In this document: positions 1-64,000 of the stretch, piece by piece
Layout of the letters: each line of letters begins with the position of its first letter
Numbering within the stretch: the first letter of the stretch is position 1
From: a candidate division WOR-3 bacterium
GTDB taxonomy: Bacteria; Hydrothermota; Tepidihabitantia; Tepidihabitantales; Tepidihabitantaceae
NCBI GenBank assembly: GCA_965649205.1
Contig: CBFGJV010000005.1
Coordinates: 1 to 64,000 of the forward strand
Reading direction: 5' to 3'
DNA length: 64,000 bases
Made by a program: the position numbers and the translations under genes
Notes under the pieces: model-generated
What the model saw: the letters and a program-made list of their open reading frames with translations, nothing else
Database searches by the model: none
Told to the model about the DNA's origin: nothing

Positions 1-669
1 AGAATTGCGGTAATCAGTCCACACTACGAGATAGTTGGTGCCGTCAAACGCCACCGCAGGGTACCCCTGGTTGTTTGTCGCGGTGGAGATGGCGATACCC
101 GCCGGGTCAAGCACTGCCCCAGTCTTGCTCACCCGCGCGCCGTAGATGTCGTACCCGGTCGTACCGGAGTTGCGGTAGTCGCGCCACACCACGAGGAAGT
201 TGGTGCCATCAAACGTCACTTCAGGGTTGACCTGCTCGTTCGCCGCGGTGCAGATGGCGATACCCGCCGAATCAAGCACTACCCCGGCCTTGCTGACCCG
301 CGCGCCGTAGATGTCATAGCCGATCGTATAGAAGTTGCGGCCTTCACTCCACACTACTAGATAGCTGGTGCCGTCAAACGCCACCGCAGGGGATGATTGA
401 TTACCATACGCCGGTCCATACACAACGCTGGTGTCAACCAGAAATTCGTTGGCATCAGGGATTTCATCCAGCCCTTCGGCAGCGTAGCGCTGCTCGGAAA
501 CCTTTCGTACCACTTCGTTTACATCGAACGGAACCGCAATGTCAGTACTGCTGCGCATTGTATTTGGCGCTACCGGGGCGGCCATACCGCTTGAGTGCTC
601 CAGTATGCCCGGCTGTCCGGAAACCAGAGCGCACAACAGTACCGTCGCGAACAAGATGCTCTTTTGCAT
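1..669 (-). CDS. Secreted repeat protein (5' part only, runs off the left edge); ~55-aa beta-propeller-like repeats
   Basis: Not in the ORF track because there is no stop in the window. AAGGAGG SD, then ATG at 669. Manual translation: MQKSILFATVLLCALVSGQ (signal peptide), then repeats PAVAFDGTxYLVVWxDxR...YDIYGARVSKxGxVLDxAGIAIxTA. Confidence 0.85.
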   Translation of the reverse strand, partial: MQKSILFATVLLCALVSGQPGILEHSSGMAAPVAPNTMRSSTDIAVPFDVNEVVRKVSEQRYAAEGLDEIPDANEFLVDTSVVYGPAYGNQSSPAVAFDGTSYLVVWSEGRNFYTIGYDIYGARVSKAGVVLDSAGIAICTAANEQVNPEVTFDGTNFLVVWRDYRNSGTTGYDIYGARVSKTGAVLDPAGIAISTATNNQGYPAVAFDGTNYLVVWTDYRNS

Positions 670-1039
670 TTTTCCTCCTTGCGGCCTTTGTTGCAGAGCC
701 GCATCTGCTTTTCCACCTGACGCCCCGTCACGGTTCCTGGCTTCTGTAATCTGGCCAGTGCTCCCTCCCCACGGACAACGGCCGACAGTATAATTTTATT
801 TTTTTTAGGAGGGATATTCTGTCAAGAAAAACAAAACATGGTGCTGCGTGGAAAATTTAGGAAATGTCTCATGCTGGTGTCGCACGGGGAAGATGTACAC
901 TCTGACAGCCCGGTCTCCCTCTGGCAAGGCCGAGACCGGTTTTCGTCAGTTTTATATTTTTATGCCGCGGGGAGGGAATTTCGTAAAAGTGTCTGCGACA
1001 GAGGGGGCGGTACGGTTGTAAGGGCAGCGGAGCAATGTT

Positions 1040-1370
1040 GTAAGTGAAGCTTTTTCGTATGGGGGTCGCTGGGGGGACTGCTGGGTGGGTGGTCTGGCGG
1101 GTTGTTCTGGGAGCAGAATACCGGGCGGTGAGGCGGGTGGTTTGGCGAGTAGTTAGCCGGGTCGGGGGCGGGGTCAGGGAGTAGGCTGGCTGGGGGGTGG
1201 TCTGCAGAGTTGGGTAGAGGGCCGGTTGGCAGGCAGGGGGGAGAATGGGAGGGAGAGTTGCCCTAGGGGAGGCTGGGTGAATGGCTTAGCGGGTCGCTTG
1301 GCGGGTGGCTGACTGGGCCGGTCTGTGGGTTGCCGGCCAGGCTGGTCAGGGAGCAGTTGAGGAAGCTGTC
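1040..1370 (+). repeat. Conserved 31-bp head plus 26 degenerate G-rich 12-mers (copy 1)
   Basis: Head GTAAGTGAAGCTTTTTCGTATGGGGGTCGCT (1040-1070). A 12-nt register runs from 1059 to 1370 without indels; consensus about NNNNRRRYNGNN. Confidence 0.85.
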
Positions 1371-1612
1371 TGGCCGCATAACGGTTGGCGCGGGTACGTC
1401 GGCAGGCAGGAGAGCCAAGTGTTTTTCGGCAGATACCGGCATGAGCCGATATCAAGAGTCTTAAAGGTGTGGGGTACTGACCAAGGTTGCGCCGCAGGTG
1501 GACAAGAGGATTTTCCCATTGCCGGCGCTGCGTGTATCATATGAGGCGTCCAAGTCCGAGGCAGGAGGTCACGATGTGCCCTTGCTGTCTTCCCCTTGGG
1601 CAAGACCGAGAC

Positions 1613-1641
1613 TTGACAAGCTGCAAGAAGTCTTCTATACT
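1613..1641 (+). promoter_or_regulatory. Sigma70-like promoter of the rho operon
   Basis: TTGACA (1613)-17 nt-TATACT (1636). Confidence 0.75.
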
Positions 1642-1782
1642 TCCCCGTCAAAGAGACAAGTTGAAAGCGGGTAAGTCCTTCTTTCCGACAGGGTGAACCT
1701 GACAACAATACCAAGAATCTGAATCCAGTAATATTTTCCCCAAACCCGCACGGTAACGAAGGCAACCCACAAAGGAGCGAAT

Positions 1783-3048
1783 ATGACGCAGGAAGAACTC
1801 AAGCATAAGAAAATCAGTGAGTTGTATCAGATAGCGGAGCAGCTGGGAATTCCTGATGTGAGAGAGAAGCGCAAGCAGGGCGTAATTATGGCCATCATCA
1901 AGGCCGAAGCAAAGAAGCTGAAGGACCCCAGCGAGGGTGTAACCGTTTCTGGAGTGCTGGAGATTCTGGAAGAGGGCTTCGGCTTTCTGCGCTCGCCCGA
2001 CTATAGTGACCTTCCTTCGTCCGACGACATCTATATCTCTCCTTCTCAGATAAAGCGATTCGGACTTAAGACCGGCGATACCATCGTGGGTTCTGCCCGG
2101 CCGCCCAAGAACTCAGAACGGTATTTTGCCCTCCTGAAAATAGACACGGTGAACGGAGTCACGTTGGATGAGTTGAGGCAGCGGGTGCCCTTTGATGCGC
2201 TCACCCCGCTTTATCCTTCGGAACGCATCAAGTTGGAGGTGGAGTCGGAAAATGACCTGTCCAAGCGCGTGATTGACCTGTTCGTTCCCATTGGCAAAGG
2301 ACAACGTGCCCTCATAGTCTCGCCGCCCCGGGCGGGTAAGACCGTTCTGTTGCAGAAAATCGCCAATAGCATCACCAAGAATCATCCCGAAATTACCCTC
2401 ATAATCCTGCTGATAGACGAACGACCTGAGGAAGTGACCGATATGGAAAGGTCGGTCAACGCCGAGGTCATCAGTTCAACCTTTGACGAGGTTCCTGAGC
2501 GGCACGTGCAGGTGGCGAACATGGTGCTGGAGAAGGCCAAACGACTGGTAGAATTGCGGCACGATGTTGTCATCTTGCTCGACTCCATTACCCGGCTTTC
2601 GCGGGCGCACAATCTGGTGGTTCCGCATTCGGGCCGCACCCTTTCTGGCGGACTTGACTCCAACGCCCTCCAGAAGCCGAAGAAGTTTTTCGGAGCCGCA
2701 CGTAATGTGGAGGAAGGTGGATCGCTGACTATCATTGCCAGCGCTCTGGTGGAAACCGGCTCCCGTATGGACGAGGTGATATTCGAGGAGTTCAAAGGAA
2801 CCGGAAATATGGAGTTGGTTCTGGACCGCAAGCTGGCCGACCGTCGCATATTCCCGGCCATAGACCTGCAGCGCTCCGGTACCCGGAAGGAAGAGTTGCT
2901 GCTTTCCGAGTTCGAATTGAATCGCATTTGGGTCATGCGCAAACTGCTGGCCGAGTTGAATCCGGTGGAGATGATGGAGTTTGTACTTGACAAGATGCGT
3001 CTGACCCGCAACAATAAGGAGTTCTTAGAATCAATGAGTGAGAGCTAA
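1783..3048 (+). CDS. rho: Transcription termination factor Rho
   Basis: GFGFLR and [13 protein letters not shown]-binding motifs, PPRAGKT P-loop, [28 protein letters not shown]. Confidence 0.99.
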
Positions 3049-3051
3049 ACC

Positions 3052-3324
3052 ATGAAAGACAAAATTCACCCTCCGTATATGGAATGCACTATCACCTGTG
3101 CCTGTGGCAATGTGGTGAAGACCCGTTCGACGAAGCCCAAGATAGATGTGGACATCTGTTCTGCCTGTCATCCTTTCTTCACGGGCAAGCGAAAGCTGGT
3201 GGACACGGCCGGGCGCGTGGAAAAGTTCCGGCGCAAGTATGGGGAAGCCGCGCCCCGCAAGCGCGCCAAGTCATCTGGTTCACCCCCCGCGGCTGAATCC
3301 CAGTCACAGGAATCAGCAGAGTAA
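3052..3324 (+). CDS. rpmE: 50S ribosomal protein L31 (zinc-binding type)
   Basis: IHP.Y...CACG...[13 protein letters not shown]...DTAGRVEKF. Confidence 0.98.
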
Positions 3325-3333
3325 ATTTGCACC

Positions 3334-4453
3334 GTGGCGGAGACAAAACCGGTTACCTTCCAGAGCGCCAATATAGAGACGTTGGCTACGCGTCTGGAAA
3401 AGCTCAAGGAGTTCCTTTGAGCTGGACCGGCGGAAAGCCGAACTGGAACAACTGACTCAGGAAAGCTCCCTCCCCGGTTTTTGGGACGATCGGGTCCGGG
3501 CGCAGGAGGTGATGCGCCGCGTTGCTTCCATTCAGGATATCCTTGACCGGGTCCGGGGACTGGAACAGGACATTCGCGACGCCCGGGAGATAGACGAGCT
3601 CTTCCAGGCTGACGTTTCCGCCTCTGCCGAACTGGGCGAACATCTGGCGAAGATAAGCCGGGAACTGGAAGCGCTGGAGGAAAGAGCCATGTTCACTTCG
3701 CCGGAAGACGCACGCGGAGCCATCGTTTCTTTCCATCCCGGAGCCGGCGGAGTAGAGTCATGCGACTGGGCGGAGATGCTTTTTCGTATGTACACGCGCT
3801 ATGCGGAACATCAGGGCTTGTCGTGTCGCGTGCTTGACTATCAACCGGCAGAAGAAGCCGGCATCCGCGATGCGACTCTGGAAGTAACCGGCGCCTATGC
3901 CTACGGCCTTTTCAAGTCTGAGGCAGGAGTGCATCGGTTGGTGCGCGTATCTCCCTTCGATGCGAATCAGCGCCGCCACACCAGTTTTGCCGCGGTGTCT
4001 GTCTATCCTGAGGTGGAAGAAATTGAAATAGAGATCAACCCCAATGACCTGAAGATAGACACCTTCCGCGCGGGCGGGAAAGGCGGACAGAATGTAAACA
4101 AGGTTTCTTCCGCTGTGCGTATCACCCATATACCAACGGGTATAGTTGTCAGCTGTCAGAATGAACGTTCCCAGTTCCAGAACAAGCAGAACGCTTTGAA
4201 GATATTGCGCGCCCGTCTTTACGACCACGCCAAAAAACAGCAGGACGAACAGCGGCGCAAACTGGAAGAAGCAAAGACCGATATTGCCTGGGGTCATCAG
4301 ATACGTTCCTATGTATTCTTTCCTTACCAGCTGGTGAAAGACCACCGCACGGGCGTGGAGACTCACGATGTGGCCGCGGTTATGGATGGCCATCTGGAAC
4401 AGTTTGTCCACGCGTTTCTCACCCGCTTTTCTCGTCAATCGTCCGCCAAGTGA
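3334..4453 (+). CDS. prfB: Peptide chain release factor 2 with programmed +1 frameshift
   Basis: A 28-codon ORF from GTG 3334 ends ...AAG GAG TTC CTT TGA G. The +1 frame continues [12 protein letters not shown]...FWDD into ORF 3509-4453, which has SPF and GGQ motifs. Confidence 0.96.
3406..3421 (+). promoter_or_regulatory. prfB frameshift cassette (internal SD AAGGAG, 3 nt, CTT TGA)
   Basis: AAGGAG 3406-3411, CTT 3415-3417, TGA 3418-3420. Confidence 0.93.
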
Positions 4454-4556
4454 AGCAGCGTCCTCCTTTCTGCGGCGAAAGTGGCTGTAGGTTTTGGGAG
4501 GTTTGCTTAGTTGTTGTCTTGACAAACAGACGCACTTTTCTACAATCCATCCGCAC

Positions 4557-4958
4557 GTGAAACCTATTCGCATAATTGTCGGCGGCGTGGAAATCAAAGG
4601 CGCCTTGAATGACTCACCTCTGGCAGAGAAAATCTGGCAGCTTCTGCCTTATGATGAAGTCGGAGAAACCTGGGGCCAGGAGCTGTATTTCCCTGTCCGC
4701 TTGGCGGTCGAGAATCCTGAACCGGTGGAACAGGTGAAGGTGGGCGACATTGCCTACTGGCCAGACGGACCGGATTTGTGTCTATTCTTTGGTCGCACAC
4801 CTAAAAGCACCGATGACACACCGGTAGTGGCAAGTCCGGTTACGATAGTCGGCTCGTTTGAGTACAATCCGCAGGATTTTCATTTCTTCCGCCGCGAGAA
4901 ATCCGGCATCCCGGTCAGAATCGAACCGCGTATGCCGGACGCGGGAACGGGGCAGTAG
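4557..4958 (+). CDS. Cyclophilin-like fold protein (TM1367/DUF369-like)
   Basis: WGQELYF...GDIAYWPDG..LCLFFGRTP. Start re-assigned to GTG 4557, downstream of TTGACA-16-TACAAT (4519-4546). Confidence 0.8.
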   Translation: MKPIRIIVGGVEIKGALNDSPLAEKIWQLLPYDEVGETWGQELYFPVRLAVENPEPVEQVKVGDIAYWPDGPDLCLFFGRTPKSTDDTPVVASPVTIVGSFEYNPQDFHFFRREKSGIPVRIEPRMPDAGTGQ

Positions 4959-5021
4959 CTCAGTTGGGAGAGCGCCAGAATCGCACTCTGGAGGTCGCCG
5001 GTTCAACTCCGGTCTGCTCCA
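4949..5021 (+). tRNA. tRNA-Ala (anticodon CGC)
   Basis: Acceptor stem GGGGCAG/CTGCTCC with the G3:U70 Ala determinant; anticodon arm CCAGA-ATCGCAC-TCTGG; T-arm CCGGTTCAACTCCGG; CCA not encoded. Confidence 0.96.
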
Positions 5022-5083
5022 TATCATTCAGCTATCACAACGGCGCAGAGCTTGATTGTTGCGACTAAAACAAGGAGGAAGCC

Positions 5084-5671
5084 ATGATCATAATGCCCAA
5101 ATACGTATTCCTCACCAACGGCGTCGGTCGTCATCGGGAAAAGCTGGCTAGCTTCGAAGCCGCTTTGCGCGACGCGGGTATAGCCGCCTTTAACCTGGTG
5201 CGGGTTTCCTCCATCTTTCCGCCCCACTGCAAAATCATCTCCCGCCGTCGGGGGCTGGCTATGCTCAAACCTGGGCAGGTAGTATTCGTGGTTATGAGTG
5301 ATAACGCCACCAACGAACCGCATCGTTTGATATCTGCTTCCATTGGTGTGGCGATACCCAAGGACCCGGAAAAGCACGGCTATCTGTCTGAGTTCCATGC
5401 TTTCGGTATGCGTGACGACCCGGCAGGAGAGTATGCCGAAGATTTGGCCGCGCAGATGCTTGCCACTACTCTGGGCGTGAAATTCGACCCGGACACCAGT
5501 TACAACCAGCGCAAGGAGATTTGGAAAATCTCCGGAGAGATTTACCGCACGCAGAACATTACCCAAAGCGCCATCGGCGATAAGAATGGTCTCTGGACCT
5601 CCGTATGCGCTGCGGCGGTGATGATAACCGCCGATAATCTGGAGGAGAGCCAGTCGGCGGGCCGACTCTAG
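5084..5671 (+). CDS. Pyruvoyl-dependent arginine decarboxylase (PdaD/AaxB family)
   Basis: SFEAALRDAGIAAFNLVRVSSIFPP with the Ser-Ser autocleavage site; GYLSE; AAGGAGG SD. Confidence 0.93.
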   Translation: MIIMPKYVFLTNGVGRHREKLASFEAALRDAGIAAFNLVRVSSIFPPHCKIISRRRGLAMLKPGQVVFVVMSDNATNEPHRLISASIGVAIPKDPEKHGYLSEFHAFGMRDDPAGEYAEDLAAQMLATTLGVKFDPDTSYNQRKEIWKISGEIYRTQNITQSAIGDKNGLWTSVCAAAVMITADNLEESQSAGRL

Positions 5672-6858
5672 TAGCTCCGTGCCAGTTTGAGCGCCGGATA
5701 GTAGTGCGCTAGTATTTCCCTGTAGCCCGCTCCCTGATGCGCCATTTCCACTGCTCCGTCTTGACAGAGTCCGCACCCGTGCCCCCATCCTTTACCCTTG
5801 ACCAGCATAGTGCCGGACGTCAGTTTCAGGTCGAACAAGGTGGAGCGCAGACCCAGAGCCAGGCGAAAGTCAGAACCACCTACGCGAAACTCTCCCTTGT
5901 CGGTGGACAGGCGCAGTTTTGTCACCCGGCCGGAAACATTATCTTTTTCCAGCGTTACGGCTTTCAGTTTGATTCTGCCGCCCGCACCGGTGATTCGGGC
6001 CAGCGTCGTTTCGTACTGGGCGGGCAACAGTTCCACCTGCCACTGATGATATTTGCCCTGACTGCAGTAGGGCTTGCCTGCACCGTGCCCGGGTGTATCC
6101 CGCAGTGATTGCAAATACGGTTGGCTTCCCCGGGCGGTAATGCCGCCGCAATTCGCGTGGTAGAGCGCCTCAGCCGGCCGGCCTTCGTACACTAGAATCT
6201 CGCCCTGCGTTTCCTTGACTGCCCGACTGCCTAGTTCTATTTCCCGGCCTGCTCCGCGATATTCCTGATCGCGCAGGAAGGTATCATACAGCTGAAACCC
6301 TAGTCCCTTTCTTCGTTCCAGCCGGGACAGGGTAAAGCTGCGGGCGGCAACGGCCTGAGCCTTTACGGCTTCGTATGTTTCCGGCCTAATCGGCCCGATT
6401 TCACACGGCACCACGCCGCGGAGATAGTCTTCCATACCCAGTTCATTCACTACGACCAGTTCTCCTTCCCGAGAAGCAAACGCCAGCAACCGACCGCGAT
6501 AGCTTCTATCTCCGACCCGCAGCAACGCTGGCGGCTGCGCTTCCACAACAACCGTATCGGAAACTCGTATCCACTCCTTTCCTTGTATTTGTACTACGAC
6601 CGCATCTCCCTCTCGCATCAGTTTTATCTTCTGCCGTTCTCCGGCGCATGTCTTTTTTGTAGTGGTGATGGTCAAGCCGGCCGGGCAAGACACTTCAGTT
6701 GAACTAGTGATGCTGCTCAGGCGAACTCGCACAAGCGGTTCCTTTGCCGGTTCCGGCGGACGGGGCAGTTCCGTGTATCTCCCAGTGATGGCGCGATAGC
6801 CACACCCTCCAGCAAAGCAGAGCAGGACGTACACCAATCGCCAAGCCACGCGCCGCAT
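5668..6858 (-). CDS. SpoIID/LytB-domain lytic transglycosylase, probable lipoprotein
   Basis: YRG...VNELGMEDYLRGVVPCE...KAQAVAARS...GWGHGCGLCQ.GA..MA..G..YREILAHYYP; lipobox-like AGGC. Confidence 0.92.
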   Translation of the reverse strand: MRRVAWRLVYVLLCFAGGCGYRAITGRYTELPRPPEPAKEPLVRVRLSSITSSTEVSCPAGLTITTTKKTCAGERQKIKLMREGDAVVVQIQGKEWIRVSDTVVVEAQPPALLRVGDRSYRGRLLAFASREGELVVVNELGMEDYLRGVVPCEIGPIRPETYEAVKAQAVAARSFTLSRLERRKGLGFQLYDTFLRDQEYRGAGREIELGSRAVKETQGEILVYEGRPAEALYHANCGGITARGSQPYLQSLRDTPGHGAGKPYCSQGKYHQWQVELLPAQYETTLARITGAGGRIKLKAVTLEKDNVSGRVTKLRLSTDKGEFRVGGSDFRLALGLRSTLFDLKLTSGTMLVKGKGWGHGCGLCQDGAVEMAHQGAGYREILAHYYPALKLARSY

Positions 6859-7045
6859 CGCTTCAATCTAGCGAACCGGTCGATTCAATCAAGTGCGTTT
6901 GGGCAGAAGGCGGTCAGGCAGAAAGGACTCCGCTTGCTACCGGACAGGCATTGACACGCGGCAAGTTTCTGCTACTCTGCAGCTGTGGCGCGTATACCCG
7001 TGCCTGCAGCAAAGGACCGATGGCAACAAAACCAAAGGAGGTAAA

Positions 7046-7339
7046 ATGCCGGCAAAAAAGGGTCTAACCGCCATCAGGATAAAGGTCGACGACAACCTCA
7101 AAGCTATCTACGGACCAAAGAAGGAGTTGAAGCCGACCGAACTGATGAAAGGCCTTATCGCCTATGCGGATAAGAACAAGCTGCGCTTCAAGGGACCGGG
7201 CAAGGGTTTGGCGGCGATGAGAGTCAAGACCGACCAGGCACTCAAGGCCATCTACGGTTCAAAGCCAGATGTAAAATGGTTTGACCTGATGAAAGGCCTG
7301 TGGAACTACATCAACAAGAATAAGCTGCGCACAGGCTGA
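7046..7339 (+). CDS. Small basic SWIB/MDM2-like protein with two near-identical halves (97 aa)
   Basis: AAAGGAGGT SD before ATG 7046; LKAIYG...LMKGLWNYINKNKL resembles SWIB helices; promoter TTGACA-16-TACTCT at 6951. Confidence 0.75.
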   Translation: MPAKKGLTAIRIKVDDNLKAIYGPKKELKPTELMKGLIAYADKNKLRFKGPGKGLAAMRVKTDQALKAIYGSKPDVKWFDLMKGLWNYINKNKLRTG

Positions 7340-7355
7340 GAAAAACGGACTGTCA

Positions 7356-7387
7356 CAGGCGGGAGGTGCAGCGCGGCCTCCCGCCTG
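7356..7387. terminator. GC-rich hairpin between convergent genes
   Basis: CAGGCGGGAGG ... CCTCCCGCCTG 11-bp stem; no adjacent U-tract. Confidence 0.55.
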
Positions 7388-7423
7388 GAAAAGAACCTCT
7401 TCTAAGTTAACTTTTCCACGTTT

Positions 7424-9663
7424 CTAGCGCCCCTTGGTTAAATACCGGAAAAAAGGCTGTTGTCCGTTGAATAACACCTGCCAGGCGCCGTCCCTTCTCG
7501 TATTTACATATCTTTCGCCATAGTCGGCTAATAACTCCTCCAGTCTGGCCGGAGTCGGGTATCGCCCCATCACCACCACGCGAGTCGGTCGCAGACGTGC
7601 ATACCATTCCGGAGGGTTACCCTTTCTACTGCCGTGATGCGGCGATTTGAGTAGGTCCACCTGTTGTTCCCTGTCTTTTAGAAGTTCTAGCTCTTCCATA
7701 TCGCCGGTCAGCAGCATTCTGTAATTGGCGTACCGGAGAACCGCCACCAGAGAAATAAGATTGGTCAGGGAACGGTCGCGATGAAATGTGGTTCTGGCTG
7801 CATTCTCCGGCCAGAGAAACTCTAGTCCGAAGCCCAACCCGCGTATACTGCTACCTTCTCCCACTGCGGTAATCTGCGTTCCCGTTTGCCGCAACCTGTC
7901 CAGCAGAGCCTTGTATTCTCCTTCTGCTGCCAGAGTAGGCACTACCAGCTGTCGTATTTGGCAGCGAGGACTCAGGTCTAGAAGCCCGCCGTAATGGTCG
8001 TAGTCCGGATGGGTGATGACTGCCAAATCTATTCTCTGCACGCCGCGATAGCGCAGGTAGTCACGCAACACCTGGGAACCGCGTACGCCAGCGTCCAGCA
8101 CCATCACCTGTCCCAGGCTGTCTTCCAGCACCATACAGTCACCCTGCCCGGGATCAAGAAAGGACACGCTGGTGCCCGGCTGATGGAATACGCCTCTCCA
8201 GACGAGAAGGTTCAGACCAAGCGCAAGCCCGATTCTCAACCCGCTCCTTGCCAGCGGTCGTCTCCAGTTTGCGGCCAAAAGCAGCAGGCCATAGAAATAG
8301 AAGAGAAAAAGAGGCGGAACTGCTCCTGGTTCCCATATCGCCCATTGCTGCCTGCCCAAAAACCTGACCAGAGACAGAAGCAGCGACAGGGCGGTTTGCA
8401 GGGTCTCGGCAAAGACACCAGCGGCCGCGCTCCAGAGAAGAGAAAGTCCGAGCACCACAAGACCGAGCGGAATTGTCAGCGAAACCACAGCCACAATGAG
8501 GGGGCTGAACAGACAAGACAGGGTTTGCAGGCGATAGAAGTGGGCCAGCAGCAACGGGGCGGTGCCCAGAAAGGCGGCGGTGCTTACCACTAGGGGCAGA
8601 ACAAGCCAGTTCCGTACCAGCCGGGGCCGCAACCGTGTCACCACTGGGGCGCAAGCGTTCAGGCCGGCAATGATGGAGCAGGCGGCGGCAAAGGACAGCT
8701 GAAAGCTGGGAGTAAACAGCGCCTGAGGATCAAAAAGCAGAATCAGAATGCCCGCTACGCCTAGACTTGCCAGAGGCGCTGCCTTGCGTTGCAGAGAAAG
8801 AGCCAGAAGCACCGCCAACGCCATAATCCCCGCGCGTACTACCGGCGGGCGCATGCCGGTCACCAGCATATACATAGTTATGACCGCGGCACAGATTGCC
8901 ATCCTTGTCCAGCCGCGTATCTGGACCAGCGACAAAAGAAACCACACCACTCCGACAAGTATGCCCACGTGCAACCCGGATATCGCCAGCACATGCATAG
9001 TGCCGGAATCACGGAACGCCGTCTGTACCTCTGCCGGCAGTCCGGATTTGTCTCCGAACAACAGGCTGAGGAAAAGCGCTGATGCGGTACCGGCCAGAAA
9101 CCGCCTGGCAGTTCTGTACGCCTGCCGGCGAAGAGGCATAACTAGGAGCCGTTTTATGGCCGAGCTCTGGCCACGGCCAAGATGCGAAAGCTCCCACGTT
9201 TTCACCCTTGTTTCTCCCACAAAACCCAGCGACTGATAATAGCGGTTGAAATCAAACCCGCCGGGATTGCGGGGATAATTGAACGGGTTTATTCTGCTTC
9301 TTATCTGTACCAAGTCTCCATACTGAAGGTTCGGCATCTGCCCTTGTACTTTTACCCGCACCCGGCCCAAACCAGGACTGGTCAAGGCTACGACAAAATC
9401 TCGGTCCTGCTCACTGGTTGGTTCCTCCTCTACTATGGTCGGTTTTGACTGACAGTACCGAGAAGAAAAGCGGCTCCGGCGAGAGCCAGATACAGACTCC
9501 ATCCCCGCGACAAGAAACCAAGGCATACTCCTCCGCCTGCCAGCACCAGTCCGGTCCACCAGGGTAGGCCGGATATGCGGGTGGCGGCTATGCCCGCGGC
9601 CACGGCCACAAAGGCGCGTAAGGCGGCATAGCGCATGCCTGCGTCTGTTTCCGCTGGGGTCAT
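7424..9663 (-). pseudogene. comEC: ComEC/Rec2 DNA-uptake channel split by a frameshift near 9435-9480
   Basis: N-terminal TM part in ORF 9433-9663; the rest is in another frame (7424-9559) with NPGGFDF, HVLAISGLHVG, SFQLSF, THPDYDHYGG (MBL domain) and PHHGS. Confidence 0.8.
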
Positions 9664-9789
9664 TTCTGCAGGCTAAACTCTAGTTGCCAACAGGTCAATA
9701 TCGGCGCATATCGTTGTTTGACGCAGAGCAAACGACAATTAGAATGACTTCTGCAAAAGGGAGCGGCTAGTAGTGAAAAGGAGCAAAGT

Positions 9790-10755
9790 ATGTCCAGAAC
9801 TAGTCTGTGTGTCGCAGCCTGTCTTGCCTTCCTGGCTATGTTTTCAGGCTGTCCCGGTCCTTCCGCAGAGACCAAGTCTTTTCCCCAGACGCCGGAGCAG
9901 GGTATGGTCAACTACTGGAAAGACGTAAGATTCATTCCGGATACAACGGACCCCACGGGTAAAAAGGGTCGCTGGACTGGCTGGTTTCATCAGGATGTGG
10001 TTGACGCGTCTAAACTGGAAAAAGGCGTCATTCGGGCTTTCGTGGAGGGGCAGTGGCAGGAGTTCACACTGGTGGAACTGCCCGAGGATTTTCAGAAATG
10101 GAATTTCGAACGTCGTCTGCAGCAGCTTGGTGAGTATCGCGCTCTTCTGGTGACAAAGGAAATGAAGTTACCGACTCTGTCGGGCCCGCACAACGGTATT
10201 GTAGCCAGTCACGGTGCCAGGCGCAATGACTCCTATTTCACCGTCAATAATGCCGTCAAGGGAATGGGCTGGTTGCCCAAACCGGAAAAACTGTCCGAGC
10301 TCACCAACCTTTTGCGGCGCACATGGGATTATCCCCTGGAAGAGAAGCTGAGTGTTCTGGAAACTCTCTATCGGCGCGGGGGAGAGGTGTTTGACCTTAC
10401 CAAGCAGTCTTCCCTGGAGTTATACGCAGAGCCCAACTTTGAAACCCACACTTTTCTGAACCAGATGGTTGATCCTGGGGTGGCTGTCGTATTCCTGGAC
10501 CTTCCCAAGTCCTACGAACTACGCTGCATCGCCCAGATGTTGCATCCAGATGACCCGAGTCTCACAACCTACCAGAAACAGGTTGTTGAATACATTAACC
10601 TCATTCACGACTATTTTCACGGGCAGTCTCCCCGCCAGTCCATCGGTGTCATCTACCATGTGGTGCAGGTATTTGACAATTCTCCGGGTCGCTGGCGCGG
10701 TCAGCGCATTGCTCCGCAAAAACCTATAGAACCCGCCAAAGACAAGAGCATGTAA
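9790..10755 (+). CDS. Hypothetical lipoprotein; C-terminal part resembles an FMN-binding split barrel
   Basis: AAGGAG SD, lipobox FSGC; HTFLN...P.VAVVFLD...SYELR motif. Fold call is tentative. Confidence 0.6.
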   Translation: MSRTSLCVAACLAFLAMFSGCPGPSAETKSFPQTPEQGMVNYWKDVRFIPDTTDPTGKKGRWTGWFHQDVVDASKLEKGVIRAFVEGQWQEFTLVELPEDFQKWNFERRLQQLGEYRALLVTKEMKLPTLSGPHNGIVASHGARRNDSYFTVNNAVKGMGWLPKPEKLSELTNLLRRTWDYPLEEKLSVLETLYRRGGEVFDLTKQSSLELYAEPNFETHTFLNQMVDPGVAVVFLDLPKSYELRCIAQMLHPDDPSLTTYQKQVVEYINLIHDYFHGQSPRQSIGVIYHVVQVFDNSPGRWRGQRIAPQKPIEPAKDKSM

Positions 10756-10777
10756 TTGTCTGGGTGCGCGCAACCGT

Positions 10778-11863
10778 TCAGGGTAGCTCGGCCAAAAGAG
10801 CAACGGTGCGTCTGTCCAGAGCGCAGGTAATGGGCAGACCGTTTGCTTCCTGCAGCCGGGCCAAGGCCAGACAGGTTTCCCGACCGAGATTGCCATCCGG
10901 TCGCTTAGAATAGTACCCCAGTCTTTTCAGCTTTTCCTGTATTTCTCTGATTTCCCGCGGAGTGCGATAATCTTCGATGGAAGAGATGTCCTCCTGACGC
11001 AACTCGCTGCCCACGATAAACACCGGCACATTGCGGCCTATGCGGGGATGAGCCAGAAGTTCAGTCATATCCTGATTGCGCAGCGCAATAGAACCATTAG
11101 TCCAATTTTGTTCGATGCCACCACCCTGAATCTGAATATCGCCTCCCAAGCCGGGGAAATCCCGACCGTGTTTTTCTATCCGCCCTGCCATCCGGCAATA
11201 CTCGTACCTGTATCTGTCCGTCGCATTCGGGTAGTCCAGCACCAGCGCCTGCTGAAAGGTGGTACCTGACTGTACCGCTGCCACCCGATAGATACCTTCG
11301 GGAGTGGTCAGATTGTCCTGATGCAGCTTGCGTTTGTAGGGGTCCGAACCTAGCGCGATAGGATACCGCTTTTTCATCCTGCCGCCATCACGCACTTCCA
11401 GAAAATAGTGCAGCTTGTCCACGAGGATACTGGCGCCCACAAGCGTACCCAGCTTTACATCTGGAACCTCTATGGAATCATGGTTGGTCCATATTTCTCT
11501 ACCATCCTTTCCCACCAGTCTTGCCCGGTAATAGTAAACCACATTATGGGCCAGGAAGGAATCAAACAGGCTGAAAGCGCTGTCCCTGCCGGGAAATTCC
11601 CAAACTGTTATCGGGTGAGCCCGGATGTCTAGTTCGTTTGTTTCCAGGCGGGAAGTGCTGCGAAAAAGCATAATCCGTTCCGCGGCAAGAGAGCCCTCGG
11701 CCCAGATGGATATGTTGGCTCGGGTACCTGCGACAAGGTCCACGCTTAGAGTTGCTTCTTGCCCGGAACAACGGGCCAGGCAAAAACAGTACAGCAGTAC
11801 CGCTGCCAGATTGGAGAAAATCCGACCTTCTTGCAGCCGTAAGCAGAAACCGCCGTTATTCAC
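10778..11863 (-). CDS. L,D-transpeptidase (YkuD)-like paralog with PG-binding domain, catalytic residues substituted
   Basis: YPIALG...TPEGIY...LDYPN...GGDIQIQG...WTNGSIAL; C-terminal IQEKLKRLGYY...DG...LQEANGLP. Confidence 0.85.
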   Translation of the reverse strand: MNNGGFCLRLQEGRIFSNLAAVLLYCFCLARCSGQEATLSVDLVAGTRANISIWAEGSLAAERIMLFRSTSRLETNELDIRAHPITVWEFPGRDSAFSLFDSFLAHNVVYYYRARLVGKDGREIWTNHDSIEVPDVKLGTLVGASILVDKLHYFLEVRDGGRMKKRYPIALGSDPYKRKLHQDNLTTPEGIYRVAAVQSGTTFQQALVLDYPNATDRYRYEYCRMAGRIEKHGRDFPGLGGDIQIQGGGIEQNWTNGSIALRNQDMTELLAHPRIGRNVPVFIVGSELRQEDISSIEDYRTPREIREIQEKLKRLGYYSKRPDGNLGRETCLALARLQEANGLPITCALDRRTVALLAELP

Positions 11864-13007
11864 GCCTATGTCCTATCCCGTTTACCACCACCGTTTTCCT
11901 TGTTCCGCCACGCACTTCGTTTAGTTTGGTAGCGAACTCGCCGTACCAGTTCTGGGCCTGCTCTGTATGCACCGCCAGCAGGGATACAGTACGTCTGTCC
12001 AGTTCGCAGGTAACAGCCAGCCCGCTTGCTTCCTGAAAGCGGCCCAGAGCCAGGCGAATATCGCGGTCCAAACTGCTTTTTAGCGCTCCGGGCAGAAACC
12101 CTAGATTCTTCAATTGCTGCTGGATGCTGAGTAACTTCTCCTTTGCGCAGCAGCTCTGCGCCGCGTATATGTCGGCCCGGGAAATTTCTCTGCCAACTAT
12201 TGTTACCGGAACGCCCTTTTTCATGGCCGGGTGGCGAAACAGTTCGTCCACGTCCCGATTACGCAGAGCGATGCAACCGTTGGTCCAGTTGTTGTCTATC
12301 CCTTTGCCATGTATCTGAATCTCGCCGCCGATGCCGCAGAGACGTCCTCGGCGCAACGGTAGCCGCCCCCCGGCAGCGGCTAGGAGATACCGGCAGCTGT
12401 CCACTTCGTTAGGATAGTTCAGGTCAAACGCCCTTCTGGTACTGGTGTATGGCTGGATGTCTATGATTGTATACATACCTTCGGGAGTAGTTGCGTTGTC
12501 TTCATGCAGTTTGCGCGAGAAGGGATTCCGCCCCAGGGCCAGCGGATATCGTTTCTTCAGGCCTTCCTGGTCCCATACTTCCAGAATATAATGTACCTTG
12601 TCCACCACAAGACGCAGACCGCGCCCCGCCTGCAGCCGCCTGTCGGGTATTCTTACTGAATCAATATTGCTCCATTCCTGAGCACCATCGGCAAAGGTAA
12701 ATCTGGCTCGGTAGTAGTACAGCACATTGTCCGCCAGCATGGAATCAACCAGTCCGCAGTCTCTCTGTCTGCGGGGAAACCGGTAGACAGTGATGGGGAA
12801 TTTTGTCGTATCCGCGGCCCCATCAAGACGGGAGGTGCTACGGTAAAGTTCTACCTTTCGCACAGCGGGAATGTTTGCGCCGGTCAGAAACGCTCTCACT
12901 GTCGGCCCAGCTTCCAGCCGGACAATTAGTTTGGCCTCCCGGGCAAGAGCAAAGCCCAGACCTGCAAGAAGCAGAATTACCGCCGGACGGCCGGGCGTAA
13001 TTCGCAT
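11856..13007 (-). CDS. L,D-transpeptidase (YkuD) with PG-binding domain
   Basis: GGEIQIHG...WTNGCIAL with His and Cys intact; start re-assigned to ATG 13007. Confidence 0.9.
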   Translation of the reverse strand: MRITPGRPAVILLLAGLGFALAREAKLIVRLEAGPTVRAFLTGANIPAVRKVELYRSTSRLDGAADTTKFPITVYRFPRRQRDCGLVDSMLADNVLYYYRARFTFADGAQEWSNIDSVRIPDRRLQAGRGLRLVVDKVHYILEVWDQEGLKKRYPLALGRNPFSRKLHEDNATTPEGMYTIIDIQPYTSTRRAFDLNYPNEVDSCRYLLAAAGGRLPLRRGRLCGIGGEIQIHGKGIDNNWTNGCIALRNRDVDELFRHPAMKKGVPVTIVGREISRADIYAAQSCCAKEKLLSIQQQLKNLGFLPGALKSSLDRDIRLALGRFQEASGLAVTCELDRRTVSLLAVHTEQAQNWYGEFATKLNEVRGGTRKTVVVNGIGHRRE

Positions 13008-13198
13008 GCTGTAAGCATAGCCAAGAGAGCGCAAACAGGTCAAGGGTACAGAGATGTCAACGGAGGCAAATTCCCCTGAGCTTTCGTCACCCCGACTGTG
13101 CTCCGCGTGCTTCTATTATACCTTTGGAAACACTGCAGATGCTGACTAATAAGGTGATTTGTCTGCGGCGGTTTGTCCCGGAAAGCCCGGAGGCTATA

Positions 13199-15229
13199 TC
13201 ACCGTTTCTTTAGCCGTCTGCTGCGCAAAAGTTTCCATTCTTCGTCGTCAATCTCCTGGCGGAGGCGGGCAATCTGATCGCGGTACGCAGCCGCCTTCTC
13301 AAACTCCAGTCGCTGCGCTGCCTCCTTCATTTCCTTCTGCAGCCGGTCCAAGAGGGCAATCTTGTCTTCGCAGTCTGCTGTCTGCCATTCGCTCTCCGCC
13401 GTTTCCGGCGTCGGCTTGGCGTCGGCTACCGAGGTTGTCAACCGCACCTGAGCTACAGACTTCTGAATGGAGCGCGGTTCAATTCCGTGCTTGCGGTTGT
13501 ACTCCATCTGCTTTTGCCGCCGTCGTTCTGTCTCCTGTAATGCTCTCCTTATGGAGTTGGTAATGTTGTCGGCGTAGAGAATCACTTCTCCGCGCACGTT
13601 TCGGGCGGCTCGCCCTGCAGTTTGGATTAGCGACCGTTCATCCCGCAAAAACCCTTCCTTGTCTGCATCAAGGATTGCCACCAGGGAGACTTCGGGCAGG
13701 TCCAATCCTTCCCGCAACAGATTGATGCCTACCAGTACATCAAACTCGCCCAGCCTTAGGCCACGCAGGATTTCCACCCGTTCGATAGCGTCTATCTCCG
13801 AGTGAAGATAACGTACCTTCAGCCCCATTTCGGTCAGATACTCAGCCAGGTCCTCAGCCATACGCTTGGTCAGCGTGGTCACCAGGACTCTTTCGTGTTT
13901 CTCGACGCGCTGGCGAATTTCGGCAATGAGATTATCTATCTGCCCCTTAGTTGGCCGAATGGTCATTTTCGGGTCCACCAGACCAGTCGGTCGCACCACC
14001 AGCTCTGCTACCCGTCCCTGGCTCTGTCTGAGTTCATACGGCCCCGGGGTAGCGGAGGTAAAAATAACCTGCTTTATCAGGCTCTGGAACTCGTCAAAGC
14101 GCAAGGGCCGGTTGTCCAGACAGGAGGGTAATCTGAAGCCGTAGTCTACTAGCGTCTGCTTTCTCGCCCGGTCTCCGTTATACATTCCCTGAATCTGGGG
14201 AATAGTGACGTGAGATTCGTCTATAATCATCAGATAGTCCTCAGGGAAAAAGTCCAGCAGGCAGTAAGGCCTTTCTCCGGGCTTTTTTCCCAACAGATGC
14301 CGGGAATAATTTTCAATGCCCGGACAATAACCGAACTCCAGCATTATCTCAATGTCGAACCTGGTGCGGGTCGCCAGCCGCTGTGCCTCCAGCAGCTTGT
14401 GTTGCGACCTCAGCTCGCTTACCCGCTGCGCCAGTTCCTGTTCAATCGAAACGATGGCATCTTCTATCTGGCGTCCGGTGGTAACGAACTGCTTAGCCGG
14501 ATAGATTATCAATCGTTCCCGCTGCTCCAGGATGTCTCCAGAAACTATGTCAAATATAGAAAGCGCAGCTAGCTGTGTGCCATCAAACTCTACCCGCACG
14601 CCATAGTCCCGATGTGAGGGGTGAATGTCCACCACGTCGCCTCGCACGCGAAAAGTGGAACGTTTCAGTTCCACATCGTTACGGGTGTACTGGAGAGCAA
14701 CCAGTTGTTCCAGCAGACTCTCCCGGTCCAGTTCCTCACCTTGCTTCAGGGTCAGCACCGACTCCCGGAATTCCACCGGCTCTCCGAGATTGTAGATACA
14801 GGAAACAGAAGCTACCACCACCACATCTCTACGTTCCAGCAGGCTAGAGGTAGCCCGCAACCGCAGTCGTTCAATCTCCTCGTTTATGGAAGCGTCCTTT
14901 TCTATGTACAAGTCGTGCTCCGGCACATAGGCTTCGGGCTGATAATAGTCGTAGTAAGAGATGAAGTACTCAACCGCATTATGGGGGAAAAACTGGCGGA
15001 ACTCGCCAAACAGCTGGGCGGCCAGCGTTTTGTTGTGCGAGATAACAATGGTGGGTCGGTTCAAACGGGCAATGACATTAGCCATGGTGAAAGTCTTGCC
15101 CGAACCGGTTACCCCCAGAAGCGTAGAATACTTAGCACCGGACTGAATGAACTCAACCAGTTTTTCTATGGCTTCCGGCTGGTCGCCGGCAGGAGAAAAT
15201 GGCGCCACCAGCTTGAACAGCTCCGCCAT
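13199..15229 (-). CDS. uvrB: Excinuclease ABC subunit B
   Basis: [23 protein letters not shown]-terminal UVR domain ([11 protein letters not shown]). Confidence 0.99.
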
Positions 15230-15376
15230 ACGCAGTCATTCTAGAACACGGACAAGGAGGGTCAAGCAGTTGACTTCTGCGAGGTTGTGAATATCATCTC
15301 TCCCGATTTGACCACGCTTACTGCATCTTCAGACCGGAACCGGTCGAGCGACGGTTCCTAATTGTTTTCTGTTACA

Positions 15377-17320
15377 ATGATTAATCTGGAAAGCTTCGTT
15401 AGACCTGAACTGGCCCTGACCTGTCCGGAAGGGTGTACGCAGGAGCAGCTATTCCGTCTGGTCGCCGACCGGTTCTACGAACAGGGGATTATCACCGACC
15501 GGGAAGCTCTGGTACGGGAACTTCTCGCCCGGGAGCAGCTTGGCTCCACCGGCATAGGAAACGGTATTGCGCTGCCTCACGCCGCACTTGATTCCGCGAC
15601 CGAGATGGCCGTAGCGGTGGTTCTTTCACCTAAGCCGCTTGATTGGAATTCGGTGGATGGAGAACCGGTGAGCCTAGTAGTAGTCATAGCTGGCCCGTCA
15701 GACGAGAAGACTTTGTATCTTCAACTTCTTGCCGAGCTGGCTCGTTCTCTCAATCGACCAGAGGTGCGTAACCAAGCACTAAAGGCACACACGCCGGCGC
15801 GGGCAGCGGAAATCATCAGCCGTCCGCCACACGAAGGATTTTTCAAACGCAATCGAAGACTTATATTTTTCATCCTCATGGTACTGGCCATATTCGTTCT
15901 CGCCCGCATTATTATGCCTTCCATCCACTTAACCGGAACCGACCTTTATCAGTCGCCGGAATACCTGAAGTTCAACCACCAGCCTTGGCTCTTTCGACAA
16001 GAACTGACCGTGACTTTGTTCTTGGGAATGGTACTCGGCACGCTTCTGTTCTGGCGTTTCCGCGTGGCCATAGCCGCCGCTGTGCTCGGCATACTTCTCA
16101 CTGCCGGTGTTATGGACTTGGGCACTACCGTGAAGTTCATGTCCATACCGACTATTCTGTTCATAATGGCGATGATGGTCATTGTCCGGTGGCTACAGAA
16201 CGCTGGCGTATTCCGTTTCGTGGTGATCAAAGCAATCGAACAGGTTCGTGGCATACCCTGGCTTCTCTTGCTCATATTGATGGGATTCTCCGTGTTGATG
16301 GCCGGGTTCGCCGACGAGGTTTCCGCTATCCTTGTCACTTTCGGTTTGGCACACGAAGTGTGCCGGCGTACCAAAGCACCACTTGTACCATTTCTTCTTT
16401 GCTTGGTATTTGCTACCAATGTGGGCAGTGCATTAACCCTGGTGGGCAACCCCATCGGGGTATACATTGCTTTCGCCGGTCGCCTGAGTTTTGAGCACTT
16501 CCTGCGTTGGGCCACGCCGGTGTCAGCGGTGGCCGCAGTGGTAGTCTCCTTGCTTTGTCTCGTGCTTTACCGCAAGCATTTTTTCGGCAAGCGCTACAAC
16601 TTGGACGCCCGCGTGTTGGAGGAAACGTCGGGCATAGTTGACCGGGCCAAACTGCGTACCGGCATCATAACATTCATTGTTACCGTAGTCCTCATCGCGC
16701 TACACCGTCGTCTCGAGGTATGGCTCGGACTGGGCGACGGCACCGCGCTGGTGGCTGTTGCGCTGATGGTAACTGGCTTCATAGTGTTTTACGAGCAGGA
16801 ACGCGGCCGGGTACTTGTCGAGCGGGGCATTGACTGGTGGACACTGCTCTTTTTTATGTTTCTCTTCGCCAATGCCGCCTGTCTGGAATACACCGGCGTT
16901 ACGACCAAGCTGGGTTATCTGCTTCTTAACGCTTCGCAGTCCCTGACCGCGCACGGCGGGCCGGCTGCAATAACGAGCACTAGCGCCGTCCTGATGCTCT
17001 GGGCCAGTGGTCTATTGTCGGGATTTGTAGACAACTTGCCCATAGTGGCCGCGTTGGTCCCCATAGCCAAGGACCTGAGCCAGGTCGGTTTACCACATGC
17101 CTCCATTTTATGGTGGGCGCTGCTCTTTGGTGGTTGCTTCGGCGGCAACCTGACCGTTATCGGCTCAACTGCCAACTTGGTCGCGGTCGGCGCGTACGAA
17201 AGGGTAACCGGCCAGCACATTCGCTTTATTGAGTGGATACGTGTGGGTATTATAATCACCGTGGTATCGCTGGTTATAGCGACCACGGCCCTGTTATTAC
17301 AAGTGAGACTCGCGCCGTAA
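15377..17320 (+). CDS. PTS EIIA(Fru/Ntr-type) domain fused to an ArsB/NhaD/SLC13-type permease
   Basis: RE..GSTGIGNGIALPHA (EIIA His); ATNVGSALTLVGNP, SGFVDNLP, GGNLTVIGSTAN (IT superfamily). Confidence 0.9.
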   Translation: MINLESFVRPELALTCPEGCTQEQLFRLVADRFYEQGIITDREALVRELLAREQLGSTGIGNGIALPHAALDSATEMAVAVVLSPKPLDWNSVDGEPVSLVVVIAGPSDEKTLYLQLLAELARSLNRPEVRNQALKAHTPARAAEIISRPPHEGFFKRNRRLIFFILMVLAIFVLARIIMPSIHLTGTDLYQSPEYLKFNHQPWLFRQELTVTLFLGMVLGTLLFWRFRVAIAAAVLGILLTAGVMDLGTTVKFMSIPTILFIMAMMVIVRWLQNAGVFRFVVIKAIEQVRGIPWLLLLILMGFSVLMAGFADEVSAILVTFGLAHEVCRRTKAPLVPFLLCLVFATNVGSALTLVGNPIGVYIAFAGRLSFEHFLRWATPVSAVAAVVVSLLCLVLYRKHFFGKRYNLDARVLEETSGIVDRAKLRTGIITFIVTVVLIALHRRLEVWLGLGDGTALVAVALMVTGFIVFYEQERGRVLVERGIDWWTLLFFMFLFANAACLEYTGVTTKLGYLLLNASQSLTAHGGPAAITSTSAVLMLWASGLLSGFVDNLPIVAALVPIAKDLSQVGLPHASILWWALLFGGCFGGNLTVIGSTANLVAVGAYERVTGQHIRFIEWIRVGIIITVVSLVIATTALLLQVRLAP

Positions 17321-17328
17321 GGAGAATT

Positions 17329-17742
17329 ATGTTCGACAAGATACTCTACATAGTAAGTGAAAAGCAGGAAGATAAAAGCTTCGTGATGAACCTGGCCCGC
17401 AAGCACGGCTCGACCGTGTTGCTCTCTGGCATAATGGCCGCCGAGCGCCGGCAGGAGGTGCGGACCGACGGCCAGACTCGGCGCAACGTGCTGCGTGAAG
17501 ATCATGAGCGCAAATCCTGGCACAATCTTTACCGCCTGGAGGAAGAATTCAAAAGTTCCGGTATTAAGTCGTCCGTAATAGCTCAAGAGGGGGACATAGA
17601 AAATCTGCAGTTACTTGCTTCCAGTACACGCTGCGACCTTATTGTAATGGCCGCCAGCAACCTAGCCGACCGGGACTACAAGCTTCCGGACGAGCTTCTG
17701 CCTAACCTCCCCTGTCCGCTGATAATCACCAATGCGCCCTGA
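17329..17742 (+). CDS. Universal stress protein-like
   Basis: MFDKILYIV...LARKHGS...EGD...CDLIVMA...LPCPLII; AAGGAG SD overlapping the upstream stop. Confidence 0.75.
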   Translation: MFDKILYIVSEKQEDKSFVMNLARKHGSTVLLSGIMAAERRQEVRTDGQTRRNVLREDHERKSWHNLYRLEEEFKSSGIKSSVIAQEGDIENLQLLASSTRCDLIVMAASNLADRDYKLPDELLPNLPCPLIITNAP

Positions 17743-17767
17743 ATAGGGACTTACACTCCACCTCACC

Positions 17768-19732
17768 ATGAACTCAGAACCAACGGCGAGAGAATCCGGT
17801 ATCACTCCAAGACTTATCCTTGACCTGCCCGAAGTCAGCGGACCGGAAGAGCTTTTCCGTATTGTTGCATCCAAATTGTCTGCTGAGGGAGTATTGTCCG
17901 ACCCCCAGACCGTTGTTCAAGAGTTACTTGCCCGCGAGGCGCAGGGTTCGACCGGCATGGGTAATGGCGTAGCATTACCCCATGCGGTAGTATCCGTGCC
18001 GCTCAAGGAAGTGCTGATTGCAGTCGTGCGGCTGCGTCGTGGAGTCAACTGGCATTCCCCTGACGGCAGACCGGTTCGCCTAGTCTGCCTGCTAATCTGT
18101 TCACAGGAATCACGTGCTGTCTACTTACACGCCTTGGCAGATGCGGCCCGTATACTGGGCAAACCGCACGCTCGGGTTCTTCTGCTCAGAGCCCGTTCCA
18201 CGGAACGTATCGCTGCCCTGCTTTCGGGTATTCCTCAGCCAGGGTTCCTGCAAAAAAACAAGGACGTTATATTCCTGGTGTGTGGAATAGTTGTTACTTT
18301 CTTCCTAGCTCGCCTCCTGTTTACTAATACCCGACTTCCGGATGAAGGCGTGTACCGGGAGCTCGGCTACCTCAAGTTCAATACGCAGCCTTGGCTTGAC
18401 CGCCAGTCTATCACCGCCGCCATATTCATCGGAATGATACTTGGTACCCTGCTCTTTTGGAGATTCCGGGTCGCCATCGCCGCAACTAGCTTCGGCATAC
18501 TTTTACTTTCTGGCGTGATGGGCATAGAGCACGCAGTGGAATATATGTCTCTCCCTACCGTCATCTTCATAATGGCGATGATGGTACTTATCAAGTGGTT
18601 GGAGAACGTCGGTGTGTTCCGGTTTGTGGTACTTGAGGTGGTGCGACGGGTAGGCAGCTCTCCCTGGGTTCTGCTCTTGGTACTGATGTTTTTCTCTCTC
18701 ATCCTTTCCGGCTTTGCGGGCGAGGTCTCTGGTATTCTTGTCACTTTCGGACTGGCGCTGGAAATAGCACGTCGTACGAAAACATCCGTATTGCCCTACC
18801 TTTTGAGCCTCGTCTTTGCTACCAACGTCGGCTCTGCACTTACTCTGGTAGGCAACCCTATTGGTGTGTACATCGCTTTTGCAGGTGGTCTCACCTTCGA
18901 AAACTTCCTGCGTTGGGCAAGCCCGCTGGCACTTGCCAGTTGGTGCGCTGTGGCCGGCTTATGTATCCTTGTATTTCGCAAGCAGCTCTGTGCCGGTGCG
19001 CCCGTGGAGCTAAAGTCGTCCGACTTCAAAACCGAATCTATTAAGGCGCACGAGCTACGCCTCGGTCTGATGGTATTCGCGGCCGTGGTGTTGTCGATTG
19101 TGGTTCACGCCAGACTGGAAAGTCTATTACACGTCGGAGAGGGGACCTTGCTTTTGGTCGTGCCTCTCGCTGCAGTTGCTTTCGTTATCTTCGTTGAACA
19201 GGAACGAGGCAAGATGCTCATCGAGCGGGGTATCGACTGGTGGACACTGCTTTTTTTCATGTTTCTCTTCGCTAATGCCGCCTGTCTGGAACACACGGGC
19301 GTGACTACCAAGCTGGGCTATCTTCTACTACAGGCTGCAAAAACGCTACCCTTCACCCGTTGGCTGGGTGCGTCAGGCCTTACCGGATCGACGCTTATCC
19401 TAATGCTCTGGGGTTCGGGTTTGTCGTCGGGTTTCGTGGACAATATGCCTATCGTGGCCGCACTCGTGCCTATCGTCAAGAATTTGTCCGCGGTTGGGCT
19501 GCCCCACGTTTCGATTCTTTGGTGGTCATTACTGTTCGGCGGCTGCTTTGGCGGTAATTTGACGATGATTGGTTCAAGCGCAAACCTGGTCGCACTGGGC
19601 AGTTACGAAAAAGCTACGGGGCGACACGTAAGCTTTGGAGAATGGTTCAAGGCAGGAATTATCATTACCGTCGGTTCTCTGCTGATAGCGACGCTCGGCT
19701 TGCTCCTCCAGATTTCCTTGGCGCCCCGATAG
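17768..19732 (+). CDS. Second PTS EIIA-ArsB/NhaD/SLC13 permease fusion
   Basis: GSTGMGNGVALPHA; same permease motifs as 15377-17320. Confidence 0.9.
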   Translation: MNSEPTARESGITPRLILDLPEVSGPEELFRIVASKLSAEGVLSDPQTVVQELLAREAQGSTGMGNGVALPHAVVSVPLKEVLIAVVRLRRGVNWHSPDGRPVRLVCLLICSQESRAVYLHALADAARILGKPHARVLLLRARSTERIAALLSGIPQPGFLQKNKDVIFLVCGIVVTFFLARLLFTNTRLPDEGVYRELGYLKFNTQPWLDRQSITAAIFIGMILGTLLFWRFRVAIAATSFGILLLSGVMGIEHAVEYMSLPTVIFIMAMMVLIKWLENVGVFRFVVLEVVRRVGSSPWVLLLVLMFFSLILSGFAGEVSGILVTFGLALEIARRTKTSVLPYLLSLVFATNVGSALTLVGNPIGVYIAFAGGLTFENFLRWASPLALASWCAVAGLCILVFRKQLCAGAPVELKSSDFKTESIKAHELRLGLMVFAAVVLSIVVHARLESLLHVGEGTLLLVVPLAAVAFVIFVEQERGKMLIERGIDWWTLLFFMFLFANAACLEHTGVTTKLGYLLLQAAKTLPFTRWLGASGLTGSTLILMLWGSGLSSGFVDNMPIVAALVPIVKNLSAVGLPHVSILWWSLLFGGCFGGNLTMIGSSANLVALGSYEKATGRHVSFGEWFKAGIIITVGSLLIATLGLLLQISLAPR

Positions 19733-19755
19733 AAATAGAACTCTGATCGGTCCTG

Positions 19756-20016
19756 TCAGCGCGGCTTCTGCACACGCCTGGCTTTAGCTCGCTCTCGCTC
19801 GGTCGCTCTGGCCATTTCAGCCAGAAGAGCCAGATTCTCTCTGGCTTCCTTTTGGTCCACTATCTGGATGGCAAAACCGGCGTGGACAATAACGTAGTCG
19901 CCAACCTTTGCCTCTGGCGTCATCAGTACGGAAATCTCCCGTTCGACGCCGCCCACCTCGCCTACGGCCATATCGCCCTTTATCTCTGTGATTCTTACCG
20001 GTATGGCCAAGCACAT
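19756..20016 (-). CDS. hypC: [NiFe]-hydrogenase maturation chaperone HypC
   Basis: MCLAIP...VGDYVIVHAGFAI. Confidence 0.96.
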   Translation of the reverse strand: MCLAIPVRITEIKGDMAVGEVGGVEREISVLMTPEAKVGDYVIVHAGFAIQIVDQKEARENLALLAEMARATERERAKARRVQKPR

Positions 20017-20024
20017 ATGCTCTG

Positions 20025-21350
20025 TCAGGTTTTCAGTTTCTTTTTCTCTGCCGCCGGGAAAAGTACATTGTTCAGTATAAGTCTGTATCCCGGCGAGTTC
20101 TTGTGCAGGGAAAGGTCGGTGACCGGATCACCTACCCGGTGGGTATAGTCTTCCGGGTCGTGTCCACCGAGAAACGTCCAGGTGCCTTGGCCGAAGTTAC
20201 CGTGGATGTATTTTACTTCCTCCGTATTCTTTATTTCGCCCATCACCAGAGTACTGGGCTTCAGGCGACTGCGGCGGAATCCGCAGTTCTGTCCCAAAAA
20301 CTCCTTGACCAGCGCCACATGATTCTGCACCAGCATAGTGGGCACCGGGTCAAACTTGGCCGAGAAATCAAAGAGAGCAAAGTAGGTGTCAGGTCCGCGG
20401 ACGCTTGCTTCCTGATAGGTGTCAATGTCGGAGTGTTCGTAAACCATAGGGTCAGTTACTATCTCAAAGTTTTCGAAAGCCAGACAACCGCTGTAGTCCA
20501 GCTTGGACCTGTAGTCCGGGTCGATGCCGTCGCCGTCAAATACCTGATGACATATGTCAGTGTTTCTGGCTGCCCAGGCGATGTCCGGGGTGTCGGTGGC
20601 CGAACACATGGCAAACAGCATCCCGCCTTCTGCGACATACTGTCGCACCATTTCTACTATGGCCAGCTTCAACTTGCTTACTTTGGCGAATCCAAGCTTT
20701 CGGGCCATTTTGGTGTTCAGCGCCACTTCGGCCTGGTACCAGTCTGTATTGTGATAGGAAGCGTAGAACTTTCCGTACTGGCCCGTGAAATCTTCGTGAT
20801 GCAGGTGCAGCCAGTCGTATTGCGACAGCTTGCCGGCTAGCACTTCTTCATCCCACACCTTGTCATAAGGTATGCCCGCATATTCCAGCGCCAGCCTGAC
20901 CGCGTCATCCCAGGGGTCAGCTGTGGGCGGCACATATACCGCCAGACTGGTGGGCCGCTCCAGCATTACCGACTCCATATTGTTCTGCTCTATGGTTTGT
21001 CTAATCTGCACCAGCTCGGCCGGAGAAACGGGCTGATATACCACTCCGTTCAGACGACACTCTTTCATTGCCTGGGCTTCTACCGGCAGCAGAAAAGAGC
21101 CTCCTCGATAGTTCAGCAGCCATTCTGCCTTTTGGCCTCTCTGCAGTAACCGATACACTATGCCATACGCCTTCAGATGGTCGGTCTGAGTCAAATCCAT
21201 CGGGATGAGCAGGTTAGCCGGCTGGGCGAGGGCGGTCGTCACAACTGCAAGCAGCGCCAGCAGTTGCCACCTTGCGTTTTTCCGCCGCCATATCGGAATC
21301 TGGAATAGTCCTTTCCACCTTTCCTCAGTATTTCCGATAATTAGTTTCAT
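20025..21350 (-). CDS. Conserved exported protein with a class-I GATase-like segment
   Basis: Signal peptide (ALAQP); LLIPMD..Q.DHLKAYG, WLHLHHEDFTGQYGKF, FAMCSATD, GHDPEDY; function unknown. Confidence 0.7.
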   Translation of the reverse strand: MKLIIGNTEERWKGLFQIPIWRRKNARWQLLALLAVVTTALAQPANLLIPMDLTQTDHLKAYGIVYRLLQRGQKAEWLLNYRGGSFLLPVEAQAMKECRLNGVVYQPVSPAELVQIRQTIEQNNMESVMLERPTSLAVYVPPTADPWDDAVRLALEYAGIPYDKVWDEEVLAGKLSQYDWLHLHHEDFTGQYGKFYASYHNTDWYQAEVALNTKMARKLGFAKVSKLKLAIVEMVRQYVAEGGMLFAMCSATDTPDIAWAARNTDICHQVFDGDGIDPDYRSKLDYSGCLAFENFEIVTDPMVYEHSDIDTYQEASVRGPDTYFALFDFSAKFDPVPTMLVQNHVALVKEFLGQNCGFRRSRLKPSTLVMGEIKNTEEVKYIHGNFGQGTWTFLGGHDPEDYTHRVGDPVTDLSLHKNSPGYRLILNNVLFPAAEKKKLKT

Positions 21351-22396
21351 AGGGTAATCCTCGTTCCTGCTTCCTGCCGCAACGCCGGGCCGATATGTTC
21401 GGGGTCGGTAATCACTACCAACCTTTCTTTACGGCTATTCTGACGGGCAGTTTCAGGACTTTGTCCGCCGTCATAATTTCCTTCCAGAAAAGCCAGGGCC
21501 GCTTCCACTTTCGGTCCCATACTTCCTGCGGCAAATTCACCGGCGGAAAGATAACGACGCACATCACAGATTTTGACGCTAGTCAGCGGCTGCTGGTTCG
21601 GCTTGCCGTAGTGCAGGTAAACTTCCGGCACGGCTGTGGAGATAATAAATGTGTCGGCATTAATTCTGTGTGCCAGCAGAGCGGAGGCCAGGTCTTTGTC
21701 AATCACCGCTGCTACCCCGCGCAGCAACCCGGCATCTTCTGCACCCTGCGTTGACTTTTGTCTTACGACGGGTATGCCTCCACCGCCGCAGGCAATCACC
21801 ACAAAACCGGCTTCCAACAATCGTTCTACCTCTGTCTGTTCCACAATCTCTACCGGCTCAGGCGAAGGCACCAGCCGGCGGAATCCGCGTCCCGCGTCTT
21901 CCTGCATAGTCCAACCCAGTTCCTTCTGCAGCACTGCTGCTTCCGCCTTGGTATAGAATGGTCCTACCGGCTTGGAAGGATTGGAAAACGCCGGGTCGTT
22001 TTCATTCACTACCACCTGGGTGACCACTGTCACTACACCACCGGCACCATTGCCGATTCCTTCGTGGCCGGACAGATTCTGTCTCAGTCCTCTCCGGCGT
22101 AACTCATTACCCAGCGCCTGCTGAATCATATAGCCTATTTCTCCCTGCGTCTGGGCATTAGCCGCTTCCAGCGGAATTTCCGGCAAACGGTTGCGCGCGA
22201 GATGAGAACGGATAAGCAGGAATCCGACCTGCGGTCCGTTTCCGTGGGTGATTACTACCTGATGTCCGGCCTGAACCAGGTCCGCAATCTGCCGGCAGGT
22301 TGTGTCCACTGCGGCAAGCTGGTCTGCAAAAGACTGTTTGTCTTTGGCCCGTATCAGGGAATTACCGCCTATGGCAAGGACTATTCTGCGCTGCAT
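21347..22396 (-). CDS. arcC: Carbamate kinase
   Basis: IGGNSL, THGNGPQVG, DPAF.NPSKPVGPFY, EDAGRGFRRLVPSP, GGGGIPV, VIDKD, GSMGPK; start re-assigned to ATG 22396. Confidence 0.95.
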   Translation of the reverse strand: MQRRIVLAIGGNSLIRAKDKQSFADQLAAVDTTCRQIADLVQAGHQVVITHGNGPQVGFLLIRSHLARNRLPEIPLEAANAQTQGEIGYMIQQALGNELRRRGLRQNLSGHEGIGNGAGGVVTVVTQVVVNENDPAFSNPSKPVGPFYTKAEAAVLQKELGWTMQEDAGRGFRRLVPSPEPVEIVEQTEVERLLEAGFVVIACGGGGIPVVRQKSTQGAEDAGLLRGVAAVIDKDLASALLAHRINADTFIISTAVPEVYLHYGKPNQQPLTSVKICDVRRYLSAGEFAAGSMGPKVEAALAFLEGNYDGGQSPETARQNSRKERLVVITDPEHIGPALRQEAGTRITL

Positions 22397-22492
22397 AATC
22401 TTAAGCATACCCTAACACCTGCTCAGTGCAACAAAGCCCGTACCCTTGCCAGGTTTTACAAAGCAGGTTACACTACTAATAAGCTATCAGAC

Positions 22493-22960
22493 GGAGGCGG
22501 GTCGGACGGTCGCTGCGGCTTCTGGCCGCAGAGGAAAGTCCGGGCACCAAAGGGCAAGGCACTTGCTAACAGCAAGGCCGCGGGTCAGAAATGGCCCGGG
22601 GACGGAAAGTGCCACAGAAACCATACCGCCCCCGGCGTTCCTGCGTCGGAAGTCCGGGAGAAAACCCAGGAAACCCGGGGTCAGGAAAGCTGACTGGGGT
22701 TTCAGGGGTGAAGCCCCTGATTCCCGGCGTCCTTGCCGGGGGTAAGGGTGAAAAAGTGCGGTAAGAGCGCACTATTCCGGGTGGTGACATCCGGGATGGG
22801 CAAACCCTGCCTGGTGCAAGACCAAGTCGGGACAAGGACTGGCCCGGTCCGTTTGAGTCCTGGGTAGGTCGCTTGAGGCCTGCGGGTAACTGCAGGCACA
22901 GATAAATGACCGTCACGGGCCGCAAGGTCCGTACAGAACCCGGCTTATAGACCCGCCTCC
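22493..22960 (+). ncRNA. rnpB: RNase P RNA (type A-like) with an extended P12 region
   Basis: [79 protein letters not shown]1 GGAGGCGGGTC/GACCCGCCTCC; promoter TTGCCA-17-TACACT at 22446. Confidence 0.96.
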
Positions 22961-22964
22961 TCTG

Positions 22965-25379
22965 TTACTCCAGTACCAATTTGGCCGTAGCGATGGTATT
23001 TTTTGCCTCCAGCCGGCAGAAATAGACGCCTGCAGCCGCCTTCCTGCCTTGGGCGTCCTGGCCGTCCCAAAAGACAACTGCGTCTCCGTTTCTGCCCGTC
23101 AGGCCGATTTTTCTCACCATCCGTCCGGCTATATCACGCACAACAAGTTCTGCATTCTGTCCCGTCGGGAGCCGGCAGAGAAACCGCACCTGTCCTCTTG
23201 CCGGATTGGTTTTCAGCTGGAGGACCGTTCCGGTGTTCGCCTCTCTATCTTCCTCCGCGCCCACCCGGTCCTGATAGACAACAAAGTAGTTTGCCCGCCG
23301 CGCGAAATACAGCTTGTTTCCCATCTCGTCTCTTGCCGCATAACGGGGCAAGGGTATATCGGGCAGAAAGGTGGTTAACTCATCGTAGCGGCAGTCCAAG
23401 ATACGGAGACCATCCGGGGTGCCCAGATACAATCTGTCTGTCAGTTCGTTGAGCAGTCCCACATGCCGGAAATTCACTGACACAGCGCTGGCGATACTGT
23501 CGCCCGCGCAGTCGTACACATAGACCGCACCTTCCAGGGGGCCTTCGTGACACAGGTACAGTTTTCCCAGTCGCGTATGCAGGAAAACGGTATCTGCGTC
23601 TGTCGGAAACGGAACTCGGCAGACTACAGAATCATTCCGCACATCTAGCACCGTCAATACGCAGGCGCGATTATCCACCAGATACAACCTGCCGTTACCG
23701 CCATGGGCAACCAGTCTTGTATCTCCTGTTCTCCTGCCGGCCCAAAGGCGCGAGACGATTGATTCTCTGACCGGGTCCATGCCGAGCAGAAGAAGTCCGG
23801 CAGTGTCTCTGCCCGCCAGATATATGCGCCGCGACCAGGGATGATAGGCGGCGCTGGACACATCCCCCGGCAGCGTCAAGACACTTCTTATCGTATCCCG
23901 CAGACAATCGTACACAAAGGCCCTAGGTTCCGCGGTATAGGCGGCAGGAAACAGAAACAGCTTTCCCAGCTCCGGCAAAAGCAGGGGCAGAGCGCGTATG
24001 ATTCCGGGCATCTTCGCCGCGGTAAGGCGTAAGTCTCGCACGCAGTCAAAAACTTCCAGGACGCTGTCGCCGACTACATACAGCCGGCCTAGGGCGGGAT
24101 GGACGACGGCAAAAACATTGGTGCCGGACACACCGAGTGGAAGTCGGGTAAGCTCCTGGTATCGAGAACCCAGGACCAGCACTGCGCCGTTTCCCGGCAG
24201 GAGAAGATACAGCTTGTTACCAGCCGGATAATACACCATACCCCGAATGCTGTACAACGTATAGTCCATATATCCTCTCACCGTGTCCGGGCCTGCTTCC
24301 ACGACAATAACCGTATCGTCACTCATGGCGCAATACAGTTCGTGCCTTGTCTCGGATACCGCCATGACCTGCGGCTCGCCATAGGTCAGCGTGCCAATGC
24401 GACCGACCAGAGTGTCTGTTTCTCCCAGCACGGCTATACCGCCGGAGCGGTCGGTAGATACATACACGCGGCCGCTGTACGCACAGGAAGCAAAACCGAC
24501 TGCCGCGCCGGTCTGCACCCGGGCGCGGATAGACTCTTGGGCGCAATCCCAAACTGTCACCGAATCCACAGGACCGCTGGCGTACAACCTGTTCCAACCC
24601 GGATGGTAGAACAACCTGCTACGGCTGAAAAATCCCGGAACAGTATGCCACTCGGTAATCTCATCGGTATTCACTATCAGAAGTTGCTCATTCTCTCCGC
24701 TGCAGTACAGCCGGCGTCCCAAGGGATTGAGCGCTATCTCCAACACCTGAAATGGCAGAACCGCCCGCCCTACTACCGATTCTCTCGCACAGTCAAATGC
24801 TATAAGCTTGTATTCCTGAGTATCTGTTCCGATCCAGCTGCTGGCCAGCAGCAGCCGGTCGGATACCGAATCCCAGGCCGCCACAAAATAGTCACTGCTG
24901 TCCATTTCCGTAATCCTGCGCAACGACTCGGCTCGCACGTCATAGGTCATAATGCGGAGGACACCGTCATCGTTTCCCGGCAAAAACAAAAGACCAGACC
25001 TGGGGCTGTAGAGCAGACCGCCGGTTACCCGCGGCAGGACGACGGTGCGTAGAACCGTATCTGTCCGCGCGTCCACTATCACCAGGCTCGTTTCTCTTGC
25101 TAGATAGATTCGTTCTTCTTCCTCGCTGCAGACCATATTGGTTGCGGCCGGGAGTTTGCGTTCCTTGCGCAAGGTTAACGGATCAAAAACAAGCACCCCG
25201 CTGGTAGCAGCCACATACACTCTTCCTGTGGAAGGATTCGTCAGAATTTGACTGGGATTACTCAGACCGCCCAGAGTGTCGGAAATATAGACGATGGTAT
25301 CCAGCTGCTGCGCCAGCGCACTGGTTCCCAACACGACCCAGAGAAGCGCGAAAGAAAGACGGAGACTATGTTTTGTCAT
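22965..25379 (-). CDS. Secreted YncE/YVTN-type beta-propeller protein with T9SS/FlgD-like CTD
   Basis: Signal peptide; repeated ..P...(K/R)LY....V.D...D(S/T)V; C-terminus NP...DIAGRMVR...WDGQD..G..AAAGVYF...KLVLE. Confidence 0.85.
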   Translation of the reverse strand: MTKHSLRLSFALLWVVLGTSALAQQLDTIVYISDTLGGLSNPSQILTNPSTGRVYVAATSGVLVFDPLTLRKERKLPAATNMVCSEEEERIYLARETSLVIVDARTDTVLRTVVLPRVTGGLLYSPRSGLLFLPGNDDGVLRIMTYDVRAESLRRITEMDSSDYFVAAWDSVSDRLLLASSWIGTDTQEYKLIAFDCARESVVGRAVLPFQVLEIALNPLGRRLYCSGENEQLLIVNTDEITEWHTVPGFFSRSRLFYHPGWNRLYASGPVDSVTVWDCAQESIRARVQTGAAVGFASCAYSGRVYVSTDRSGGIAVLGETDTLVGRIGTLTYGEPQVMAVSETRHELYCAMSDDTVIVVEAGPDTVRGYMDYTLYSIRGMVYYPAGNKLYLLLPGNGAVLVLGSRYQELTRLPLGVSGTNVFAVVHPALGRLYVVGDSVLEVFDCVRDLRLTAAKMPGIIRALPLLLPELGKLFLFPAAYTAEPRAFVYDCLRDTIRSVLTLPGDVSSAAYHPWSRRIYLAGRDTAGLLLLGMDPVRESIVSRLWAGRRTGDTRLVAHGGNGRLYLVDNRACVLTVLDVRNDSVVCRVPFPTDADTVFLHTRLGKLYLCHEGPLEGAVYVYDCAGDSIASAVSVNFRHVGLLNELTDRLYLGTPDGLRILDCRYDELTTFLPDIPLPRYAARDEMGNKLYFARRANYFVVYQDRVGAEEDREANTGTVLQLKTNPARGQVRFLCRLPTGQNAELVVRDIAGRMVRKIGLTGRNGDAVVFWDGQDAQGRKAAAGVYFCRLEAKNTIATAKLVLE

Positions 25380-26079
25380 ACACTATCTCCTTTGCCATCC
25401 TCAGAATATTAGGCCCGCGACCCTTTCTAATCCTGCGGCTAAAACCTCCCTCTGTCAATCTCCTCTTTTTTAGGGGGCAAAAGCAGAATACCAACTTCTT
25501 CCGTTTTTGTCCGTTCCGCTACTGGCTTTCTTCCTGCGACTGCAGCTGGCGGAGAAAGAAAGTAAAATCAAAGGAGCGGGAATCACTTTGTTCATAATAG
25601 AAACAACCGCGCTCGTTTGCCGTGTTCTTCTGGCTAAAAAACGCTTTTCTTTTGTCTCTTCAGACACCGCCCTCGCCTTTGCTTTTTAGTTTGCAGAGAA
25701 CAACTCTTCTCTTTTCTCTTCTGAAAACAACGCCTGCCCGGTATTCTTTGCGCAAAAGATGAGCACAGCACCGCCCCCCAAGCGACCCCTGAGAGTCAGA
25801 GCAGAAAGGCTCCGGTAGGGGATAAGATCTTGACCTGTCGCCAGTTAGAGCTATTCATCTCTTGACACATGCCTTGCTGCGGTCAGCGGGGAAATGTGCT
25901 AACTGCCACTTATTGCGCAAGTTGCCGTGCTGACCGCAATTTATTCGTTCAGGCACTGGCTTTCGGACGGGCTCCGTTTCGGAAAAAGTTCTTGAACCGC
26001 TGGCAGTGTTACATATATTGTGGCGGGCAGTTTCTTTCTGCGGAATTATATAGGTAACGACAGGCATACTACCTTGCTT

Positions 26080-27264
26080 ATGTTTCGCCATTACCGGTTA
26101 TTATTTGCGGCAATTGTGGTGCTGGTTATGGGGCTGCGTTTTGTGACTGTCGTGCTGGTCCGTCCTGAGCCGGAGCTGGATGAAGCTCTGCATCTGAAGG
26201 TGGCAGAACAGTTTGGGGCAGGCTTTCCTAGTCTTGGGCAATTACGCAGTTATGGTTCGGCTACTGGCCCGTTCTTCTATCTGGTTATGGGTAATGCTGG
26301 TGCTTTGGTGGCTTATGACCTTATGTGGTTGAGGCTTGGGGTTCTGGGAATGGCGGTTGCGTCTCTGTTTGTTTTCTATCGTATTCTGAAAAGGGCTTTG
26401 CCCGAAGATGACCCCCTGCCTGCTTTGGCTTGTCTGGCTACGGCTCCCTATTTTGCGCCCTTGGCCGGCATGCTGATGACAGAGCATCTGGCTATTTTAT
26501 TGGGTTTGGCTTCATTTCTTTTCTACCAGAGATACGGGGCGACGGGGAGGATGGGGGAGGCGGTACTGTCTGTTTTTCTGGCTACGTTGGCACTTCTCAC
26601 CCGCGTATATCTGGTTTTTCTGCCGGCAGCCATGTTTGTGTCCGGTCTGGTAACAAGACCGCGCGTCTGGTTCCGCTGGCTTTTTTTCCTTTTGCCGGCA
26701 GGGATATTTCTCCCCCTGGTTTTGTTCTGGCGCGGTCTGGCTCCGCCCAGTTACCAACATCTTTATCACCTTGGTTTTTCCTGGCAGAATCTGAGCTCAG
26801 TTTGTATCTGGCTGGGGGTTTCCTTTTTTCCCTGGGTGCGGCAGTGGAAAAGGGTAGAGCGACTTGCTTCCTTGCTTATAATACCGGTTTTGCTCTCAGT
26901 GCCCCTGCCCGGACTGGGTTTCACACGTACGGTGCTTTCCTTATGGCCTCGCCCGCTTGTTCTGGCTGTAGTTCTGGTACTTGGGCTGGTCGGGTTGAAC
27001 TATTTCCTCTCACTGCTGCCACGTGGATCGGGGAATAACCTGTCTCTGCGGACTGCAGCCGGCGGTGGTTTGTTTCTGGTGCTGGGCCTGGTCATTTCCG
27101 GTCCGGCAGTGTACGAACGGTATATGCTGCCCGGTTATCCCTTTCTGCTTTTGTGTGCTCGACCGGCTGCTAGCCGCACCAGAGCGCTGGTCTGGGCAGG
27201 GTTATGTCAGTTTCCCCTGGCGGTAGCGCACATTTTACACCTGAGCGGCTGGTTGCGGGTCTGA
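26080..27264 (+). CDS. GT-C fold membrane glycosyltransferase (PMT/ArnT-like)
   Basis: DE motif after TM1 (PELDEALH), GPFFY, many TM helices, ERY.LP near the C-terminus. Confidence 0.7.
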   Translation: MFRHYRLLFAAIVVLVMGLRFVTVVLVRPEPELDEALHLKVAEQFGAGFPSLGQLRSYGSATGPFFYLVMGNAGALVAYDLMWLRLGVLGMAVASLFVFYRILKRALPEDDPLPALACLATAPYFAPLAGMLMTEHLAILLGLASFLFYQRYGATGRMGEAVLSVFLATLALLTRVYLVFLPAAMFVSGLVTRPRVWFRWLFFLLPAGIFLPLVLFWRGLAPPSYQHLYHLGFSWQNLSSVCIWLGVSFFPWVRQWKRVERLASLLIIPVLLSVPLPGLGFTRTVLSLWPRPLVLAVVLVLGLVGLNYFLSLLPRGSGNNLSLRTAAGGGLFLVLGLVISGPAVYERYMLPGYPFLLLCARPAASRTRALVWAGLCQFPLAVAHILHLSGWLRV

Positions 27265-27293
27265 AACCCGGGCGAGTTGCGAAAGCCGGACAG

Positions 27294-28298
27294 TCAATCC
27301 AGCGGCAATCTGGCCTTGGCTGGAAGATGCAGGGGAGAAGGTCCGAAACGTTCCAGACGTTCCACCGCTGCGGCGGCAATCATGGCCGCATTGTCGGTGC
27401 AGTAGGCCAGGCGGGGAAAGAATACTGCAAAGCCGGACTGTTCGCTGGTTTCCAGTAATCGCGTCCGCAAAAGTGAGTTGGCGGCCACTCCACCAGAGAC
27501 TCCTACCAGCTTCAGACCGGTCTTTTCTACTGCTTGCACGATGCGTTTGACCACCGATTTTACGGCCGTTTCCTGAAAGGAGGCGGCTACGTCTGCTTTA
27601 TCTGCGTCTGGATGTTCACGAAGGTAGTACAGGACAGCCGTCTTCAAACCGGAAAAGCTGAAGTCCAGTGAATCAAGGTGCGCGGGAGAACTTGCCAGTG
27701 GTATCGGAAACCTGATGTTCGCCCGGCCATTGCGGGCCAGCTGTTCGAGAGCCGCACCACCCGGATAGGGCAGACCCAGAAGTTTGGCCACCTTGTCGAA
27801 TGCTTCGCCGCAGGCATCGTCTATGGTGGAGCCAAGCACTTCGTAAGAACACCAGTCCTTTACCCTGATCAGTTCTGAGTGTCCGCCGGAGAGCACGGCC
27901 GCCAGAAACGGAGGCTGGAGCAGAGGACGTTCCAGTCTTAGAGCGAAAATGTGCCCTTCTATGTGATTCACGCCTACGAACGGAATGCGGAGGGAATGGC
28001 TGAGGGCTTTGGCAAAGGGCAGGCCGACCAAAAGAGCGCCCAGCAGTCCGGGGGCATGGGTGGCGGCTACACTGGTCAGCTGGGGCCAGGAAACTCCGGC
28101 CTGCTCCAGGGCGGCCAGAGTTACAAGCACCAGCAGTTCGGCATGGGCGCGGGCAGCCAGTTCCGGCACCACTCCACCGTATTTTGAGTGTATATACTGG
28201 GAGGATACGACATTGGACAGTACCGAGGTCTTACCTGCCAGAACACACGCGGCGGTTTCGTCGCAGGAAGTTTCAATGGCCAGGCAAAAGGTATTCAT
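27294..28298 (-). CDS. tsaD: tRNA t6A37 threonylcarbamoyltransferase TsaD
   Basis: IETSCDET, GGVVPELA, HIEGH, SGGH, GEAFDK, FSFSGLKT, CTDNAAMI. Confidence 0.98.
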   Translation of the reverse strand: MNTFCLAIETSCDETAACVLAGKTSVLSNVVSSQYIHSKYGGVVPELAARAHAELLVLVTLAALEQAGVSWPQLTSVAATHAPGLLGALLVGLPFAKALSHSLRIPFVGVNHIEGHIFALRLERPLLQPPFLAAVLSGGHSELIRVKDWCSYEVLGSTIDDACGEAFDKVAKLLGLPYPGGAALEQLARNGRANIRFPIPLASSPAHLDSLDFSFSGLKTAVLYYLREHPDADKADVAASFQETAVKSVVKRIVQAVEKTGLKLVGVSGGVAANSLLRTRLLETSEQSGFAVFFPRLAYCTDNAAMIAAAAVERLERFGPSPLHLPAKARLPLD

Positions 28299-28343
28299 AG
28301 CCTGGATTTCATCAATTGGGAAATGCCGCGCATAGCGGGGCGA

Positions 28344-29252
28344 TTAGCGGACGGTAGCATCAAAAAACTCGGGTACGCAGCGGATAAGCTGCAGACCCGG
28401 AGGCAGGATTATTTCCGCGGCCAGACGATATTTTCCCGGTTCCTGATCTTTTATTCTTACCCGTACCACTATATCTTCCGGTTGCAGGTCCTGGAGCAGA
28501 CGTTCCGGCCCGGAGACGGCTATCTGCGCTTCTTTTGGTTCTACCGTCACTTTGCGTGTGGGAGGGGCAAGAGCGAGCACAGGTATGGCCAGAAATATCC
28601 GCGCCACTTCCTTGTCTAAGTCCACCAATACCGGGATTGTTTCCGGGGTAACCGTAAAGCCTTCGGCAGAAGGAGGAAGAACTCGCAGGAAAAGAGTTTC
28701 GCTTTCCTTGAAGCGGGCCAGGTCTAAGGACTCGGTAACGACAACAGGATAGAGGGATATGTCGTCCCGGGGACCGGTCAGAGTTACTTGGTCTGCAAGC
28801 GGGAAGAAAGTGGCGGTAAATCCTTTGGGAGGTTTGCTTTTGACAGGAATCTGGATGGTGACAGAACGGCTTTCTGGCTCGCTCAGTCTTAGTTCAACCG
28901 ATTCTGGCACAATAGAGTGGAGTTTCAGCGTCTTGGGGAGGTTGAGGCCGGCCGGGTCAAGGGCAAACTTGTGAAATCCGGCTCTGAGTTCAGGCACGTT
29001 TATGCGGAACAGGGGATTGCGCATGCGGATGCCGACCAGGTCTTTGCCTTTTCCTTCTACGGTGACGGTGGCGTATCTGGTTTCCAGGTCGGTGATGATT
29101 TTGGAAGTAGTTACTTCGCCCAGTTCAATCGGGACAGAGATGCTGGTGACATAATTCCTGTCCAAGGCGGCCATAAACCAGAGAAACACAGCGACAAGCA
29201 GAGCTATGATTTTCTGGGGAATGTCGGCAAACAGAAAGCGGAGAAATGTCAC
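28344..29252 (-). CDS. YbbR/CdaR-like repeat membrane protein
   Basis: KIIALLVAVFLWF anchor followed by three V.V.G...PESV-type YbbR repeats. Confidence 0.8.
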   Translation of the reverse strand: MTFLRFLFADIPQKIIALLVAVFLWFMAALDRNYVTSISVPIELGEVTTSKIITDLETRYATVTVEGKGKDLVGIRMRNPLFRINVPELRAGFHKFALDPAGLNLPKTLKLHSIVPESVELRLSEPESRSVTIQIPVKSKPPKGFTATFFPLADQVTLTGPRDDISLYPVVVTESLDLARFKESETLFLRVLPPSAEGFTVTPETIPVLVDLDKEVARIFLAIPVLALAPPTRKVTVEPKEAQIAVSGPERLLQDLQPEDIVVRVRIKDQEPGKYRLAAEIILPPGLQLIRCVPEFFDATVR

Positions 29253-29357
29253 CAGACCATCTTAGATTTCACGCGGCAGATGTCAACCAGCATGATTTGA
29301 CAACCTAAAACATAATTTTAAGATTTGCGCCTGGCGCTAACCAACAAAAGGAGCAAA

Positions 29358-29927
29358 GTGACGAAACTGATCGTGAAGGTGTGTGCGGTATCGCTGCTGG
29401 TGGCGGCGATTGCGGGTTGCGGGTCGCAGCAGCCGGCAGCAGAAAAGAAAGAGCAGCAATTCTCTGCGGAAATCGGACATCTGGATTCCATGCTGGTGGC
29501 TTCGCTGGCCCGGACCGGACCTCATTCCGGACTGAACGCGGCCATGACAGAGTTGTTTGCCTGGCTGGAGAAAAAGCAGATTCAACCTACCGGGCAGCCG
29601 TGTGGTGTGTTCTATGGGGAACTGGAAGTACCCGCAGACAGCGCCGTGTGGGAAGTATGTGTTCCGGTTCCGGCTGGAACCAAGGGCGATGAGAAGGTTG
29701 AAGTGAGGATAATACCGGGGGCAGAAGTAGCCAAAGCGCTTCATGTGGGACCTCATGAGAAAATTTCTGCCACGTACGAGAAGCTGCGGAGGTGGATAGA
29801 CGATAACGGCTATATGATTGCCGGACCGGCGCTGGAGTTCTACCATACAAATCCGGCAGATACCCCGGCTGATTCCCTCAAGGTGGATGTGGCGTTTCCA
29901 GTTGTGGTCAGACAGGACGAAGAGTGA
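29358..29927 (+). CDS. GyrI-like small-molecule-binding domain lipoprotein
   Basis: AAGGAG SD before GTG 29358; lipobox IAGC; HVGPHE....YEKL..WI..NGY...GP..EFY. Confidence 0.85.
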   Translation: MTKLIVKVCAVSLLVAAIAGCGSQQPAAEKKEQQFSAEIGHLDSMLVASLARTGPHSGLNAAMTELFAWLEKKQIQPTGQPCGVFYGELEVPADSAVWEVCVPVPAGTKGDEKVEVRIIPGAEVAKALHVGPHEKISATYEKLRRWIDDNGYMIAGPALEFYHTNPADTPADSLKVDVAFPVVVRQDEE

Positions 29928-30047
29928 GGAAAACAAGGTTTGGAGCTGGGGCAGAGCCGCTCAGCCGGTGCTTGGGAGTAGACACATAACCAAGTGAAGT
30001 CGTTAGACCGGGTGTGCGGCAAGAATTTGCGGAATACTCATTTCTGC

Positions 30048-30163
30048 TTGACATAATGGGTTATTCCCCTAGATTAGGCTCAGCCATTGATCGTGGTGAA
30101 CTGCCTTTCTGACTGCAGAAAGATACCAAGACTGGTTGACATTTGCAGAGAAGGTCATACACT
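30048..30163 (+). promoter_or_regulatory. Two tandem sigma70-like promoters ahead of the TBDR operon
   Basis: TTGACA(30048)-16-TAGATT and TTGACA(30136)-16-TACACT. Confidence 0.6.
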
Positions 30164-30241
30164 TGTGACCGATGCGGAAGGGCGGGAAAACGAAGGTATA
30201 ACTGATGATACCGAGAGTCATAATAGCGAAATGGAGGTAAG

Positions 30242-31255
30242 ATGAGTCAAATGACTCCCGATACCCGGAAAGCGCTCTTTGTTTTGACGGCGGTATTGGG
30301 CTTAGGTCTGGCTGCTACTGTTCTGTTTGTCGGTTGCGGCCGTATGCCGGAAGAGCCTTTCTGGGAGCCGAACGCAGAGGATACAGCGGCGATAAAAGCT
30401 GTGATAGAGGCGAACAAGAGCTTGTTCCGGACCGCCTTTGCCGAGCCAGCTTTTTTCAGCATGGATACGGCGTTGTCGGACACCAACAAGAAGCGACTGC
30501 GCAGAGAGATAAAGGATAATCCCTACCGGCCTCGTTTCCGGGTTGATTCCCTGCAGCATATTTTCTTCACCGATTCTTATGACCTGAAGTATCGGTTCAT
30601 AGCCACCCTGGATACGGCCAAGGCCGAGACTACCTGCACGGTGTACTTTGCCGAAACGATTCCGGGAATTCTGAAACTGCACGCTTACGCCAGTACGAAG
30701 TTTCTCAGAGACACGGTAATCGGCGGGGATACGCTCAAGCTTTATGACACTCTGTTTACACCCGATTCGTGGATAATCCAAAAGCCTCTTTATGCCACGA
30801 CTACGGACGGATGTGTACTGAAGAAACAGAATGGTCAGTGGTTTTTCTGGAAGCGGGCAGGTGCTTCCCGCACCTATGGACCTTCGCCTGATGACGCCCC
30901 CTATCTGGACAGGATATTCCTGACGAACGGCAGAAAGGAAGATACCTTTGTGCTGCGGCCAGATACGCTGCATCGGGGAGTGCAGAGGTTCTACACCGAG
31001 GAAGAGCTTCCTACTTTCTCGGTAGGGGACAGCATTTATGTACGGAGTCTGTTGACCACGGTGGTGGATGCAAAGAACTTTCTCCATTTTGATGGCCGCA
31101 GGTACGAGTTCAAAGCGACGGATAAGATATATCTGAGTCGTCCGGGTGTTTTCCGGTTATATTTTGAGCAGATACCCATCAATGTGCTGTATGAGGACCC
31201 ACGAGGCCGGTACGTGGGCCTTGTATGGGGCGCGTGGATAAGGGTGGTAGAATAG
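30242..31255 (+). CDS. Hypothetical lipoprotein
   Basis: GGAGGT SD, lipobox FVGC; first gene of the operon. Confidence 0.8.
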   Translation: MSQMTPDTRKALFVLTAVLGLGLAATVLFVGCGRMPEEPFWEPNAEDTAAIKAVIEANKSLFRTAFAEPAFFSMDTALSDTNKKRLRREIKDNPYRPRFRVDSLQHIFFTDSYDLKYRFIATLDTAKAETTCTVYFAETIPGILKLHAYASTKFLRDTVIGGDTLKLYDTLFTPDSWIIQKPLYATTTDGCVLKKQNGQWFFWKRAGASRTYGPSPDDAPYLDRIFLTNGRKEDTFVLRPDTLHRGVQRFYTEEELPTFSVGDSIYVRSLLTTVVDAKNFLHFDGRRYEFKATDKIYLSRPGVFRLYFEQIPINVLYEDPRGRYVGLVWGAWIRVVE

Positions 31256-31264
31256 GAGGAGACC

Positions 31265-34162
31265 ATGAGAAACAGGATACATGCAACTGGTTGTGTACTC
31301 CTTCTGTTGCTGATTTGTGGGCTGGGCCTGGCCGGTAACACCGGCACCATTGTGGGCCGGGTGACGGACAAGAAAACAGGCGAACCGCTGGCTTTTGCCA
31401 ACGTAGTAGTCGAAGGTACCGAGCTGGGTGCGGCGACAGACGAAATGGGCCGATACCAGATAATCAACGTTCCGCCAGGCCGGTACAAGGTAACGGCTTC
31501 CTATATAAGATACAATCCCATGTCGGTGACCGACGTGCTGGTAGTTCAGGACCAGACTGTCACGGTTGATTTCAAATTGTCAGAGACGGTGGTGGAAATA
31601 GGGAAGGTAGTAGAGGTGACGGCGAAGAAGGTGGAATTGGTGAATCCCACCACCGTGTCAGTTGAGCGCATCGTCACAGATCAGGAGTTCAAACGTTTGC
31701 CTGTTACGCAGCTTTCCGAGCTGGTGGGTATGCAGGCAGGTGTGACACAGACTGCCGGCCGGGGATGGACGCACATCCGCGGAGGCCGGTTTGACGACGT
31801 GTCGTACCTTGTGGACGGCGTGGCGGCTCAGGACAAGGTGTACGGAACTCTGTGGTCCTCGCCCAAGCCGACTACGGACGCCATACAGTCAGTAGTGGTG
31901 ATAACGGGTGGCTTTGATGCTGAGTATGGCGAAGCTATGTCGGGCATCATAAAGGCGGTGACCAAAGAGGGCGGACAACGCGTTTCGGGCCGGGTAAACT
32001 ATCTTACAGATGACATTTTCCCCGGGAAGGACCTCAATTACGGTTACAACCGTCTGGCCGCTAGCATCGGTGGTCCCACACCGTTGTGGAACAGGTTGCG
32101 TTACTTTATTTCTACAGAGTATCTGAAGACTGACGATGACCGGGGTTGTCTCTATCGGGTTGACGCTCCGCGGGGAGAGTATGCAGCCGAGGGTAAACTG
32201 ACCCTGGCCATGCCCAAATCCTTCCCGCTGACGAAAGAAGGGCTGAAACTGACGCTGGACGGGTATCATTCCAACTACCAGTGGCGGACCTATTCGCATA
32301 CATACAAGTTCTGGCTCCGGGGTCTTTATGCCAACCGGGTAAGGTCCACCAAGAGCAATCTGACTTTGAACCATATGCTTTCGCCCACCACGGTGTACGA
32401 AGCCAAGGCCGGGTTGTTTATGACTTCGCTCATGCGTTCGGTGCGTAACTTCTATGCGGAAGAGGCTGATACCCTTGGCTTCTGGGGCACCATGCGCAAG
32501 TTGGGCATCTGGGACAGATATTTCTTCCGCGCCGAGGACTGGGTGTTCAACTGGAAGCGATACTATGACTATGAGATGGCTCATCCGGACAGGTTTGATA
32601 CCACCAAGACCCCTCGCAGTATTCAGGATGCGGTATTGAAGCTGTTCCGGTCCTACTGGCTGACGCCGGATTCAGTGATTGTGTACGCTCACCCTGGGGA
32701 ACGGAATTTCTTGCAGGGGTATGCGATGATTGACAATCCCTACGGAGTGGCGGGGTTATTCATCACGGAAGGCGACGACCGCTCCTGGCACTATCGGGCG
32801 ACGAATCAGTACTACGGGAAAATAGACCTGACCCGTACCATAAACAAGGTGCACGAAATAAAGACGGGCGTGCACATTACGCAGTATTCCATCTCGGTTT
32901 ATGAGAATTCTCTGCCTTGGGACCCGAATCCATTCTGGGACGCCTTCAATTACAAACCGCTGGTGGCCGCGGCTTATCTGCAGGACAAGGCTGACTTTGA
33001 AGACTTGGTAGTGCGGGCAGGTTTGAGATTCGACCTGCTTGATTCCAAAGCGAGGGTGAGGGCATTCCCAGAGAGTCTGGGCGCTCGGCCGGAGATTGCG
33101 GACAGCATGCTGCCGGTTCCGGCAAAGTATCGGCTGTCTCCCCGTCTGGGTCTGTCTTACCCCATTACGGAGAGAATCAAGTTCAGGTTTAGCTACGGTC
33201 ACTTCTTCAAGAATCCGACGTTCAGCAATCTCTATACTTATGCAGACAAGAGCGCGGCTGAGCTGCGGGGACGAGGAAACATTGTGGTTGGTAATGCGGA
33301 TATGAGCGCAGAGAAGACGGTGGCCTATGAAATGGGATTTGACGCCCAGCTGTCGGACATATTCCAGTTCGATGTGACTGCTTTCTACAAGGACGTATTT
33401 GACCTTTCGGGCATCAGAACAGTGCAGGCTTTGCCGCAGCCCTATTCTATGTTCTACAATGTGGAGTATGCCCGCATTCAGGGATTTGAGGCGACGATGG
33501 TCAAGGTGCTGTCCGATTACTGGTCGGCCCGCATAGGCTATACCTTCAGCATAGCCAAGGGCACCGCTTCGGACGCCTGGACTCAGTATGGACGCAGCAC
33601 TCCGTACAAGATAGACTACTACCTGGCGCAGGATAAGCGACATTCTTTGAACGGTGATTTGGGATTCTCCTTCCCCTCTGATTTCGCCTTCGTTCCGCTG
33701 CGAGATTTCAACATATCCGGCGTTGCCTCCTATGGCTCGGGCACACCCTACACTCCCACTGATATAAGAGGGCAGCCTACTGGTCCGGAAAATTCCGCCA
33801 GACTGCCGAGCACGTTCAACGTAGACGCCAGGATGTCAAAAGACCTGCGTCTGGGAGGAGTGGCGCTTACGCTTTCCTGCGACGTGACCAATGTGACCAA
33901 CGCTATTCAGATAGTCAATGTGCACTCTGCCACAGGTAAGCCGGATTTCACTGGCAGGATAATTACACCTGCGGAATTCGGCAGCGGCATAGCCTTTGGC
34001 GATTTCTACTACCATCCGGCGCGCGACTATAATCACGACGGATATCTTAGCCGGTTTGAGATGTATCACTCCTATGTGCGAGCCTACAATGACAGAAACA
34101 ATCCTCCGACTTTCTACGGTCCGCCGCGGAAAGTACGGATCGGCGTCAGTCTGTCGTTCTAA
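31265..34162 (+). CDS. TonB-dependent receptor with N-terminal carboxypeptidase-regulatory-like domain
   Basis: GTIVGRVTDKKTGEPL..ANV, TonB-box-like VVEVTA, plug HIRGGR...YLVDG...GGFDAEYG.AMSG, barrel SPRLGLSYPI, terminal Phe. Confidence 0.93.
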   Translation: MRNRIHATGCVLLLLLICGLGLAGNTGTIVGRVTDKKTGEPLAFANVVVEGTELGAATDEMGRYQIINVPPGRYKVTASYIRYNPMSVTDVLVVQDQTVTVDFKLSETVVEIGKVVEVTAKKVELVNPTTVSVERIVTDQEFKRLPVTQLSELVGMQAGVTQTAGRGWTHIRGGRFDDVSYLVDGVAAQDKVYGTLWSSPKPTTDAIQSVVVITGGFDAEYGEAMSGIIKAVTKEGGQRVSGRVNYLTDDIFPGKDLNYGYNRLAASIGGPTPLWNRLRYFISTEYLKTDDDRGCLYRVDAPRGEYAAEGKLTLAMPKSFPLTKEGLKLTLDGYHSNYQWRTYSHTYKFWLRGLYANRVRSTKSNLTLNHMLSPTTVYEAKAGLFMTSLMRSVRNFYAEEADTLGFWGTMRKLGIWDRYFFRAEDWVFNWKRYYDYEMAHPDRFDTTKTPRSIQDAVLKLFRSYWLTPDSVIVYAHPGERNFLQGYAMIDNPYGVAGLFITEGDDRSWHYRATNQYYGKIDLTRTINKVHEIKTGVHITQYSISVYENSLPWDPNPFWDAFNYKPLVAAAYLQDKADFEDLVVRAGLRFDLLDSKARVRAFPESLGARPEIADSMLPVPAKYRLSPRLGLSYPITERIKFRFSYGHFFKNPTFSNLYTYADKSAAELRGRGNIVVGNADMSAEKTVAYEMGFDAQLSDIFQFDVTAFYKDVFDLSGIRTVQALPQPYSMFYNVEYARIQGFEATMVKVLSDYWSARIGYTFSIAKGTASDAWTQYGRSTPYKIDYYLAQDKRHSLNGDLGFSFPSDFAFVPLRDFNISGVASYGSGTPYTPTDIRGQPTGPENSARLPSTFNVDARMSKDLRLGGVALTLSCDVTNVTNAIQIVNVHSATGKPDFTGRIITPAEFGSGIAFGDFYYHPARDYNHDGYLSRFEMYHSYVRAYNDRNNPPTFYGPPRKVRIGVSLSF

Positions 34163-34172
34163 GGAGGCATAA

Positions 34173-37043
34173 ATGAGAAATATGAACAACAAATACAGGG
34201 TCGGAATGAGTCTCTTGCTACTTCTGGTGTTTGCCGGCAGCGTGCTGGCTGCCACTGCCACACCACCGCCTCCGCCCAAGCGGGTGTACGATATGAAGTG
34301 GCTGAATATCAATAAGTGGAGGTGTCCGTTCTACAACGATGGCCGGTACGGAATTGACGTAACCCGCGGTTCCGGCGCGGCCGGAGGCTCCTGGCCTCAG
34401 CCCTTCAAGAATATGTACATATTCGGTGCGGGTATGTGGTTTGGCAGTTTGAAGCCGCGCGGGGAAAGGGTGGATACGCTGGTTACCTTTGGTTACAACC
34501 CGAACTCGGGTGGCACGGAGATGACTCCCACAGCTGCCGCCTACGCGGACGAGGGGGCGGGCAATCCTCTGGACCGGATTTACGTCTTCCCCAACGACTG
34601 GCCGCCACCGCAGAGCCGCTTCGGCACAGATACTTCCCTGGTGCCGCAGGAGAACTTCTCCTTGCAGGATATGTGGTGTGTTTACTGCGACCTGGGCAAG
34701 GAGAATCACATCGCTCCGGGCTATCCGCAGGGAGTAGAGTTCTATCAGACAATCTACGCTTGGAATTATCCGGCCAATCAGGACATATTCTTCATCGTGT
34801 ATAAGGTGCGCAATGTGAGTAACGACACGCTGAAGAATTGCTATATTGGCGCCCTGATGGACCCGGATATCGGTGACCATACGGATGATATGGTGGGTCT
34901 GCTGCTGAATGATTTGGTGCCAGGCGTACCTGATACCGTGAAAAATGTCGGTTACGTGGGCGACAACAACAATCAGGAAAACCCGGGCGAAACCTGGGAA
35001 CAGGGCACGCCGGGAGTGGTTGCCTACAAGTTTCTTGAGTCTCCGCGCGGACCGGACGGACGCCAGCTGGGTATGACCGCGTTCAAGAAGTTTACGATTG
35101 ACATTGACCCGGTTACAGACCCGGCCCAGTATCTGACTATGGCAGGTTACGACTATCGAACCGGCGTAAAGTCTCCTTATGACTCGGTTGATGGAGCTCC
35201 TGCAGACAAACGTTTTATTCAGTGTTCTGGGCCGTTCAATCTGGCCCCGGGGCAGGTGGAAGTTTTGATTGTAGCAACGATTGCCGCACCTTACGGCGGG
35301 CCTGGTCAGAGTTGGGAAGAGCGACGGGCTACTCCGGAATCCCTGGTACATCTGGCGAGAACGGCCAATAACGCGCAGTTTATCTATGACCAGGGCTGGT
35401 TGTTGCCCGGGCCGCCGGCTTCGCCCAATATCACCTTGATACCCGGAGACAACTCGGTGCGGATTGTCTGGGATAATCTGTCGGAAATAACCCCAGACCC
35501 GTACTACGAGAAGGTGGCTTCCAAACCGTGGCCCAGCCCGGGACACGACCCAATGTACAAGGCCTACGATTTTCAGGGTTACATCGTGTACAAGTCCCGG
35601 AACGGCTCGGACTGGAGCATTTTGGCGCAGTGCGACCGCATAGACTCAATCATGTTTAAGTATCCGCCAGCCGGAGACAGCGCGACTCCGGAGAGTCTGT
35701 GGATACAGGCGACGGATAAGGGAGTATTCTACTCAGTAGAGGATAAGAATGTCATAAATGGTTACACGTATTACTACTGCGTAACCGCATACGACTGGAA
35801 TTATGTAACAACGGACTGGGATACGACCCAGACTCCGCCCAGACCCAAGGCTTGGGATACTCTTATTTTGCGTTCGGGGATTGTGGCTAACTATTCCACT
35901 GTGCCGCGCTGGCACGCGGCGAACTACGAAAATCCTTTAACCAGAGTTGACATCCTGGCGGGAAATCCGGATACGTTGACGCAGGGGCTCAAACTTTCCA
36001 GTTCCGTAGTTATACCTTACAAGGTTACCGCAGACACCTACGAGATACGCTTCCTGGACCCGGTTTATATTACCGCGTCAAAGTACAGGTGCCGCTATGT
36101 GGTGACGAACATATCAAAAGACAGTGTAGTGCTGGATACTACCGGATTTGATTACACGGTAGGAACAACGGTGGCGTTTTCTCTGCCGGTGTATAACGGG
36201 CAGGAAACCAAGTTGAGATTGTCATATACTGCACCGACCCAACCGTTTGACGACGCTACAGTTGAAACTGGTACTTATCCCAAAGAGCGGGTTAGGCCGG
36301 TAAGGGTGAGCGCGGGCGAACAGAAGGCGTTGTGGTGTTTCACGGGCGCTGATTACCGGATAGAATGGATAACGCTCAGCACGGGTAAATTGAGTGCCAG
36401 AATAACAGATGTGCATACCGGGCGCGTGCTACCCTTCACCCGTTACGACACCAGACAGGCGGCGGACGCAAATGGCTGGTGTTTTGTGAACCGGGTAGCG
36501 CAGAGACCCAATGATACGTTGACGACCGGAGCGGCTCTCATCTATATCTGCGGCGGATATGTGGCGATGAACTACACCGGCACTGTCGGCGATTCCATCG
36601 GCGGGCTCATAAGCGAGATAAAGGACGGTGACGTGTGGATGGTTACCGGTCACAAGGCGCAGAAGACGGCCGGTCATTACAATGTGTTCCAGCTGATATC
36701 CAAGCCGGGTGGGGAAAAGACTACGCGAGTTGATTCTCTCAAGGTCAAAGTCGTGCCTAATCCCTACATCGTGTTCAACCAGTGGGAGAAGAGTTCTGAC
36801 GACCGTAAGATCAAGTTCACCCATCTGCCTATGACTTGCACGATTCGGATTTTCACCCTTTCCGGTGACTTGGTGAAGGTGATAGAGCACAAGGATGACC
36901 CGAATGCGCCTCTGGACCGGGGAGGAACCGCCAGCTGGGATCTGTTGAATGACAACTCACAGCTCATTGCCTCAGGCGTGTATGTGTACCACGTCACGTC
37001 TGATGTGGGCGATTACACCGGCAAGTTTGTGGTCATCCACTAG
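34173..37043 (+). CDS. Large secreted protein with an FnIII-like domain and T9SS-type CTD
   Basis: Signal peptide; PP.SP...GDNSV...WD...FQGY.VYKS...YYYCVTAYD; C-terminus VVPNPY...IRIFTLSGDLV...WDL....IASGVY.Y...KFVVIH. Confidence 0.85.
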   Translation: MRNMNNKYRVGMSLLLLLVFAGSVLAATATPPPPPKRVYDMKWLNINKWRCPFYNDGRYGIDVTRGSGAAGGSWPQPFKNMYIFGAGMWFGSLKPRGERVDTLVTFGYNPNSGGTEMTPTAAAYADEGAGNPLDRIYVFPNDWPPPQSRFGTDTSLVPQENFSLQDMWCVYCDLGKENHIAPGYPQGVEFYQTIYAWNYPANQDIFFIVYKVRNVSNDTLKNCYIGALMDPDIGDHTDDMVGLLLNDLVPGVPDTVKNVGYVGDNNNQENPGETWEQGTPGVVAYKFLESPRGPDGRQLGMTAFKKFTIDIDPVTDPAQYLTMAGYDYRTGVKSPYDSVDGAPADKRFIQCSGPFNLAPGQVEVLIVATIAAPYGGPGQSWEERRATPESLVHLARTANNAQFIYDQGWLLPGPPASPNITLIPGDNSVRIVWDNLSEITPDPYYEKVASKPWPSPGHDPMYKAYDFQGYIVYKSRNGSDWSILAQCDRIDSIMFKYPPAGDSATPESLWIQATDKGVFYSVEDKNVINGYTYYYCVTAYDWNYVTTDWDTTQTPPRPKAWDTLILRSGIVANYSTVPRWHAANYENPLTRVDILAGNPDTLTQGLKLSSSVVIPYKVTADTYEIRFLDPVYITASKYRCRYVVTNISKDSVVLDTTGFDYTVGTTVAFSLPVYNGQETKLRLSYTAPTQPFDDATVETGTYPKERVRPVRVSAGEQKALWCFTGADYRIEWITLSTGKLSARITDVHTGRVLPFTRYDTRQAADANGWCFVNRVAQRPNDTLTTGAALIYICGGYVAMNYTGTVGDSIGGLISEIKDGDVWMVTGHKAQKTAGHYNVFQLISKPGGEKTTRVDSLKVKVVPNPYIVFNQWEKSSDDRKIKFTHLPMTCTIRIFTLSGDLVKVIEHKDDPNAPLDRGGTASWDLLNDNSQLIASGVYVYHVTSDVGDYTGKFVVIH

Positions 37044-37059
37044 AGGAACGGAGGAAAAG

Positions 37060-38124
37060 ATGAAAACAACCAATAACACTTTTCCGGTGAGACTGCTGGT
37101 AGTGTCCCTGCTGGTGCTAATGACTGCGTCGGTAGGGCTGGCAGCGTTTTCCAAGGTGGGTACGACAGGCGCGGCGTTTCTGAAGATAGGCGTGGGCAGA
37201 GCGACGGCAATGGGAGAGGCCTTCACGGCCATTGCCGACGACGCCTCAGCCTGTTACTTCAACCCGGCCGGTCTGGCGCACACCGTCCGGCAGGTGCAGT
37301 TCAATCACGCGGACTGGATTGCGGACATAAACCACGACCATCTGGCTGTGGTGCTGCCCTGGACCAATTTCGGCACGCTGAGTTTCGCGGTTACGGCCCT
37401 GTCTATGGGAGATATGGAGCAGACTACCGTAGATAATCCGTCAACCCGGGCACGCGAAGACGAAGGCACAGGGCTGAAATTCGGCGCGGCAGACTTTGCG
37501 GTGGGCGTTTCCTATGCCCGTATCATCACAGACAAACTGTCCTTTGGCTTTACGGCCCGGGCGGTACAGCAGACCATATGGGATATGTCCGCCAGCGCCC
37601 TGGGGGTGGATTTCGGACTCTATTACAACACCGGATTCCGCTCGCTGCGTATCGGCGCCACTGTATCCAATTTCGGCACCCAGCTGGCGTTCACCGGTCG
37701 GCAGCTGGAGTACGGGTTCACCTGGCCGGGTGATTCCGGACCACCGGGTCTGCGCGGCAGCTATCGTACGGACGCAATGCCTCTGCCGACTGTGTTCCGG
37801 TTCGGGATTGCGTATGACCTGATGGATACGGAGCAGAGCAAACTGACGGCGGCAGTGGACCTGACTCATCCCTCGGACATAAACGAGACGGTAAACTTCG
37901 GGTTGGAGTATGGTTACTCAAATCTGTTTTTCCTGCGGGGCGGATATATACTGAATGTGGATCAGGAGTATGCCGAGAAGGTCGGTCGGATTTCCGGGCT
38001 TACGGCCGGCTGCGGAGTGAAGGCAGAGCCGACCCAAGGTCTGAAGCTCGGCCTGGATTATTCCTTCCGCTTTCTCAAGTATCTGAGGCCCACGCATCGG
38101 GTGCAGTTGACTGTAGGTTTCTAG
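37060..38124 (+). CDS. PorV/PorQ-family outer-membrane barrel
   Basis: GGAGG SD; FLKIGVGRATAMGEAFTAIADDASACYFNPAGLA; terminal Phe. Confidence 0.88.
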   Translation: MKTTNNTFPVRLLVVSLLVLMTASVGLAAFSKVGTTGAAFLKIGVGRATAMGEAFTAIADDASACYFNPAGLAHTVRQVQFNHADWIADINHDHLAVVLPWTNFGTLSFAVTALSMGDMEQTTVDNPSTRAREDEGTGLKFGAADFAVGVSYARIITDKLSFGFTARAVQQTIWDMSASALGVDFGLYYNTGFRSLRIGATVSNFGTQLAFTGRQLEYGFTWPGDSGPPGLRGSYRTDAMPLPTVFRFGIAYDLMDTEQSKLTAAVDLTHPSDINETVNFGLEYGYSNLFFLRGGYILNVDQEYAEKVGRISGLTAGCGVKAEPTQGLKLGLDYSFRFLKYLRPTHRVQLTVGF

Positions 38125-38147
38125 CTCTAATTTCGTGAAGGCAGTAG

Positions 38148-38175
38148 CAGCAGGAGCCCGGCTGGGCTCCTGCTG
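38148..38175 (+). terminator. Probable intrinsic terminator after the PorV-family gene
   Basis: CAGCAGGAGCCC-GGCT-GGGCTCCTGCTG followed by TCTT. Confidence 0.7.
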
Positions 38176-38207
38176 TCTTCAGAGAGGCGTTTCGGAGCCA
38201 GAGAATT

Positions 38208-40400
38208 ATGAATTACTCACGACAGTTTGGTTCTGAGTCCAGGCAGGGGAAAGTAATCAGGAGGCGGAACTGGACAGTGTTCGTATTCTTGTTCTTGGTG
38301 CTGGGAGGATGGGCGAGTCTGGTGCGGGCTGCACAGTGGACCGTAGGTATTTATATGTGTGCGGATAACGGTATGAATGACCAGGCCTACGAAGACTTGG
38401 CAGAGATGAAACAGATAGGCTCTTCAAACGAGGTCAATATCATTGTGCAGGTGGACAATGCTGCCAGAGATTCCCATCCCGGTTGCCGCCGCTACCGGAT
38501 AAGAAAGAACGGGCTGGAGTTGCTTGCCGACCTGGGCGAAGTGGATATGGCTGATACGGCAACGCTTATCGGGTTTGGGCGATTTTTGGCCCAGAAGTTT
38601 CCGGCCGACAAATACTTTCTTGTACTCTGGGATCATGGCAGCGGCTGGCACGAAGGTACGGGCAGGACGGACTGGATATTTCAGGATGAAACGCCTGTTT
38701 TCCGAACAATGGGCGTGGCAGGAGGAGAGCTGGCCGCGGCAGTGGCTTCCATCAAGAGAATACTGGGCAAAAGAATTGCCATACTGGGGTTTGACGCCTG
38801 TCTTATGGGTATGATGGAAGTGGCCACAGAGGTGCTGGGAGGGTGCGATTATATGTTGGGCTCAGAAGGGCTGGTGCCGTGGGGAGGTTGGCCCTATGAC
38901 AAGATACTGGAACTTCTGGTCGCAAGTCCTGTTTCCACCCCAGAGGAAGTGCTACCCGCGGTGTGCGCGGCCTATGTGGAAGCATATCCGGGTGAGGATG
39001 TGTGTCTTTCTGCTTTGAATATGCGGCAGCTTACGAGAGTGCTGTCTGCCTGTCGGAGAGTGCTGCAGGACAGTCTGGACATTTCCCGGTCAGAACTGCG
39101 AACAGCGCGGCAGCAGGTACAGACATTTCCGCTGGAGCCGGGCCACAGGCCGGTTCCTGCCGATGACCATATTGATTTTGGCCATTTCTGGCAACTGGGG
39201 GCAGAGTTGCCCGGCGTTCGGTCTCTGCGGATGGCGCTTGCGCCTCTGGTGGTGGCAGAGAGCAGTCAGGCCGGTTTTGACCGGGCGCAGGGAGCCGCAG
39301 TGTGGTTTCCTGACAACTACCTGGCGTTCAAGGCCGCAGCCAGGGCCTATGCTCGGTTGGCTTTTGCCGATTCCGTGCCGTGGCTGGAGTTTCTGAATGC
39401 GTATTTTGCTCTGGATGATGTGAAACCGACGCAGCCGGCTTTCACCCATTCCCGCCTAAGCAGAAAGAGGGATTTGCAGTTGTGGTGGAGTTCGGCCTGG
39501 GACCTGGCACCGGTGACATACACCCTGTACGAGTTTGACCGGGCAGAAGAGATGTTTTCTGATTACTGCGAGGATATGAACAACTGGAGCGCAGGAGGTT
39601 GGACGACCAGCAGCCGATATGTCCGTTCGGCCGCAAACTCCTTTTTTTCCGGGTCAGCTTCCAATCTGGATAACAGGCTGGTTCTGCTTGCGCCGTTGGA
39701 ACTAAGTCAGGGCGGTCTCCTTTCTTTTTTCGCCTTGTTTCAGACAGAAGAAGCGTTTGATTCTGCGGGGAGAATCAGACGGGACGTCTGCGTGTGTGAA
39801 TGGTCCGGAGACCGTATACACTGGTCGGTGCTGGATTCGTTCTACGGTTCGTCTCTTTCCTGGCAGGAGCGTCGCTATGTGCTACCCGCCTGTTCCAGTC
39901 TGTATCTGCGCTTTCGGTATGTCACCAATGGCAGCATCAATGGTCTGGGCGTTTTTCTGGAAGACATAAAGGTGTACCGGTTTGGCGAGTCCAGGATGGT
40001 AGCTGGTGGGGTGCGGGACACCTTTTTCCGTCTGTTCAATCTGAAACAGGGTACGCATAATTTCGTTGTGACAGCCCGGGACAGCTTCGGTAATGTTTCC
40101 CTGGCCAGCTATGCGCGGCAGGTGGAGGTGGCAGACTACGCCGAGCCTTACACCAGGCCGGCTCCGTTTTCCGGGGCGTGCCAGCTGGTACTGGACTTTC
40201 CGGCCGATGAAACTGTGGACGTCACCATACATACTGTCTCCGGTACGCCAGTCAGACGTTTTGACAGAGTTACCGAACGGCTGCTGGCCTGGGATGGCCG
40301 CAATCAGGCGGGCAGGGAATTAGCTGACGGAATGTACCTGGTGGTTGTAGAGGGAAAGAGTTTCCGCCAAGTGGGCAGAATCGCCAAGGTGGCGAGGTAG
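38208..40400 (+). CDS. Clostripain-family (C11) cysteine peptidase with FlgD/T9SS-like CTD
   Basis: WTVGIYMCADN, WDHGSGW (His), FDACLMG (Cys); C-terminus WDGRNQAGRELADGMY. Confidence 0.9.
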   Translation: MNYSRQFGSESRQGKVIRRRNWTVFVFLFLVLGGWASLVRAAQWTVGIYMCADNGMNDQAYEDLAEMKQIGSSNEVNIIVQVDNAARDSHPGCRRYRIRKNGLELLADLGEVDMADTATLIGFGRFLAQKFPADKYFLVLWDHGSGWHEGTGRTDWIFQDETPVFRTMGVAGGELAAAVASIKRILGKRIAILGFDACLMGMMEVATEVLGGCDYMLGSEGLVPWGGWPYDKILELLVASPVSTPEEVLPAVCAAYVEAYPGEDVCLSALNMRQLTRVLSACRRVLQDSLDISRSELRTARQQVQTFPLEPGHRPVPADDHIDFGHFWQLGAELPGVRSLRMALAPLVVAESSQAGFDRAQGAAVWFPDNYLAFKAAARAYARLAFADSVPWLEFLNAYFALDDVKPTQPAFTHSRLSRKRDLQLWWSSAWDLAPVTYTLYEFDRAEEMFSDYCEDMNNWSAGGWTTSSRYVRSAANSFFSGSASNLDNRLVLLAPLELSQGGLLSFFALFQTEEAFDSAGRIRRDVCVCEWSGDRIHWSVLDSFYGSSLSWQERRYVLPACSSLYLRFRYVTNGSINGLGVFLEDIKVYRFGESRMVAGGVRDTFFRLFNLKQGTHNFVVTARDSFGNVSLASYARQVEVADYAEPYTRPAPFSGACQLVLDFPADETVDVTIHTVSGTPVRRFDRVTERLLAWDGRNQAGRELADGMYLVVVEGKSFRQVGRIAKVAR

Positions 40401-40425
40401 TAGCCAGTCAAGCAGGACGGTTTTT

Positions 40426-41826
40426 CTAATCCGGCAGGATTTTGCCCGGGTTGAGTATGCAGTCCGGGTCCCAAGCCTGTTTGAGCTGGCGCATTAGTTC
40501 CAGTTCTCTTGTGCCCAGCGCCCGCTTCATCCAGCGCCGCTTTTCGGAGCCGATACCATGTTCAGCCGAAATCTGACCGCCGGAGGCAAGGACAAAGTCA
40601 ATCAGCTCGCTGAACATGCGGTCGCGGTCCTGTGACCAGTCTGGCCGGTTGGAGTCACGGCACACATCCACGTGGATATTTCCGTCGCCGATGTGGCCAA
40701 ACGGTACAATCGTAAGATTGTATTGTGACGCCAGCCGGGATATTTTGTCCACTGTGGCAGGAAGCTGGGACAGAGGAACCACGATATCTTCGGCACTAAC
40801 CTCCGGGTAGATTTTTTTCAGGGTGTCGGCCATCTTGCGGCGGGCGGTCCAGAGCCGGTTCTGGTCAGTAGGGTTGTCGGCAACCAGAGGTTCGGCTGCA
40901 CCCAATTCCAGGGCCATCTCCCCCAGACGGACGCAGTCGGCGATAACCTGTTCGCGTTCATTCCCCTCCAGTTCCACCAGTACCTGTATGGCAGCTTCCG
41001 GGTAGGGCAGATTAGAACCCAATACCTGGTTTACAGCTTGTATGCCCTGTCTTTCCATAAATTCTACGACCGCGGGCAAGATGCGGTTGTCATGTACCAG
41101 CCGCAGCACCAGCTCCACGCCCTGGCTGAGCTGGTTGAAAGGTATGAGTACATCAATCTGATATTTTGGTTTCGGTACCAGTCGCAACAGGGCTTCGGTT
41201 ACAACAGCCAGCGTGCCTTCGGAGCCGACCAGTATGCGACCCAGACCATAGCCTGTGGCGTTCTTGTGCAGCTTTCCGCCCCAGTGGATGATGCTTCCGT
41301 CAGGAAGAACAGCTTCCAGTCCCCGCACATAGTCGCCAGTTACTCCGTATTTGAAAGCGCGGGCACCGCCCGCATTTGTGGCGATGTTGCCGCCTATGGA
41401 GCAGTCTTCCAGCGAGGAGGGGTCAACCGGATAATAGAGGCCGTATTCCAGACAGGTTTTCTGTACCTTGTCGGTGGTAACCCCGGGCTGGGTTCTGACT
41501 ATGAAATTGGCAGGGTCAACTTCTATGACCCGGTTCATAAGCTCGGTGGAAACTATGATGCCGCCACATACCGCCACCGAACCGCCGGCCAAGCCGGTGC
41601 CCAGGCCGCGTGGAGTAACCGGTATCCGTTCTGTCTGACACAGGCGAAGTACGGCCGCTACTTCCTCCGGCGAGCAGACTTTTACTACTGCTGCAGGAAG
41701 ATAATCCGGCCCCGGACTTTCATCCCGACAGTAATCAGCCAGACACTCCGGCTCGGTAAGGACGCGGTCAGAACTCGTAAGCCGCTTCAGTTCGGAAAGA
41801 AACGCGGCTGTTACGGAGCCGTACAT
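40426..41826 (-). CDS. FAD-linked oxidase (GlcD/D-lactate dehydrogenase-like)
   Basis: PRG.GTGLAGG, IGGNIATNAGG, GSEGTL, GHIGDGNIH, EHGIG, LNPGKI. Confidence 0.92.
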   Translation of the reverse strand: MYGSVTAAFLSELKRLTSSDRVLTEPECLADYCRDESPGPDYLPAAVVKVCSPEEVAAVLRLCQTERIPVTPRGLGTGLAGGSVAVCGGIIVSTELMNRVIEVDPANFIVRTQPGVTTDKVQKTCLEYGLYYPVDPSSLEDCSIGGNIATNAGGARAFKYGVTGDYVRGLEAVLPDGSIIHWGGKLHKNATGYGLGRILVGSEGTLAVVTEALLRLVPKPKYQIDVLIPFNQLSQGVELVLRLVHDNRILPAVVEFMERQGIQAVNQVLGSNLPYPEAAIQVLVELEGNEREQVIADCVRLGEMALELGAAEPLVADNPTDQNRLWTARRKMADTLKKIYPEVSAEDIVVPLSQLPATVDKISRLASQYNLTIVPFGHIGDGNIHVDVCRDSNRPDWSQDRDRMFSELIDFVLASGGQISAEHGIGSEKRRWMKRALGTRELELMRQLKQAWDPDCILNPGKILPD

Positions 41827-41841
41827 CTACTCCGGCCCGGT

Positions 41842-42171
41842 TCAGGAAGTAAGATGCGCTTCCAGTTTCGAGACCAGAGCCGGTTCGGGCATCAACCCGA
41901 CTATGCGGTCAACCTCCACACCATTCTTGAAGACAATGAGGGTGGGAATGCCGTGGATGTTGAATCTGCCGGGTGTTTCCGGGCTTTCGTCTGTATTCAG
42001 TTTGCAGACTTTCATGCGGCCGGCAAACCTGGTTGCCAGCCTTTCGATAACCGGTGCCAGAGCCCGGCAGGGACCGCACCATGGAGCCCAGAAGTCCACC
42101 ACTACAGGCAGTTCCGATTTTGTTACTTCCGACTCAAAATTATCATCTCGCAGATGTACTATTCCGTCCAT
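41842..42171 (-). CDS. trxA: Thioredoxin
   Basis: [13 protein letters not shown]...GIPTL; start re-assigned to ATG 42171. Confidence 0.95.
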
Positions 42172-42268
42172 ATTTTTCCTTTCTTTAGTTTTGGACATTG
42201 CTGATTGCTTAGCTTTACACACTGACCTTTTTGACTGCAATTCTCACGGGAAAGGTTCGCAAAGACAC

Positions 42269-43078
42269 CTACCGGGCCCTAATCACTATGTCAGCATTGC
42301 TGGTGAACAGGGTGATGACAGAGGCCCCAGAGCCGATTCTGCCCCGTTTGTGGGCACGTTCTGATTTCTCATAGCTCACCAGGCCAAAGCCGGAGATAGT
42401 TATGTCCCCATTGGAGGTGATGGCTTCAAAGGTTGCAGATATATTGGCGGGCAGGTAGAGCGTGATTTTCCCGTTAGAGGTGCCCAGACTGGCAGATTCG
42501 GTTGCTCTTAGTTCTGCCAGGTCGCATTCTATCGCCTGACCGGAAGTAGAGACGGCGACGCTGCCGCGGTGAACCCGGATTCTCACCTTGCCGTTGGAGG
42601 TGCTGAGATTCAGAGAGCCTTTGGTGTCCATAACTTCAATATCCGCGTTCGTGGTGGCGGCAGAAACGTCTGCGGTTATACCGGTTATGGAAACTGTTCC
42701 GTTGGAGGTGGAAAGTGTGAGCGGAATGGATTCCGGGACGTAGAGGTCATAATGGACGCCGCAACTGCGGCTGCCGCCGGGTACGAGGGCCAGCAGGGAA
42801 AGTCGGCCAGAGTTGACAGTGTCCTTGAGAGTGATGTTTTCCAGCGCCCGGGCCGCGTCGGCACTGTCGCGGCCATAGCACCAGCGGGTGATGTGGGCGG
42901 TGAGAAGCGAGTCAAGGGCGAGGGAGATGTGAATATGACCGTTGCGGGTGCTTGCTTCCAGGCTGGTGAGAGATGGGGCGGGCCAAGAGCGGGTTTCAGG
43001 CAGTTCCAGCCGATAGGTGTAAATGCAGGCCAGGAGGTGGATCACTGTCCAGAGAATAAGGGGCGAAAGGCGTCGCAC
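42269..43078 (-). CDS. DUF4097 beta-strand-repeat lipoprotein
   Basis: Lipobox LLAC; repeated (S/T)TSNG.(V/I) units. Confidence 0.85.
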   Translation of the reverse strand: MRRLSPLILWTVIHLLACIYTYRLELPETRSWPAPSLTSLEASTRNGHIHISLALDSLLTAHITRWCYGRDSADAARALENITLKDTVNSGRLSLLALVPGGSRSCGVHYDLYVPESIPLTLSTSNGTVSITGITADVSAATTNADIEVMDTKGSLNLSTSNGKVRIRVHRGSVAVSTSGQAIECDLAELRATESASLGTSNGKITLYLPANISATFEAITSNGDITISGFGLVSYEKSERAHKRGRIGSGASVITLFTSNADIVIRAR

Positions 43079-43083
43079 TGCGT

Positions 43084-43761
43084 TTACTTGGTGCTGATTG
43101 TCTGGGCTGCAGGCGCTATGAGTATTCCCACCGAATAGAAGGGTCCGCCGAAGCGGCTGGGAGGGGTGCCGATGATTCTGGCTCCGCCGGGCTGGTGCCA
43201 GTTGACAGCGAAGGGCGAATACAGATAGCCTGCGCGCAGGGTGAGACCGTAACGGGAGCCAGCGTTGACCGCAGAAATTCCGAGTTCGAGGGCTGCCAGC
43301 CCTGTGGGTTTCATTCCGGATAGGAGCGTGACTCCTTGGCCAGGTCTGGTCAAAAGGGAGTCGAATTTGATATCCCCTTTTTCAGTTCTGATGCTGAATG
43401 TTTGCGTCTGGCCACCCAGTCCGAGCATGGGCACGACAGAAAGAAAGGAGAAGGGAAGCAGTTTGGGCCCGGTTGTAGCGAACAAGCCCCAGCTCTCGCT
43501 GTGTAACCGAAAACTGTCGTTCTCGCTTTCGTCCCAGGTACGATAGAACAGGGGACCGACGAGCAGATGGCCGGTTAGGGAACGCAATTCCAAGCCCCAG
43601 CCATAATGACGGCGCGCAGCCTGCGGCAATCCGTTGGCGGCAAACTTGGCGTTGAAGCCGGCCACATCGGGCTCATAGGCAGCAGCGAAGGGGATAAGCC
43701 AAGCTTCCTGAGCTAGGGTCAGGGTGGTTGCTAGCAGAAAAAACAGAGCCGTTTTCTTCAC
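43084..43761 (-). CDS. Hypothetical exported, probably outer-membrane beta protein
   Basis: Signal peptide MKKTALFFLLATTLTLAQ; amphipathic strands. Confidence 0.65.
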   Translation of the reverse strand: MKKTALFFLLATTLTLAQEAWLIPFAAAYEPDVAGFNAKFAANGLPQAARRHYGWGLELRSLTGHLLVGPLFYRTWDESENDSFRLHSESWGLFATTGPKLLPFSFLSVVPMLGLGGQTQTFSIRTEKGDIKFDSLLTRPGQGVTLLSGMKPTGLAALELGISAVNAGSRYGLTLRAGYLYSPFAVNWHQPGGARIIGTPPSRFGGPFYSVGILIAPAAQTISTK

Positions 43762-43900
43762 TGGTAGCCAGTATAGGTAGAAGCAAGAAAGGTGTCAAAC
43801 TGCCCGAAGATAAAAGCCAGCGCAGTCAGGACAGGATGCCCTTGCGGTTACGCAGAGTCGTTAGTCCGGTGTCTGAGATACCGAGGTGCCAGGCCTGAGT

Positions 43901-45082
43901 TTAGACCGCGAGGGAGTCGGCCAAAAGTTCGGCCACGTCCACTACGCGCAGGTCCAGCTCCATAGTTTTTACCGAGTCGTCGAACATCAGCAGACAATAG
44001 GGACAGGCAACGGCCAGAATTTCCGCACCGGTCTGGACAGCCTGTTGTACGCGGATATCAGAAAGCCTTTCTCCCTTTGGCCAGTCAAGCCAAAGACCGC
44101 CGCCGCCTCCGCCGCAGCAGATGGACTGGTCGCGATTGAAGTGAAGAATCTCCACCAGCTCCAGCCCGGGAATACTTCTCAATACCTGTCGGGGTTCTTC
44201 GTAAATGCCGCTCTGGCGACCGAGCGTGCACGGGTCGTGATACACTACCTTCTTGGGCAGAGGCTTCTTGGGCTGAAGCCGACCTTCGGCGAGAAGTCGG
44301 GCAAACAGCTGGGTTTCGTGAATGAATTCGCGGCCCTTGCTCAACTCGGGATAGTCCCGGCGAAAACTGCGATAGCAGTGAGGCGAAGTACAGATCACTC
44401 GTCTGACTTCCGGTTTGTTCAGGAGTTGAGTATTGGTCTCCGCTAATTGTTGGAACGCATCCTCGGCTCCGGCCCGGCGTATGGCTTCGCCGCAACAGGC
44501 CTGCTCAGCGCCCAGTATGCCATACGACAGGCCGGCCGCACTAAGTACCCGGTAGGTGGCACGATTGAAAGCCTGACAGCGCGGGTCAAAGTCGGCCGTA
44601 CAGCAGGTGAACCAGGCATATTCGGTGTCGGAAGCGAAACAGGGTACAGAAAGGTCTTTGGCCCAGTCGGTACGTTTCTCAGGCGCTCCGCCCCAGGGAT
44701 TGCCTACCGCTAGACATTGAGAAATCACGCTCAGCAGAGTAGAGGGCACGGAGCGGTTCTCCACCATCACGCGGCGCACTGCGCGCAGGACAGAGGGAAG
44801 GTCCACTCCGCGTGGACAGCGGGCCAAGCACGCTTCGCATCCGACGCAGCGGTATAGTTCTTCCACCTCGGCCGCTACTTCTTCCTGTTCTTCTGCGTTG
44901 AGTACCGCACCCAGCTTTACGGCCTGGGGCAGACGATGTACGGTGAATGATACCCGTTTGATGTGATACCAGGGACAAAGAGACATGCACATACCGCACT
45001 GGTAGCACTTGCGTACTTCTTCTCCCCCGTATTCCAGAATCAGGTCGCGGATGTCCAGGTCCGGAACAAGCAGTTTGGGCAT
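43901..45082 (-). CDS. Fe-S oxidoreductase, HdrD/GlpC/GlcF-like
   Basis: CYQCGMCMSLCP, CVGCEACLARCP, two CCG domains (CCG, HDPC, CCGGGGG, CPYC). Confidence 0.9.
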   Translation of the reverse strand: MPKLLVPDLDIRDLILEYGGEEVRKCYQCGMCMSLCPWYHIKRVSFTVHRLPQAVKLGAVLNAEEQEEVAAEVEELYRCVGCEACLARCPRGVDLPSVLRAVRRVMVENRSVPSTLLSVISQCLAVGNPWGGAPEKRTDWAKDLSVPCFASDTEYAWFTCCTADFDPRCQAFNRATYRVLSAAGLSYGILGAEQACCGEAIRRAGAEDAFQQLAETNTQLLNKPEVRRVICTSPHCYRSFRRDYPELSKGREFIHETQLFARLLAEGRLQPKKPLPKKVVYHDPCTLGRQSGIYEEPRQVLRSIPGLELVEILHFNRDQSICCGGGGGGLWLDWPKGERLSDIRVQQAVQTGAEILAVACPYCLLMFDDSVKTMELDLRVVDVAELLADSLAV

Positions 45083-45183
45083 GGAGCTAATTCTTGCACC
45101 AACAGCCGGCAGAGTCAAGCGAACTCCAACCGAGTTGCTTCAACTGTAAACACCGCCAACGAGCAGGCGTGCAACCGCTTCGG

Positions 45184-47907
45184 TCAGCGTTCGAGAATCA
45201 GTTTCCGGGTGGCGGTGAAGTTATTGGCCTCCATCCGTATGAGATACACTCCCGGGCTCAGTATCTGTCCGTTATAGCCGCGGCCATCCCATATTGTCTG
45301 GTGAAAACCTGCTGGTAAAACGCCCAGCCCGATTTCCCGCAGCAGAATTCCTGTTGCGGAGTAGACGCATAGGCGCACACGGGCCTGTTCAGGCAGGCCG
45401 AACCGGATGCGGGCTGAGCCGAGGACAGGATTGGGGTGCGGTTTTTCCAGAGAAAATCTTAAAGGCCGGGCCGGGTTTTCTTCAATGCCGGTCAGCGGAA
45501 CTACTTCAACCGAGTCGGTGAGAAAGTCGTTGGCGGGTGCGGTATCGCCGGCGACCGCAGTGGAGCAGCGCACCAGATAGGTGCCGATCGAATCTGCAGC
45601 CCAGGGCCGATAGGATACGGTGCTGTTCATACCGGCCAGTACTAGCACAGTCTGAGTGTCTAGGTAAGTGGTACCAATGCGGAACCAAGTGAAGACCTCT
45701 TCGTCCTGGGTGCCGAGATTGTGTATGGTGGCAGAGGGGAAGACGACAGAACCGGAGTCTATGCGTCCGGTCGGCGCCAGAATGGCGGTTACGGCTATGT
45801 CTTTGGGCGGGCCGGTGCGGACTTCGATGTCGCCGGTGAGTGCCCAGGCAAACCATTGTTTCTGCGCGGTGCGCACATTCTGACCATATACTTTGATTGT
45901 CCAGTAGCCGGTATCAGGAGAGTTTACCCGCACGCATTCTTCCACATTGAGCGAGTCCCAGGCAGAAGGATTCGGCGTGGACTGGCCGCCGCTATACTGG
46001 TTTCCCCGGTAGGAGACACCCGCAGGAGAAATCATTTCCAGATTCAGGTTGTTTACCAGAGTAGGGTTGGCATTGGGAGCGGCGGCGGTGTCGGTCCAGG
46101 CCAGACACACCCGCAGGGGAATTGCCGAGTTTACCTTGAAGCGAGCTTCTTTGTATTCACCGGTGGCGAGTCCGAACGTGTCGTCCACCAGCAGCAGTTT
46201 GCGACTGTCGCCAGGGAAATAGAGCACCGAATCAACATCTACCCGACCCCAGCCGATGTCAAAACTGGGGATGGTGTAGGAGCCGACATTGGGGTCGGCG
46301 GATACCTGAGCCATAGCGCGGAGAAGGGCGGCGGAGTTGTAGTTGAGCTTCTGATGGGGTTCGGGTGTGCCGGACGGGTAGTATCCTTCTTGCAGGTAGC
46401 AGCGCATCAAACCGACTGCGCCGTTGACGCTGGGCGTGGCCATCGAGGTGCCAGACATTTTGGAATAGCCGTTGGTGGAAGGTGCGGCCTGGGCCGAGTT
46501 CAGGTCCACGCCGGTGGCCATCACGTTGGGTTTGATTCTTCCATCCTGGGTCGGACCCCGGGAGGAGAAGCTGGCAATGGTATTGGAGCCGGTGCCGTTG
46601 TTGGTAGCGCCTACCGTCAGCACGTTCTTGGCGATGCCGGGATTGCGCAGACGACGGGCAGAAGATTCGTTGCCCGCGGCCATTATGTTCAAGAAGTCTT
46701 TGTGCGCCCAGCAATACGCATCAGTGGAAGCGTCCTGTAGCAGATAGGTTCCGGAGGAGTTGGAATAGCCCCAGGAGCCGGACGCCTGCCATACAGGCCG
46801 AAGAGAATCGGGCAGGCCGCGGCCCAGATGCACTGTGTCCCATACCGGGTAGAGGTCGGCGCTGACTACGAAGCTGGTGCCGTTGGTCAGGTCCACAAAG
46901 TAAAGTCGGGCATCCTTGGCTATGCCGTCGTAGAAGCTGGTACCACCGGTGAGCGAGTCGTTGCCGGCTACAGTGCCTGCAACGTGGGAGCCGTGGTACT
47001 GGCCTTCACTGGCATCAGCAGTTCCGTATTTCTTGTAGGCAACCACTTTGCGGTGGTCAGGCCAGATGCCGGGCGGGGTTACAGGTCTAGCCGGGTCGCG
47101 GAACATATCGTGGCCGGTATTCAGACCGGTGTCGTGGACAGAGAGAATTACACCTTGACCCCGCACTCCTTCCTTCCAAGCGCGGCGGGCGGTAAGGCTG
47201 GTGTCCGGGGGTGCTACTGGCTGCCAGCCAGTCTGGGCGACCCACTGAGCGCTGTTGTTGCAGGTGGTTGGTTCGTTCCAGGCCTGAATCCAGAATACTT
47301 CCTGCAGGCGGGCCAGGTCAGGGATTCTTTCGGTGTCCAGCGTAAACTCAACTGTGGTGCCGTACGCGGAGGTCATAACCTGCAGCAACGTGCCGTCTAG
47401 CTCTTCTATTTTGCGGGTGACAGCGGCCGGGTCTTCGGTGGGCGTGACCAAAAGCGAGAAGCGGCGCGTGCCGGCAGTGCCCAAGAGTCCCAGCTCCAGT
47501 TTGTACGCAGGTTGGAACAAGCCGACCCAGTTCACGAACGGCAGGCTGGAGACATACGCTCTTTGGCCAGCGTCAAGTCGGGCAAGCACCGCATACTGGG
47601 GCAGGTAGCCAAAGGTCCTGATACCGGACGCTTCGAGCCGGCGAAACCAGTTCTGTTCAATCGGGCCGGTGAACTGGATTATGCAATACTGACTGCCGGT
47701 TACATCTTCGGCAAGGCGGAGATTGTGGGGAAGGTCTGGTTCGCCTTTCTGGGTGTCTATGACATAACCATTGGAGAAGGAAATAAAGCGGACTTCGCCT
47801 GAAGCGGGGGTGAACCGACGGACAGGCCCCATGTTGTAGTGACTTGCCGGCAAAGCCAGGGCTGGCACAGACGCCAGCAGGAGCAGAAACGCAGTTACAT
47901 ATCTCAC
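45184..47907 (-). CDS. S8 subtilisin-like protease (KP-43-like) with Ig-like domain and T9SS/FlgD CTD
   Basis: HDTG, HGSHVAG, AAGN, SGTSMA; C-terminus PNP...WDGR...GVYLIR...RKLILER. Confidence 0.93.
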   Translation of the reverse strand: MRYVTAFLLLLASVPALALPASHYNMGPVRRFTPASGEVRFISFSNGYVIDTQKGEPDLPHNLRLAEDVTGSQYCIIQFTGPIEQNWFRRLEASGIRTFGYLPQYAVLARLDAGQRAYVSSLPFVNWVGLFQPAYKLELGLLGTAGTRRFSLLVTPTEDPAAVTRKIEELDGTLLQVMTSAYGTTVEFTLDTERIPDLARLQEVFWIQAWNEPTTCNNSAQWVAQTGWQPVAPPDTSLTARRAWKEGVRGQGVILSVHDTGLNTGHDMFRDPARPVTPPGIWPDHRKVVAYKKYGTADASEGQYHGSHVAGTVAGNDSLTGGTSFYDGIAKDARLYFVDLTNGTSFVVSADLYPVWDTVHLGRGLPDSLRPVWQASGSWGYSNSSGTYLLQDASTDAYCWAHKDFLNIMAAGNESSARRLRNPGIAKNVLTVGATNNGTGSNTIASFSSRGPTQDGRIKPNVMATGVDLNSAQAAPSTNGYSKMSGTSMATPSVNGAVGLMRCYLQEGYYPSGTPEPHQKLNYNSAALLRAMAQVSADPNVGSYTIPSFDIGWGRVDVDSVLYFPGDSRKLLLVDDTFGLATGEYKEARFKVNSAIPLRVCLAWTDTAAAPNANPTLVNNLNLEMISPAGVSYRGNQYSGGQSTPNPSAWDSLNVEECVRVNSPDTGYWTIKVYGQNVRTAQKQWFAWALTGDIEVRTGPPKDIAVTAILAPTGRIDSGSVVFPSATIHNLGTQDEEVFTWFRIGTTYLDTQTVLVLAGMNSTVSYRPWAADSIGTYLVRCSTAVAGDTAPANDFLTDSVEVVPLTGIEENPARPLRFSLEKPHPNPVLGSARIRFGLPEQARVRLCVYSATGILLREIGLGVLPAGFHQTIWDGRGYNGQILSPGVYLIRMEANNFTATRKLILER

Positions 47908-47929
47908 GATGCCTCTCTTTTTAGGGTTG

Positions 47930-48838
47930 TTATTTTCCTTTCCGGGGACGGAAACGTCCTATGCGCATTATTTCAGCCAGATTGGCATGGGGGTCAATCT
48001 TCGGCACGAGCAGTGGCCGGGGGCTGGAGATAAGCGTGGTCACCCCCGGGCCATGGCCGGCCACCAGACAGTCGGAGTGAATTACAATGCCGATGGTAAC
48101 CGCTCCCTTGCGCCAGGAACGGCCATAGGTATTGTCGTGGTCGGTAATGGCAACAAAGTCACCAAAGCGTAACTTGTCCAAACCCAGGCGCGCAATTTCT
48201 TTCCGATCGGTGGTCATCACATCGTAGTCGCCGGTGCCCAGAGACAGCGAGCCTACACCTGAGCCCATCAGATACCCGGGAATAATGGCCGCTACCGGAA
48301 CTTCCAGCCGGCCATCGCCAAGTTCCTTCACCCCGAGTCGGAAGAACAGGCGTGGATCCAGGTTGGTTATTTGAATATCAGGATAGTCTAGAAGCTGGAA
48401 ACCCTGGCCGTATCCTTTGATAAGGAACTTGTCTTCCATCTGGAGTTTTTCCAGCACCGAGTCGGCAAAATCCACCAGGACGTGTTCGGCTCCGCCGTGA
48501 TGACCTGTAACCACACCTTTTGCTCCTTTGGCATCACCGGTAACCACCTTTACCTCGTTGCCTACGCAGGAGTAGAAGTGCAGGGAGGTATTAGGATGGT
48601 CCATACGTTTTTCCCAGTCGGCGATACACGAAACTCCTGGTTCTATATGGTCTCCGGCCCAGCCGAAAGCAGGGTCACCTACCTTCACATTGTAGGATAT
48701 GCCGCCGATAGAGGGCAGAAGGAAAGGTCGGCCGTTTGCGTCAACTGCGTGATTGCGTCTGCCGGAAGGATAGGACACCTTGCCCTGCACGGACAACATT
48801 ACCACTTTGTCAATATTGGTTCGAATTTTGTGCTTCAT
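47930..48838 (-). CDS. DUF4438-family protein
   Basis: GGISYNVKVGD...DHIEPGVS...GHHGG.EH...GSGVG...GDYD...GHGPG; start re-assigned to ATG 48838. Confidence 0.75.
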   Translation of the reverse strand: MKHKIRTNIDKVVMLSVQGKVSYPSGRRNHAVDANGRPFLLPSIGGISYNVKVGDPAFGWAGDHIEPGVSCIADWEKRMDHPNTSLHFYSCVGNEVKVVTGDAKGAKGVVTGHHGGAEHVLVDFADSVLEKLQMEDKFLIKGYGQGFQLLDYPDIQITNLDPRLFFRLGVKELGDGRLEVPVAAIIPGYLMGSGVGSLSLGTGDYDVMTTDRKEIARLGLDKLRFGDFVAITDHDNTYGRSWRKGAVTIGIVIHSDCLVAGHGPGVTTLISSPRPLLVPKIDPHANLAEIMRIGRFRPRKGK

Positions 48839-49030
48839 GCTGTTATTATAGGCCGGCTTTCCTGTCCTGCAACAAATCTGCAGACTCATTTGGGTCTGCG
48901 GTTGGGGAAGAGAGAGCTTTCTTTTTAGGTCAGTTGACCGCATTATTTATTGTCCTTGAGTTCTGAGAAGGGGAATAGCGATCCTTGACACCGTACCAGT
49001 CCGGCCTAATGTTGAAGCCGGAGGTGCACT

Positions 49031-49636
49031 TTGTGGAAAGAAGTCTTTGGGTCGAAGGTTAGAGTTGCAGGCGTAGCTTTGCTGGCTGCTTGCAGTGTGT
49101 TTATCTCAGCCTGCGGTGGCCGTTCTGGCACCGGTTCGCTTCCTGAAGTTCCGCTACCTAAAACAGGCACAAACGTTATGACTCTTACCAGCCCGGCATT
49201 TGCTTTCGGCCAGACAATTCCGGTGCGCTACACCGGCGACGGTGACAATCTGTCACCTGAGCTAAACTGGACTGGGGCGCCGGAAAACACCCAGAGCTTT
49301 GCCCTTATCTGTTCTGACCCGGATGCTCCGTCTGGTACCTTTATTCACTGGGTCATTTATAACATTCCCGGTGCGATGCGCGCTTTACCCGCTGGCATGC
49401 CCAAAAATCCGGTTGTGCTGGACAGTGCCGAACAGGGATATAACAGTTTTGGCCGGCTAGGATATGATGGTCCGCAGCCGCCACCGGGCAAGCCGCACCG
49501 TTATATTTTCAAGCTGTACGCCCTGGATACGCGGATAAAAGCAAATCAGCGTGTGGTTGACGCCGAGTTTCTGCAGAAAAAGATGGACGGGCATGTACTT
49601 GCAACCGCAGAACTGATGGGGACTTATCAGCGCTGA
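49031..49636 (+). CDS. YbhB/YbcL (PEBP/RKIP-like) lipoprotein
   Basis: SP.L.W...DPDAP..TFIHWV...YDGPQPP..PHRYIF.LYALD; lipobox ISAC. Confidence 0.93.
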   Translation: MWKEVFGSKVRVAGVALLAACSVFISACGGRSGTGSLPEVPLPKTGTNVMTLTSPAFAFGQTIPVRYTGDGDNLSPELNWTGAPENTQSFALICSDPDAPSGTFIHWVIYNIPGAMRALPAGMPKNPVVLDSAEQGYNSFGRLGYDGPQPPPGKPHRYIFKLYALDTRIKANQRVVDAEFLQKKMDGHVLATAELMGTYQR

Positions 49637-49755
49637 GGGCAGATATAAGCCTCCGGGCAAACAAAGGCTTTTTACATCTGTCATCAGTTTCCTGCGGTTA
49701 GGAGTTTTTCCGACCTTATCGGGCAGAGGTGGAGTTTTTTCGAGAAGGCGGTCTC

Positions 49756-50074
49756 GTAAGTGAAGTTTTTCCGTATGGGGGTCGCTCAGGGGGCTGCTCG
49801 GTAGGTGGTTGGGGGAGCGGTTCCGGGGGTAGGCTACTGGGCCGGGGGGTGGACCGGGAAGCCGGTCGGTGGGCAGGCAGTTCTCCAAGCCGCGGGGACG
49901 GCTGGTCAGATGGCCGGATGATAGGCAGTTCTCCCTCTTGGCTGGGGATAGGTTCGGTCAGGAGGTCGGCAGGCCGCTGACAGGGCTGGTGGGGAAGTCT
50001 ATTACCGAGCCGGTCGGTGAGGGGTTTACCGGGTTATTCAGGAAGTTGCCAGGGGGACGGATTGGAGAGCAGGT
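49756..50074 (+). repeat. Conserved 31-bp head plus ~25 degenerate G-rich 12-mers (copy 2)
   Basis: Head GTAAGTGAAGTTTTTCCGTATGGGGGTCGCT (29/31 identical to copy 1); same 12-nt register from 49775. Confidence 0.85.
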
Positions 50075-50133
50075 CGGCAGTCAGAATCCTGCTGATGTAG
50101 GTTAGGGAAACATAAGAGGTTACAAACTGAAGC

Positions 50134-51528
50134 TTAGCCAGCTACTTGGAGGTTGCCGAAACGGATTGCATAGGGGCCGCGGTAGGACTGATAGACTTGA
50201 GTTTCTTTGGAGTAACGGGCATCGGCCAGAGTCTCAAACCAGTTGCCCACCAGCAGGCCGCCTTTGAAAGGCACGGGTTTGCCGTTCTGGTACTTTTCGC
50301 CCAGCCTGATTTCTACGGCGAATTGGCCGGAGGTCTGATTTACCGAAAAGGAGGAGAACGCTCTGATTACCACGCAGTTATCTGAAACCAGTTCTGCCAT
50401 AGGGGTGCTGCCGGCGGGTATTACCGTTTCTCCCAGCTGGCCGGGCGCAGGAATGCCGGCGTCCAATAGTCCTAGATAGTGGTAATAGCGCCTCGCGCCT
50501 AGGAGTCCTTCGTAGCGGCCGTTCTTGACAACGGTTACCGGCCGGCAGGGAGTAGCGTCTGATTCGGCAAGCCGGGCACTGCGCAGACCGAAAGGAACCA
50601 GCGGGTCTGATACCAGATTCAAGGCTTCTCCCAGCAGGGGTTTCTCGCCCCAGACCGGTTTCCCTTTTTCATATTGACTGGCTTTTTCGTATACCATGCG
50701 AGCATTGGCGTGAAATGCCAGAGGTGTGTTCTGCAGAGAAAGGAAATCAGCAGCCGCTTCGCCGGCGAGCACTACCGGGCCCTGCCAACGAGAAGGAGGT
50801 GAAGCAAGAGCGATATTGCGGGCCGCACTGGCATACTCTGTCACTATAGTTGCCGGATTCAGGTCGGAAAACCGGCGGCAGGAGAGCCGGGCGGTATGTT
50901 CGCCTACCCGGTCTTCTGCCGGGCGGCCCAGGAAGCATATCTCTATGTCAATTCGGGTGACCGGATACACGAGGTTCAGACCAGTTGAGCTGAGTACTTG
51001 TACCCGAGTGCGTTGGATGAACGTTTCCAGGTTGGAGACCGTAACGTCTGGCTGAGGGGCAGTCGCAGCTACAATCTGGTCGTTGAATTTCTGGGCAAGG
51101 TTAAGAAGGGCTTTGTGGTCAAGTCCGGCGAGTTGGGGGTCGGCCAGTTCTACTTCGGGGTAGGATTCGTCCTTGCCTGGCAGGGGAAAGGGCTGGTTGC
51201 GTTGACTGCGAGCCGCAGCGACCAAGTTGTCTACTACTGTTTTGAGAGAGGTTTCCTCGTCAGAGATGAACTGGCCAGAGGCATCGCCCAGCCAAACTGA
51301 GCCATCTACCTCGAACCGGGAGTAGATGGTAACGCCCACTGTTTCCGCAGGAGAAGAGATAACTTCTCGGGGATGGGGATTGGCATGGGGCACAAAACGA
51401 CCTGATTCCACTGTGTATATCTTTGGCAGGCGGATGACGGTCATGGCGTCTGTCTCTCGGCTCGTGAGTATCCAGTCAGTGATGCCTTCAGCTTTTTCCA
51501 AATAGGCCTTTATGCGTTCCAGATTCAT
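50134..51528 (-). CDS. TldE/PmbA-family protein
   Basis: Adjacent to tldD; V...G.Y.GLL, SGQF, GGLLVGN; no HExxxH motif; AAGGAG SD. Confidence 0.8.
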   Translation of the reverse strand: MNLERIKAYLEKAEGITDWILTSRETDAMTVIRLPKIYTVESGRFVPHANPHPREVISSPAETVGVTIYSRFEVDGSVWLGDASGQFISDEETSLKTVVDNLVAAARSQRNQPFPLPGKDESYPEVELADPQLAGLDHKALLNLAQKFNDQIVAATAPQPDVTVSNLETFIQRTRVQVLSSTGLNLVYPVTRIDIEICFLGRPAEDRVGEHTARLSCRRFSDLNPATIVTEYASAARNIALASPPSRWQGPVVLAGEAAADFLSLQNTPLAFHANARMVYEKASQYEKGKPVWGEKPLLGEALNLVSDPLVPFGLRSARLAESDATPCRPVTVVKNGRYEGLLGARRYYHYLGLLDAGIPAPGQLGETVIPAGSTPMAELVSDNCVVIRAFSSFSVNQTSGQFAVEIRLGEKYQNGKPVPFKGGLLVGNWFETLADARYSKETQVYQSYRGPYAIRFGNLQVAG

Positions 51529-51609
51529 AGGTGTTCTCCTTCTATCTGCGCGGGGCCAGTCCAACAGGGTGGAAATGTCGCTTCCAACTTTCGTGTTGCC
51601 CGCATAGTT

Positions 51610-53043
51610 TTACCCCAGTTTCAGGCGGCAGCGAATATAGGGACCGCCGCTGGCATTACGCACCCATTCCTTGTGACCTTTGCCGCAGGTACCGGCTGAG
51701 GTGGTATCTAACTCGGTACCTACTGCGTCTACGCTGCCCAGTACGTCTGGCACGTATCCTGTGACGCCTATCTGATAGTAGCGCCGGCCGGTGAGCTTGC
51801 CCGACTTTATTTCATGGCCGTGTAGGACCTGGAGCTGAACGCCCCAGCCAAGCGGGTCTTCCATACCAGAGGTCATACGTTCCAGAAGTACGCCGTTCTC
51901 GGTGGCGGCAATCATTTCGTCCCTGGTCAGGCCGCCTGCTTCCCGGGGACGAGGCAGGAAATAGGTACAGGTCATCCGGGCATAGATGGGGTGACTCCAG
52001 CTTTCCAACCGACCAGATGCAGACTGTTTCAGTCCCGGCAGCCGGTCTTTCATCATCAGGTAAGAATAGCGGTCACACATCATAGTAGGTTGCAGGATGC
52101 CGTCCCTGACTAGAACGACAGGTTCTTCGGCTAAGACTCCGTCGTCGGAGAAAAAGACAGAGCCATTGGTGCCAGGTCGGCCCGGTTCATCTACTATGTT
52201 CACCAGTTCCGAACCGACGCGCTTGCCGATGAAGAGCAGGGCCCGGGCGGCACCGCGCATCATCGTGTCCAGCTCGCAACCGTGGCCAAACGACTCGTGG
52301 GCCAGCGTGCCGGCCACATCTGGTGCCAGAATGCAGTGGTATTCGCCCGGTTCGAGAGGTACCGCCTGCAGGCAGGCAACAGTTTCGTCAGCCACCTGGT
52401 GGGCCCAGGTGGCATCGGTTGTTGCCAGTGTTTCCCAGCCGGTACCATACAGGTGGCCATAGTTCTGTACCTGTTTTGTTCCGTCTGTAGCTATGGCTAC
52501 AGCAAAGAGAATGGTGCGGGTAATCTCGCTGGAGAGAAGTTTGGTTCCGTCGGCAAAAAGTCGGTATTCCCTGTCTGTCTGCAGTGCTACCTGAGACATG
52601 GCGATACGTTTGTCTCTGGTGGCTAGCGCCTGAAACAGTCTGCCGCACAGTTCCTGACGTTCGGGAGTTGAAATCAGCAGCGGGTCTTTTTCGTATAGCG
52701 TGCGGAAGTGGCGGTCCATTTGCATACCGGGGTCCGGAACCGGGCCTGGTTTTAGAGACAAGGAATTGGCCAGACCCTGAGCCAGTCTGATCAGATAAGT
52801 ACGGTCCTGCAGACGGTTGGTGGCGACAGAATGAAAGGTGGCTCCGTCCCAGGCAGTTATTCTGATGCCCGGGTCTGGAGGTGTAGGCACTACCTTTTCT
52901 TCACTTCTGGACTTGGCTACAGACATCCCTCCCCGGCGCGTGACAAGCGCATAAGCATAAGGCGCCTTCTTTTTCAGTTCTGCTACCAGTTCGGGAAGAA
53001 ATCCGCGCAGATTTTCTAGTTCTGGAGGCAGGTCACAGTTCAT
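51610..53043 (-). CDS. tldD: TldD-family metalloprotease
   Basis: LAHESFGHGCELD, DDG, RMT.TY, CGKG. Confidence 0.88.
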   Translation of the reverse strand: MNCDLPPELENLRGFLPELVAELKKKAPYAYALVTRRGGMSVAKSRSEEKVVPTPPDPGIRITAWDGATFHSVATNRLQDRTYLIRLAQGLANSLSLKPGPVPDPGMQMDRHFRTLYEKDPLLISTPERQELCGRLFQALATRDKRIAMSQVALQTDREYRLFADGTKLLSSEITRTILFAVAIATDGTKQVQNYGHLYGTGWETLATTDATWAHQVADETVACLQAVPLEPGEYHCILAPDVAGTLAHESFGHGCELDTMMRGAARALLFIGKRVGSELVNIVDEPGRPGTNGSVFFSDDGVLAEEPVVLVRDGILQPTMMCDRYSYLMMKDRLPGLKQSASGRLESWSHPIYARMTCTYFLPRPREAGGLTRDEMIAATENGVLLERMTSGMEDPLGWGVQLQVLHGHEIKSGKLTGRRYYQIGVTGYVPDVLGSVDAVGTELDTTSAGTCGKGHKEWVRNASGGPYIRCRLKLG

Positions 53044-53073
53044 GTGTTTCCTTTCCTGAAGAAGTTGGGAGTG

Positions 53074-54183
53074 TCAGACAAGAAGACACCCTTTTTTCTC
53101 ATACTCCTGAAACAGTTTGCCCCAAGGGGTTTCCTTACGCCAGCGTTCGTACACTTTTTTGTAGCGCAGGGGCCACTGGATGACGTCATGATTTACCGCC
53201 GACACGAGAATGGGGAAGAATACCAGAGGCGGCCGCAGAATCAGTTTCTGGAGGAATTTGGTCGGGCCGTACCAGGAAAGCCAGCCGAGAAAGCGATGGA
53301 AGTTGTATCCCACATCAAATCCCCAGTTTTCACCCGATACGTCGTCGCCTACGAGTTCAATCTCCTTTGGATCGCCCACGCCCAGGCCGCGTTCGTGCGC
53401 CAGACGGATGTAAGGTATAGACATAGGGTCAAAGCCCATGAGCTTGGCGGCAATAGCGTCGATAGCCGTCTGGTCACCAGAGGCGAGGATGATATTCTTT
53501 ACCACTGGCGTCATCGTGCGCGGGCCCGGGCCGTTGCCGGCAGTGGTCCCGTCCATCACGGCAAAGAGGCCAGTGTGTATCTCCTTCTGGATGGCGAGCA
53601 GGTCCACCAGGGTTTCATGAATCCAAGTGTGCGTGTAATGACGGTTTGTGGACAAGAGTCCGCCGAAGGCATTTTTCATGGCGCCAGTGGTGGTGGTGTA
53701 GATGTGGCATTTCACGGTAGGCAGATGCACTATGTTCTTACCGAAAAAATAGTCAGGCAGGCGCAGGCCTTTGGGGTAAACTTTATGCAGCGCAAGCAGT
53801 TCTGTTTTTGGTTCGTACGGAACCCACTTTATGTCTTCTTCCTTGAAGTTATAAAGAACCCGCAGGTTGCATTTGCGGAATATGGCAACGTAGCGGTTCA
53901 GGTCCTCGCCCTTGTGGGTATCAATGACTACGGTCTTGTTCTGGACCACCGTCAAGTCTGTATATCCCAAGTCACGCAAGCCCAGTACGGTGCCTTCCAG
54001 CTGCCAGGGTGTAGTGTTAGCAGAAGGCATGGGGAAATGCCAGGATATATTGTCCTTGAGGATAGTGGTTTTACCAGGGGCCAGAAATTGGTCGGCTCCA
54101 GCCAGACGGATAAGTCGGCGGTAGTCGTCCAGGACCGTTTCCGGCCTGGTTCGGAGAACAGCAACACGCGCGCGGCTACTCAC
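53074..54183 (-). CDS. DUF362-domain protein
   Basis: LKDN, LPTVKCH...TGAMKNAFG, DG...G.GP, D..AIDA.AAKLMGFDP. Confidence 0.85.
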   Translation of the reverse strand: MSSRARVAVLRTRPETVLDDYRRLIRLAGADQFLAPGKTTILKDNISWHFPMPSANTTPWQLEGTVLGLRDLGYTDLTVVQNKTVVIDTHKGEDLNRYVAIFRKCNLRVLYNFKEEDIKWVPYEPKTELLALHKVYPKGLRLPDYFFGKNIVHLPTVKCHIYTTTTGAMKNAFGGLLSTNRHYTHTWIHETLVDLLAIQKEIHTGLFAVMDGTTAGNGPGPRTMTPVVKNIILASGDQTAIDAIAAKLMGFDPMSIPYIRLAHERGLGVGDPKEIELVGDDVSGENWGFDVGYNFHRFLGWLSWYGPTKFLQKLILRPPLVFFPILVSAVNHDVIQWPLRYKKVYERWRKETPWGKLFQEYEKKGCLLV

Positions 54184-54302
54184 AACTAGTAATTATAGCA
54201 CAGACAAGAATAACTGCAATTGTCCATAATGCACCTACAGACAGAGCCTGCAATCTGCGGTTCCGGGTTTGACAGAAGGGCAGATGTGTATAATGTTCGC
54301 TT

Positions 54303-54686
54303 ATGAGTAGAGCCAGATTTGCAACTGCTATTAACTGTATGGACGGCAGAACGCAGCTGCCTGTTATTGAGTGGATGTTGGCCAATTGCGGAGTAGATTA
54401 TGTGGACAATGTCACGGAGCCAGGTCCGGTGAAGATACTGGCGGAGGCCGGCGACAGTTCTCCGGCAAAGGCCATAATGGGTCGAGTGGCTATTTCGGTA
54501 GAGAAGCACTGTTCGGACAAGGTTGCGGTGGTGGCACACTACGACTGTGCGGGAAATCCGGAGCCGAAGTCAGTGCAGATGCGTCAGCTGAGTTCCGCTT
54601 TGAATACTGTGAAGAGCTGGAATTTTCCGGTTGAGGTCATCGGTCTGTGGGTGGATGAGAACTGGCAGGTACACAGAGTAATATAG
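54303..54686 (+). CDS. Putative beta-class carbonic anhydrase-like protein
   Basis: CMDGR...HYDCAG zinc-ligand pattern. Confidence 0.75.
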   Translation: MSRARFATAINCMDGRTQLPVIEWMLANCGVDYVDNVTEPGPVKILAEAGDSSPAKAIMGRVAISVEKHCSDKVAVVAHYDCAGNPEPKSVQMRQLSSALNTVKSWNFPVEVIGLWVDENWQVHRVI

Positions 54687-54787
54687 CTTTGTCGTATCTA
54701 GCAAGGGGTTGGATAGTCGTTACCTGCCAAATAGGAGGCGGCGCAAGCTGGTTTGACAGGAATTGACCCCGTAATACAATTTACCTC

Positions 54788-55405
54788 ATGACGCCCACAG
54801 TAATCGGAGTGTTGGCTTCAGGACGCGGGAGTAATTTCGAGGCTCTGGCCAGAAACTTCCGGAATGGAACTACTGGCGGGCTGGTCAGAGTAGTCATTGC
54901 CAATGTGCCTGACGCTGCGGTGCTGGAGCGAGCCAAAGCTCTGGGCGTAGAGGGAAAACTCATTGACCACAAAACATTTGCTTCGCGGGCGGATTTCGAG
55001 CGGGCATTGATTGAAGAGCTGGAAAAATACAATGTGGGACTGGTGTGTTTAGCCGGTTTTATGCGTATTCTTTCTCCGGTGTTCGTGAATCACTTTGCCG
55101 GAAGGATTATGAACATACACCCATCTTTACTTCCGGCATTTGCCGGCCTGCAGGGAATGGATGTGCATCGGGCCGTGCTGGAATCGGGCGCCCAGTTTAC
55201 CGGCTGTACGGTGCATTTCGTAAATGAGCATGTTGACGCCGGACCTATCATACTGCAGAGAGTTGTACCGGTGTTAGACGATGATACGGTGGAAACTCTG
55301 GCTGCGCGGGTTCTGGCAGAAGAACATCAGGCCTATCCGGAAGCGGTGAAGTTGTTCTGCCAGAACAGGCTGCAGATTCAAGGTCGCCGGGTGAAAATCA
55401 TCTAG
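54788..55405 (+). CDS. purN: Phosphoribosylglycinamide formyltransferase
   Basis: SGRGSN, LAGFMRIL, NIHPSLLP, GCTVHFV...DAGPII. Confidence 0.97.
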   Translation: MTPTVIGVLASGRGSNFEALARNFRNGTTGGLVRVVIANVPDAAVLERAKALGVEGKLIDHKTFASRADFERALIEELEKYNVGLVCLAGFMRILSPVFVNHFAGRIMNIHPSLLPAFAGLQGMDVHRAVLESGAQFTGCTVHFVNEHVDAGPIILQRVVPVLDDDTVETLAARVLAEEHQAYPEAVKLFCQNRLQIQGRRVKII

Positions 55406-55413
55406 GTGCGCAG

Positions 55414-56448
55414 ATGCCGATACGGGTAGCGATTGTGGGTTGCGGTACGCAGGCGCAGGTGGCGCACATACCGGCTCTGAAACAGAACCGGAATGTGGAA
55501 ATAGTGGCCCTTTGTGATACGGATGTGCGCAAGCTCAACCACCTCTGTTCCCTGTACAATGTTCCCCGCCACTATGTGGATTTCGACGATTTGAAGAACG
55601 ACGAAGATATTGATGCGGTGGTGATTGCCACGCCCAATTACCTGCATGCCCCTATGGCCATAGCGGCTATGCGATACGGCAAGGACGTGCTGTGCGAAAC
55701 GCCGCTGGGTCTGAATGCGGCAGAGGCGCGGGCTATGATTCAGACAGCGGAAGAAGAGGGTCGCTATCTAATGCCCTGTCTTAACACCAGACTCCGGCCT
55801 GACGTGCAGACTATCCGCAAGTTTATCAATGGCGGAGAATTAGGCCAGCTGTATTATTGCAAGACCGGCTGGCTGCAGGGTCGCAGTTCCTGGTCCATGG
55901 GGGGCTGGCGTGAGCAACGGCTCCGGTCAGGAGGGGGAGCTTTCCTTTCTTTGGGTACTGCGCTGTTGGATTTTGGCCTCTGGCTACTTGCCCCTGCGCG
56001 GCCGTTGTCTGTTGTCGGCGTGTCGCATCGCCGTATGCCCCACATGGAAGTTGAGGATACCGCGTTTGCCATGATTCGGCTTGCCAATGACATACTTCTG
56101 ACCCTGGAGGTGGGCTGGAGCATGTTGATGGATAGAGATTTCACCTATTTCAACGCCTTTGGTACCAGCGGCGCAGCGTTGCTGAATCCTATTCAGATTC
56201 ATAAAGAGATGCACGGACATCTGGTCAACGTGACACCAACCGTGTCCACCAAGGGCATACAACGTGCCTCATATCGCATGTTGATTGATATTTGGGTAGA
56301 TTCATTGGTGCGGCGGGTGCCACCGGCCATACCGGCCACCGAGGGTCTGCTCATAAATCAGATTGCCGATGCGTTCTACGAATCCTGCGCAACCCGGGTT
56401 GAGGTAAAGCTGCCCGTGGAACAGCAGGAAAGACAGCAAAACCAGTGA
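55414..56448 (+). CDS. Gfo/Idh/MocA oxidoreductase
   Basis: IVGCG, DAVVIATPN..H, VLCETP (canonical EKP altered), GGG. Confidence 0.9.
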   Translation: MPIRVAIVGCGTQAQVAHIPALKQNRNVEIVALCDTDVRKLNHLCSLYNVPRHYVDFDDLKNDEDIDAVVIATPNYLHAPMAIAAMRYGKDVLCETPLGLNAAEARAMIQTAEEEGRYLMPCLNTRLRPDVQTIRKFINGGELGQLYYCKTGWLQGRSSWSMGGWREQRLRSGGGAFLSLGTALLDFGLWLLAPARPLSVVGVSHRRMPHMEVEDTAFAMIRLANDILLTLEVGWSMLMDRDFTYFNAFGTSGAALLNPIQIHKEMHGHLVNVTPTVSTKGIQRASYRMLIDIWVDSLVRRVPPAIPATEGLLINQIADAFYESCATRVEVKLPVEQQERQQNQ

Positions 56449-56461
56449 ACGCCGGCTCTGG

Positions 56462-58129
56462 TTGCTACTTGCTGCTGCTTTAGTGACTGCCCGGACTGGC
56501 ACATTTCTGAGTCTTACGCTGGGCGCCCTGGCGCTTAGCCTTGCTTTTGCCCCCTTTCCTTTTCGTTTTCTTGCGTTTTTTGCCCTGATACCGCTGCTGC
56601 GGACGATAGACCTTGCGTGGTCGCATTCAAGTGGAAAACAGCGCGTTTTTCTCTGGTCATGGTTCTTCGGTACGCTGGCTGCCGGCTTTCACTTTTGGTG
56701 GCTTTGGTTTCTGGTTGTGCCAGTGGAGCCGGTAACGCGTTTCTTGCTCAATATCGGAGTAGTGGTGCTTCTTATTTACTTGGGCCTGTATTGGGCGGTA
56801 TTCGGAATTATCGTGCGCCGTCTGGGCTTGTGGACCGCGCCGTTAGTCTGGCCGCTGCTGGAGTACCTCAAGAGTCTGGGACAGATTGCGTTTCCCTGGG
56901 ATTTGCTCGGTTACGCTATGACTCCCTGGCTTCCTTTTATTCAGCCGGCTGCTTTTGGGGGAGTGTATCTGGTTTCGGCCTGGGTAGTACTGGTGAATCT
57001 GCTCTGCTATCGTATTGTGTTTCCTCAGCGCAGATTAGAGATGTGCGGCTCGGGCGAGGGAAGGCAAGCCGGGGGAATAAGACAGCAACTTTTGCGTCCG
57101 CGTATAGCTTATGGGGTCGGATTGGCACTCACACTGCTGGGTCCTTTGGTTCTTTTTCTTATCAGAGTCAAGCCGCATGTTTGTGGGTTGCGCGTGGCCA
57201 TAGTGCAACCAGACGTGTCGCCTCTGGACAAGGGAGACATTGCTTCCCGCGAACAGATATACGCCGACCTTCTGCGGCTGGTGCGGCAGGCGGCGAAGGA
57301 CAAACCTGACTTGATTGTCTGTCCGGAAACGGCCACGTTGTTCGATGTGACTGATCAGAAGAACTACATCAGTCAGAGCTTGAAGAGGCTGGTAGATTCG
57401 CTAGGCATACCGGTGTTTACTGGTACGCCGCTCCATGACCGACAGCGCGGCACCTGGCATAATGGGGCTGTTTTACTTCTGGCGGGAGAAGATTCTGTGG
57501 CGCAACGGTATTATAAAATGCGGCTGGTTCCGTTTTCGGAAAAAATCCCTTATGCGGATGAATTTCCGCTACTACGAAGAGTGTTGGCCACTGGTGATAT
57601 GGGTAACTGGGACAGGGGCAGGGATTACACCATTTTTCACCTTCAGTCCGGCGCAGCTACGAGGGCTGATACGGCAGCGGCAGTGCAAGTTCAGAAAGGG
57701 CCTTCTATCAGCAGATTCTCCGGTCTTATCTGCTTTGAGGCAATTTTCGGCGATTTGGCTCGTCAGTTTGTACGGAGAGGCGCAGAGATGCTTGTGGTTG
57801 TCACGAATGACGGCTGGTTTGGCAGGATTATCGGCGCCCAACAACATGCAGAGCTGGCCGTGATGCGTTCAGTTGAACAGGGCGTACCACTCGTTCGCAG
57901 TGCCAACAATGGCATATCGTTTATCGTCGATCCCTACGGAAAAGTGTTGTGCCAGACCGGGCTCTTTACCCAAACGATACTTAAGGGAGCAGTGCCTTTG
58001 CCTCTTCCACCCACGTTTTATTGTCGTTTTGGGGACTGGTTTATTGTCTTCTGTCTCGCGGTTATTGTGATTCAGACCGTAGTTTGGTTTCTGCGCGGGC
58101 GGAAAGACATCAGGCAGGCGGCACGATAG
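56462..58129 (+). CDS. lnt: Apolipoprotein N-acyltransferase (start uncertain)
   Basis: FPW..LGY, CPE, K..LVPF.E, ICFE, TNDGWFG, RSANNGIS. Confidence 0.93.
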   Translation: MLLAAALVTARTGTFLSLTLGALALSLAFAPFPFRFLAFFALIPLLRTIDLAWSHSSGKQRVFLWSWFFGTLAAGFHFWWLWFLVVPVEPVTRFLLNIGVVVLLIYLGLYWAVFGIIVRRLGLWTAPLVWPLLEYLKSLGQIAFPWDLLGYAMTPWLPFIQPAAFGGVYLVSAWVVLVNLLCYRIVFPQRRLEMCGSGEGRQAGGIRQQLLRPRIAYGVGLALTLLGPLVLFLIRVKPHVCGLRVAIVQPDVSPLDKGDIASREQIYADLLRLVRQAAKDKPDLIVCPETATLFDVTDQKNYISQSLKRLVDSLGIPVFTGTPLHDRQRGTWHNGAVLLLAGEDSVAQRYYKMRLVPFSEKIPYADEFPLLRRVLATGDMGNWDRGRDYTIFHLQSGAATRADTAAAVQVQKGPSISRFSGLICFEAIFGDLARQFVRRGAEMLVVVTNDGWFGRIIGAQQHAELAVMRSVEQGVPLVRSANNGISFIVDPYGKVLCQTGLFTQTILKGAVPLPLPPTFYCRFGDWFIVFCLAVIVIQTVVWFLRGRKDIRQAAR

Positions 58130-58309
58130 CCTGCCTTGAGGTGTGAACCCTTTTCTGTTCCAGTTTCCCTGCTGAAAACATACGCACAGGCCGGTGCTGA
58201 CCAAAGACTGAATTCGCAGTAGCACACCAGAAGCAGAGTCAGTTCCTGGTATACTGCATGCTTGCGTCTGACGCGTCGTTCGGTATATTTGGAGCGAGCA
58301 GGGGCAGAG

Positions 58310-61300
58310 ATGTGTAGAGCTGTCGCTTTCTCAGTCTTTTTTCTTGCCTTAGGGGGCAGGGTTCTGGCCGGCTGGCTGCCGGAAGAAAGGCTTACCTTCC
58401 GGCCTGACACGGCCGACTACACTACACCCAATTATGCGCGCTGTGTGGCATCTGACCGGACTGGCAACGTGCATGTGGTCTGGTATGGCAGGTGGCAACA
58501 GAAGCCTCAGGTCTGGTACAAACGCCTGGATGCTCTGTCCGGCCGATGGTCGGAGAATATGGTGATTTCCCATGAACCGCAGGGAGCAATCAATCCCTGC
58601 CTGGCTGTGGACGACTCCGGCAATGTGCATGTGGCGTGGCAGGTGGCAACAGCCCAGGCAGACACCGTATTGCGCTACCGTTGTCGGCACGTTGCCGGCG
58701 GCGTCTGGGACTCGATTGAAACAGTAGTCAGAGGCACACGTATGCAAACGCCTTCCCTTGCGGCCCGGCAGGATGTGGTTGCGCTGGTCTGGAGCCAGCA
58801 GTGGTTACCGCAGTATCAAGGGGTTTTTCTGGCTGTGCGCACTCGCGGTGGCTGGTCACAGCCGGAAATGGTGAGCGATTCTCTTTCCAGAGACCAAGGA
58901 GCTGGTGCAGTGGGCATCGGCGCCGGCAGCGTGGGTGTGCTCTGGAGGAACGGAACAGCCGATTTGATTATGTTTCGACAGCGGGAGACGACTGGCTGGG
59001 CCGGACCGGAGACTGTTTTTCGGGGTGCCAGTGCGGCGCCCTGTCTCTGGATAGAACCGAAAGGAACGGCGCATAGCATCTGGACAGCCAGTATTTCAGG
59101 CAGGGACAGATATGTCTATCGTCAGAAACAGGAAGGCATTTGGCGTGATGCTGTGATGTTGCCCGAGACTTATCCCATGCAGGGGCCGGTGTCCTTGGGA
59201 GTGGAACAGAGTGGCCAAATTCATCTGGTCTGGGTGGCGAAAGATACAGTGTATTATGCCACGGCGGAAAGCAGCGGCCGCAGGTGGTCAGTGCCGCTGG
59301 CCATCGGATTCGGGCCATACGGACGCGGGAACCCCAGTCTGCATGTGCAACAGGAGGGTGAGTTACAAGTTGTGTGGACAGACAACCGCCATAATCCCTA
59401 TCCCTATTCTGATATCTACTGTCGCAGGTATGGGTGGTTGCGGGACATATCTGTACAACGTGTCGTCAGTCCTGTGGGCATTATTGACAGCGGCATGGCG
59501 GTAGCTCCTGCAGCCTGGGTAGCTAACTGGGGAGATTCTACGGAGACGCAGGTAAGGGTAGATTTCCGCCTCGGTGATTCTGGGCAGCTGAGGATGGTGA
59601 CAAGCATTCTTCCGGGCGACTCTGCGCTTGTACATTTTGATACCTGCAAGTTGTTGTCCTTGAGCTGGATTGGGCTTTGTTGTTCTACCGCCCTGACAGG
59701 TGATGCAGTGCCGGCAAACAACGTAAGCAGAGATTCCATTTTTGTGCGGCTGCGTGATGTGGCACTGGACTCTATACTCACTCCTCGTGGTTTGCTACCG
59801 CTGGATACAGTGCGACCGGCGGCTACTGTACGTAACCGCGGTAATGTGGCGGCGGAGGCGCGGGCCAGATTCAGTATTCTGGAGAATGGCGAGGTCGTAT
59901 ACTCCGGGCAGACCACCGTTCCCATTCAGGCTGGGGTCGTCCGGCGGCTGGAGTTTCCACCCTGGGCGGGCAAGGTGGGGGTTTTCACTGCCGTATGTTC
60001 AGTCAGTTGCGGAGGCGACATTCATCCCGAGAACGATACCGGTTCAACTCGGTTTGAGTTGTTCTATCGTGACCTCGGGATAGAGGACATAACTTGGCCG
60101 ACAGGGCAGGTTGATTCCGGCGTCTTTGGCCTGCCGGTTGTGCAGGTACGCAATTTGGGGAATACAACCGAGCGCTATTGGGCGTTCCTGACTATAGGCG
60201 CTGATTACAAAGACAGTCTTGAAGTGCAGTCTCTGCTTCCGGGGCAAACCGATACGCTTCATTTTGCGGGCTGGACGGCTCAAAAGCGGGGTCTTCTGTT
60301 TGCTGGGTGTTCGCTCTGGTGCAGCGGAGACATGAACCTGTCCAATAATGCTGCGGCGCGCACGGTGTTCGTACAGGTGCGGGATGCGGCGGTGGAAAGT
60401 ATCGTCAGCCCGGCCGGACCGATTACTGTCGACAGCGTGCGTCCTTGCGTACGCCTGCGCAACCAGGGCAATACAAAGGTCATTTCCCGGTGCGGGTTCC
60501 TCATAGAATCTGATTCCTCAGGCATTGTCTATGTTGATTCTGTGGACGCTTACCTTGCCCCTGACTCTGTAACAGAGGTAATGTTTTCTAGCTGGCAGGG
60601 AACGCCGGGTCGGTATAGAACAGCGTGCTTTTCCTCTCTGGATGGTGACATGCGTTCTGAGAATGATACCCTGCGCGGGGAGTTTTTAGTCTACCAACCA
60701 GAGGTGCGGGTGATAAGAATGTTAGTTCCGGCTGCGGTGGTTGATTCTGGCTGGTACGACCGTCCGGTCGTGGAGTTGCACAATGTTTCTCCTGTTCCGC
60801 TTGCCTGCCTCTGCAGTCTGTATATCGGTCCGTATTATGCCCAGGTGGAGACAGTGGCCGGTATGTTGCCCGGTGAGATACGGGGGTATCGCTTTTCCGA
60901 ACCCTACTATGCGGTTCAGCGGGGCTGGCAACCAGTCCTGTGTTCCATATTTGGTTTTGCGGGCACGTCGCGAACGCCTGCCTGCAAGCTGGAATGCAGC
61001 CTGTTTGTCAGGGTCAGGGATGCGAGCGTGGAAGGCATCCTGGCGCCTTCGGGCAATGTGGGCAGAGGCGAAATCAGACCGCGGGTGCGAGTTCGCAATC
61101 GGGGAAATGTTACTGGCAAACCAGGCTGCTGGTTTGCTGTCAGAGATAGTGCGGCGGAACTTTATCGCGACTCGGTAAGTCTGGAGCTGGAGCCGGGGAA
61201 CGATGCGGTGGCGGAGTTTCGTTTCACAAGTTTTCCTAGCGGACGCTATCGCGCCTATGCCTGGACTTTTATGGAAAACGATATGGTGAGGGCCAATGAT

Positions 61301-62794
61301 ACGACCCAAGCCGGTTTCCGAGTGGTACGGACGGATGCAGCGGCGCAAAGAATTTTGCAGCCGGCGGGTGCCATCCGTCCCGGAAGAGTACGGCCCGCTG
61401 CCGTAGTGGCTAATCTGGGTGAATGTGATAGTGATATAGAGGTGATGTTTTGGATTGCGGATTCCTTGCCGGTATATTCTGATACCGTCCGGTTACTGCG
61501 GGTGGGCGTGGCGAAGGAAACAACGGCTCTGTTCAGAGACTGGGATGCCGGGCCAGGAAAATACAACGTTAGGGTTGTGACTTTGGTTGCCGGGGATGAA
61601 AACCCTGGTAACGATTCCTGTTTTGCCCAGGTGAGAGTTGAGCTGCCGCGACGCTGGGTGCAGCTGCAGGAAATCCCGGCCGGTCGTGCCGGCCAGCCAG
61701 TCCGCGCCGGAGGATGTCTGGTTTCTCTGCGGGACGGGCTATTAGGTTTGAAGGGAGGAAACACAGATGAGTGCTACCGATATTCTGGGCACGAAGATTC
61801 CTGGTTTGCACTCTCACCTTTGCCCCCAAGTCCCACTGGTCGCAAGGTTAAAGCCGGAGCAGCTATCTGTTTTGATGGAGCGCGGCGAGTTTATGCTCTG
61901 CGGGGCAATCGTACGCGCGAATTTCTGGCCTACGATGTGATTACGGATTCCTGGCGATTTCTTTCCGCACTACCCGAGGGGACAAGGATGTTGAAGTACG
62001 GAGCCGGACTCGGGTTTCTCTCTGGCGATACGGGGCGTGTTCTGTTTGTGAAGGGTAGTGGGACCTGCGATGTTCTGGTGTATTGGACAAAACAGAATCA
62101 GTGGCATGCCCGGCGGCGACTTCCCTGTGGACCGCAAGACAGACCGGCTAGAAGAGGAACTTGTCTGGTTGTAAGTTCGGGCCGGGTTTTCTGCTTGAAG
62201 GGAGGAACAAACGAGTTCTATGAATATTTCCCCAAAGGAGATTCCTGGGTCCGGCGAGCTGATTTACCGGCTGTGGGTAATTCGGGTCTGGCGCGTAGGG
62301 TCAGGGACGGTGCTTCATTGTGCGCTGATCAGTCTGGCTGCGTCTATGCTTTCAAGGGCCGCAGCAATGAGTTCTGGCGCTACAGCGTGTCTGCTGATGT
62401 TTGGGTGCAGCTAGAAGATTTTCCTTTCCCAGAGCCGGCCCGCAAAGCAGGTTCTGGTGCTGCACTTGCCTTTCTTTCCGGTTGCATATATGCCCTGAGG
62501 GGCGGAGGCAGCAGAGAATTGTGGAGATATGAGCCAGAGATAGCGGGAAAGGATACAACTACAGCTACAGAAGTAGAGCCGGGCATGGCAGCGCAAGCGG
62601 GTGAGGCAAAGAAAGCCGGGTGGTTTCGGACAGAGGTGTTTCTTTTGCCCGGTTCGGCTGTGGTGTATGATGTATGCGGCCGCCAGGTAGAGAGAGCGGT
62701 TTCAGACAAGTTGCGGTTATCTTCCGTGCCAGGCGTGTATTTTGTGCGAACTACCAAAGACCGCCGTTGCCACAAGGTGTTGTTGCTCAGATAG
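58310..62794 (+). CDS. Large surface protein: N-terminal propeller, 7 CARDB/Ig-like repeats, Kelch domain, T9SS-like CTD
   Basis: G.VHVVW repeats; RD..V..I..P.G...P...V.N.G...ND repeats; (L/F)KG..T.E..Y....D.W Kelch blades; YDVCGR...GVYF...KVLLLR. Confidence 0.85.
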   Translation: MCRAVAFSVFFLALGGRVLAGWLPEERLTFRPDTADYTTPNYARCVASDRTGNVHVVWYGRWQQKPQVWYKRLDALSGRWSENMVISHEPQGAINPCLAVDDSGNVHVAWQVATAQADTVLRYRCRHVAGGVWDSIETVVRGTRMQTPSLAARQDVVALVWSQQWLPQYQGVFLAVRTRGGWSQPEMVSDSLSRDQGAGAVGIGAGSVGVLWRNGTADLIMFRQRETTGWAGPETVFRGASAAPCLWIEPKGTAHSIWTASISGRDRYVYRQKQEGIWRDAVMLPETYPMQGPVSLGVEQSGQIHLVWVAKDTVYYATAESSGRRWSVPLAIGFGPYGRGNPSLHVQQEGELQVVWTDNRHNPYPYSDIYCRRYGWLRDISVQRVVSPVGIIDSGMAVAPAAWVANWGDSTETQVRVDFRLGDSGQLRMVTSILPGDSALVHFDTCKLLSLSWIGLCCSTALTGDAVPANNVSRDSIFVRLRDVALDSILTPRGLLPLDTVRPAATVRNRGNVAAEARARFSILENGEVVYSGQTTVPIQAGVVRRLEFPPWAGKVGVFTAVCSVSCGGDIHPENDTGSTRFELFYRDLGIEDITWPTGQVDSGVFGLPVVQVRNLGNTTERYWAFLTIGADYKDSLEVQSLLPGQTDTLHFAGWTAQKRGLLFAGCSLWCSGDMNLSNNAAARTVFVQVRDAAVESIVSPAGPITVDSVRPCVRLRNQGNTKVISRCGFLIESDSSGIVYVDSVDAYLAPDSVTEVMFSSWQGTPGRYRTACFSSLDGDMRSENDTLRGEFLVYQPEVRVIRMLVPAAVVDSGWYDRPVVELHNVSPVPLACLCSLYIGPYYAQVETVAGMLPGEIRGYRFSEPYYAVQRGWQPVLCSIFGFAGTSRTPACKLECSLFVRVRDASVEGILAPSGNVGRGEIRPRVRVRNRGNVTGKPGCWFAVRDSAAELYRDSVSLELEPGNDAVAEFRFTSFPSGRYRAYAWTFMENDMVRANDTTQAGFRVVRTDAAAQRILQPAGAIRPGRVRPAAVVANLGECDSDIEVMFWIADSLPVYSDTVRLLRVGVAKETTALFRDWDAGPGKYNVRVVTLVAGDENPGNDSCFAQVRVELPRRWVQLQEIPAGRAGQPVRAGGCLVSLRDGLLGLKGGNTDECYRYSGHEDSWFALSPLPPSPTGRKVKAGAAICFDGARRVYALRGNRTREFLAYDVITDSWRFLSALPEGTRMLKYGAGLGFLSGDTGRVLFVKGSGTCDVLVYWTKQNQWHARRRLPCGPQDRPARRGTCLVVSSGRVFCLKGGTNEFYEYFPKGDSWVRRADLPAVGNSGLARRVRDGASLCADQSGCVYAFKGRSNEFWRYSVSADVWVQLEDFPFPEPARKAGSGAALAFLSGCIYALRGGGSRELWRYEPEIAGKDTTTATEVEPGMAAQAGEAKKAGWFRTEVFLLPGSAVVYDVCGRQVERAVSDKLRLSSVPGVYFVRTTKDRRCHKVLLLR

Positions 62795-62860
62795 GATGCA
62801 TTCTTCGTTTCGGGTGCGGGGATTGCCGATGGTTGACTGACCTATCGGTAAGAGCTACGA

Positions 62861-63721
62861 TTGTTTGTGCGATGCCTAGTTACTGGCGCATCCGGTCTGC
62901 TGGGAAGACAGTTTGTGCGCTGGTTGAGAGAAAGAGGGGAGGAGGTGGTTGAATGGGACTTGCCGGAGCATGACATTACTGATGTGAATAAGACTATAAA
63001 TGAGATTCATCAGGTAAAACCAGAGGTTGTGTTTCATTTTGCCGCCTGGACAGATGTGGATGCATGCGAGAGCGACCCGGCAAGGGCTACAGCAGTCAAC
63101 ACGCAGGGGGCTTGGACTGTTGCTTTGGGCGCCACAGAGGTGAACGCACGTATGGTTTATCTCAGCACTGATTACGTGTTTGACGGCAGCAAGACCAGTC
63201 CTTACGACGAGCGGGATAAGCCGAATCCCTTGTCAGTATACGGTAAGAGCAAGCTGATGGGGGAGAAGGCAGTAATGCGTTCCTGCGGGAAATTCTATAT
63301 TGTGCGTACCAGCGGCATGTTCGGAAGTTATGGACGGAATTTTGTGGATACAATTCTGGTTGCAGCAAGAAGTCAGAAGGCCCAGAACGGAGAATCGTTG
63401 CGGGTGGTGCATGATCAGCGGTTCTCGCCAACTTACGCGGCTGACCTGTGCGAGCCTCTGTATGAACTGGCACGACAGGCCAGTCCGGGCATTTATCATC
63501 TGACTAACAGTGGGCAGTGTTCCTGGTTTGAGCTGGCGCAGGCGGCGATAGAGCTGGTCGGACTTAATTGTCCGGTTGTGCCTATTACGGCGCGCGAGCT
63601 AGGTCGTCCTGCTCCGCGGCCGGCCTTTTCGGTTTTGGAGAATCGTAACTTCAAGCGCAAGTTTGGCAGAATACTGCGGCCGTGGCAGGAAGCACTGGCA
63701 GAATACCTGCGGGGAAAATGA
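62861..63721 (+). CDS. rfbD: dTDP-4-dehydrorhamnose reductase
   Basis: [30 protein letters not shown]. Confidence 0.95.
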
Positions 63722-63752
63722 GGAGCCGTGGTTTAGACCCAGAAAGCAGCAG

Positions 63753-64000
63753 GTGATATTGGCGTTCTGTTATTCTGAAGAACAGAAAGAAACACCCTAT
63801 CGGCAACCGAAGTTGGCGGTCGACTGTATTGTCAGAGTAAAGGGAAGGATTCTGCTTATCCGGCGGAAGAATCCACCTCTAGGCTGGGCTTTACCGGGTG
63901 GTTTTGTGGAGTATGGAGAATCTCTGGAGGAGGCGGTGAGGCGGGAGGTGAAGGAGGAAACCGGACTGGAATTGGAGAATCTGCAACAGTTTCGGGCTTA
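63753..64000 (+). CDS. NUDIX hydrolase (truncated by the window edge; start uncertain)
   Basis: Manual translation: PKLAVDCIV...[39 protein letters not shown] (Nudix box). Confidence 0.9.

What the first reader, a model, noticed from the sequence alone, without database searches (positions are those of the whole stretch)
1040..1370. Dispersed element: conserved 31-bp head plus an indel-free array of ~25 degenerate G-rich 12-mers (second copy at 49756-50074)
Seen: two intergenic loci 48.7 kb apart, in the same orientation, share GTAAGTGAAG(C/T)TTTT(T/C)CGTATGGGGGTCGCT (29/31). Both continue in the same 12-nt phase for about 300 bp. In copy 1 (26 units from 1059), unit positions 5-7 are purines in 26/26, position 8 is a pyrimidine in 25/26 and position 10 is G in 25/26, while other positions vary widely (e.g. 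tggcgggtggct, tagcgggtcgct, gactgggccggt). No two units are identical, and stops interrupt the frames I translated. Inference: fixed period, similar length and a fixed head with hypervariable units do not fit a simple microsatellite, CRISPR, REP or IS. Options are a phased protein-binding array (nucleoid or segregation), a G-quadruplex/R-loop or Rho-loading (C-rich strand) element, an ncRNA, or the product of a repeat-adding or mutagenic process. On the minus strand the conserved bases are mostly C (NNC NRC YYN), loosely like adenine-directed diversification, but no RT is in the window.
Basis: partly seen in the sequence, partly recalled or inferred. Interest (0 to 1): 0.85.

Follow-up and report, generated by a model that had tools for sequence, protein, structure and literature searches.

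The report
12-bp lattice for virus-coat-like proteins
These two stretches are copies of a non-coding DNA strip of about 26 in-register 12-base units whose intact relatives sit right in front of bacterial genes predicted to have the DNA-wrapping coat fold of archaeal filamentous viruses, so the strip is likely a landing pad for those proteins, whose viral relatives cover exactly 12 bases per pair.

Summary
Head plus array occurs 7 times in this genome and at 10 further distinct loci elsewhere. It is non-coding, not DGR-like, and G4/rut features are not conserved. In 4 of 17 loci the head leads directly into genes whose family matches only Adnaviria capsid proteins (PDB profile hits 7 of 7; a family member's model matches SIRV2 at TM 0.80). 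That family is multi-copy in 64 of 65 other genomes of the order and in 0 of 206 outside it. 12-bp arrays of unrelated sequence but similar length (median 26 units) lie upstream of 22 of 26 A-type genes (downstream 1 of 30) and 18 of 19 long XRE fusions, but 0 of 30 short XRE fusions. Viral dimers of this fold cover 12 bp (PMC5517147, PMC6105669). Best reading (0.55): a phased nucleation lattice for these dimers, likely gating the adjoining promoter; the two window copies are orphans. Binding is untested, and SIRV2's own genome has no such tract. The scan found this pairing before on other genomes (7 notes); I reached it before looking. I found it in no paper.

The parts
1059..1382 (-). Array copy 1: 27 in-register degenerate 12-bp units; the C-rich (minus) strand is the gene strand in intact relatives
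1040..1070 (-). Head of copy 1: G/C run plus conserved box at the gene-proximal end of the array; holds the right half of a spaced dyad seen beside other arrays
957..1039 (-). Segment shared with the C1, C20, C43 and C10 copies; there it runs into the ribosome-binding site and start of the A-type capsid-fold gene. Promoter role inferred from conservation; the gene itself is missing here
   Evidence: no sigma-70 consensus hit in the C43 copy
1383..1587 (.). Flank co-duplicated with the C1 copy; pieces recur on C20 and C30; not periodic
49775..50086 (-). Array copy 2: 26 in-register units; solo copy between convergent genes
49756..49786 (-). Head of copy 2
1..669 (-). Neighbour now downstream of copy 1's promoter segment: repeat-containing protein with paralogues on C12; no Pfam family over cut-off
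1783..3048 (+). Neighbour: transcription termination factor Rho, divergent from copy 1's gene strand
49031..49636 (+). Neighbour of copy 2: PBP-family (PF01161) protein
50134..51564 (-). Neighbour of copy 2: PmbA/TldD-family protein

Best explanation
The two stretches are orphan copies of a non-coding element, about 26 in-register 12-bp units plus a short conserved box, whose intact relatives lie directly in front of genes for small proteins predicted to have the capsid fold of archaeal filamentous viruses, and the array is likely a phased lattice on which dimers of those proteins, one per 12 bp, would nucleate a short nucleoprotein coil that likely gates the adjoining promoter. Shown: period, register, bounded length, non-coding status, position upstream of three classes of these genes, and homology of the proteins to Adnaviria capsid proteins. 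From papers: 12 bp of A-form DNA per viral dimer. Inferred: that the bacterial proteins dimerise, keep the 12-bp footprint, prefer the array, and act on transcription. On this reading the array works like a nucleosome-positioning sequence: spacing and a weak two-fold consensus are selected, the letters are free. Copies spread by duplication and rearrangement; some lose the genes (both window copies) and could still be bound in trans.
For: Type-1 head followed at once by an A-type gene in 4 of 17 distinct loci, by its 5' stump in 2 more, and by the promoter segment only in window copy 1. Profile A2 against PDB sequences: 7 of 7 hits are Adnaviria capsid proteins, E 4e-4 to 0.08. AF2 model of the C13 D-type paralogue (pLDDT 97): Foldseek ranks 1-8 are such proteins, SIRV2 TM 0.80 over 124 columns; VIA ranks 1-7, Z 13.0, rmsd 3.1, 120 aligned. 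Profile vs SIRV2 ORF134: 92% over 123 columns including the N-terminal helix; median pI 9.4. Arrays (lag-12 z>=5) upstream of A-type genes 22 of 26, downstream 1 of 30; long XRE fusions 18 of 19 vs 0 of 18; D-type loci 18 of 59 vs 0 of 59, concentrated in one stand-alone group (15 of 18) and in operons; own-genome background 15 of 1405. 57 arrays differ in consensus and skew (+0.55 to -0.38) but have median 26 units, IQR 22-27, max 31. Unit consensus is more two-fold symmetric than column-permuted controls (0.533 vs 0.453 +/- 0.018). No net indel in 300 bp of array in 6 of 6 pairs, against 1-base gaps in 84 bp of shared flank in 5 of 6. 12 bp per dimer: AFV1 and SIRV (PMC5517147), SFV1 (PMC6105669).
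Against: No binding, dimer or expression data. 10 of 17 type-1 loci, including window copy 2, have no capsid-fold gene detected behind the head. Short XRE fusions have the same fold yet 0 of 30 have an array at z>=5; 40 of 46 genes in the largest D clade have none. The SIRV2 genome has no 12-bp tract (best z 3.7), so the viruses do not need one. The A-type gene nearest the head was not folded itself and is less basic (median pI 8.3). Loci were picked by E-value, sets overlap, all come from one family, and kin are not independent. The C8 copy carries a 1-base shift between head and array. The symmetry null breaks dinucleotide neighbours and may overstate.
Confidence: 0.55

Rival explanations
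1. The array is a packaging or assembly-start signal of a domesticated or parasitic filamentous element (gene-transfer-agent or satellite type); the proteins build DNA-filled filaments and solo arrays are its scattered traces.
For: True capsid homologues, multi-paralogue operons and A-C fusions resembling heterodimeric capsomers; 2 to 16 or more copies per genome, with stumps and broken copies; 4 of 26 arrays listed lie within 300 bp of a tRNA gene.
Confidence: 0.17
2. The arrays are a by-product: coat-bound DNA suffers 12-bp duplications, so neutral 12-bp repeats grow where the proteins bind and then decay.
For: 12-bp indels are common in rudiviruses and lipothrixviruses (PMC4390879, one passage); some relatives have near-perfect tandem units, showing regrowth by duplication.
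Against: Length is bounded near 26 units across unrelated consensuses; register survives 50% divergence; no excess of 4-residue indels in 241 protein pairs.
Confidence: 0.1
3. The array is read by another factor (the XRE domain, the ECF-like sigma factor seen in some operons, or an unknown protein) and the match to 12 bp is chance.
For: XRE fusions and sigma-like genes belong to these loci; a spaced dyad box lies gene-proximal of 16 of 40 non-type-1 arrays against 4.8 in shuffles.
Against: A sequence-specific reader would not tolerate wholesale change of unit consensus between lineages; the one component common to all three array-linked gene classes is the capsid fold.
Confidence: 0.1
4. It acts as single-stranded nucleic acid: Rho-loading tract, G-quadruplex/R-loop element or non-coding RNA.
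For: Own-genome copies are C-rich on one strand; 4 of 7 hold a G4 motif; copies 2, C6 and C8 follow a gene end on the C-rich strand.
Against: G4 motif in 0 of 8 relatives; skew changes sign across arrays; folding z 0.36 and -1.27; no Rfam match except neighbouring tRNAs.
Confidence: 0.04
5. Decayed genes for tetrapeptide-repeat proteins.
For: One minus-strand frame is open in 5 of 15 copies; one plus-strand frame has fewer stops than shuffles (24 vs 39).
Against: Every frame is broken in some copies; pN/pS 0.72-0.88 in all six frames; no conserved start.
Confidence: 0.04

Closest known systems
Major capsid proteins of Adnaviria (SIRV2 3J9X, SSRV1 6WQ0, AFV1 3FBZ/3FBL/5W7G, SFV1 6D5F, SIFV 6WQ2; Pfam PF12193)
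   Same: Homologous sequence and predicted fold over the whole length, basic charge, paralogue pairs; viral footprint of 12 bp equals the array period.
   Different: Known only from archaeal viruses (PMC12282232, whole text read); here chromosomal, bacterial, multi-copy, fused to XRE domains, and paired with phased arrays that the SIRV2 genome lacks.
Nucleosome-positioning sequences and nucleation sites of nucleoid proteins (recalled, no call)
   Same: Degenerate periodic signal whose spacing matches a DNA-wrapping protein's repeat; placed at promoters.
   Different: Period 12 rather than about 10.5; length fixed near 26 units; different protein fold; predicted A-form wrap.
Rho utilisation sites (recalled; the reading of earlier scan notes e1-1123145/6)
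   Same: C-rich strand with roughly 12-base spacing in this genome.
   Different: C-richness is not conserved; arrays lie upstream of promoters, and phase is exact.
Minisatellites / VNTRs (recalled)
   Same: Head-to-tail 12-mers, in some relatives nearly perfect.
   Different: All units distinct here, length bounded, fixed flanking box and gene partner.

Membership tests
Adnaviria major capsid protein family (linked proteins) | SIRV2-type helical fold | tested here: met
   for D/C types; for the XRE C-terminal domain; A type by profile only
Adnaviria major capsid protein family (linked proteins) | Long basic N-terminal helix that wraps DNA | tested here: met
   predicted helix 16-55; aligned to SIRV2 N-terminus, median pI 9.4; weaker for A type
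Adnaviria major capsid protein family (linked proteins) | Homo- or heterodimer | not testable with these tools
Adnaviria major capsid protein family (linked proteins) | Wraps A-form DNA, 12 bp per dimer | not testable with these tools
   shown for viruses only
Realm Adnaviria (as a virus) | Archaeal host | tested here: not met
   bacterial genomes of one order; homologues named WOR-3
Realm Adnaviria (as a virus) | Linear 17-42 kb genome with terminal repeats and filamentous virion | tested here: inconclusive
   loci are 1-2 kb islets among cellular genes, but 5 of 10 own loci touch contig ends; virions untestable
Diversity-generating retroelement | DGR reverse transcriptase | tested here: not met
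   the one RT found reads by eye as an RT-Cas1 fusion
Diversity-generating retroelement | Differences confined to template adenines | tested here: not met
   all four bases differ in every ordered pair
CRISPR array | Identical repeats with unique spacers | tested here: not met
   26 of 26 and 25 of 25 units distinct, no spacers
Rho utilisation site | Conserved C-rich, G-poor transcript strand | tested here: not met
   skew +0.55 to -0.38 over 57 arrays; near 0 in 3 of 8 foreign type-1 copies
G-quadruplex element | Four G3 tracts with short loops, conserved | tested here: not met
   4 of 7 own copies, 0 of 8 relatives
Structured non-coding RNA | Rfam match or stable fold | tested here: not met
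   (copy 1 folded only)
Structured non-coding RNA | Transcript | not testable with these tools
   no RNA run listed
Tetrapeptide-repeat gene | Conserved open frame under codon selection | tested here: not met
MITE / IS / REP | Fixed ends with inverted repeats or target duplications | tested here: inconclusive
   shared ends vary between copy pairs; no dedicated end search, no empty site found

The most novel reading that the evidence does not exclude
One bacterial order has turned the Adnaviria capsid protein into a sequence-programmed chromatin system: 12-bp-phased strips about two superhelical turns long tell dimers where to start an A-form coat, switching promoters and perhaps shielding or exporting chromosomal DNA in filaments. 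It would be the first cellular, and first bacterial, use of this fold and a positioning code independent of histones.
Probability: 0.35. Interest if true: 0.95.

Novelty: categorically new. Interest (0 to 1): 0.82.

Why it matters
The SIRV2 fold defines a viral realm held to be archaea-only. A chromosomal family of it across a bacterial order, with regulator fusions and its own phased DNA sites, bears on whether this capsid came from a cellular DNA-binding protein or was captured by cells. It also gives a testable case of a positioning signal for A-form DNA wrapping: small soluble proteins, a 320-bp substrate and a sharp prediction (12-bp ladder, lost at 11 or 13).

Tried and rejected
Head pattern in genome contigs and viral contigs: 0 matches; 2 of 9 metagenome matches (L033, L035) had no array and were dropped as chance, and L029/L030/L034 were counted once. 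Rfam, RNA folding, G4, Rho, DGR, CRISPR and coding readings rejected as above. No RNA holder listed; two hot-spring DNA runs hold related pieces only, not used as evidence. SIRV2 genome scan: no 12-bp tract; no other viral genome scanned. Phage collection: no real homologue of the D protein. Genome-wide 4-residue indel excess: none. Empty-site search at the rho and TldD loci in 5 relatives: inconclusive. PF12193 in 5 out-of-order genomes: nothing rang anywhere, uninformative. The tree is the quick version only. Three papers were not held, among them the SIRV2 structure paper; supplements were not read. Replichore orientation not testable on 48 contigs.

Full report
Observation. Both heads and both arrays are as described. 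Autocorrelation peaks at lags 12, 24, 36, 48. In a genome-wide lag-12 scan that discounts codon periodicity, the seven head-bearing copies are among the eight strongest signals (z 10.5-14.1).

Copies. The head occurs 7 times in the 2.15-Mb genome; an eighth copy is cut by the end of C10. Among 272 genomes of the phylum it occurs in 3: own, G001 (3 copies) and G022 (2). A metagenome scan gave 9 stretches, 7 with an in-phase array (5 distinct) and 2 without. Complete type-1 arrays run 26-30 units, one 35 with a weak tail. Copy 1 is a recent paralogue of C1 and C20 (89-92%) and older of C43 and C8 (74-75%); copy 2 shares only the pattern. Names given to homologous proteins point to candidate division WOR-3; the window's genome itself is unnamed.

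Not a gene, not an RNA motif. Every frame has stops in some copies and pN/pS is 0.72-0.88 in all six. All four bases vary, and the one reverse transcriptase found reads as an RT-Cas1 fusion. Rfam finds only neighbouring tRNAs; copy 1 folds no better than shuffles. G4 motifs and C-richness vanish in relatives. What is kept is register: no net indel in 300 bp in 6 of 6 pairs, while 84 bp of shared flank has gaps in 5 of 6.

What lies behind the head. On the C-rich strand the C43 copy, G001:C56 and L027 continue through a conserved promoter-like segment into an operon of small genes (A, B, C and in L027 D); L031 has A up to its contig end. C1 and C20 keep the 5' stump of A; window copy 1 keeps the segment up to 957 and then joins another gene; the other 10 of 17 loci show none. 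These proteins form one family: 19 domain hits in 10 loci of this genome, 1416 clusters in the representative library, matches in 64 of 65 other genomes of the order and 0 of 206 elsewhere in the phylum. All 7 PDB hits of their profile are Adnaviria capsid proteins, and a confident model of the C13 D paralogue matches SIRV2 at TM 0.80 and SSRV1 at Z 13.0. The C-terminal domain of an XRE regulator family has the same fold (hhalign 95%; top 6 structures, Z 14.0); a longer XRE family carries two weaker copies (85% and 44%).

Why 12. In AFV1, SIRV and SFV1 each capsid dimer holds 12 bp of A-form DNA, with 9.3, 14.7 and 17.1 dimers per turn (PMC5517147 and PMC6105669, passages). I therefore tested, without using the head or this array's letters, whether 12-bp arrays lie before such genes. 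A-type genes: 22 of 26 loci with 450 bp or more upstream (19 within 700 bp), downstream 1 of 30. Long XRE fusions: 18 of 19 against 0 of 18. D-type best hits: 18 of 59 within 1 kb, 0 of 59 downstream, 0 of 53 at 1-2 kb; other periods at most 3 of 59; background 15 of 1405 own-genome ORFs. On a quick tree, 15 of 18 stand-alone D genes outside one 99%-supported clade have the array, while inside it only 6 of 46 do, all through operons (one long-branch row set aside, and two of the six assigned). Against: short XRE fusions 0 of 30, and no tract in SIRV2. These sets were chosen by E-value (30, 20 and 60 of several hundred matches), overlap in part, and come from one family.

What the arrays share. 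57 arrays have different unit consensuses and skews yet median 26 units, IQR 22-27, maximum 31. Aligned on the gene strand, 37 of them share a weak self-complementary consensus (CnARYnRYTnGn); similarity 0.439 vs 0.375 and symmetry 0.533 vs 0.453 in column-permuted controls. This suits a two-fold symmetric dimer. A spaced dyad with 17 free bases lies gene-proximal of 16 of 40 non-type-1 arrays (4.8 expected); the type-1 head holds its right half. Twenty-six to 29 units is near two SIRV2 turns or three AFV1 turns; this is arithmetic, not a test.

Mechanism. Most likely (0.55) the array positions capsid-fold dimers, one per unit, and nucleates a coil next to the promoter of their own genes; solo copies are duplicated remnants or remote sites. 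Everything after 'linked and numerically matched' is inference. Rivals: packaging signal (0.17), coat-made by-product (0.10; 12-bp indels are reported for these viruses, PMC4390879 passage), another reader (0.10), RNA-level role (0.04), dead gene (0.04).

Novelty. The 2025 ICTV profile (PMC12282232, whole text) lists only archaeal hosts; a 2026 paper still calls the realm archaea-specific (PMC13700489, passages); a WOR-3 genome survey never mentions capsids or repeats (PMC12542636, term search). Ten literature searches (listings only) showed no report of bacterial homologues or of these arrays; subscription journals are largely outside the library. Within this scan, seven unchecked notes on other genomes state the same pairing (my note predates them) and notes on this genome saw other arrays but read them as rut-like. 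They are not independent support. Added here: the tie of this head family to A-type operons, gene-class-resolved counts with controls, the negative cases, and the shared dyad consensus.

Noticed in passing
G000 C17:1-340, C16:1-300, C23 end, C14:17981-18500, C47:321-820, C11:25961-26420, C4:54461-54900, C40:7161-7580: Further 12-bp arrays without the type-1 head; several end in a short GC-rich palindrome, and the C17 one lies directly before a capsid-fold gene.
   Followed up: partly
G000 C1:37442, C2:40960, C2:74572, C3:68886, C5:79090, C13:29615, C13:68380, C14:50818, C33:10872: Second end motif with an 18-bp palindrome about 70 bp away, at two places before XRE genes; weak arrays.
   Followed up: partly
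L233:800-1200 and L235:3032-3409: The region upstream of rho also holds an array in G007 and a capsid-fold gene in G015: 3 of 6 genomes including the window's.
   Followed up: partly
L045:2692-5166 (G000 C43): The A-B-C operon abuts a CRISPR array with cas genes.
   Followed up: no
L089, L102, L108, L118: Some operons include a gene that looks like an ECF sigma factor between A and B (read by eye).
   Followed up: no
L030 (472-aa ORF downstream of the head): Basic protein of repeated helical units with no match to the capsid-fold profile.
   Followed up: no
L245:6340-7350 and L243:1780-2880: Two different 12-bp arrays back to back.
   Followed up: no
window 957-1587 and G000 C1:64712-65277: Near-identical copies whose outer flanks look exchanged: in G002 the gene that follows the C1 copy is the divergent neighbour of rho, suggesting a rearrangement through the duplicate.
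   Followed up: no
L247:464-2752 (G000 C22): Reverse transcriptase fused to what looks like Cas1.
   Followed up: no
L015, downstream of the head: Transposase-like gene with an internal stop, IS110-like by eye.
   Followed up: no
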